In this document: in pieces, positions 1 to 64,000 of the stretch
Numbering within the stretch: position 1 is the first letter of the stretch
Layout: every line of letters begins with the position of its first letter
Source of the DNA: Auanema rhodensis
Taxonomy: Eukaryota; Animalia; Nematoda
Direction of reading: 5' to 3'
Assembly: GCA_964057225.1 (NCBI GenBank)
Contig: OZ059895.1
Location: 17,484,001-17,548,000, forward strand
Length of the DNA stretch: 64,000 nt
Notes under the pieces: generated by a model
The model's database searches: none
The model's input: the letters and a program-made list of their open reading frames with translations, nothing else
Told to the model about the DNA's origin: nothing
Program-made: the position numbers and the translations under genes

Positions 1-57
1 CAGTATTGTTAAAAGTGACAAAGTGATTATTATCGACAAATGAAAACAACTTATCAA

Positions 58-2175
58 GCCTCATTGGCTCAGGAGCAGAGCGTCTGTCTAGTCGATTCCA
101 GCTTGAGGCATCTTTTTAGACTTTCTCAAACTATTTTTAGGATTTATTCGTGCTTCTCGAAGCTTTTACTTCAGGTTACATCTTCTCTTATTCATTCGAA
201 TGAAATATTTTACTTCAATACGGAGCAGTATTGTTAAAAGTGACAAAGTGATTATTATCGACAAATGAAAACAAATTATTAAGCCTCATTGGCTCAGAGG
301 CAGAGCGTCTGTCTAGTCGATTCCAGCATGAGGCATCGTTTTAGACTTTCTCAAACTATTTTTAGGATTCATTCGTGCTTCTCAAAGCTTTTACTTCAGG
401 TTACATCTTCTCTCATTCATTCGAATGAAATATTTTACTTCAATACGGAGCAGTATTGTTAAAAGTGACAAAGTGATTATTATCGACAAATGAAAACAAC
501 TTATCAAGCCTCATTGGCTCAGGGGCAGAGCGTCTGTCTAGTAAACAGAAGGTCGCTGGTTCGATTCCAGCATGAGGCATCGTTTTAGACTTTTTCAAAA
601 TATTTTGAAGATTAATTCGTGCTTCTTGAAGCTTTTACTTCAGGTTACATCTTCTCTTATTCATTAGAATGAAATATTTTACTTCAATACGGAGCAGTAT
701 TGTTAAAATTGACAAAGTGATTATTATCGACAAAAGAAAACAACTTATCAAGCTTCATTGGCTCAGGGGCAGAGCGTCTGTCTAGTCGATTCCAGCATGA
801 GGCATCGTTTTAGACTTTCTCAAACTATTTTGAGGATTAATTCGTGCTTCTTGAAGCTTTTACTTCAGTTTACATCTTCTCTTATTCATTCGAATGAAAT
901 ATTTTACTTGAATAAGGAGCAGTATTGTTGAAAGTGACTAAGAGATTATTATCGACAAATGAAAATAACTTATCAAGCCTCATTGGCTCAGGGGCAGAGC
1001 GTCTGTCTAGTAAACATTCCAGCATGAGGCATCGTTTTAGACTTTCTCAAACTATTTTGAGGATTAATTCGTGCTTCTTGAAGCTTTTACTTCAGGTTAC
1101 ATCTTCTGTTATTCATTCGAATGAAATATTTTACTTCAATACGGAGCAGTATTGTTAAAAGTGACTAAGAGATTATAATAGAGAAATGAGAATAACTTAT
1201 CAAGCCTCATTGGCTCAGGGGCAGAGCGTCTGTCTAGTCGATTCCAGCATGAGGCATCGTTTTAGACTTTCTCAAACTATTTTGAAGATTAATTCGTGCT
1301 TCTTGAAGCTTTTACTTCAGGTTACATCTTCTGTTATTCATTCGAATGAAATATTTTACTTCAATACGGAGCAGTATTGTTAAAAGTGACTAAGAGATAA
1401 TAATAGAGAAATGAGAATAACTTATCAAGCCTCATTGGCTCAGGGGCAGAGCGTCTGTCTAGTCGATTCCAGCATGAGGCATCGTTTTAGACTTTCTCAA
1501 AACATTTTTAGGATTCATTCGTGCTTCTCGAAGCTTTTACTTCAGGTTACATCTTCTGTTATTCATTCGAATGAAATATTTTACTTCAATACGGAGCAGT
1601 ATTGTTAAAAGTGACTAAGAGATTATAATAGAGAAATGAGAATAACTTATCAAGCCTCATTGGCTCAGGGGCAGAGCGTCTGTCTAGTCGATTCCAGCAT
1701 GAGGCATCGTTTTAGACTTTCTCAAACTATTTTGAAGATTAATTCGTGCTTCTTGAAGCGTTTACTTCAGGTTACATCTTCTCTTATTCATTCGAATGAA
1801 ATATTTTACTTCAATATGGAGCAGTATTGTTAAAAGTGACAAAGTGATTATTATCGACAAATGAAAACAACTTATCAAGCCTCATTGGCTCAGGGCCAGC
1901 GTCTGTCTAGTAAACAGAAGGTCGCTGGTTCGATTCCAGCATGAGGCATCGTTTTAGACTTTTTCAAACTATTTTGAGGATTAATTCGTGCTTCTTGAAG
2001 CTTTTACTTCAGGTTACATCTTCTCTTATTCATTCGAATGAAATATTTTACTTCAATACGGAGCAGTATTGTTAAAAGTGACAAAGTGATTATTATCGAC
2101 AAATGAAAACAACTTATCAAGCCTCATTGGCTCAGGGGCAGAGCGTCTGTCTAGTAAACATTCCAGCATGAGGCA
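58..2175 (+). pseudogene. Internally deleted tRNA-Thr copies (19-bp deletion at 58, 283, 752, 1204, 1429, 1654; 17-bp deletion at 977, 2121)
   Basis: CTAGT|CGATTCC lacks tRNA nt 36-54 and CTAGTAAACA|TTCC lacks nt 41-57. The anticodon stem, T stem and B box are disrupted. Confidence 0.9.
508..579 (+). tRNA. tRNA-Thr(AGT), full length (representative copy)
   Basis: Cloverleaf: acceptor GCCTCAT/ATGAGGC, D stem GCTC/GAGC, anticodon stem TCTGT/ACAGA with loop CT-AGT-AA, T stem GCTGG/CCAGC with loop TTCGATT, discriminator A. A T-run follows. Confidence 0.95.
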
Positions 2176-2347
2176 TCTTTTTAGACTTTCTCAAACTATT
2201 TTTAGGATTCATTCGTGCTTCTCGAAGCTTTTACTTCAGGTTACATCTTCTGTTATTCATTCGAATGAAATATTTTACTTCAATACGGAGCAGTATTGTT
2301 AAAAGTGACAAAGTGATTATTATCGACAAATGAAAACAACTTATCAA

Positions 2348-2419
2348 GCCTCATTGGCTCAGGGGCAGAGCGTCTGTCTAGTAAACAGAAGGTCGCTGGT
2401 TCGATTCCAGCATGAGGCA
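2348..2419 (+). tRNA. tRNA-Thr(AGT), full length
   Basis: Same 72-nt cloverleaf as 508-579. Confidence 0.93.
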
Positions 2420-2706
2420 TCGTTTTAGACTTTTTCAAAATATTTTGAAGATTAATTCGTGCTTCTTGAAGCTTTTACGGCAGAGCGTCTGTCTAGTAAA
2501 CAGAAGGTCGCTGGTTCGATTCCAGCATGAGGCATCTTTTTAGACTTTCTCAAACTATTTTGAGGATCTATTCGTAGTTCTTAAAGCTTTTACTTCAGGT
2601 TACATCTTTTATTATTCAATCAAATGAAATCTTTATATTCAATATGTATACGCATTGTTGAAAGTGGCGCAGAGATTATAATCGAGAAATGAAAACGATT
2701 TATCAA

Positions 2707-4486
2707 GCCTCATTGGCTCAGGGGCAGAGCGTCTGTCTAGTAAACAGAAGGTCGCTGGTTCGATTCCAGCATGAGGCATCTTTTTAGAATTTCTAAAACT
2801 ATTTTGAGGATCTATTCGTAGTTCTTAAAGCTTTTACTTCAGGTTACATCTTTTCTTATTCAATCAAATGAAATCTTTATATTCAATATGTATACGCATT
2901 GTTGAAAGTGGCGCAGAGATTATAATCGAGAAATGAAAACGATTTATCAAGCCTCATTGGCTCAGGGGCAGAGCGTCTGTCTAGTAAACAGAAGGTCGCT
3001 GGTTCGATTCCAGCATGAGGCATCTTTTTAGAATTTCTAAAACTATTTTGAGGATCTATTCGTAGTTCTTAAAGCTTTTACTTCAGGTTACATCTTTTCT
3101 TATTCAATCAAATGAAATCTTTATATTCAATATGTATACGCATTGTTGAAAGTGGCGCAGAGATTATAATCGAGAAATGAAAACGATTTATCAAGCCTCA
3201 TTGGCTCAGGGGCAGAGCGTCTGTCTAGTAAACAGAAGGTCGCTGGTTCGATTCCAGCATGAGGCATCTTTTTAGAATTTCTAAAACTATTTTGAGGATC
3301 TATTCGTAGTTCTTAAAGCTTTTACTTCAGGTTACATCTTTTCTTATTCAATCAAATGAAATCTTTATATTCAATATGTATACGCATTGTTGAAAGTGGC
3401 GCAGAGATTATAATCGAGAAATGAAAACGATTTATCAAGCCTCATTGGCTCAGGGGCAGAGCGTCTGTCTAGTAAACAGAAGGTCGCTGGTTCGATTCCA
3501 GCATGAGGCATCTTTTTAGAATTTCTAAAACTATTTTGAGGATCTATTCGTAGTTCTTAAAGCTTTTACTTCAGGTTACATCTTTTCTTATTCAATCAAA
3601 TGAAATCTTTATATTCAATATGTATACGCATTGTTGAAAGTGGCGCAGAGATTATAATCGAGAAATGAAAACGATTTATCAAGCCTCATTGGCTCAGGGG
3701 CAGAGCGTCTGTCTAGTAAACAGAAGGTCGCTGGTTCGATTCCAGCATGAGGCATCTTTTTAGAATTTCTAAAACTATTTTGAGGATCTATTCGTAGTTC
3801 TTAAAGCTTTTACTTCAGGTTACATCTTTTCTTATTCAATCAAATGAAATCTTTATATTCAATATGTATACGCATTGTTGAAAGTGGCGCAGAGATTATA
3901 ATCGAGAAATGAAAACGATTTATCAAGCCTCATTGGCTCAGGGGCAGAGCGTCTGTCTAGTAAACAGAAGGTCGCTGCTTCGATTCCAGCCTGAGGCATC
4001 TTTTTAGAATTTCTAAAACTATTTTGAGGATCTATTCGTAGTTCTTAAAGCTTTTATTTCAGGTTACATCTTTTATTATTCAATCAAATGAAATCTTTAT
4101 ATTCAATATGTATACGCATTGTTGAAAGTGGCGCAGAGATTATAATCGAGAAATGAAAACAATTAATCAAGCCTCATTGGCTCAGGGGCAGAGCGTCTGT
4201 CTAGTAAACAGAAGGTCGCTGGTTCGATTCCAGCATGAGGCATCTTTTTAGACTTTCTCAAACTATTTTGAGGATTAATTTGTACTTCTTGAAACTTTTG
4301 CTTCAGGTTACATCTTCTCTTATTCATTCGAATGAAATATTTTACTTCAATACGGAGCAGTATTGTTAAAAGTGACAAAGTGATTATTATCGACAAATGA
4401 AAACAACTTGTTAAGCCTCATTGGCTCAGGGGCAGAGCGTCTGTCTAGTAAACAGAAGGTCGCTGGTTCGATTCCAGCATGAGACA
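2707..4486 (+). tRNA. Block of 8 full-length tRNA-Thr(AGT) genes (starts 2707, 2951, 3195, 3439, 3683, 3927, 4171, 4415)
   Basis: Intact 72-nt cloverleafs at exact 244-bp spacing. The copies at 3927 (T-stem and acceptor mismatches) and 4415 (acceptor mismatch) carry point variants. Confidence 0.93.
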
Positions 4487-5109
4487 TCGTTTTAGACTTT
4501 TTCAAACTATTTTGAGGATTAATTCGTGCTTCTTGACGCTTTTACTTCAGGTTACATCTTCTCTTAATCATTCAAATGAAATGTTTCAATTGAATATGTA
4601 CACGCATTGTTGAAAGTGACTAAGAGATTATTATCGACAAATGAAAATAACTTATCAAGCCTCATTGGCTCAGGGGCAGAGCGTCTGTCTAGTAAAATTC
4701 CAGCTTGAGGCATCTTTTTAGACTTTCTCAAACTATTTTTAGGATTTATTCGTGCTTCTCGAAGCTTTTACTTCAGGTTACATCTTCTCTTATTCATTCG
4801 AATGAAATATTTTACTTCAATACGGAGCAGTATTGTTAAAAGTGACAAAGTGATTATTATCGACAAATGAAAACAAATTATCAAGCCTCATTGGCTCAGA
4901 GGCAGAGCGTCTGTCTAGTCGATTCCAGCATGAGGCATCGTTTTAGACTTTCTCAAACTATTTTTAGGATTCATTCGTGCTTCTCAAAGCTTTTACTTCA
5001 GGTTACATCTTCTCTCATTCATTCGAATGAAATATTTTACTTCAATACGGAGCAGTATTGTTAAAAGTGACAAAGTGATTATTATCGACAAATGAAAACA
5101 ACTTATCAA

Positions 5110-5181
5110 GCCTCATTGGCTCAGGGGCAGAGCGTCTGTCTAGTAAACAGAAGGTCGCTGGTTCGATTCCAGCATGAGGCA
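5110..5181 (+). tRNA. tRNA-Thr(AGT), full length
   Basis: Same 72-nt cloverleaf. Confidence 0.93.
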
Positions 5182-6720
5182 TCGTTTTAGACTTTTTCAA
5201 AATATTTTGAAGATTAATTCGTGCTTCTTGAAGCTTTTACTTCAGGTTACATCTTCTCTTATTCATTAGAATGAAATATTTTACTTCAATACGGAGCAGT
5301 ATTGTTAAAATTGACAAAGTGATTATTATCGACAAAAGAAAACAACTTATCAAGCTTCATTGGCTCAGGGGCAGAGCGTCTGTCTAGTCGATTCCAGCAT
5401 GAGGCATCGTTTTAGACTTTCTCAAACTATTTTGAGGATTAATTCGTGCTTCTTGAAGCTTTTACTTCAGGTTACATCTTCTGTTATTCATTCAAATGAA
5501 ATATTTTACTTCAATACGGAGCAGTATTGTTAAAAGTGACTAAGAGATTATAATAGAGAAATGAGAATAACTTATCAAGCCTCATTGGCTCAGGGGCAGA
5601 GCGTCTGTCTAGTCGATTCCAGCATGAGGCATCGTTTTAGACTTTCTCAAACTATTTTGAAGATTAATTCGTGCTTCTTGAAGCTTTTACTTCAGGTTAC
5701 ATCTTCTGTTATTCATTCGAATGAAATATTTTACTTCAATACGGAGCAGTATTGTTAAAAGTGACTAAGAGATAATAATAGAGAAATGAGAATAACTTAT
5801 CAAGCCTCATTGGCTCAGGGGCAGAGCGTCTGTCTAGTCGATTCCAGCATGAGGCATCGTTTTAGACTTTCTCAAAACATTTTTAGGATTCATTCGTGCT
5901 TCTCGAAGCTTTTACTTCAGGTTACATCTTCTGTTATTCATTCGAATGAAATATTTTACTTCAATACGGAGCAGTATTGTTAAAAGTGACTAAGAGATTA
6001 TAATAGAGAAATGAGAATAACTTATCAAGCCTCATTGGCTCAGGGGCAGAGCGTCTGTCTAGTCGATTCCAGCATGAGGCATCGTTTTAGACTTTCTCAA
6101 ACTATTTTGAAGATTAATTCGTGCTTCTTGAAGCGTTTACTTCAGGTTACATCTTCTCTTATTCATTCGAATGAAATATTTTACTTCAATATGGAGCAGT
6201 ATTGTTAAAAGTGACAAAGTGATTATTATCGACAAATGAAAACAACTTATCAAGCCTCATTGGCTCAGGGCCAGCGTCTGTCTAGTAAACAGAAGGTCGC
6301 TGGTTCGATTCCAGCATGAGGCATCGTTTTAGACTTTTTCAAACTATTTTGAGGATTAATTCGTGCTTCTTGAAGCTTTTACTTCAGGTTACATCTTCTC
6401 TTATTCATTCGAATGAAATATTTTACTTCAATATGGAGCAGTATTGTTAAAAGTGACAAAGTGATTATTATCGACAAATGAAAACAACTTATCAAGCCTC
6501 ATTGGCTCAGGGCCAGCGTCTGTCTAGTAAACATTCCAGCATGAGGCATCTTTTTAGACTTTCTCAAACTATTTTTAGGATTCATTCGTGCTTCTCGAAG
6601 CTTTTACTTCAGGTTACATCTTCTGTTATTCATTCGAATGAAATATTTTACTTCAATACGGAGCAGTATTGTTAAAAGTGACAAAGTGATTATTATCGAC
6701 AAATGAAAACAACTTATCAA

Positions 6721-6792
6721 GCCTCATTGGCTCAGGGGCAGAGCGTCTGTCTAGTAAAGAGAAGGTCGCTGGTTCGATTCCAGCATGAGGCA
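6721..6792 (+). tRNA. tRNA-Thr(AGT), full length with anticodon-stem mismatch
   Basis: ACAGA is changed to AGAGA in the 3' strand of the anticodon stem. Confidence 0.75.
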
Positions 6793-7365
6793 TCGTTTTA
6801 GACTTTTTCAAAATATTTTGAAGATTAATTCGTGCTTCTTGAAGCTTTTACATCAGGTTACAACTTCTCTTATTCATTAGAATGAAATATTTTACTTCAA
6901 TACGGAGCAGTATTGTTAAAATTGACAAAGTGATTATTATCGACAAATGAAAACAACTTATCAAGCCTCATTGGCTCAGGGGCAGAGCGTCTGTCTAGTC
7001 GATTCCAGCATGAGGTATCGTTTTAGACTTTCTCAAACTATTTTGAGGATTAATTTGTACTTCTTGAAACTTTTGCTTCAGGTTACATCTTCTCTTATTC
7101 ATTCGAATGAAATATTTTACTTCAATACGGAGCAGTATTGTTAAAAGTGACAAAGTGATTATTATCGACAAATGAAAACAACTTGTTAAGCCTCATTGGC
7201 TCAGGGGCAGAGCGTCTGTCTAGTAAACATTCCAGCATGAGGCATCTTTTTAGACTTTCTCAAACTATTTTTAGGATTCATTCGTGCTTCTCGAAGCTTT
7301 TACTTCAGGTTACATCTTCTGTTATTCATTCGAATGAAATATTTTACTTCAATACGGAGCTAGAC

Positions 7366-8718
7366 ACTAGACAGACGCTGGCCCTGAGCCAATGAGGCTT
7401 GATAAGTTGTTTTCATTTGTCGATAATAATCACTTTGTCACTTTTAACAATACTGCTCCATATTGAAGTAAAATATTTCATTCGAATGAATAAGAGAAGA
7501 TGTAACCTGAAGTAAACGCTTCAAGAAGCACGAATTAATCTTCAAAATAGTTTGAGAAAGTCTAAAACGATGCCTCATGCTGGAATCGACTAGACAGACG
7601 CTCTGCCCCTGAGCCAATGAGGCTTGATAAGTTATTCTCATTTCTCTATTATAATCTCTTAGTCACTTTTAACAATACTGCTCCGTATTGAAGTAAAATA
7701 TTTCATTCGAATGAATAACAGAAGATGTAACCTGAAGTAAAAGCTTCGAGAAGCACGAATGAATCCTAAAAATGTTTTGAGAAAGTCTAAAACGATGCCT
7801 CATGCTGGAATCGACTAGACAGACGCTCTGCCCCTGAGCCAATGAGGCTTGATAAGTTATTCTCATTTCTCTATTATTATCTCTTAGTCACTTTTAACAA
7901 TACTGCTCCGTATTGAAGTAAAATATTTCATTCGAATGAATAACAGAAGATGTAACCTGAAGTAAAAGCTTCAAGAAGCACGAATTAATCCTCAAAATAG
8001 TTTGAGAAAGTCTAAAACGATGCCTCATGCTGGAATCGAACCAGCGACCTTCTGTTTACTAGACAGACGCTCTGCCCCTGAGCCAATGAGGCTTGATAAG
8101 TTGTTTTCATTTGTCGATAATAATCACTTTGTCACTTTTAACAATACTGCTCCGTATTGAAGTAAAATATTTCATTCGAATGAATAACAGAAGATGTAAC
8201 CTGAAGTAAAAGCTTCGAGAAGCACGAATGAATCCTAAAAATAGTTTGAGAAAGTCTAAAAAGATGCCTCATGCTGGAATGTTTACTAGACAGACGCTCT
8301 GCCCCTGAGCCAATGAGGCTTGATAAGTTGTTTTCATTTGTCGATAATAATCACTTTGTCACTTTTAACAATACTGCTCCGTATTGAAGTAAAATATTTC
8401 ATTCGAATGAATAAGAGAAGATGTAACCTGAAGTAAAAGCTTCAAGAAGCACGAATTAATCCTCAAAATAGTTTGAAAAAGTCTAAAACGATGCCTCATG
8501 CTGGAATCGAACCAGCGACCTTCTGTTTACTAGACAGACGCTGGCCCTGAGCCAATGAGGCTTGATAAGTTGTTTTCATTTGTCGATAATAATCACTTTG
8601 TCACTTTTAACAATACTGCTCCATATTGAAGTAAAATATTTCATTCGAATGAATAAGAGAAGATGTAACCTGAAGTAATTTTTACTAGACAGACGCTCTG
8701 CCCCTGAGCCAATGAGGC
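7366..8718 (-). pseudogene. Deleted or truncated tRNA-Thr copies on the minus arm (5' halves at 7366-7398 and 8681-8718; 19-bp deletion at 7571 and 7796; 17-bp deletion at 8265; D-loop variant at 8492)
   Basis: Reverse-complement versions of the same alleles. Two copies end at or just after the anticodon loop, at rearrangement junctions. Confidence 0.88.
8021..8092 (-). tRNA. tRNA-Thr(AGT), full length
   Basis: Reverse complement of the 72-nt cloverleaf. Confidence 0.93.
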
Positions 8719-8890
8719 TTGATAAATCGTTTTCATTTCTCGATTATAATCTCTGCGCCACTTTCAACAATGCGTATACATATTGAATATAAAGATTTCA
8801 TTTGATTGAATAAGAAAAGATGTAACCTGAAATAAAAGCTTTAAGAACTACGAATAGATCCTCAAAATAGTTTTAGAAATTCTAAAAAGA

Positions 8891-11402
8891 TGCCTCATGC
8901 TGGAATCGAACCAGCGACCTTCTGTTTACTAGACAGACGCTCTGCCCCTGAGCCAATGAGGCTTGATTAATTGTTTTCATTTCTCGATTATAATCTCTGC
9001 GCCACTTTCAACAATGCGTATACATATTGAATATAAAGATTTCATTTGATTGAATAAGAAAAGATGTAACCTGAAGTAAAAGCTTTAAGAACTACGAATA
9101 GATCCTCAAAATAGTTTTAGAAATTCTAAAAAGATGCCTCATGCTGGAATCGAACCAGCGACCTTCTGTTTACTAGACAGACGCTCTGCCCCTGAGCCAA
9201 TGAGGCTTGATAAATTGTTTTCATTTCTCGATTATAATCACTTTGTCACTTTTAACAATACTGCTTCGTATTGAAGTAAAATATTTCATTCGAATGAATA
9301 AGAGAAGATGTAACCTGAAGTAAAAGCTTCGAGAAGCACGAATGAATCCTAAAAATAGTTTGAGAAAGTCTAAAAAGATGCCTCATGCTGGAATCGAACC
9401 AGCGACCTTCTGTTTACTAGACAGACGCTCTGCCCCTGAGCCAATGAGGCTTGATTAATTGTTTTCATTTCTCGATTATAATCTCTGCGCCACTTTCAAC
9501 AATGCGTATACATATTGAATATAAAGATTTCATTTGATTGAATAATAAAAGATGTAACCTGAAATAAAAGCTTTAAGAACTACGAATAGATCCTCAAAAT
9601 AGTTTTAGAAATTCTAAAAAGATGCCTCAGGCTGGAATCGAAGCAGCGACCTTCTGTTTACTAGACAGACGCTCTGCCCCTGAGCCAATGAGGCTTGATA
9701 AATCGTTTTCATTTCTCGATTATAATCTCTGCGCCACTTTCAACAATGCGTATACATATTGAATATAAAGATTTCATTTGATTGAATAAGAAAAGATGTA
9801 ACCTGAAGTAAAAGCTTTAAGAACTACGAATAGATCCTCAAAATAGTTTTAGAAATTCTAAAAAGATGCCTCATGCTGGAATCGAACCAGCGACCTTCTG
9901 TTTACTAGACAGACGCTCTGCCCCTGAGCCAATGAGGCTTGATAAATTGTTTTCATTTCTCGATTATAATCACTTTGTCACTTTTAACAATACTGCTTCG
10001 TATTGAAGTAAAATATTTCATTCGAATGAATAAGAGAAGATGTAACCTGAAGTAAAAGCTTCGAGAAGCACGAATGAATCCTAAAAATAGTTTGAGAAAG
10101 TCTAAAAAGATGCCTCATGCTGGAATCGAACCAGCGACCTTCTGTTTACTAGACAGACGCTCTGCCCCTGAGCCAATGAGGCTTGATTAATTGTTTTCAT
10201 TTCTCGATTATAATCACTTTGTCACTTTTAACAATACTGCTCCGTATTGAAGTAAAATATTTCATTCGAATGAATAAGAGAAGATGTAACCTGAAGTAAA
10301 AGCTTCGAGAAGCACGAATTAATCCTCAAAATAGTTTGAAAAAGTCTAAAACGATGCCTCATGCTGGAATCGAACCAGCGACCTTCTGTTTACTAGACAG
10401 ACGCTCTGCCCCTGAGCCAATGAGGCTTGATAAATCGTTTTCATTTCTCGATTATAATCTCTGCGCCACTTTCAACAATGCGTATACATATTGAATATAA
10501 AGATTTCATTTGATTGAATAAGAAAAGATGTAACCTGAAGTAAAAGCTTTAAGAACTACGAATAGATCCTCAAAATAGTTTTAGAAATTCTAAAAAGATG
10601 CCTCATGCTGGAATCGAACCAGCGACCTTCTGTTTACTAGACAGACGCTCTGCCCCTGAGCCAATGAGGCTTGATAAATCGTTTTCATTTCTCGATTATA
10701 ATCTCTGCGCCACTTTCAACAATGCGTATACATATTGAATATAAAGATTTCATTTGATTGAATAAGAAAAGATGTAACCTGAAGTAAAAGCTTTAAGAAC
10801 TACGAATAGATCCTCAAAATAGTTTTAGAAATTCTAAAAAGATGCCTCATGCTGGAATCGAACCAGCGACCTTCTGTTTACTAGACAGACGCTCTGCCCC
10901 TGAGCCAATGAGGCTTGATAAATCGTTTTCATTTCTCGATTATAATCTCTGCGCCAGTTTCAACAATGCGTATACATATTGAATATAAAGATTTCATTTG
11001 ATTGAATAAGAAAAGATGTAACCTGAAGTAAAAGCTTTAAGAACTACGAATAGATCCTCAAAATAGTTTTAGAAATTCTAAAAAGATGCCTCATGCTGGA
11101 ATCGAACCAGCGACCTTCTGTTTACTAGACAGACGCTCTGCCCCTGAGCCAATGAGGCTTGATAAATTGTTTTCATTTCTCGATTATAATCTCTGCGCCA
11201 CTTTCAACAATGCGTATACATATTGAATATAAAGATTTCATTTGATTGAATAAGAAAAGATGTAACCTGAAGTAAAAGCTTTAAGAACTACGAATAGATC
11301 CTCAAAATAGTTTTAGAAATTCTAAAAAGATGCCTCATGCTGGAATCGAACCAGCGACCTTCTGTTTACTAGACAGACGCTCTGCCCCTGAGCCAATGAG
11401 GC
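8891..11402 (-). tRNA. Block of 11 full-length tRNA-Thr(AGT) genes (left coordinates 8891, 9135, 9379, 9623, 9867, 10111, 10355, 10599, 10843, 11087, 11331)
   Basis: Intact cloverleafs at 244-bp spacing. The 9623 copy has the same two substitutions as the plus-strand copy at 3927. Confidence 0.93.
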
Positions 11403-11641
11403 TTGATAAATCGTTTTCATTTCTCGATTATAATCTCTGCGCCAGTTTCAACAATGCGTATACATATTGAATATAAAGATTTCATTTGATTGAATAAGAA
11501 AAGATGTAACCTGAAGTAAAAGCTTTAAGAACTACGAATAGATCCTCAAAATAGTTTTAGAAATTCTAAAAAGATGCCTCATGCTGGAATCGAACCAGCG
11601 ACCTTCTGTTTACTAGACAGACGCTCTGCCCCTGAGCCAAT

Positions 11642-11978
11642 CGTTCCATTCGGAAATCAATACGTAGCAGGCGGGTTAGAATCAGACGACATGAGGCTGA
11701 GAGAGGACGACACGCCCTTCATATGGAACACAGACTTCAGCTTTGCCTTATGGAATGACTATGGATGGTTGGTCTTCCTTTCTTAGCTCTCTTTTACTTT
11801 ATATCTTTATGTAGACTTATATAACTTATTGTAATCATGTAGACATAATAAACCTTTCTTTCTCGAGTCTTATGTTTATCCATTATGCTCTTTATCTACC
11901 GCTACATCTGGAATACTATCACACTCATCTTGTAGGCTTTATTGGTCTATAGGATCGACGTGAGAGCATAACGGAACG
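11642..11978 (+). repeat. 5' LTR (337 bp)
   Basis: Begins CGTTCC and ends GGAACG (6-bp terminal inverted repeat). Contains TATATAA (~11818) and AATAAA (~11847). Appears identical to 14635-14971. Confidence 0.93.
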
Positions 11979-11991
11979 TGGAAGTTCCACC
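11979..11991 (+). promoter_or_regulatory. Primer-binding site, probably tRNA-Gln
   Basis: TGGAAGTTCCACC immediately follows the LTR. It matches 12/13 nt of TGGAGGTTCCACC, the complement of the metazoan tRNA-Gln 3' end (...GGTGGAACCT-CCA). Confidence 0.7.
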
Positions 11992-13323
11992 TCGAACATT
12001 TTTATCTTGATTTCTTGACTATTTTCTCTTATATTTCGTTATTTTTAATACAATTCATTGAATCTGAATTCTCTTATATCTCTACACCATCTACTCCATG
12101 TCTTAACACAATACGGTGGGGCCAACAACGTTTAAAAGGGAACAGATGCAAGGACCACTCCTTTTGGAGATGGATTTTATATTTTTTGAAACTGAAGTTA
12201 TATTTTCCCGTTTGTTCACAATTTTCTGTCTGTCTGAACCCAACAATTTTTATATCCTTGCTGTTAACATCAAATACTCTGTTACCCGAACTCGAAGCAT
12301 TTTAGAGGACCCTAGGATGAATTAGTGAACAAATTCACCCAAGGATAATTTTTATTGAGATTTATGCCCACACTTTCCCCTTTTAAGGATTGATTTTGGC
12401 TTCGAGGAAAGAATAGCCACGGTTATTTCTTTATTTTTGTGGATGAAACAATTTTGCGCACCAAATTGAGATTATTTCATATTTTGCGATCAGGACTATT
12501 TTATTTTGCGTTACATTTCTGTTCAGACAACTTTTTGCCATTAACATCCGAAAATATTTTGATAACGCATTGAATTTACACGGGAAACCTCACCGAAATG
12601 GGAGGAATATTATGAAAAGTGAATTTTAAGATCGCTATAGTCCGAAAAATCCTGTACAATTTTACGAACTGAATTATTATTAGTGATTGTCTATCAGGTC
12701 GTGTTGGCTTAAGCATATCAGTTTGGATTTTCTCCCCTTACTATATGTCACCTTCCTCATACCGTTATTGTTGTTTTGAAGCATAAGACTCATTCCTAAA
12801 CACCATAATTCTTTAAATATAGTTATTGTAATCTTTAGTCATCTATTCCTAACCATAATTTTAAAACTAGATTTCTGATCATGATGGGACTACGGTACTC
12901 ATTCGTTTTCCAAATTGCTTCCTTAAAAGAGTAATGCTATTACGAATGTACATTATGAAAACCGCTAAAATCCTTTGAACATTTACCAAAGTCCATTTTC
13001 GTGGCATTTTCGATCACTCGTGAGTCCAAGAAGATCAGAATTGTCAGAAAAAGAAAAAAAATGGGAATAAGGACTAATGAGATTGCTCAGGCATCAATCA
13101 AGTGAGCACTGAACATTTTTGAACATATACAAACTGGTTGAATTATATACATTTAAGAATATTAAATTGGAGAGCGAACAAAGTCCAAATTTTCATACGG
13201 TAGTAGGCGGATCTCTGTTAAAGGCCACAACTTAGATTCATTCCTTAACGCCGACTATACAAACCAGTTACTCACAGCTTTCTCACCCCTTTTCCAAAAC
13301 TCCTTATCCATAACACTCATTAA

Positions 13324-13937
13324 CGTCCCAAAATCCCCCACGTTACTAAACACTCAAGGTTTTTCCAAACCAAGAGCGCTACGAAAGTGGATAAGCGATT
13401 TCGATCAGCTGTACCTCTCAGTACACGAACTGATTTTGATCTGCGAGACTCAGCTCCACTCACCCGAAGCCGAGCTCGCGCACAAAGCATCGCTATAATC
13501 GAAGACGAGCAGAAAGCCGAGCACAAAACCGACAAATTCTTTACTCCTCGTGCAGGCACTTATTCACCTACTGAACAATTAAGCGACGAGGATTACGTAC
13601 CACCAGGAGGAGAAGAAACATCCATCATAGTGGAAGAACAAACACCAGTTACTGCTAAGAAGTCAACAACGTTGAAGGAAACATGGTACAACTCAAGAAT
13701 CCATTTGGAAAAATTCAAGACGTACACAAAGACAATCTCAAACTTTTTGAACGCAAAATGGACCATACAATCGCTCAAAACACGCGATCAAATACAACGA
13801 CTTATGACACGGACGACGACAGCGATATTGAGATCATAAAAGTCATAAATGGTAACGATAACTATGACTCTACTGAAGAAACAGAACCAGAAGACCCATC
13901 GGACCAAAATTGGCTACCACCAAGAAGAAGACGATGA
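13324..13937 (+). pseudogene. Remnant gag-like 5' segment fused out of frame to a Gypsy integrase C-terminus
   Basis: Frame 1 gives ...APLTRSRARAQ..., a low-complexity Gag-N-terminus-like stretch with no ATG. From 13659 another frame gives EVNNVEGNMVQLKNPFGKIQDVHKDNLKLF, resembling the second half of the integrase GPY/F module (V..V.G...L....G....VH.D.LK.F), followed by an acidic tail. Confidence 0.6.
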
Positions 13938-14622
13938 AAGAAATAATTTCGAGATTGATAAAATTATTGTAAAACTTTGTATCAACTCTCTTTTAAAAAA
14001 CCAGAGCTATTAATATTATTATATCATTGAAAAACTTGAGTAAGACGAGATGTAAGCTAGTAATGAAAAAGCATTTCAGTTTCAAAGCATATATGATTAT
14101 AAAACTTCATCAATTTCAAATAATTTCCCGTAAATAAAGAAGAAATGAAAGATAAGAGACATTATATTGCATATTCATCTGAGCAACAGTCCTTATCAAG
14201 TAGTTAATGATTCAATTCCGGAAATTATATGGGATTTAGTTTAATTTTTTTTATTATTACAATTCGCTTTGAATACGCTGAAGAAACATGCTAGCTCCAT
14301 CGATAATATAGCATGACTCTCGTTTCTCTATACTCAAACAAGTTAGACATGCAGCGTCGTGCCTAAAAAGCTATTTTGCGCACTCTCGCTGACAAAATAT
14401 AGCCCTGGTATTCAAAAAGATTGTTTTATTCCTTAATATTCATGTATTTTCAAATAATTTTTATTAAATTCTTTTCAGATAATATTGTTTAACATTATAT
14501 TGTAATTTATCTTTACTATTTTTATGTTAACATTGTAATTTTTATTTTTTTAAAACTAAACCTTCTGCTACGATTGAAACAAGCCACATATTTTGCTATT
14601 CGCGAGGACGCGACATAAACTC

Positions 14623-14634
14623 GAAAAAATGGCA
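14623..14634 (+). promoter_or_regulatory. Candidate polypurine tract
   Basis: GAAAAAATGGCA lies directly upstream of the 3' LTR; it is short and imperfect. Confidence 0.45.
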
Positions 14635-14971
14635 CGTTCCATTCGGAAATCAATACGTAGCAGGCGGGTTAGAATCAGACGACATGAGGCTGAGAGAGGA
14701 CGACACGCCCTTCATATGGAACACAGACTTCAGCTTTGCCTTATGGAATGACTATGGATGGTTGGTCTTCCTTTCTTAGCTCTCTTTTACTTTATATCTT
14801 TATGTAGACTTATATAACTTATTGTAATCATGTAGACATAATAAACCTTTCTTTCTCGAGTCTTATGTTTATCCATTATGCTCTTTATCTACCGCTACAT
14901 CTGGAATACTATCACACTCATCTTGTAGGCTTTATTGGTCTATAGGATCGACGTGAGAGCATAACGGAACG
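14635..14971 (+). repeat. 3' LTR (337 bp)
   Basis: Direct repeat of 11642-11978; no differences seen by eye. Confidence 0.93.
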
Positions 14972-15152
14972 CAATGAGGCTTGATAAATCGTTTTCATTT
15001 CTCGATTATAATCTCTGCGCCACTTTCAACAATGCGTATACATATTGAATATAAAGATTTCATTTGATTGAATAAGAAAAGATGTAACCTGAAGTAAAAG
15101 CTTTAAGAACTACGAATAGATCCTCAAAATAGTTTTAGAAATTCTAAAAAGA

Positions 15153-17420
15153 TGCCTCATGCTGGAATCGAACCAGCGACTTTCTGTTTACTAGACAGAC
15201 GCTCTGCCCCTGAGCCAATGAGGCTTGATAAATCGTTTTCATTTCTCGATTATAATCTCTGCGCCACTTTCAACAATGCGTATACATATTGAATATAAAG
15301 ATTTCATTTGATTGAATAATAAAAGATGTAACCTGAAGTAAAAGCTTTAAGAACTACGAATAGATCCTCAAAATAGTTTGAGAAAGTCTAAAAAGATGCC
15401 TCATGCTGGAATCGAACCAGCGACCTTCTGTTTACTAGACAGACGCTCTGCCCCTGAGCCAATGAGGCTTGATAAATCGTTTTCATTTCTCGATTATAAT
15501 CTCTGCGCCACTTTCAACAATGCGTATACATATTGAATATAAAGATTTCATTTGATTGAATAATAAAAGATGTAACCTGAAGTAAAAGCTTTAAGAAGTA
15601 CGAATAGATCCTCAAAATAGTTTTAGAAATTCTAAAAAGATGCCTCATGCTGGAATCGAACCAGCGACCTTCTGTTTACTAGACAGACGCTCTGCCCCTG
15701 AGCCAATGAGGCTTGATAAATTGTTTTCATTTCTCGATTATAATCTCTGCGCCACTTTCAACAATGCGTATACATATTGAATATAAAGATTTCATTTGAT
15801 TGAATAATAAAAGATGTAACCTGAAGTAAAAGCTTTAAGAACTACGAATAGATCCTCAAAATAGTTTGAGAAAGTCTAAAAAGATGCCTCATGCTGGAAT
15901 CGAACCAGCGACCTTCTGTTTACTAGACAGACGCTCTGCCCCTGAGCCAATGAGGCTTGATAAATCGTTTTCATTTCTCGATTATAATCTCTGCGCCACT
16001 TTCAACAATGCGTATACATATTGAATATAAAGATTTCATTTGATTGAATAATAAAAGATGTAACCTGAGGTAAAAGCTTTAAGAACTACGAATAGATCCT
16101 CAAAATAGTTTTAGAAATTCTAAAAAGATGCCTCATGCTGGAATCGAACCAGCGACCTTCTGTTTACTAGACAGACGCTCTGCCCCTGAGCCAATGAGGC
16201 TTGATAAATCGTTTTCATTTCTCGATTATAATCTCTGCGCCACTTTCAACAATGCGTATACATATTGAATATAAAGATTTCATTTGATTGAATAAGAAAA
16301 GATGTAACCTGAAGTAAAAGCTTTAAGAACTACGAATAGATCCTCAAAATAGTTTTAGAAATTCTAAAAAGATGCCTCATGCTGGAATCGAACCAGCGAC
16401 CTTCTGTTTACTAGACAGACGCTCTGCCCCTGAGCCAATGAGGCTTGATAAATCGTTTTCATTTCTCGATTATAATCTCTGCGCCACTTTCAACAATGCG
16501 TATACATATTGAATATAAAGATTTCATTTGATTGAATAAGAAAAGATGTAACCTGAAGTAAAAGCTTTAAGAACTACGAATAGATCCTCAAAATAGTTTT
16601 AGAAATTCTAAAAAGATGCCTCATGCTGGAATCGAACCAGCGACCTTCTGTTTACTAGACAGACGCTCTGCCCCTGAGCCAATGAGGCTTGATAAATCGT
16701 TTTCATTTCTCGATTATAATCTCTGCGCCAGTTTCAACAATGCGTATACATATTGAATATAAAGATTTCATTTGATTGAATAAGAAAAGATGTAACCTGA
16801 AGTAAAAGCTTTAAGAACTACGAATAGATCCTCAAAATAGTTTTAGAAATTCTAAAAAGATGCCTCATGCTGGAATCGAACCAGCGACCTTCTGTTTACT
16901 AGACAGACGCTCTGCCCCTGAGCCAATGAGGCTTGATAAATTGTTTTCATTTCTCGATTATAATCTCTGCGCCACTTTCAACAATGCGTATACATATTGA
17001 ATATAAAGATTTCATTTGATTGAATAAGAAAAGATGTAACCTGAAGTAAAAGCTTTAAGAACTACGAATAGATCCTCAAAATAGTTTTAGAAATTCTAAA
17101 AAGATGCCTCATGCTGGAATCGAACCAGCGACCTTCTGTTTACTAGACAGACGCTCTGCCCCTGAGCCAATGAGGCTTGATAAATCGTTTTCATTTCTCG
17201 ATTATAATCTCTGCGCCAGTTTCAACAATGCGTATACATATTGAATATAAAGATTTCATTTGATTGAATAAGAAAAGATGTAACCTGAAGTAAAAGCTTT
17301 AAGAACTACGAATAGATCCTCAAAATAGTTTTAGAAATTCTAAAAAGATGCCTCATGCTGGAATCGAACCAGCGACCTTCTGTTTACTAGACAGACGCTC
17401 TGCCCCTGAGCCAATGAGGC
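15153..17420 (-). tRNA. Block of 10 full-length tRNA-Thr(AGT) genes (left coordinates 15153, 15397, 15641, 15885, 16129, 16373, 16617, 16861, 17105, 17349)
   Basis: Intact cloverleafs at 244-bp spacing, each followed by a T5 Pol III terminator. The 15153 copy has a variable-loop G>A change. Confidence 0.93.
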
Positions 17421-17885
17421 TTGATAAATTGTTTTCATTTCTCGATTATAATCTCTGCGCCACTTTCAACAATGCGTATACATATTGAATATAAAGATTT
17501 TTATCACGTTTAACAATACTTATACGCCTAGAAAGTTGAAAGTCCTCAAAGTCCTAAGACCTTATCTCATTTGTCGATTATAGATAGATTCTCTTTGTCA
17601 CCTTATCAATTCTGTTAGTATGTAGGCAGATGATTTATTTTTAAGTTTAATATTGAAAAGTAGCATATTTATTGAACTTCAAGAATTAACAAAGATGCAA
17701 TAACGTCATACTCGTATTTAACACCGATTTCTGGTAGGGAAGTTTCATATGAGCTTTGCGGAGTTTCTTTTTCACATTTTTGGTTTAAGTGTTTATAAAA
17801 TGTTTCTCATGCAATTATCCTGAGAGTGTGATTCACATATTGGCAATTGGTTCGAGATTTAATCTATGTTCTAGAAGTGTTTTTT

Positions 17886-20380
17886 TCACTTTCTTAATGG
17901 AGATGTCGATTTTATGAAAGGTACAGGTATCATTTTTAGTCCATTGGAACTTCCGATTCGACGAAGAATGTTTTTTTCATCAGAATGCAAATCAGGAAGT
18001 GAATCATCAGATAAGCGGGTTTGGGATAGTCTAAATAATATTAAATAGTTTATAAATAATATTGAAGTTGAGTGAACCTTTTGGTTAGTAACGCTTGGCT
18101 TGAATCAGATGATGCCAGTATCGTTTTTCCAACTCCAGTATGTTTGATGTCTGGTAGACAATTGAAGATAATACAACAGAAAAATTCTAGTCGATCTGTA
18201 TAAATTTCGAAAAACAGTTTAAATATAACAAAATAAATGTACCGTTGAGTTCAGTCAACCATAGTGGCAAAATATTGTTATGAATAAATATGTAATATAA
18301 TCCAAAGCCAACTAATAAAATAGCTATTGCTAATGAGGTAACTTCGAATTCTTGAAATATTGGGATCACCACCAAGGCAATAGTTATAATAAGGAACGAG
18401 TATATGCTAAAATACAATTTATAAGTCTTTTTTTAATTTCAGGGTATGAGCTTATATTGATGTATACATTCTCACTCCATTTATAGTTTTTTTTGTAAAA
18501 TGAAAATCATTACATACCACCAGAGAGGCATACGAATAGCATCAGGATGTACGGGAATTCGATTATGACGAATGATGAGTAATCCAACAAGGGTGAAAAT
18601 ACGTTGTGCCCAAAAACCAAACATACAATAACTGATTAAGGCATCTAGATCACCAACAAAAGATATTGCTATTGCTAATGCTGACTGAAATAAAATATAT
18701 TTGTTTGTTTCCATTAAAACGCTTATGGTATTGATAGCCTTCTCTTACATACCTGAGCAAAGACGGCTACCCGAGGAGATTCATTCTCTAGATTTACTAA
18801 GGCAAAACACGAAGGTAGATGGCCTTGTCTAGCTGCTGCGAACATATATCTGTTATGTTGAATCAGTATTAATCAGAATAAGTTTTTGATTTCCCTACCT
18901 ACTACCTGAAAACAGATTACTGTTGAGCGATCCGACAAGAAGGACGCCAATCAGAAATGGAATGATATCAGCAAACGAGCCTAATGTTGCTTGACTAAAT
19001 AACTGAAACGGAATAGTAGAAAGGCTAAAGTAAACGATGCAAATCAAATTAACTTACAGCTGCTACAGCATTAGATGATTTGAATGTTTCTACATCCAAC
19101 ACCACAAAGTAAGCGACATTAATGGCAACGTAGACAATTGTTACAACACTGATTCCTCCGAGTAATGCTAATGGAATTGTTCTAAAATTTATGTTAAAAT
19201 CGTATAATCAAATGATTATTTTTTTCTCAATTGTTTGTTTACCTTCTAGGCTTAGCTATTTCTCCAGCACTGTAGTTCAATACATCCCAACCAGAATATG
19301 CCCAAAGACCACCGTAAAATCCAAGAATCAGATCACCCATCCTATAGTTAGAGCCTTTCATCGGATTTTCCAAGTTCGATTTCCATCCTATAATGAAATA
19401 ATTATACAGTATAATATGAATTATCAAATGTTATATATTGAATTGGCTGAGTTGTACCTCGAAAATAATAAAAATAGAATCCAGTGACAATGATAAGCGC
19501 ACATGCTATCAATTTGGCAACAGTAGCCAGAATCTGAAAGCGAGCTGCGAACTTGTTAAGGCTGAAGAAGTTCATCCACGTGACCAACCCTGGAAAATTC
19601 ATTATATCATTTCAAATTTGCAGAACTTCTGCAAAGTCTGAGAGGAAAAACTTATTATGTTTTAACTCACATAACAGTGAAAATCCAAAAAGTTTTTGGC
19701 ATAAAGGCATAAGATCCTCATCTATATCGTAATACTGAAAATAGTAATTGAAAAATAATTCAAACTTAATTTAAAATTTTTTTTAATTCTCGTCAAAAGA
19801 AATACATTTTGATAATATGTTTTGAAAACCTGAGTAGCAGTTTACCTGCTTTAAACCTTCTGTCAGATATTGACCAAATGTTTGAGCTATAATAGCAATT
19901 GTTGCTGGATATGTCATAAGTACAGATACCCACATAAAAGCAAATGCTATTGAATACCTGAAACATGAGAAAATCATCTTGTATGCGTGTGAGATTTAAT
20001 CATAATCTTGATTATATAATTATATTTTTAAAAATATGACGAATTTTGAAAAAATACTAAAGATTCTAAAGAATTCTTATTCTAAGTTACCATTTAACAT
20101 AGCATATATATGCAAAATCACATCCTGCTTCTCGTATAGATGTTCCTAATTCAATGTAGCATAATGCTCCTTAAAAATAAGAATAAATATCTGTAATGCA
20201 TATATATACACAACCTAATATAGCTATGACAGCACATGTCACCCAAATAACTAAGGATAAGCCTACACTATCAGTACATCTGAGTATTGACGTGGGAGTA
20301 ATAAAGATTCCTGAGCCGATAATATTTCCTATCACATAGGATGTAGCTCCCAAAAAACCCATTTTATGTGAATCATCCAT
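17886..20380 (-). CDS. SLC7/LAT-family (APC superfamily) amino-acid transporter, nematode aat-type, multi-exon
   Basis: Exons encode MDDSHKMGFLGATSYVIGNIIGSGIFITP, ELGTSIREAGCDFAY, GLWAYSGWDVLNYSAGEIAKPRR, FAAARQGHLPS and FVGDLDALISY. The frame follows GT-AG introns to TGA at 17886-17888. The N-terminus resembles C. elegans aat-6, but the paralog is not resolved. Confidence 0.92.
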
Positions 20381-21675
20381 GATTTTCTATAAGAAAACCT
20401 TTTAATGAGAACAAACATTTTTTATAGAAGTTATGTATTGAAAGTTAACCACAAGTTCAATATAAATATGTAAACATGTAAACAAACACAATTATTACAA
20501 TATTGGCAGTTTGGATGTTTTTTAGATCGTGTTTCAGAAAATAAAGACGCTTCTTCTTTGTTTTGCCTGTTGATAAGAGGAAGCCAACTATTCACAACAT
20601 GGTCAGATGAAAAAAAAATCATGCAATGATGTATCAGAATATCTCTGAATTAGATAATACTGTGTAATGAGGAAGATAGCAACGACAAGCTCAAGCCTAT
20701 ATGCTCAGGCTAGAAGATCACAGGAATAGAGCAGGAATGAAACAATTGACTACGACGACGTAAACAACGATGAGGAGGTGAGGGCAACTGAACGAGCAAG
20801 TTTGCCATTGCTAGAATATTGACGAAAGGTATATGTTACAAGAACATGTGATTTGGATGTTGCTTAAACGTTTCAAATGGCAAATGAAATCAAAATTCTT
20901 CAAGTAAAGTTTTTTTTTAATTCAAGCCTCATCGAGTAAACAAAAGATTTCTTAACTACGAGCAAAAAGCCAAATATCAAGAGACATCTAAGATAAAATC
21001 AACAGATGAAACGTGAACATTCTGAAATTTTTTCCACTTAAGTTTATGAAAGGTTAGTATAAGAGCAGTAACTGTCAACGATTAAAACTAATCGCTGACG
21101 GCATCATCAAGATGACTTTTGGTTTTTCTTTTTGTTTCTCAGTCAATACAAGCTTACGAACAAAGCAATATGATGCAACTGGAAATACACTTCCAGCATC
21201 AAAATTATTTTTTTCAAATTTCATAAATTTTTGGAAATAAAGTGGAGAGAAGTGAGGATGAAGAGTGATGTCACAAAATTCCGGAAATTTCCGTTTATAC
21301 GTTTAGTCGTTGGTGAGATTAGATGAGATTTTCGAAAAAATGTTCATTCTCTAAGAATAGCTTCAAACGTAAGCACAGACATTCAGTGTGCATCTAAAAT
21401 CTTGAATGAGTTCACTTTCATGTGAGACATGTAACGTGTGAACAGCAAGCAAACGGAATTAGAATAAATAAAACTGATGTAGCTCAAGCTCAAACGTCAT
21501 CAATCATGGTTTCAGGGCATTGCCCTTTTACTTAATAAAAGCTTTTTGGATAGCCTGTCCTTTAGTTTCTGTCTGTCAAGCTAAATCTCAAAAGAATCAT
21601 CGAGATGAGATGGGAGAGAGGGGAAGGCATGATAAGAGCAGAGCTGAAGAAGTGGATAAAAAGATTTTTAAAAAT

Positions 21676-21679
<4 letters not shown>

Positions 21680-21730
<51 letters not shown>
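21680..21730. repeat. (AG)n microsatellite
   Basis: About 25 perfect units. Confidence 0.95.
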
Positions 21731-21731
<1 letters not shown>

Positions 21732-22646
21732 GGAAATAAAGAAAATAATAACGAGATTGGGAGAAAAAAAGATGTCAAGCCAGTAGGAAAGTTCAGAAAG
21801 AGGAGAAGAAGAAACATTTAAACTAAAGATAGCAAGTGGTTGAGAGAAGCTAGAGAAAAAAAGAATGAGTGAACAAGATAATTTAACATTGTAACAATAG
21901 ACACCATTGATTGTCTACATCTTAGGAATATTTATACTATCTAACTCCCTTTATATAAAATATATAATATTCTAATGATATTGAAGCTAAATTAATTGTT
22001 TTGTTCGTTGTGATTGAGCTACAAACTATTTAATTCCCACAAAGGACAGGAAAACCTATTTGTTACCTAATATATGTATGTATGTATGTCAAAGCAATAA
22101 TTCAAGAATTGGAAGTGAAGAGAGAAAGAAAAAGTGTTTCAAGTAGTAGAACTGGCCGACAAAACCATGGACAAAGATATGATTACTTATTCATGAGCCT
22201 CCAAAACTTCCTTTTCTATAATATTTCTTTCACATAACTCATGCAAAGAAGTAGTTTTTGCTTCTTTTTTATCGCGTAACTATATAAACTAAGCTTTATT
22301 TTTTTAGTGGTTCAAGTTTAATAATTCATCGTTCAATAAAAAAAATGTCTTTTCTATATGGATATTTTTTTAGAGCGAAATAGAGGCCGAAGAAATACGT
22401 TGACTAGTAGCCGGAAAACGGGAAATAGCACTTTGAGAGAAAAAAATAAATTGCATAACGGGTGCATAATGAATTGAACACAATTTTTTTCTTTTATCGA
22501 CATTACAAACATAATGTTTTTGGAATATTATGCTTTAGAGTTTTTACATATGTATAATTATAGATTTTAAAAAAGATTTTTTTATGCTTAAAAGGTTGTT
22601 AAGGCTATATATTATGTAGAACATATGATAGAAGAATGAAAAGGAA

Positions 22647-22704
22647 AAGAAGAAGAAGAAGAAGAAGAAGAAGAATATATATATATATATATATATCTAT
22701 ATAT
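22647..22704. repeat. Compound (AAG)n(AT)n microsatellite
   Basis: Direct reading. Confidence 0.9.
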
Positions 22705-25700
22705 TGCGACATACGACGAGCACACACATACATGTATGAGCCTATGCATCGAATGAAAATTGTTTTATTTTAAGCTACCTTCGGATTAGAAATGGAAATA
22801 CTTACCTAACATGAAAATGAGAAAAAAAATGATGAAGTGTAGAAGATGTGACAAGATGTCTTAATGAATATGAAATGAAGGAAGATACATAAGAAAATGA
22901 AGTTCTCTAAAATCAAAAAACAAAAAATGAAGAATGAGGAAAAGATTATAATAAGATGAAAAGGAAATTAAGATAAAAAGAGATTAAACGCGTAAAAGAA
23001 GCTTAGTATGAAGGTATTGAAATTTAGATTTAATTAGTTTTTGAAAGTAATTCATCCTTTTCTTTTTTTCTGACTTAAAACCTCAAAATAACATATTTGA
23101 ATAGAATAATCAAAATTGTTGGCCAAATGCCAAGCACAATTACATACAAGATCATGTCGTACTAATACTAACTGAATATTAAATAGAAGGATATATAACA
23201 AGGTTGATAATATACATGATTATGAATGAAAAGAGAAATATTGCATTAAAAATCTTTAATTTTCGAAAATCAGCTTATTTCGGAATAGGAGAGAGAGAAT
23301 AATCCTTCTTTTATCTAGCAGCTTACAAGCCTATGTTCTTGTTGAAGCATGCTATATATTAAAAGCAGAAACATGAAATGTGAATTCCTAGATTTTAAGC
23401 TCATTTTTGGCTCAAAAGCAATGATTACATATCCATTATCTTTTTATATTCTTATTATGTCATAATGTTATAGCATGAAATGATAAAAAAATAATCATTA
23501 TGCTAACTATTTACCGCGAAATTTGCAAAAATGGATATTGGTTATATTGAAAAACAATGGCGACATCGTTATTTCCAACTGCATATATGAGAGGCGAGCC
23601 GTCTCATATGATGCAACTGACTGGCTGTCTGCCAAGAGCTATGGTGCTTGGTCAGAATGCTCTTCTACATCACAGAGACATACATACACATGAAAACAAG
23701 AAGAGAACATAAACGAATAAAATGAACAGAAAGAAAAATGATTTTAAAGTTTGTGTATGCTTATATTTGCAGGTATCCACATCAAATAGCTAATTAATCA
23801 AGATAACAAGGAGCTTTCTGTATTGTATTCTTTTTTCCTTTTTTTCTCGTCTTTCTCCTAATCTCTTTCTCTCTTCTTTTTCTATTTCTCTCTCTCTTTA
23901 TCTTTCCCTCTTTCTCCTATTTCTTTTTTCTCTCTCTCTTCTTCCTTCCTTTCTAATTGAAATAAAATCAAAACGCATACACCATCAGCTTTTTTGCTTT
24001 CACAACTAACACCATCAGTACTGAAACACAATGTGATGAAGTAGAATATGCAAGAGACAGAGAGGACGTAAGAGAATCAGAGGCAAGCTCACAAGAAGAA
24101 CTGACGTATGCACTACCCAACGGGCAAGCCTTCTACATTCTCCACCCTCCTCATCATCCTCCCTCTCCCCGCCCCAAACCCTAACATTTCGGACTCCGCC
24201 TAAAACCCCACTCTTTATCCTTCTTTCTAGCCCCACTATCGAACCCAGCAATATAACCTCTTGCTTCCACAACACCCATTTACCCCCTATATCCCCATTC
24301 TTCGCTCATCTTCTTTTCCCTCCAGCCTCCTTCCCCTCCCTCCCTGCTCCCACTCCTCATCCTTCCACATCTGAGCCACATTTTCATTGCACTGGCTACT
24401 CCGACTCTCTCTCCCACACAATGAGCCATCGATCTAGTCTGGTTCAACGATGTTTAAGGAAAGAGCTTAAAACTCGAATAACACATGTGGGGTCTGAGGA
24501 CAATGCCCGTTCATTAGCAACATCTGATTAGTCTTGTTATACATTGAAACAAGGATATTGAAATCAAATCAAGTAAATCTGAATGTCATTGAACAAGTAA
24601 CAGAGCAGCATGTGAAGATATAACCTAAATATCAACGAATATAACTTTATAAACTGAAAGGGTAGATAGCTTCAGCAGAATTATGACGATGACGTGATGC
24701 GAAAGGACGAAACTTAAGAATTGCATTATATGAGAGACTCAAAGTGAATGTAAAAAAATGAAATAGTATAACTTGAAAGAGATTGAAAAGAGATGAGACA
24801 GATAGGAGCACCTTAGAGCTTGCATTAGGATCTTAGATGGAGGAGATTGACAGCCGTCGACACGGATGTGATGCTTAATGGTCGGAGTGACGATTGTGTT
24901 TCTATGAGCAAGAAGCATGTGAATGAAATAGAGAGAAAAAGAGAATAGTTGGACACAGCTGTTATGAAATCACTTATCTATCCAAATTCTCCTCCTCGTT
25001 TTTTTTTTCTCTCTCTCTCCTTCTCTCTTTACCTGATTTTGCTCTCTGGCTCACAACTGTGCCCTCTCTTATCTCTCACTCTCTTTCAGTTAAGGTTCTA
25101 TTTCCCTTTTCTGATCCTCTGAACTTTGAAATTGTTTCCCTCGCTCTGCTACTCTTGTTCCTCCTCGATATCCGTCGTCTTCTTACAACCTTCTCACTAT
25201 CTCTGTTTCCGGTTCACATCTTTGATTTCAACAAAGTTGGTTCTTTGGTATATTCCTATCATCTTCAAACATTATACTGGGAATGTAAATCCCTATCTCT
25301 TTTCTGAATTTTCTACCGTTTTCCCAATGAAACTGTTTCTGGAGAAAAGTTTATGATGTATACCTTGAGAGGAAAACGTACACAACTCAACTTCAACGTT
25401 ATGATGTAATTTCAGAGGCTTTACCATCTCAATCTCAAAATCAATCATTATGTGTATCTTTCATCTCTAAGCCGTCATAATGCTTAGAAATATGATAAGT
25501 TCATAGTGAAAGAGAGCAAAGAAAAACCAGAATAACACAAAAAAAAGGGAATTTTATAAGAAAAAGTTTAAGAAAAATCAATTTTACACTATAAATTGGA
25601 ATGAACTATTTGTACTAAGAACTTTGAAGTACTAAAAAAAATTTTAAATTTATACAGACATGTAGTAAAGAATGAAATATTTTATTATATTTTCAGCATA

Positions 25701-28700
25701 AGATTAAACTATTGATTGAGAAAAAAATTAGATTTTTCATGTCTGATTGAGGTTTAATTGATTGTCTTATTTTCATAGATTAAGTATCTCCTATATGTAT
25801 TGCAAATTTCTTGAACTAATAATGAATATATACATATAAAATAAAATAAAATAAAGATTTTCTACAGTATTCTGGTCATCGTATACTAATACCAGTTTCT
25901 GATGCTTCAACTATTTTTTTTAAATATTATATAGTTATCTAAACATTTTTATTATTATTTAATAAATAATAATAAATAGATAAATAAATGGATACAATGA
26001 AATGATCATTTTCCTCATTTACTTATCGCTTTAGTCCCAAAAATAATATTCTTTATATGTTCATGAGTATATCGGATAAACGTTTGATTGAGCCGTGAGA
26101 CGAACGGCTCTAGAATTTGAACGCGTATGTTCCATTTAGGCGGAATTGTCAAACAGTCACTTCAATCGTTCAATTTGTCTAATCGTTATTCAATCATTCA
26201 CGTTGCGATTCGTGTAGCTAGCTTTACGGTCTGATGTATATGGACACATACTAGAGATAGATCTGAGCACAGTTGGAACAGTTAAAGAGACAACTATAGA
26301 GAGGGAGAGAGAAAACGAAAAGAGGGAGAGGAGAAGAGCATGAGGGAAGCCGAGGGAAACAAGGAGAAACGAGATAAAACGAACGAATGTGACAATATGT
26401 CCTCAAGTTGACTTACTGTCCTATATATCTATCATAATAATCTATTGTCTTTTTCACTGTCTCACTTCTGATTCAGCTTATTTTCCGCTGCTATGCAAAC
26501 AGTATGGTCAGTGGTGGACAGTTATCCTCTCTCTCTCTCTCTCTCTCTCTATATTCGCTTAATGTATATTTGTCTACCGTTTATATTACTCTCTATTCAT
26601 TTCATAATATTTTTTGCTATTTCTCTTATGCATTCTCCCTATATCATCATATTTCAACGTAACTGTCTCTATTTTCTTCAATCTCTCTATCCCTCTCTGT
26701 AGTTCTCGCAAATCTTTCTACTTCACAGTCTTCCATATATTTACGTATGTAGAACAAGCATTCATCGTTTCTATTGAGTAGTAACGAGATCGTCTGCTCA
26801 TCCTTTATCTCTCACCGTCAACCGTTTATAGCATAGTATTCCATTCCAATTTATGTAATTATATTATTTTCACCTTTATCTTCAGCAATAGATTCATTTA
26901 TTTTTAATTTTAAAATCACTTTATATCAAGATTAACAAGTTGGTTGATGTGTATAGAAATTGCTATTTGAAAGATGTGTATCCAATTTTGTGCAACATCT
27001 CTCATATGCTTTATCAAGTTACAAGCTTTATATCATTCCACTGTAATCATGTTTTATCAATGCACATGCTGCTCAAATTTTGTTAAGGTTTACCTTCTAG
27101 GAAGAAATGGGAAAAGACGGCAAAATCCAAACTCTCATTCAGTCATACCATTAATGTAACGTGTTTGTTTTTTTAATTTGTATATTTCAATCTGACCAAA
27201 ATTTCTTTAATACTTTCAAAATGTCCAAGTAGTTTTCTCATTGAAATGACCTTTCGCAGACTTTTTTTTCTTTTTTTTTAAACTTTCTTACAAAGTAAAT
27301 AAAGAATCTGAATTCTATAACATATTTAATACGTAAATACATACATACATAATATGTCTCTATATGTATTTTGAACGAATTTGAACAGATTTTTTGTTCG
27401 TCCTATTTCTCTCTTTATCTCCCCCTCTCTTTCTCTCTCTCTCTATCTTTCTCTCTCTCTCCCTCTTTCTCTCTTTCTCCCTATTTTCTCTCTACCTCTA
27501 CCTCTCTCTTACTACCTACTTCATCCTTCCTCTCTCTTTTCTCATTCTTGACTACCGAGGACACTTAATGTATCTGACCTGTTTCATATTACTTCAAGTT
27601 TGTTGCAAATTTTCTATTCATATACTCATCAACTACCATGTACAGACACTACCTACTTACTCTATACATATCTCTATTCCACTCTTGAAATCGTCACTAA
27701 AACTTCTTCTCTATTCATTTTAGTCATTTTTTGATTTTGCTAAGTATCAGCATACATCCGTTCTCTCTATTTTTCCTAATTTCTTATAGCCAAATAAGTT
27801 ATTTCCTATAACTTTTAAGTAATACATGGTTATGTGAATGTTCTCGTTTTGGCATACCGCATGAATATCCAAATAATTCTAATCAGGTGAAAATCAAAAT
27901 ATATCTATTCTGTCTGTATTCTGAACTCCATAATCTTATTCTAAAACTCAGACATATTTCTTCAATGTATTTCTAAATTTTCATAATAAAAGTTGAAAAT
28001 ATTAATTTGCTAATGCTCTATCAAATGATTCGTCTTTTTTCTCGACTTAGCTTTTGTTCTTCTTGGATATTAATTAAACAGAAGAGCCCAGCGGTCCACA
28101 GCCACCAGTGCTGCTGACCTGTTCACTTCTGGCTGGTCTTCAATCCGGAATATAACATTTGCCTTTCGGCTCTTTCCTCGTCTATCCGTCTGCTTCTGGT
28201 TATCTTTGGAACTTTGCCTTTTACCATATTTTTCTTTTTTCTCAATTCAAAACATGACACATCAAAAATGTCTATCCTTTCCGAAAGTGTTCTGGGTTTA
28301 ATTTTTTTTTAATTGGTCGTTAATGACGATTTTTCTGGCTATTCGTTGATGATCGTCAATATTCTCAGAGCAACTTCTTTCATTTCAATCTTCCCATTTC
28401 TCTCTTTCAAACAAACTTGGAAATTTATTGAGATTACTTCACATTTTCTTTATTTTCACAAAATAAGGTAATTCCTTTTATGTAATTTCAACTGTATGTA
28501 GATTCGTTCAAGTTTTGAAATTTATTTATTCATATATGAATCTAATATGTGATTAATCATTAAGCTAAGATAAAAATGAAGAATTTCATGTTGTTGTTCT
28601 AAGAATTAAGAGTTACCATCTTATCGTCAGGGCCAATTACATTCGTTCATACTGATGACGACTTCCAGTTTAACCATCTTCGTTTCTTGTCCTCAGGCTA

Positions 28701-30196
28701 TTCATAGAATACACTGACCTTTCAACCAGTTTACCAATCCTTTCCCATTTCTCATTTATTTCAGTTTATCCTTTCCTCGGCCATTTCATCTCAATTACAT
28801 AGTCGCCATAATATGTTTTGTTTGTGCATCGTTTACAACCTTTTCTGAAAAACGAACAAAAGAGTAATTGAAAGAAGTTAGTACAGTTCATCTTCAATCA
28901 TTTCAACGTCAAAAGTAAAAAAAGTTTAAAAACTTAAGTTTTTCACAAACATTCTCAGTTACGAACCTGATGGCGCAGCGGCTTGTTCATGATATTTATT
29001 GACATTAATGATTTCTTTATGAAAAGGTATTTCAACTCCGACTGCCTTATTCTCAGATTTGATCCGTATTGTTTGGCCACACACTACCACCAATACCATC
29101 CAAATTTCCAAAACAAGAACATATTATACATCAATAGAGTTCTCAGTCATTGCTTTAAATTAATGCAAGTTTCAACTTTTTTTGATCTTTTTAGTCTATT
29201 AATCATGCTCAAGCTTATCGGACATTAACTGAACGACTGAAAGCTAATTGGAAACTGACAAGAAGCTTGGTAGATCAATCTGTTTGCTTATGTCGCTAAT
29301 GCACGGAAGAGACTGTCTTCTCTTTTCTTCTTCGTATTCAATCTCTATCTTAGTTATATTCTCATCAATTCATTTTCTCCAAAAAAAAAGATTTCGAAAA
29401 ACACAGCGAAGGTCAGCAAAAACCAATATCTACGTGAGCTAAGCTGTTCGAGTGCACGAGCCAGCTTTTCCTTCATCCTGTTAATATCGAAAACTAATCG
29501 CATTGATTTCATTGTCATAAAGCCATGGTTTCATTGATTTTTTAAAATTTTAATTAAACTTTAATTTGCTTTTTTGTGAATTTTATACTTTATGCAGTCG
29601 TTCAAACCACAATATTCATACAATTATGAGTTATTTAACGAATTTTGAGACTATCGAGCATGATTAATCACATCAACTTTGTCGTTCATTTCTACATAAT
29701 TCGACTTCGACGATTTTCCTCAACAACAAAAAAAAAGTTTTTTCTTTGAATCCGAAAACTTTGGCCGTGTAGTCGATTTTCCAAAAATGAAAATATACAC
29801 AAGTAGTAGTAATGAGAAAAGTAGGTGAGTTATCGTGATTACTTTCATTTCATCTTTTCTAATTCAAAAAAAATACGTCAAAAGCGACGCCCTGTACCAT
29901 GTGTGTTGCTGACATGACTTTGTGAGAAAAACGATCAAAAATGACCAGAGACACAGCTGGTGATCAATCCATTTCTAGAATATACCAGCTCAATGAGGCC
30001 TGAGGTCGAGATATCTCGCAATTGCAACGAAGCAAGTTCTATACTAGCTGTTAACCTCTTTTCTAACATTCAGCATCATCGATCCATCTTCATATTATGT
30101 TATCATGACACGTTATAGAAAAAAAAGATAATATTTCATCGATTTTATCCTCATCAGTTCATGTTAATCTCACGTGCGTTAGAATGACGTTTTTCA

Positions 30197-30258
30197 TCAC
30201 GTGAACTGTTCACGTGAACTATTCACGTGAACTATTCGCGTGAACTATTCACGTGAAC
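30197..30258. repeat. 13-bp tandem repeat x5 carrying the TCACGTGA E-box
   Basis: (TTCACGTGAACTA)n; one unit reads TCGCGTGA. Confidence 0.85.
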
Positions 30259-32969
30259 GAAATTCATTTTATGTTTTTTTCATGTACAGAATGGTTGTTT
30301 CTTTCCACGTTTTTATATTCTAGAGTTATTTTTATTTTAGTTTTCTCATTCTTTTCCACCCACCCGCCCATCATTTTGTTCACATAAGGAGAGACAAAAA
30401 CGTGTTTAACCACTTCAGTATAATTTTTTTTGAGCAAAAAAAATACAAAACAGTGATCTTGTGATTTTTGTAAGCTTTACCAGGTTTATTATAGTCGCAC
30501 AGATTATCTATCTCATTGCTCAACCACTTCAAACTCTTCCTGTTCTCAGTCTATATCATCTTTAATCGAAAATAAAGAGAGACATTGATCCCACTAGGAA
30601 GAGAAAACGCTTTGAAAGCTGAGCAGAAAATTAAATCTGTGTAGAAATTTAAATTTCGAAAAACAAATGAAAGAAAGGCTGTTTAAAAGAGTTCCGTTTA
30701 TCTCTTTCCTTTATTTTATACTGTGATATCTCGGCGTTTCCTTAGCTTTCAATCTTTCTCTCAACTAAGAGCTCTAGTTTGATTCGCTCACACAGCTCAG
30801 TGCCACACCCAAATTATCTGTTTTACTGTTAGAAAGGACAGGTTGAACACTGAAGCTAATACCTCACTTACCCTGCTTCTGATATAGATTTAAGTATTAA
30901 AGACAAGCGGCTAAAAACAAGATGTCTTGCCTCTTCAAAGTGAAAAGAGCTCTTGTCTAAAAGATTTGTTTGTTTAGTAGAAAAAGGAAAGGTGAGGTTT
31001 TTAAGAAAGAAGTTTTTCAAATATGTCTATACATCCTCCTTGAGTATATATCGTTGATGCCAATATAAGGTCACACCGACCATCAAGACTTGCCTATCTC
31101 AAGATCGTTTAAGTTCTGTGTGAGAATCATGAGATTTCAACGTAACATTATAGAACTTTGAAAATTGTTATTATCTATCCAGAACTTTGATTCTTCGATG
31201 TATTGCTCGAAATCCATTCATCCTACCTAGCTTAGGCCTGTAATATGCATACAATACATCTTCGCAACATTATGTATGTGTCAGTCTCCTAAAACTTTCC
31301 GTTTATGACTAGCCTTCCCAAATCACTCGTACGACCATCACAACTATCACCGACCCCTTCCCTCTTCCACTATCTCTCTCTCTCTCTCTCTTTCATTTCA
31401 TACCACATCTTGCGTAAAATCTGTGTCTCATCTTGTATATGATACTTCTGATGCAAATTTGCAAATTTCTCTTCATTTCCATGCTATTTATGATACGTTT
31501 TGTCATTTCAATATAAAATTGGATACTGATCAGATTCGATAGACGTAAAAGAGGAGTTTTATCTTTGAATTCCTCGGCACGAGAATCGTTTCTGATGACA
31601 GCTATATGTATTTTAACCTTCTTGTTTTATCACCAACAATGATAATGTATTTTTTATTAACTGTTTGTTTTGATGCAAATATTCTCATTATTCTTAGAAA
31701 GAAAATGATTTTTCTTCTTCCAATTACCCTTTCCCTCTTTCTTGCGTTTTGTTATTTTACTTTTAAATCCTCTAATAAATATAAGCAAATCCAAAGAAAA
31801 CAAACCAATAAAATCTCATTAAACCGAAGTAAAACCTGATCAATTCTAATCAGATCTTTGTTAGTGATCACTTAGCACGACTAAAAAATCTAAGTTAGAA
31901 TATGGGAACGACGATATTGAATGGGTTAAGTATTAATGATGTAATCACTAGTGGCCATCAGATGCCGCATCCTTCTAGTGGTCATCATAATCAGCGACAT
32001 CATTAGCAACATGTTTGTCCTCTTTTTACTTTCTCCTATTGCACAGCAAAAAAAAAGAAAAAGAAAACGTTTCTCATAATCGCATACTTAGTGAGTACAT
32101 TTAATGACTTTTTCAAGTTTTTTAACACCAACACAAAGCTAATAGCCTATTGCAAACTATTCATATGTTGTTCGAAGCCATATAACTAACTTCTAATCCA
32201 TTATTCCAACACATTACATCGCATAGTTAGCAATAATATTATGTGAATTTCACAGTCAAAACGAAATATATTTCATCTACCACCCACTAACCCTCCCACC
32301 CATTATAAATGGTATTGAGATTAAACGTATGAATTCTTGTTGAATTCATAGTTTCTTCGATTATGAAAAACATATCTCATTATCTCATTACTAAGTTTTT
32401 CAGTTATCATTTCTACATCTTCAGCTCTAGTCTTTTCATTGGTTTTCCTCAATTCATGTTATTAACAGCAAGTAAAATCGTCAATCTGCACTGTAATCTA
32501 TGAGATCCATACCCTTTGAGGTTTTTTTTGCCTCAAATACTCCCTTTACATTGCATTTCGATCTGATGAATCTATATCTTTTCATACAATCTTTCTATTC
32601 CTGACCGCAACCTCTTCCGATCAACATCGCTATAACTATATCTTCATCAACGAAATCGATATACTGCCAGCTATGTTAATTAACCTATACATATAGTTAT
32701 AATAGTTAATACCTTCTCACGGATGGCTAATTAAACTTTTCACTCAGATATCTATGTATCTCCTTTCTCTCTCTCTTTTTCGTCGTTAATTTCTCTTGTA
32801 CTGTTATTCTCGAAAATTTGCCTGATACTCAATTATTTTTTTAGATTTCTATGATTCAAGATGGATTAGATCAAATCCTATCTCGATCCTGTTCAAAAGC
32901 AATTCAAGATCATACCTTTGCTTCTGAATCCTTACGTCATCAAACTGTTGCTAATTCAACACCGGCATC

Positions 32970-35243
32970 ATGGCAGATCGTTCAACTGCCGGGCCCGGGT
33001 ACTACACCACGGGAACAGTCAAAATTATTCCCGCATCTGCTATGAGAGATCAGCAATTCTGTTTTGATCCTACACTGTATGGACACGTGAGTTTATTTGA
33101 TGATCTTTTTTTTCGTCCTTTTTTTCTGGAGAAGAAACATTGAAATTTCAAGATTTTTGTACTTTTCCCTACGGAATTGAGTTTCCTATTTCTAACTAAT
33201 TCATATCTTTTTCACCTCTATTACCAAAAATATGACATTTGTCCACTTATACTAATTCACGAACTTTTGTTAAATCAGCCAAACATGGCAATTATTTATT
33301 TATATGATTATCAAACATGATGAGCGTTCAGCCATGAAAGATTAGCAGCATCTAGTCATGCTCAAAGTTGTCCCGAATTGTTTTGATGCTCATACTTATT
33401 CTCCCAATAGATCAATCTGATAGTCGTTGATGAAAGACACAGCAACATTTATTCTATATTAAACTATATTTTGATCATTTACTATCTATTTAATGTCATA
33501 AAAGAATAGTTCGAGCATTAGAATTGGCTTTGTAAGTTGAGTGAAACTCCCATCTCTCTCACTTCACATCTAAACAGATCAGTTATTTTCCAATTGGCAA
33601 TCATTTATCCCATGTAATCTGTAAATATGCACGTGTTTTGGAAAAACGAATTCCATTCTAAAAACATAAATTTTCAGAAAAAAAAGGTTTCTCGATAATT
33701 TCAATGAAAACTATTTCTATACTAGATTCAGTTTAGAATTTTAAATCTCTTCGAAAATCATCTTTCTTGACAAACCGTCTATTTACCTGTAACATTCCAT
33801 CTAATGATCTCAAGACACTCATGTTCCTCCTCACTTTGTAATCTCTGTAAATCGTGTACTATCTCTACTATCTTGTTCATTTAGCTTCTCTATTTTGTTC
33901 TTCCTCCTTCCCCTTCTCCCATCATCTCAGCTTCATCTACTTCTTCATCGTTTCGTCATTCCTTCGTGTTCTCTTATACCGAGCTCTATCATGTTTCTGT
34001 GCTACAGGTCTTCATCGCATAAGTGAAACAAAGAAAAAGCATAGATCAGTGAGTACTAGAGAACAAGAAGAAAGTAAAGGAGATAGAGCACGATTGAAGA
34101 GCGCGGTTAGAGCTAAGGAGGAAAAGTAAAGTGTAGGAGAGAGATTGCTGACCTGCATGAAGAAAATGGAGAGAAGTGCGTACAAGAGCTAGCTGAGTAA
34201 GGTGATCGAGAATACTTCTTCTTTCGTGTTTATTTCTCTCATTCGATCACCCTTTTCTTGATATCTGATGTTTAGCTTAAGCTGCTACAGAAGCCGACTG
34301 ACCAAATTGTGACTCTTATTGTCAGTTATAGCCTGAGCGTAAAAGTGCATTTTTTATTTTTAAATTTATTTTTTCATTCAATATTTCATACTAATTTTCA
34401 TTCAAATTTTTTTGCAACTTGAATATGTTTGCGTATTACGTTGAAACTTTGACTGTTACAAGCTGGTTTCATCGTGTTTCACTCAATTATTTGAAATTAT
34501 ATTTGCGATAACTCTTTGTTTCAAGTTTAATGCAAAGATAACTATTTTGAATTGTCAACCCTCATCCATGCCTTCAACGTTGCGAATCTTGAGAAAAAAA
34601 GGACTTTTTCATCCTTTTCCAAGCAATATTATGAACTTTATCTGATGCTTAGTTGAACAATCTCTAAATTACTGCTCATTATTTGTAGATTTTCTTTCTT
34701 ATATCTATACTATCAATTATTCTACTAATATTCGCTTAAAAATAAATTAAAACACAGATGATTCTGTATTATTATTCATATTTTCTCTGATTTATGATCC
34801 TAGATGCAACATTGCAACATGACATTGCGCCAAAGTTTAAGTCAGAATTTAGCCTCAAATTCAAATAAAATTTTTTTTTTCAAATTAATCGATGACATAA
34901 CCCTTGTGTTTTCTCTTTCAAATGCTTTTCTTTTAAATGAATGAATGTGTGGTAAAAAGGGGAGAATGAGAGTATGAGGCTATACTGTTACCGTGAGTTG
35001 AGTTGACGAAAAGTCAACAGAGTACTGACCATCTATTGCCAAATGTAGCTTATTGACACAACATAGTATTTGACGTTCAGTATACACATAGTTATGATTA
35101 TTTTCTTTTAAGATCTAGACACATATAGTTATCCGTGTAAGACTAATAAAACAATTTTTTCCTCATCTTCTTCTCTATCATCTCCTTTCTTCGAGATCAT
35201 CATCCCATTTACCAACGTCAACATCCACACTTATTTGTTTAGG

Positions 35244-35274
<31 letters not shown>

Positions 35275-37062
35275 GTCTTATCCTCAACCAATTAACGTAG
35301 CTTATTATATGACCGGAGGCATGTATAATGTATCTGGAAATGGAGGATATTTACATGAGCCATATGGACAGAATGCTTACATAGGTAAGCTAAACTGATC
35401 AATCTAGCTTTATCACTTCGATAAACAATTGTTTCAATCAATTCATTCTTGTCAATTTCTAGATCAGTTTGGTGAGAATAACGGTTATCCATATTATGGT
35501 AACTATAATTATACACCATATGCCTATCAACCTCAATCCGTGCATCCTGGAGCATACGGACCTTATGCTGGAGCATCAAGTGCCTATCGCCCGTACCCTC
35601 AACCTCAACCTTCACCACCTAGGCGCTCCAGGTGAATATTGAAGCTCGCTTATTCTATTTCAACCTTTGAACTCTTTAGGACAGCTCCGAATCGATCCGG
35701 CAGAAATTCTATCGTCTATCATACAGATCAACGTAGAACTCGTGGTTTCTCTGCAAATCCTTACGATACTCGACGAATACCATCTTCTAACCAACCTAAG
35801 GTTTCAGCTTAAAACTCTTGTAGCTTTGTAATATCAATGATTTCAGACATATTTCGTGCAACCAACCAAAAAATCGAACCCTGTATACAAAAAGCGTCGA
35901 GAACCAACAATACAACGATCACAAATGGTATGAATATTTTCAAATGTTTTGTGTTTATTTCCAAATTTTCTGTTTATCATGCTGACCATTTGCAGGAAAC
36001 AGATTTTGGCGGCGGAGCTAGTACCCTAGATTATAATGCTTTTCCATCCAGATATTATCCTGAAACTTCGGTCCGTTTTCCACTAATTTATAAATTTAAT
36101 TTCACAATATTATCACCATTTATTAAATTGAAGATATGTTTTTCAGACAGTACAACAACAGCAACAAACATTAAGGAGGATACGACCGTATTATGCTCCA
36201 AGCTATGCTACATATCCTCCATCAACAATGCATAAAACTACAAAAAAATTAGATACGAAACGATATCCCTTATATGCTAGAATAATTTTAAAATTTGCAC
36301 AACTGGTTAGCAACATTTTACCAACTTTTTGTTGTAACTATCTTTTTTTTCAGATACTGGCTGCAGCTATATTAGGGTTAGTTCTTGGTCCAATGAAAGG
36401 ATACACATTTCATGATTTTGTCGTCCGACATAACACTGAATGGCAAGGTAAGATTGCTCAATGAATTAACATCTTCTGTAGAATTTTCTCAAATTTATAA
36501 AAAAAAAGTTTATGAAAAACTTCAACGTATGCATTTTCTTTTAGGTCTCGTCGTTGGAATTGTTTCATGTTGGGGAATTCTAACAGCTATTCTTCTAGTA
36601 ACTTGTTGCTTAGCTAATAAAGTTCATGCTTGGCGAAAGCTGGTTAGTGTTAAATCTTAAAATAGATTTACAATCTCATAAGCGGCAACTTTTAATTTAA
36701 CCTTTCAGGATGCTCATGTAAACTTGATAGGTATTTTGGCATATCTAGTTGCATCTTTTTTGGAAGCATACTATGCAGCTTGCTATCCACCAAACGGACC
36801 ACGAATAAATCTTGTCTGTCATCGAGCAGAGTGGATTATTGCAACCGTAAGTTTATGAGAAAACTGAGTAAAATTGAAAAACGTAGTTCTTGACACAACA
36901 TGATTCATCCGCAAAACTTTTTTGTGTCCTAAACGAACAATGCCAGTTCAATTCAACAGATATCATTCACTTTACGTTTTTTAGGTTTTATGTTTTATTA
37001 ACATCGTGCTATATGTGATCGACTTCTCACTTTCATGGTTCTCAGGAGTTACAATGCTTTAG
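32970..37062 (+). CDS. MARVEL-like four-transmembrane protein with a long Q/Y/P-rich N-terminus, multi-exon
   Basis: First coding exon 32970-33086 (MADRSTAGPG...LYGH|gtgagt) splices in phase 0 to 35243 (EQQQQQHQQQQSYPQ). C-terminal exons give ILKFAQLILAAAILGLV, LVVGIVSCWGILTAILLV, LIGILAYLVASFLEAYY and WIIATVLCFINIVLYVIDF, a MARVEL-type TM pattern. Stop TAG at 37060-37062. Confidence 0.8.
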
Positions 37063-37978
37063 GAGCTAGTTTCTTGTCAACCATCCTAATCGCCGAATAT
37101 AGCCCTGCTTAACCAAACAGAAAACTTTTGATTTGCCGTCCTATGATTCAATTTGATTGGAGTCATAACCTCTACAAGCTCTTTCAGATTTTTGCTAGCG
37201 CTACTTCCTTCACGAGTGAAGTCAAATATAACATATTTGAAGTTTAAACTCATTTTTTCAAACTTGGTCATGTTTCAAATCGAATTGTTTAATAGGAGTT
37301 CAAATCATTTATCTCATTTTTTGTTGTCTTCTCTTGTTTTCACATGACCTCAGGTGTGAGCTTTCTATTCCCAGTGTCTAATTTTTGTACAAAGTGCCTT
37401 TCATGTTTTAATTTTCCATGTTTTTATTTTTTACATCTTCTAAAAGTTCTATTTTACACTTCGACTTACATATAATATACAGATATTTAATATAGATTTT
37501 TCGATAATTTTAAGAGACTAATTATGACAAAACTTGTAATATTATTCTATCTATTACATCAGACATTTGAAGCTTTAAGCTTTGAAAACATTTTTTCTTG
37601 ATATCTTGCTCACATTTTCAATCAAACCATGAAAATCTTAGTCCATCTTTGATACGAACAGATGCTCAAATTAAAAATCTTCGTTCTTTCTAAATGTTTA
37701 CGTGTTGTTTTGTTAAATTTACTATTTTTCTCTTACAATGTTGTAAACTATATAAAGTTTTATTAACTAAAATAGTTTTATTATTTTGTTTTGATTTAAA
37801 ATATAAAAAATAGATAAGCAAATGAATTATGAGGAGAGAATTTATTTTTGATTTAATGTTTAGTAATCTAATACTTTGTTGGAAAATCAGTTAATGACTT
37901 TCGAGAGGTAAAAAAACAAAAATGCTTTGTTCTGATAACCAAAATAGGAAACTTTAAAGTGGAATAAGATGGAAAAGA

Positions 37979-37983
<5 letters not shown>

Positions 37984-38011
<28 letters not shown>
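37984..38011. repeat. (GA)n microsatellite
   Basis: Direct reading. Confidence 0.9.
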
Positions 38012-38014
<3 letters not shown>

Positions 38015-38566
38015 GCAGAGATAGAAAGAGAAAGACAGAGAAAAAGAGAGAAAGGAGGAAAGGTGAGGGAAGTAAAATGTGAATAGAAAAAGGAAAGAAA
38101 ACGCCATGCACCTAAAGAATAACGAGGGCGAGAAATGACTGTTAATGCCTAGAAGTTATGATTAGAATCACATTGTTTTGATGGCGTGCAGTAGGCAGAC
38201 AGGTGTCGACGTAGACAGAAATGATGTAAACGTGGAACGGTTACAAAGGCAGCCAACATCCCATCCACCTACCTACTCACCCATATATGAAAAGAAAGGG
38301 AGAAACACACCGGACACAACGACACCATCCAAAGACGACCACAGATCGTCGTCTGTGAGACTTGTGAAAGCGAAAGACCTGTTTCTATCTTCGGTCTATC
38401 ATTGTCAGCAACCTACAATTCGTTTTGTATCGTTCATTCAGAAGCAACAAACAAACAACCAGAACATTCCCAATCATTGTCTCATTTTAGTCGTTTTTCT
38501 TAATTCTTAATAAATTTAAAAACTTTTTTCACTTAACATTGTATTCTCAAGGACTGCACAAGAAAA

Positions 38567-39562
38567 ATGCCTCTCTCTTCCATTGAGCTTTTAGGAGTTA
38601 CTGATTCTACTGAAGATGCCAAAGTCAGTTTTTTCATATTCCTTATAATTTATTCAAAACTAATAACTACTAACTTCAGTATGCGATTGCATTACGAAAA
38701 ACCGCCGGTATGTTCGCTGAAGCTGTTAAGATATTCGACGAAACTGGAGATCCCTCTAAAAATGAGTGGAAATTAAAGACGGAAATAAAGGGAAACAAAT
38801 GCTTCAACAAGCATTTCCCTGTTGGAAAAGTTTACTGCTTAACGGTATCTTATAAATCATATTACCAACTTTATTTTAATGTTGCCAACCTTTAGAAAGA
38901 ATTCCCAGTAGCTGCTCAAACACTTTTTGAACATCACTGGAATGAGGTGGAGCACCATGATTAAAAATAAAACTAATTTTACTACTAGTTTAGATTGAGA
39001 AAACACCAGAATGGAACCCGAACGTTCAGCATGTCAAGAAAATCGATAAGATCTCAGATAATGCTGATATTATCCATGTAAATCCCTTTTCGCGCTTGGT
39101 ATGTACTGATCCTCTCGCTTTAGTATGCTACATCTGATGTGGTCGTCGTCAAAGGTCGTGATTTCGTCGTTTGTCGCATGTGGAGGAAATTCGAAGATTC
39201 CTGGATTGTTGCTGCCAGTTCTTTTGACACAGATATTGCGGTCATGCCCAAGAAGAAGCGGTACGACAAGCATTAAATCAGCTTAATCAAAAATTATTAC
39301 AGCGGATTTGTGAATGTCTGCTCTGGAAGATTCCGCCCACATCCACAGGATGCTAACAAGACTGTGGTCACCTATTTGGTCTGCGTCGATCTGAAAGACA
39401 AATTGATGCCGAAAGCTGTAAGCACAAATATATCGAAACTTGAAAACAAAAACCTTTTTTCAACAGGTTATCAGTTCCGGCATCGCTGAAATGACGATCA
39501 AAGATGCAACCTATGCTTTAAAGTTCATCGAAGAGGAACAGAAAAAAGAACAGAACAAATAA
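38567..39562 (+). CDS. START-domain (StAR-related lipid transfer) protein, 7 exons
   Basis: Exons encode TPEWNPNVQHVKKIDKISDNADIIH, KGRDFVVCRMWRK, KTVVTYLVCVDLKDKLMPKAVI and a C-terminal helix. These are characteristic START motifs (W-N, RDFV, DLKG-like). Confidence 0.88.
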
Positions 39563-39812
39563 TATTTTTTATTTAATGAAATTTCGTTTACTATGTATCC
39601 GATGAATTAAATATACATACCCGCCTACAACAGAACAAACTAATATGTCCAACTGGAAAAAAACAGAAAAAAGAAAAACTACGTATAAAATTACAAAAAA
39701 CTAGGAATAAACATCATATGCAAACATGTAAAATCATAAAACATAGAAAATTCTATAGGAATCTCGGTATCGATATCTGAGACTTTATCTGGAAGATGAT
39801 GAAATCGAACTA

Positions 39813-40849
39813 TTAACGCATATGACCAACCAAAACATTCATCTGGGCATCGTGGACTAAATCTCGTATAGCTTTTTGTAATTTTATTAATTCAACTCTA
39901 TCTTTATAGCCTATTTCCCGCATTGGATACACTAGGGAGCGACCTGTAAATAAAATTTTCTTTAAAATGTTTGATAGGCAGTATCATACAAAAACCCATA
40001 TATTCATCATCATCTTCCAAATCGTCTTCCCGAATTCGTTTAACTGGCTTCAATGAGAACTAAAATAAAAAATATTACAAAAAAAAAAGGATTTTCAACG
40101 AGCACCATTGATATTGCCTCTTCCTCTTCAAAACGACGTTTATTATTACTTCTAATCAAGCCTTCCAAGAATGTTAAAGCTCCATAAAATTTCCACTTGG
40201 GAGGAATAACACCACCATCCGTGTTGTATGTTAACTAAAATTGAAGCTAATATAGGAACAAAGAAAACATTGAAGTACCTTCTTTCGAGTCTTTATATAC
40301 GTATCTTTAAGATTTTTCCACTGTTTCTCCACTTCATCGGCTGAAAAATAATGAACTTTAAATAATAATTGTTAACTCATTCTTACGCATTAATGGAGGT
40401 TCAACTTGATGCTGTTGATTCACTTCCCTAGTAACCTCAGCAAATAATTCTTTTCTATTAGGACCTGTAGTTTTTTCTCTAAAACTCAAAAAAAAAAATA
40501 TAAATTGCCCAAATTATCAAACCTTTGCGAATCCCATATACCTGGTTTCTGGCTTATTGCATTTATTATACTAAATCGAATATCGTCCGTTACAGGACAT
40601 TGATGATTCTGAAAAGGTAAAGACTAAAACACAAATTAATAAAGTTCCAAAATTCTTGCATTGGTAATAACTTGTTGTTGCACCACGATTGGAGTGTGTG
40701 ACCAATCTGAATGTATATGCAAAGCCGGCTTCGTATCGATATTCTAAAAAGCTTAATGTCTAATGAAAATTAAAAATATGAGTTGCAGAGATTCAAAAGA
40801 ATTTCTGAAGTTAAATTTTCAAGATATCAAACCTTACCTCCATCATCAT
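39813..40849 (-). CDS. MADF (Myb/SANT-like) domain protein with BESS-like C-terminus, multi-exon
   Basis: IINAISQKPGIWD ... LFAEVTREV ... EVEKQWKNLKDTYIK ... PKWKFYGALTFL is the MADF signature. The C-terminus reads DEYMGFCRSLVYPMREI...IKLQKAIRDLVHD. Confidence 0.88.
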
Positions 40850-41411
40850 AGTGCTGGAATAAGTGAACAAGAAAACGCACGCGGCGATATATCGACGCAT
40901 GGCGGTTGCGGTGCGTCGCGTGCGACAGCTATACTCATCTATTACGGTATTATCTCAATATTTAAGCTTGAAAGCTTTTGTATTTTATACCCTATGGGTG
41001 AAATAACAACTTTGGATTACAATAATTAGTACGGACCAGAAAAAAAACGAGAAAATTTATTTCATCGCTCATGTAATACAGCTGATCAGGTTTTTTGGTT
41101 TATTATGTCAAGAATAATTTTGCTACAAGCACACTGTACCGGTAATCTTATTACATGAACTACTTGGCGAGATAATAAGTGGAACAAGATGAGAATTTAA
41201 CAAAGTTATTCAAGGAAAATCATAAAGCAAAATATAACGTAATTATGAAACAAAAAGGGTATGGCAAGTGACTAGAAAAATTGACCTAAAAATCTATGTA
41301 CAATTTAAAAAAGCAGGCTATACAACATAGCTAAAGAATATTTTTCATAAATATCTATATATCGTATTACTTATCCTATCACTATTGAAAGAACCCGCTA
41401 TATTAGGAAGG

Positions 41412-44400
41412 CTATTGTGTAGGACGATAATGAAGAGGATGCTCTGATGATATCATAGGCAACGAAGGAGAATGCAAATTTACGCGGACAGGGAACCGTT
41501 TTCCAGCGATGTCTAATTCATATCGTCCCCTTTGAATAAATTCAGTTGATACTCCGAAATCTTTGTTTTCTACATAAGCAATGCAAACCTAAAATAAGAA
41601 TCATAAAAAAGGTAATACAAATACACGATTTATACTTGGCAACCCAGAGTAAATCCGTATGCAGCAGACGTAGTAACTCCTACAGGCTTTCCATCCCTAA
41701 ATGTTTTAGATAAATATTATAATATATGATAGTAAACCTGAATAATGTTTCGCCTCCTTGAGGCCAAGGATCCGTTTCTTTGTCATGCTTGTCCACCATT
41801 AATTGCACAAAACGTTTAGAAACACCTCTTTCAAGTTGTTTTTCTAACGCTGCTTTTCCGATAAAATCTTTCTAAAATGAATTTAAATTAATTCGTTAAA
41901 TAAGGTAAACAGATACTTTAAAATCTACACGGAAAGCTCTTCCACATTCCACAGGAGTCACAGTGGCGTTAATATCTTGTCCCCAATATACATAAAATTT
42001 CTCTATTCTGAGTTGTCTAAGGGTGTAATAGCCCGCATGTAACATGCTGTACTCTTCTCCAGCTTCTAGAATACGATCGTAAACGTTTTGCGCAACCTAA
42101 AAATGACCGGCATATAATTTACAATGGAATAAAGTTTCTAACCTCATTTGGTATATAGATAACCCATCCTAGTTCCCCACAATGTGTTACACTTATAGCT
42201 CGTATGCCTGTAGCCATACCAATATTTATATCCTTCAAAAAGTGGTTGAAATTCTCGAAAATCAAAAAAAAAACCTTGCAAGCAAATGTAGGGAAGTCTT
42301 GACTTCCCATTGACATTCCAGTAATATCAGACATTAGATAACGAGATGAAGGGCCAATAACATCTAGGGCTGTATACATTCCCGTGACATCTTGAACGTG
42401 TACGTTAGCACCAAGTTTTTTCACCCATTTCTTCATCCATGTCATGCACCTCTCTTGTTGGATAGTAGGGGCAACCATAAAAAAACTGAAACACTAGACA
42501 TAATAAATAAAGTAAAAATTACAACACCTTCTTTCCGAAATTCTACTCAGTGTACAATCTGTTACATATCCGCCTTGATCATGCTGCATTCCTGTATAAA
42601 CGGTTGTACCAATTGGTCTATCAATATTAGCCGAGCACAGGTATTGTAAGAATGTGACAGCATCCGGTCCCTGAAAGGAAAAAATGTATAAATTATAAAC
42701 GGATTCGAAATAAAATGCAACCAGTTCAATATAATGCTCAAATAACAATAACGTTGGCACGTGAAAACGTGTATGTTATGTATCAGTATTCTAACGATAC
42801 ATATACTCAAATTAGTAAAAAAAGACAAAACTGAATTACAGAAAACTATATAACTTACTGATATATCGAATTTACTGAAACTACTCATATCCATCAGTCC
42901 CACTCGTTCTCGACATGCTTCATATTCGGACGCAACTCTAAAAAAAATCAGTTGTCCAAAAGCATGTGATACACTTTTACCTTTCAAACCAAGAAGGTTT
43001 TCCCAAAAGAACATCCTGGCCTTGTTGCAAGGCATTTCTATCATTTTTAGCATTTCTTTCAAACCATAAAGGTCTCTCATATCTAAAAGAACATCCATAT
43101 CGATAGAACGAAACCAACAAGAATACCCCATTATTTCTCCGAAAACTGCTCCTGCATCACGAAGTTGATGATAAATAGGAGACATTCTCAAATTTCTAGC
43201 TGTATGACACTGATGTGAATGATACATGTTGGTGTATGTCATAGCAGCGATTTCAGGTACTCTCTCAACCAAATATTGTGTGTTCGCATGAAGTTCCAAA
43301 AAGCGGCCAATATCAACCCGAGCAACATCAATTTTTGGCACACTGTCACAAATCCAATCAGCCAAAATCTAAAATGGAAACCATGCATATGAAAAATAAT
43401 GAAAACGTTACTTGTCCCAATCCACCGGCCAGTGACAACCCTTGTCCATTCAGTCCGTTGAGAACATAATATCCTTTGGCCTATATGGTAATTGAATAAA
43501 ATTGATGAAGAATTGAATTCAGTTACTTGACTAGTTTCACCAACACAAGGAGCTTTATCTGGTGTGTATGATTCCATACCACAAATTAAGTCACCATGTT
43601 CAACTTCTCCCAACATGGGACATCGATATAGTAGCTTATCTAATGAAGCTTCTAAAATAAGTTGTATCCATACTGAAGTACTTTATAAAGATAGCATACC
43701 AAATTTATCCCAATCTGGCTCGGGGTAATGCCACTGACCAAATTCCACTCCTTGTCTTTGCAACGGCTTCACACCTTCTTCATGGAAACCAGTACATAAC
43801 GTTTTAAATCCAGTAGCTCTGATCATTATATTTCCGTCCAAGTCATTAAAAACTATTGAAAAAAACTTTTTAGACGCTAGTCATGCAGAACATACCTGGA
43901 GTTGAATCCGAAACTAATCCGGTTGGTAGTTTTGCAGTATGAATATAAGAATAAGTACAAGGATAAGCAGCCGTTTGTAAATGACGATGATGTAAGCCTT
44001 TCACGGGCAAAGTTCCTGTCCACTAAAACAAATGTAAAAAAAACAGTTTAAAACACCTTAATCTTTACCATGCCACTAGCATCGACAAAGTTGGGAGTTT
44101 CAACAAGACCACAGGAAGTTTTAACAGCATATACTTGCTTCTCGTCTCCTAATAAAACTTCTTGAACTTCACATCCCTCAAATACTTCAGCTCCTTAAAT
44201 TCAGGTTTCAGTAAAATAATTCAAAAACAAAAAAAACCATTTTCTTGAGCAAGTCGAGCTAATTCTTGGCACAAGGCTACTTGATCAAGTGCAATGTCTT
44301 CAGGTGAAAACAAAGCCAACTGAAACAAGACTGTACAAACAAAAGATACTTTGCACTATACCTGCACGTCTTCTGTTTGTAGATATGGCCAGCGCTGAAG

Positions 44401-45027
44401 CATTTCTGTTTGACAATCAATGAGCTCTACATCATCATTATGCAAGATTCCTTGAAAAGAAAAAAATTGTGAACAATGGTTTCGAAAAAAAAGACTACCT
44501 CTGGAAAACATTCGTCGTAGAAGAATTTCATTAGGCAGAGTTGAGGCAAAATAAACTCTACCACATTTTGTAAACTCTGCAAGGGGTTGAAATACGCGAC
44601 CGTTACTGATCAAATTTTTACTCACTAAATTTTCCAGACTCGGACAACTTAGAATATAATTTCAAGGACATGTCAGCTAATTGTTGATTCGTGGAGTCCT
44701 GCCAAAAAATAGGAGCAGTAACTAATCCTTGGCTAACGCCGGAAGCACCACCACAACCAATTCTGAAAAGTGAAACATCAACAAAAATGTATCTTAGAAT
44801 ATCGCTTACACATCTTTCTCAAACAAGCACACTTTTTTGCCTCTCTTTGCAAGATGATAAGCAGTACAAGTCCCAGCAATTCCACCACCACATACAACTA
44901 CATCAGCCCTGCTTGAAAGTGTTCTAAAGTAATGTTTAATTGTTTTTCAGTTATTTTCAACTTACGTTGCATTCCTTATCTTTTGCAATCTATAAACATC
45001 TTTGGCAGGTCGCAAAACTCTAATCAT
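41412..45027 (-). CDS. pdpr-1: Pyruvate dehydrogenase phosphatase regulatory subunit (PDPR) / sarcosine-dimethylglycine dehydrogenase family flavoprotein
   Basis: FAD-binding ADVVVCGGGIAG, CGMESYTPDKAP, GcvT-like EYEACRERVGLMDMSSFSKF, HCGELGW, LRIEKFYVYWGQDI and GVTTSAAYGFTLG. Basic N-terminus is consistent with mitochondrial targeting. Stop at 41412-41414. Confidence 0.88.
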
Positions 45028-45257
45028 ATAAATACCTAAAATATAAATTAACTTTTTAAATATCTTATATAGAAAAATTCTTGATCACATGTATAAGGCA
45101 AAGAACCATATAATGAAATAATAAAATCACAATTTATAAAGACAATTTACTTTAATATAGCTATTATATTGCATCGAATGCCAAAACTTGTATTCAAAGA
45201 TATACTCGTAAACGGTTTATATACAACAAGCTCAAAAACAACAGCTGACTAAGTTTC

Positions 45258-46406
45258 TTACATTGATAGTAATTGTAAGAACTCAGATTCCCGCTTCGTT
45301 TTAAAATATAAGTAAGCAGAAATAATGAATAATTCTTTACTGTTATGATGTTTTCGCTTCTCCTAAATTTCCAAAATAGAAAGAAAAGAAAATTAAAACA
45401 ACCTCTACTAGTTTAATAGCTTCTTCGAAGGCACCGACCAAAGTATAGCATTTAATTTGCCACAAAGTCCATTGATCTAATATTGTAAAAAATAAAAAAC
45501 AATAACAAAATTAAAATCAAAAGAATCACCTGTTTTTTTAATATATGACGCATTTGAATCTAAGTTCACTAATATTTCTCTAAAATTGCCTTGATTTAAA
45601 TAGCATTCCATACGTATGATAAATGCTTGAAATTTTAAACTATCAGGAATTCCTTCATTAACTTCCAGAATTTCATTTGCATGACCAACAGCAGTTCTGC
45701 AATAAAAACAACAGTAAATTCTGCATAGGTACAAAAACTAACCCGAATCGTCCTCGTTTAAGGGCTATAAAGGCTGCTAAGCTTTTTACTTTCATTTTCA
45801 ATTCCAAATCTCTACTGGGAATCAATAAAACCATAGCAGTATTGATGTAAGATTCCACATTGACAATAGTTGCACCATTGCTATGTTCATAATAATTGTT
45901 TTTCTTTGTTTATTGAAGTATGCTTACGTTTCCGTTATAGTTGTATCACGATCATTAAGAATGTAAAAACCTTTTTTTGAAGAAGGGTCAACCCATATTG
46001 GATTAGAAGGTAACGTGTCCGATTGCATCCAAGATTTAAAATCCTAAAATAGATAACAAATGATATATTTCTAAAAAAAAAATACCTTGAATAAAAGTTC
46101 GAGCCCGCACTCAGCCATCCTGATCCAAATATACGGATCAGTACCAATATAAGTTACTAATACTAAATAATAATCCAGAGCTAATTTGACTTCTCCCATT
46201 AATTGGAATCGTAGAGCTTTCTCATATAGGCTAAAAGCCATAACAATGTGTGGATTATTCTGAAGAACTATTTTAGCGTAAAAATAAGACTCGAAAACTA
46301 AAAAAACTTAACGTACCTCATGTTCAAAAAAGGGTAGTTTTTTGCATATATGCTTATGTTCTTTTTTATCTGATTCGGTGTTTTCAACACCGATTGGATG
46401 AACCAT
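45258..46406 (-). CDS. Short TPR-type protein resembling the C-terminal half of CCR4-NOT subunit CNOT10
   Basis: Spliced translation: LYEKALRFQLMGEVKLALDYYLVLVTYIGTDPYIWIRMAECG ... YINTAMVLLIP ... SLAAFIALKRG ... AVGHANEILEVNEGIPDSLKFQAFIIRMECYL ... ELFIISAYLYFK. These motifs occur in the order I recall for CNOT10 (NPRLWLRLAEC; LRNALLLLP; SAYVAL; ALNHA..LL...SLKF; ILLAVYLEL). The start codon is uncertain. Confidence 0.65.
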
Positions 46407-47448
46407 GGGGACAGAAAATCTGAATAGTTAAAACCGACAGAGAAAGATCAACAGCATAAAAGCTGTTTGCGCTTACTAGGTGTTGACACGGAATCTGTAC
46501 ATAGATTCCAACAGTAGAAGCTTCTCTAATATATCAAACTAGCTTTGACTTCATTATTTCATCAATTGTTGCACTTTTAGTTATAAAGTATAATGATTGT
46601 TGAATGAGTCATCTATCTGAAAATTGATTTCTCTTTGTTTGTAGAACGATAGGGCTGTCGGTTTTTTGGCCATGTTGATATACTGCCCTTTTAATAATTT
46701 TCATTTGTAAGTAGTAACTTTTATCTTTTAAAGACGAAACAAATGTTCAATAAATATTTATTTCAAGAGGAATATGAATTGTAAAACACAGGTTAGTAAA
46801 ACATGATTTATCTTAAAATGGCAAGCGGTAACGTTGAAAGTAGCCATGACAATCCACGGTACATATAGTGGACAGATTGCCTTCAAACTGCACAGAACTA
46901 GAAAGGCATGAAAAATTAACCAAGCTAACAACAATGGAAAAACAGTATTAGTATTCAACTGAAGCAGATTTTGTGCACACACCGCTACCTCGCAAATTTG
47001 TAAAGCAGTACTGGCAAGAGATAGAAAATAACTGGACTAGATATCGATGGAATCATAAAACTTTTCCAGTAAAGCTCACCGAAAAGCTGGAAGAAAGAGT
47101 AAATGGAATTACGTATCTCTCAATAACAAATACTAAATCGGAGAAAACCCTAAGTAAGAAGTTAATAGAAATCTGTGCATGCACATTAACCTGGCATCCA
47201 ATGATATACAGAAAGGATTTTAACCGATCCAAATTTGAATAAATATAATAAAATATCACTGAGCTGAGCGAACACTATCGATGATGAAAAGAAAGTATGC
47301 TTTCGGATCTTCGTTGACTTGTATTCCGTGGGCATAAGGCGTCATCTAATGCTTCGACTGCGATCGCTAAACGCAGGGTACAAACCGAGATGAATTCGAA
47401 AAGGAATAGAGCGAAACAGCCTAGTTGAATTAATGGCTCAATTGAACA

Positions 47449-60127
<12,679 letters not shown>

Positions 60128-63100
60128 CTGAAAATATAATATTTCAATGATTTTTTATCTATATCTACGAATATTGTATTCAATATATGATTTCAAATTG
60201 AATAAAGAAGTAGAAGAAGACATAAGAAAACAATGAATTGCATAGATGATCAACGTATGCTGCTGAAGAAGATAAATATGAAATGATGAAATTTCAATGA
60301 AACTAAGGAATAAGCACAGTATACAAGATTTCAATGATGTTCATAAGATATTAAACAGCACAGTATTCATATATGATATACCTGACATGTGAAAGAAATA
60401 GAAATTCCCGAAATGTAAAATCCATCGACCCCCTCCCTCTCTCTCTCTCCCCAAACTTTGATGTCTGTTATATTATATACTAATTAATATTATTCTTTTT
60501 GGAAATGAATAATTAAATATTTATAATAATCCCTTTCCTCTCTTCTCTCTCAATTTCCTATTCTTATTTTAACTCTCTCTTTCTCTCTCTTTTTCTTTCT
60601 TTAAACTGATCATCTAATAATTATTGTGCTATGCTTTAGGACACTTAAATTCGTAAATGGCATGAAAATAAATTTGATGCTTTCGGCTTAATGAAAACGT
60701 CAGTGATGAATGAAGTTAAATACCATTGAAAATAAGAAATAAACCTTGAAGATTGAGTGAAACGAATTGTAAGAAGACAGCTGAGATATTTTACGTTCAC
60801 ATACAGCTTTATAGCTTAGTTGGGTTAAGCATACTCAACTTTACTGGAAGAAAAACCTCTTTTTCAATTAGAAAAACTAGCTATCAGATATGGTGATGGA
60901 CAATTTACTTGGGAAAAGCTGAAGAAACAAAAGAAAATTTATTCTGAATTGTATAGCTTAGGCTTTTCGATCAGATTAAACCATAATTCAGTATATAGTT
61001 AATAGATTGCATGAACTATGATGCTAAATCTGTTGAAATACAATGTCCCTCAACTTTGCGTTTTTCATTTTCTTCATATTCTTCAAATTTTCGTAGACAT
61101 TAAAATTATGATGTGTAGCCCCCTTTCTCTCAATAATTTGACTCTTTCATTTTTATCTTCCTAAGCAGGGTTTCTCGTTTTCTTCCTCTCTAACACTCCC
61201 TTTGTATCTCTAGCTCATATGCAGACTTTCATCGTTTCTATTGTATACGGCTCTTTCTAATCATCTATCTTCCTGTTGTATTGCCGCAGTTTGTCGTTTT
61301 GCCTACGTCAACTTGATAACGGGACCTATTGAAGAACTACCTATTGGCATTTGATAACGCATATATGGCCCTGTTATCGATTTTTGTCTTACATTAATGG
61401 TTCAATCATGTATTTCCTGAACAAATATATGTATGTGTGTACGACGCAGAAGACTCAAAGTGTTCTATCCGCTGACCGACTTGTATATTCTGATCTTCTT
61501 GTCTTTATTAGACGCTTTTTCATCTTCCCACCGTCTATCAGTTTTAAAGATCTAACTGCATATATTTGCGTTAGGTAGACAGATAACAGCAACTGTTTAT
61601 GTGATACAGGTATAATGAGCATTCATGCTTAATTGTTTGAACGGCCGACGACTAGTCATCCCTTCTCCTTTATGCTCAATCCTTTCCACACAAACTTACA
61701 ACTGCCACAAACACCCAGTTTAAGACTTTACATACGAATCAAGGATTGAATAAGAACAAACTATTTGAAGGAAACTAGGAGTAAAGTTAGAAGAAACTAA
61801 CGCATGAAAGGAAACAAGGCTAAGATAGAGAGAAAGGAGTAGAGAGTAGCAGCTGTAGCCGTAGCAGTAGCAAGTCAGCCATTGACAAAGTTGGAAATCA
61901 AGAGAAATTCTGCTTTCACAGCTCTTCAAGCAGCCATTAAGATTTTCTCTGTCGATCTCTCTTTCTTTCTCTTTGTCTAGCAGGATATACAGGTTAAAAA
62001 TTCATGTTCAGCCACTTTTTACAGATTCATTCACGTAGTTATCACTGAGCTTTAGGTAGTACAGGAAAGCATACCTTTTATTCTTCAATTTTCATTGATA
62101 AAAGATTATTTTTCATCATTCAAGCCATCTCTATCTGAACTCTCATTGACATTTGGATAGACCATAAAAGTTCAAATTCAATTATGATTTGATTATCAAT
62201 AGCAAAGTTAATGATATTGCTCTTTGCTATCTTCACCCAGTCATCAGAATAACATACTAGCATGCTCTCTCTATCTCAGTATATTTCTTCAGAAACGTGT
62301 GAATTTCCAATGTGTCTGAGTGCTAGCTTCGATGATGATATTGTCTGTGCCATTTGTCAGTCAACTACAAATTAAAGGAGTGACTCTAAGCTTTTTCAAC
62401 GTCAACTATTTCATTCCCCCTCTCTTTCTCTCTCTCTCTCTTTCTCTCTCTATATCTATCTGTCTATCTATCTATTTTATTCTCTATTTCTTTTTATCAA
62501 GCTCTTAAAGACTCTTTCCATGTAAAAGATTTCCACTGTTCTTCGTTAACCAAGCTAGTAACAGCTTATTACTACTGAATTATTTGATTGGTACAAGAAG
62601 ACACTTATCATCGTTTGTAGTAGCGTGATGATATAGTGCACCAGAAAGTGATCACTTCGTAGCTTACAGGAAGGTATTAACATTAGGAAACGATAAGGAT
62701 ATTGGGATATATGAACACAGCTGAAAAGAGCAAAAGAGTGATCCCTTCCATCTTGAGATCTTTCTCCCTTTTTCTTCCTCTCTCTCGTTCTCATGAAATT
62801 TATACAAGATTTAAAGTCCGGATATGCCCCAAAAGGCTCTCATTCATTTGCAACTCTCGAGCGAGTTAGCAGAACAAGTATCGACAGCTAGTGTCCAAGA
62901 ACTAGCATTGCTAGCTATGTCTTATGCGGATTGCAACATCATCCTTCTTCTTATTCCTTATGAAGCATCCAGTTAACACCAGATAGATAAATAGAGTTAA
63001 AGATCAAATACAGAGAGCAAAGAGGAAAACATGAAAAAGAAAGAGATTAAGATTAAGAGCTGAAGATGACCCAAGTTTGTGTACAACGAAATGCTTAGAG

Positions 63101-64000
63101 AATCAGAGAAATAAGCAAGTTTATGGTAGTGAAGATAAAAGGCTATACAAAATCTATACATACTACATCATCCTTCTCATCATCGACATCATGATCAATA
63201 TCAACTAAATCATTATGAGCTATAGTACGTTACATCCTTCTGACGTTTAGTCGGCATCCGGCATGAGTCTGCTGATTTAAATGCAAGCAACAGGTCTTTC
63301 GGATTGATAGGCGACCATAATGAAGCATGAAACAAAGGAAACATCCCTCATGACTCTAAGCACTCAGTTGATCTTTCTCTTCCTCTCTCTTTCTCTGTAT
63401 ATGTCTTCTAAATCAGAGTATTGCCCAGGAGACAGCATAATCATTATCCTCATCAGCAGCAGCTACAACGCCATCATCAGTGGTAACATTATAGTACAGA
63501 CGAGACAAACATTCCAAGCAAAAAAATTTTCTTTTTCAAGTTGCCTGATGAATGGATGAATTCATTCGTCGAATTACGATATAATAGATGAAAAGATGAC
63601 GAACAAATCTACAGCATTAGCCTCCTCAACCACACGCACGCACTCACTCCCATCTCCTCCCTCCCTTTTCCCATCCCGTTGCCTCCGTCACCATTCTAGC
63701 AGCACCATCATCGTCACTACCACCCACGCAACATGATCCCAAAATCTTCAAACAGCAAATAGAAAACGGGATAATAACAATGCTCGTCCCTATATTTTTT
63801 TCTGTCTCATCACAGGAGATTGGAGTGCGGAGGCAGTTACTTACATATATTCTTTAAGCTTAAGATGCAACCATCCATATGAGATCGTAGTCCCTCAATC
63901 TCCTCTCTTTCAATCCTTCCATCTCTTGCTCTCTCTTGGTTACTTTCAACTATCTCATATGTCCAGACATTGAAGGAAGCAGGATATGTATGCTAAGCAC

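Follow-up and report, generated by a model that had tools for sequence, protein, structure and literature searches.

Breakpoints of rearrangements in a tandem tRNA-Thr(AGU) array form a nominally significant cluster at nt 34-40 of the gene. New here is the observation that their partner breakpoints, together with the breakpoints of three further rearrangements, also lie in or beside the loops of short inverted repeats. The best explanation, to which we give roughly even confidence, combines structure-prone DNA (the tRNA cloverleaf and the spacer hairpins), polymerase-theta-type end joining and a subsequent spread by unequal exchange; we infer single-strand folding and polymerase theta as the cause. 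The sample is small and the present evidence is suggestive.

The tRNA-Thr(AGU) array and its rearranged units

The array, very probably part of the germline genome of Auanema rhodense, spans ~205 kb with ~636 tandem units (244-bp unit), and its right end lies in the window, which is the whole 64,000-nt stretch of DNA analyzed here; the 194 kb upstream of the window were also covered. All ~600 genes in the main arm share one orientation. The intact tRNA-Thr gene reaches 69 bits against Rfam RF00005, and both the A box and the B box (nt 51-61) are visible in its sequence. To count the alleles, we aligned the window unit by unit and identified homologies at the junctions by left/right normalisation (Table 1).

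Table 1. Coordinates in the window of the array segments, the reference gene, the rearrangements and the spacer hairpins
Feature	Position	Strand	Details
Plus-strand portion of the array, right-hand 7.4 kb	1..7360	+	intact, 19-bp-, 17-bp- and 2-bp-deleted units mixed
Inverted segment of A-type units, 1.3 kb	7366..8678	-	singleton junctions at both ends
Inverted arm, right array end	8681..17500	-	intact B-type units, very homogeneous
LTR element interrupting the inverted B-type arm	11642-14972
Intact reference tRNA-Thr(AGU) gene, 72 nt	2707..2778	+	anticodon nt 33-35
Anticodon arm of the reference gene	2732-2748	+	nt 26-42
T arm of the reference gene	2754-2770	+	nt 48-64
17-bp deletion allele, example	977..1031	+	nt 40-56 lost, 1-nt A homology
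19-bp deletion allele, example	1204..1256	+	nt 35-53 lost, 1-nt T homology
18-bp allele, singleton	4659..4712	+	nt 39-56 lost; at boundary of B-type block and A-type unit
2-bp deletion allele, example	1879..1948	+	D loop/stem (nt 20-21)
Duplication junction	2478..2479	+	A-type spacer (position 131) fused with the D loop (tRNA nt 17)
Insert at inversion junction, 5-6 nt	7361..7365	.	copy of adjacent GTCTAG
Insert at '87-bp' junction, 2 nt	8679..8680	.
Spacer hairpin H4	627..642	+	in a reference A-type unit; unit positions 120-135; 5-bp stem, loop 125-130
Spacer hairpin H5	660..673	+	unit positions 153-166; loop 158-161
Spacer hairpin H6	685..702	+	unit positions 178-195; 6-bp stem, loop 184-189

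Intact units number 360 in the array, against 154 units with the 19-bp deletion and 102 with the 17-bp deletion; these two lesions alone leave 41% of the units dead. In the window, 14 copies of the 19-bp deletion, five of the 17-bp deletion and one 18-bp allele were counted, which reproduces the numbers given in a preliminary description of this DNA; the inversion at 7360 and the junction at 8680 reported there were also recovered. The 19-bp deletion fuses the anticodon loop to the T loop; the 17-bp deletion starts 2-3 nt 3' of the anticodon loop and likewise ends in the T loop. The 3' part of the 18-bp allele is identical to that of 19-bp-deleted units, and the allele is the positional counterpart of one 19-bp-deleted unit within a segmental duplication. 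As judged from these alignments, its origin, including the proposed derivation from the 17-bp allele, is ambiguous.

Two further lesions had been overlooked in the preliminary description, namely the 2-bp deletion in the D loop, present in 6-7 copies in the array, and the duplication junction at 2478/2479, which precedes a block of B-type units and occurs in two copies via segmental duplication. At the inversion junction, + strand spacer runs up to 7360 and is followed by the insert and by reverse-complemented tRNA nt 35..1 (7366-7398), with the breakpoints at spacer position 187/188 in the loop of hairpin H6 and after tRNA nt 35 in the anticodon loop. The 8680 junction connects nt 1-38 of a B-type tRNA (8681-8718, minus strand) to A-type spacer position 128 in the loop of H4. 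The motif TTAC at spacer positions 128-131 is common to the junctions at 2479 and 8680, which may, from their sequence, be the two ends of one inserted B-type block. Outside the window, a complex unit at C3:17362505 contains a junction of tRNA nt 10 with spacer position 160 and a ~34-bp spacer deletion, whose insert copies the neighbouring TTCAATA.

All five lesions of the anticodon arm lack nt 41-53. Among the 623 regular units, the 19-bp and 17-bp deletions are the only large common indels, and the 257 deleted units comprise two junction types and one singleton, apparent variants being the same deletions plus a neighbouring substitution. The earlier statement that the spacer is essentially free of short indels holds for the window, where none were found; in the whole array we observed only indels of 1-3 bp, each in at most 12 copies, in addition to the complex unit.

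Breakpoints, hairpin loops and repair scars

The preliminary description had placed the left breakpoints of the lesions in a cluster 3' of the anticodon and had proposed to compare the breakpoints of the unit with a uniform null. On this array, the scan statistic yielded P=0.0007 for four of six events within 6 nt, P=0.014 for three of five events and P=0.045 for the two short deletions only, a nominally significant clustering, with a scan window size that was picked post hoc and with few events. About three to five independent events concern the anticodon arm and ~7-8 the unit overall; the singleton junctions at 7360 and 8680 flank one 1.3-kb segment and may represent one event rather than two.

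Using perfect stems of 5 bp or more and loops of 3-8 nt as criteria, the unit contains exactly six inverted repeats. Two of them are arms of the tRNA and four are located in the spacer. H4 is the partner site for the junctions at 8680 and 2479, H5 for the junction between tRNA nt 10 and spacer position 160, and H6 for the inversion junction as well as for the ~34-bp spacer deletion at its left edge. Eight of the 16 breakpoints fall within loops compared to 16% expected (binomial P=0.002; equalled by 9-12 of 243 circular shifts), 12 of 16 lie at most 1 nt from a loop compared to 21% expected (P=7e-6; 1-3 of 243 shifts), and a threshold-free comparison gave a mean hairpin-loop probability of 0.49 at breakpoints versus 0.24 unit-wide (P=0.002; 9 of 243 shifts), all of which has to be read with a loop rule that was derived after seeing the data and with 16 breakpoints from 7-8 events, some of them possibly linked.

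Folded as single-stranded DNA, both strands of the tRNA gene are predicted to adopt a cloverleaf (-17.5 and -14.1 kcal/mol, z -4.9 and -3.8), and the hairpin-loop probability in the single-stranded ensemble amounts to 0.7-0.9 at the hairpins. Loops of short inverted repeats are known hotspots of mutations and breakpoints (PMC5737083, PMC4937311). The hairpins in the spacer are weak structures, short and rich in AT. Three of the five anticodon-arm breakpoints fall 1-3 nt outside the loop, and the circular-shift control for the strict loop version reaches only P ~0.04.

Polymerase-theta-type end joining is the usual germline end-joining route in nematodes. In C. elegans, its signature consists of 1-nt homology at 80% of simple junctions, templated inserts at 7% and a median Cas9 deletion of ~13 bp (PMC4490562). 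Both simple junctions of the array have 1 nt of homology, and the inserts of the inversion and of the complex unit are templated locally. The preliminary description had read such scars as theta-type, and the 1-nt homologies, the templated insert and the losses of 17-19 bp are consistent with this interpretation. At 2 nt, the insert at 8679-8680 falls below the length at which templating can be judged.

Replication slippage was rejected as the source of the deletions, with homology of just 1 nt. We likewise dismissed an RNA-mediated origin, through cDNA made from a modified tRNA with jumps at positions 37 and 58, as the main cause because two junctions run into spacer DNA. As transcripts, the deleted units do not suggest a functional mini-RNA, since they fold no better than shuffled sequences (z -1.8 and -1.6).

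In the mechanism that we favour, a small number of infrequent breaks or fork stalls (~3-5 in the anticodon arm and ~7-8 in total) would expose single-stranded DNA. The exposed strand would fold into the cloverleaf of the tRNA, the strongest structure of the unit, and into the four spacer hairpins with their stems of 5-6 bp, and the exposed loop nucleotides would be the places where ends are cut, trimmed or annealed. Polymerase-theta-type end joining would then seal the ends, leaving behind 1-nt homologies and locally templated inserts. The two short deletions would represent joins to the T loop from the anticodon loop (19 bp) or from just 3' of it (17 bp), and the inversion and the 8680 junction would have joined the anticodon loop to loops of spacer hairpins. 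Each short deletion would have a single origin and would have been carried along by unequal exchange together with its intact neighbours, as an ordinary passenger of satellite turnover.

Alternative explanations and the spread of deleted units

A protein barrier could also explain why the gene is hit: TFIIIC on the B box and the Pol III initiation complex would stall replication forks, which would collapse upstream at ~nt 35-40 and be repaired by end joining. Pol III genes in yeasts are Rad52 hotspots and polar fork barriers, an effect attributed to the initiation complex (PMC3613587). In the array, both promoter boxes look intact in the sequence, 12 of 18 breakpoints are located inside the tRNA, which makes up 29.5% of the unit (P=0.0012), and the anticodon arm was used five times, above any other hairpin. 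However, a barrier leaves unexplained why the partner breakpoints in the spacer lie in hairpin loops. The preliminary description had also suggested looking for the homologous break in other tRNA arrays; in the sole array tested, tRNA-Ala(UGC), which has the same promoter layout, a pattern search of 542 units revealed zero deletions between the anticodon stem and the T loop. We regard the barrier as rather unlikely. The tRNA-Ala gene must fold alike and is nevertheless free of such deletions, which indicates that the process is rare or filtered.

Alternatively, deletions may have arisen anywhere, and those that clipped the B box and silenced the tRNA were tolerated or even favoured, through a reduction of tRNA-Thr dosage or of the load on Pol III, and then amplified, the cluster being partly luck. 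There are only two amplified alleles, and if deletions of ~18 bp are forced over the B box, the probability that two left ends fall within 5 nt is ~0.3; the two short deletions alone gave P=0.045 against the uniform null. Furthermore, the tRNA parts of intact units are ~20-fold less variable than the spacers (0.27% vs 5.9%), which implies that selection or conversion acts on the gene, and in deleted units, what is left of the tRNA decays 3-6 times faster. In contrast, the unamplified singletons at 7360 and 8680 still break at nt 35 and nt 38, and chance plus survival would not predict that partner breakpoints coincide with loops. In addition, a selective push is not needed, because neutral-looking spacer variants are as frequent as the deleted alleles. 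Taken together, we consider this explanation unlikely.

How the deleted units spread bears on a further claim, namely that the deleted alleles amplified as cut-resistant copies. The data do not support this: 25 spacer substitution alleles reach at least 100 copies and the deleted units are interleaved with intact ones, and cut resistance is thus not needed for amplification. The interleaving follows repeating patterns with a periodicity at lags of 2, 4 and 6, and the pattern of one deleted and five intact units occurs 20 times. Selection for a lower tRNA-Thr dosage is possible, but not required.

A more far-reaching idea, which we regard as doubtful, is that the tRNA genes are the recombination initiators of the array, each unit providing a break-prone site through its cloverleaf hairpins, a Pol III fork barrier or both. 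If this were true, unequal sister exchange would repair the majority of breaks and would have expanded and homogenised the array, and the loop-to-loop deletions would mark the rare cases in which the same process failed through end joining. It could then account for the ~19,500 arrayed tRNA genes in the genome.

Fold-back chimeras are a known long-read artefact, and the 18-bp allele, the 7360 inversion and the 8680 junction, each of which occurs once, might be errors of reads or assembly, leaving two real events. Coverage in most repeat-rich regions, to which this array may belong, is reported to be ~29-fold compared to 236-fold in gene-rich regions (preprint 10.64898/2026.08.27.747507). The scars argue against an artefact, as a templated insert and a 2-nt insert are expected of real repair, and the inverted arm extends over 10 kb, has a sequence subtype of its own and contains a young LTR insertion. 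We consider an artefact very unlikely.

We give almost no weight to the earlier proposal of a sequence-specific nuclease, whether from a selfish element or from the DNA-elimination machinery, that has its target in or near nt 41-53 and from which deleted alleles escape and spread as cut-resistant ones, although the five lesions share the loss of nt 41-53 and Auanema rhodense possesses a nuclease-like elimination system acting at a palindromic motif (preprint 10.64898/2026.08.27.747507). Recurrent cutting of ~360 intact targets should have produced many different junctions instead of two types and a singleton, and the deleted units amplified together with intact ones. The search for elements at the cut position revealed none at nt 35-40 in a catalogue of all interrupted units among the ~636; insertions, some of them LTR-type, occur at unit positions ~5-8, 21-26, 48-53, 72-77 and 140-178. 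A 7.75-kb element found twice inside tRNA genes was rejected as a tRNA-targeting agent (probability of two out of two in the gene by chance 0.09; neither at nt 35-40). The best partial palindrome of the unit is indeed centred on the anticodon arm, but it pairs at 10 of 14 arm positions, a value that shuffled units also reach (mean maximum 9.1, maximum 11), and judged by arm symmetry the unit has no 29-nt palindrome (14+1+14) of the Sequence For Elimination (SFE) kind beyond shuffles. Runs of two or more TTAGGC telomere repeats are absent from both strands of the 214 kb studied, and the genome-wide motif scan of the preprint lists 28 break sites and 19 other strong matches, not hundreds spaced 244 bp apart.

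If the loop rule holds in the many other arrays of the genome, it would explain in simple, testable terms at which sites tandem arrays are broken and rejoined in a nematode germline, would connect the turnover of satellites with the secondary structure of DNA and with polymerase-theta repair, and would make an unknown tRNA-directed nuclease unnecessary. The array provides a naturally occurring record of repair scars, and the germline of this organism contains 120 Mb of tandem repeats.

Comparison with known systems

The elimination system differs from the site described here. SFE break sites of Auanema and Oscheius, the former probably from the same organism, are similar in that breaks occur near the centre of a partly palindromic sequence. 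The SFE is, however, a conserved 29-nt palindrome with telomere added at its centre, while the tRNA site is a hairpin with a 5-bp stem and without telomere repeats, and it is absent from the reported strong SFE motif matches of the genome.

The yeast Pol III fork barriers and recombination hotspots (PMC3613587; review PMC5368702) resemble the array in that the tRNA body is over-represented among breakpoints and the genes are co-oriented. The yeast work maps damage to the gene and not to a nucleotide interval, and it leaves the spacer breakpoints unexplained; in our case the evidence is confined to sequence. Tandem tRNA genes as recombination initiators would be comparable to the Fob1 fork barrier, which drives copy-number change of yeast ribosomal DNA.

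Satellite-like evolution of tandem tRNA arrays has been described in outline for Auanema rhodense (preprint 10.64898/2026.08.27.747507), with head-to-tail units of a single isoacceptor, higher-order repeats, a conserved gene and drifting spacers, as found here. The tRNA-Thr array is unusual in having such a large share of its units inactivated by two deletions, in contrast to the tRNA-Ala(UGC) array with none.

The junctions are similar to those of polymerase theta in C. elegans with respect to single-nucleotide homology, locally templated inserts and deletions of ~10-20 bp (PMC4490562). The array belongs to a different rhabditid, the role of theta is read from the scars, and a link to hairpin loops is not part of the signature as described there. 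This link is closest to the work on short inverted repeats and non-B DNA (PMC5737083, PMC4937311), in which hairpin-forming repeats are enriched for breakpoints, most of all in their loop (spacer) part. The human short-inverted-repeat study found the strongest effects for stems of 7-15 bp, whereas the stems here measure 5-6 bp; compared to the published hotspots, the hairpins here include two tRNA gene arms, and the sample comprises 16 breakpoints of one array.

Extent and composition of the tRNA-Thr(AGU) array

Positions 1-17500 of the window form a tandem array of 244-bp units, each containing a 72-nt tRNA-Thr(AGU) gene (TRF, ARAGORN), with + strand genes as far as 7360 and - strand genes from 7366 onward. 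The window corresponds to C3:17484001-17548000. The assembly (181 Mb, 112 contigs) contains 658 copies of a 13-nt motif of the gene, and 634 of these belong to a single array at C3:17296963-17501500 with approximately 636 units (608 on the + strand, 28 on the - strand). The germline assembly of Auanema rhodense comprises 180 Mb and 19,554 annotated tRNAs (preprint 10.64898/2026.08.27.747507). Combining the array part of the window with 194 kb upstream covered the whole array. The regular units number 623: 360 intact, 154 with a 19-bp and 102 with a 17-bp deletion, 5-6 lacking 2 bp and one lacking 18 bp. Seeming variants of the 19-bp and 17-bp deletions were identical junctions with an adjacent substitution. 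Apart from one complex unit, spacer indels array-wide measure 1-3 bp with at most 12 copies each, and all examined gene copies elsewhere in the genome are intact. A frame on the - strand at window 42562-43365 has FAO_M and aminomethyltransferase-type domains, like an exon of a sarcosine or dimethylglycine dehydrogenase, so that ordinary protein-coding DNA lies at most 25 kb from the array.

The array is also interrupted by mobile elements. One LTR element of 3.33 kb, which has CG...CG ends and LTRs that are 100% identical (at least 300 nt), is inserted at nt 5-8 of a tRNA gene with the 4-bp target duplication CAAT (+ strand); the same family is found at least three more times at differing unit positions (11.7, 12.3 and 1.56 kb) and has also used ATTC at unit positions 152-155. 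A retrovirus-like element of 7.75 kb, encoding a 1210-aa frame with an integrase-tail domain (DUF5641) and a Phlebovirus G2-type fusion glycoprotein domain, is present in two copies (99.87% identical), each within a tRNA gene and flanked by a 6-bp target duplication (GAGCGT, nt 21-26; GCTGGT, nt 48-53). Unit positions 162-178, immediately 3' of a perfect palindrome of 10 nt (CATTCGAATG), have taken up three unassigned insertions.

Junctions and number of events

Each gene copy in the window was aligned to the intact gene. Every number of the preliminary description, which had listed four lesion types, was reproduced, and a duplication junction and a 2-bp deletion were added to them (Table).

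Table. Lesions, hairpin loops and other features of the arrays (nt, position in the 72-nt gene; unit and spacer positions refer to the 244-bp unit)
Feature	Position	Detail	Loops at junction
19-bp deletion	nt 35-53	T homology; 14 copies in window	anticodon loop to T loop
17-bp deletion	nt 40-56	A homology; 5 copies in window	1-3 nt past anticodon loop to T loop
18-bp allele	window 4659	one copy	1-3 nt past anticodon loop to T loop
Inversion junction	window 7360 / 7366-7398	+ spacer end to reverse-complemented tRNA nt 35 to 1; 5-6-nt copy of adjacent GTCTAG between	anticodon loop to H6 loop
8680 junction	window 8718-8681	tRNA nt 1-38 to spacer position 128; 2-nt insert 8679-8680	1 nt past anticodon loop to H4 loop
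Duplication (2479) junction	window 2478/2479	spacer 131 to tRNA nt 17	D loop to 1 nt past H4 loop
2-bp deletion	D loop of gene		
Complex unit	C3:17362505	tRNA nt 10 / spacer 160 junction; ~34-bp spacer deletion with templated insert	tRNA nt 10 to H5 loop
Anticodon arm	loop 31-37		
T arm	loop 53-59		
H3 spacer hairpin	loop 93-96		
H4 spacer hairpin	loop 125-130		
H5 spacer hairpin	loop 158-161		
H6 spacer hairpin	loop 184-189		
B-type units	window 8681-17500	- strand, inverted right arm	
B-type units	window 2479-4170; C3:17483326-17483990	+ strand, two short blocks	
LTR element, 3.33 kb	window 11642-14972		
Further LTR-family units	C3:17369362, 17383495, 17406813		
7.75-kb element	C3:17425891-17433643; C3:17467658-17475413		
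Unassigned insertions	C3:17366350; 17302683; 17326156	units of 629, 2739 and 7406 bp, respectively	
tRNA-Ala(UGC) array	C7:4177029-4210710 and beyond	- strand	

The 19-bp and 17-bp deletions cannot be derived from one another because each retains bases missing in the other; they are two events with one invariant junction each. Where the 18-bp allele came from is ambiguous: over its 3' part (positions 57-244) it matches a few 19-bp-deleted units exactly, and in a segmental duplication it is the positional counterpart of the 19-bp-deleted unit at window 58. A single inverted segment of 1.3 kb lies between the inversion and 8680 junctions, which may stem from one complex event. TTAC is common to the 8680 and 2479 junctions, and they may mark either end of a single inserted block of B-type units, one of the two unit subfamilies. 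Given this possible linkage and ambiguity, we count three to five independent breakage events at nt 34-40 among the seven to eight structural events of the whole array. The clustering of breakpoints 3' of the anticodon, a central claim of the preliminary description, is real against a uniform null (scan statistic P = 0.0007 for 4/6, 0.014 for 3/5 and 0.045 for the two short deletions only), but it involves few events and a scan window picked post hoc; chance alone probably does not explain the cluster. C-to-G and C-to-A changes at tRNA position 39, in the anticodon stem adjoining the cluster, occur in several otherwise intact units and in two separate arrays (window 6721-6792 unit; C3:12.64 Mb array).

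Breakage of other tRNA arrays at the homologous position had also been considered. In the one other array searched, a tRNA-Ala(UGC) array on C7 with a 248-bp unit and approximately 530-542 units, a pattern search found wild-type spacing between anticodon stem and T loop in 542 units and shorter spacing in none, which means that such deletions do not commonly and generally befall the tRNA arrays of this genome. A recurring variant unit of this array combines a CGC anticodon with the B-box change TTCAATT (e.g. C7: 4204717, 4205461, 4208433).

Spread of the deleted alleles

Intact units are interspersed among deleted ones across the array: one 19-bp-deleted unit is combined with five intact units 20 times, with three 13 times and with one 21 times, and the 17-bp allele predominates in the left 70 kb. 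Part of the array displays a lag-2/4/6 periodicity of spacer divergence, and 25 spacer substitution alleles reach at least 100 copies. Based on this interleaving and the equally abundant spacer alleles, the deleted alleles act like any old variant spread by unequal exchange, and their amplification needs neither dosage selection nor the cut resistance that had been put forward.

The non-consensus rate is 0.27% in intact genes versus 5.9% in spacers, which makes the genes about 20 times less variable. Across C3:17296963-17501500, separate selection on all 360 copies can hardly account for this difference; alternatives are conversion and preferential amplification of active units. What remains of the gene in deleted units varies 3-6 times more than intact genes do, in keeping with the decay of dead copies. 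B-type units have 31 diagnostic spacer differences, and all copies are intact and very homogeneous. Several units are mosaics of the A- and B-type subfamilies, which suggests conversion or exchange between the arms.

Hairpin loops and proposed repair at the breakpoints

As single-stranded DNA, each strand of the gene folds into a cloverleaf. Scanning the whole unit for perfect inverted repeats (stem of at least 5, loop of 3-8) yielded exactly six, two in the gene and four in the spacer. Using 16 breakpoints from eight events, with binomial tests and 243 circular shifts as controls, we found 8 of 16 inside loops versus 16% expected (binomial P = 0.002; equalled by 9-12 of 243 shifts) and 12 of 16 within 1 nt of a loop versus 21% expected (P = 7e-6; 1-3 of 243 shifts). 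Independent of any threshold, hairpin-loop probability in the single-stranded-DNA ensemble averaged 0.49 at breakpoints and 0.24 unit-wide (P = 0.002; 9 of 243 shifts). That junctions run from loop to loop is a moderately supported hypothesis, framed post hoc on a small sample.

The best reading, which we hold with moderate confidence, combines folding at loops with polymerase-theta-type repair. Rare breaks or stalled forks would bare single strands, which would fold into hairpins; the exposed loops would be where ends are cut, trimmed or annealed, before polymerase-theta-type repair joins them. The anticodon arm would be the most used because it is part of the most stable fold, and perhaps also because it may adjoin a bound transcription complex. 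In yeasts, Pol III genes are fork barriers and Rad52 hotspots (PMC3613587); a pure protein barrier with no role for DNA structure is nonetheless unlikely beside the excess of breakpoints in loops. Chance together with a survival filter, to be set beside the small number of events and the scan statistic, appears somewhat less likely again. That the singleton junctions are artefacts is compatible with the other rivals and would concern the 18-bp allele, the inversion and the 8680 junction rather than the two short deletions with their many copies; we consider it improbable.

Recurrent cutting by a site-specific nuclease is hardly credible, since error-prone repair would leave many junction types, but only two and one singleton were observed in 257 deleted units with 360 targets remaining, and no insertion, hence no endonuclease element, lies at nt 35-40 in any array unit, the interruptions being LTR-type or unassigned elements at other positions. 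In A. rhodense the elimination motif is a palindrome of 29 nt at whose centre telomere is added, with only 28 break sites and 19 further strong matches reported across the genome (preprint 10.64898/2026.08.27.747507). The best 14+1+14 palindrome in the unit reached 10/14, not above shuffled sequences, and no telomere repeats were detected in the 214 kb studied.

In C. elegans, 80% of simple end-joining junctions show 1-nt homology, templated inserts occur at some, and Cas9 deletions have a median length of about 13 bp (PMC4490562). The scars of the array match this signature in 1-nt homology, templated insert and short deletions, so that their description as end joining is supported, while the proposed recurrently cut site with resistant alleles is not. 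Loops of short inverted repeats are established hotspots (PMC5737083; PMC4937311). Taken together, the tRNA-Thr breakpoints add a further example to already known kinds of fragility and repair, in which the new element is the loop-to-loop regularity, and many other arrays in the genome could test it.
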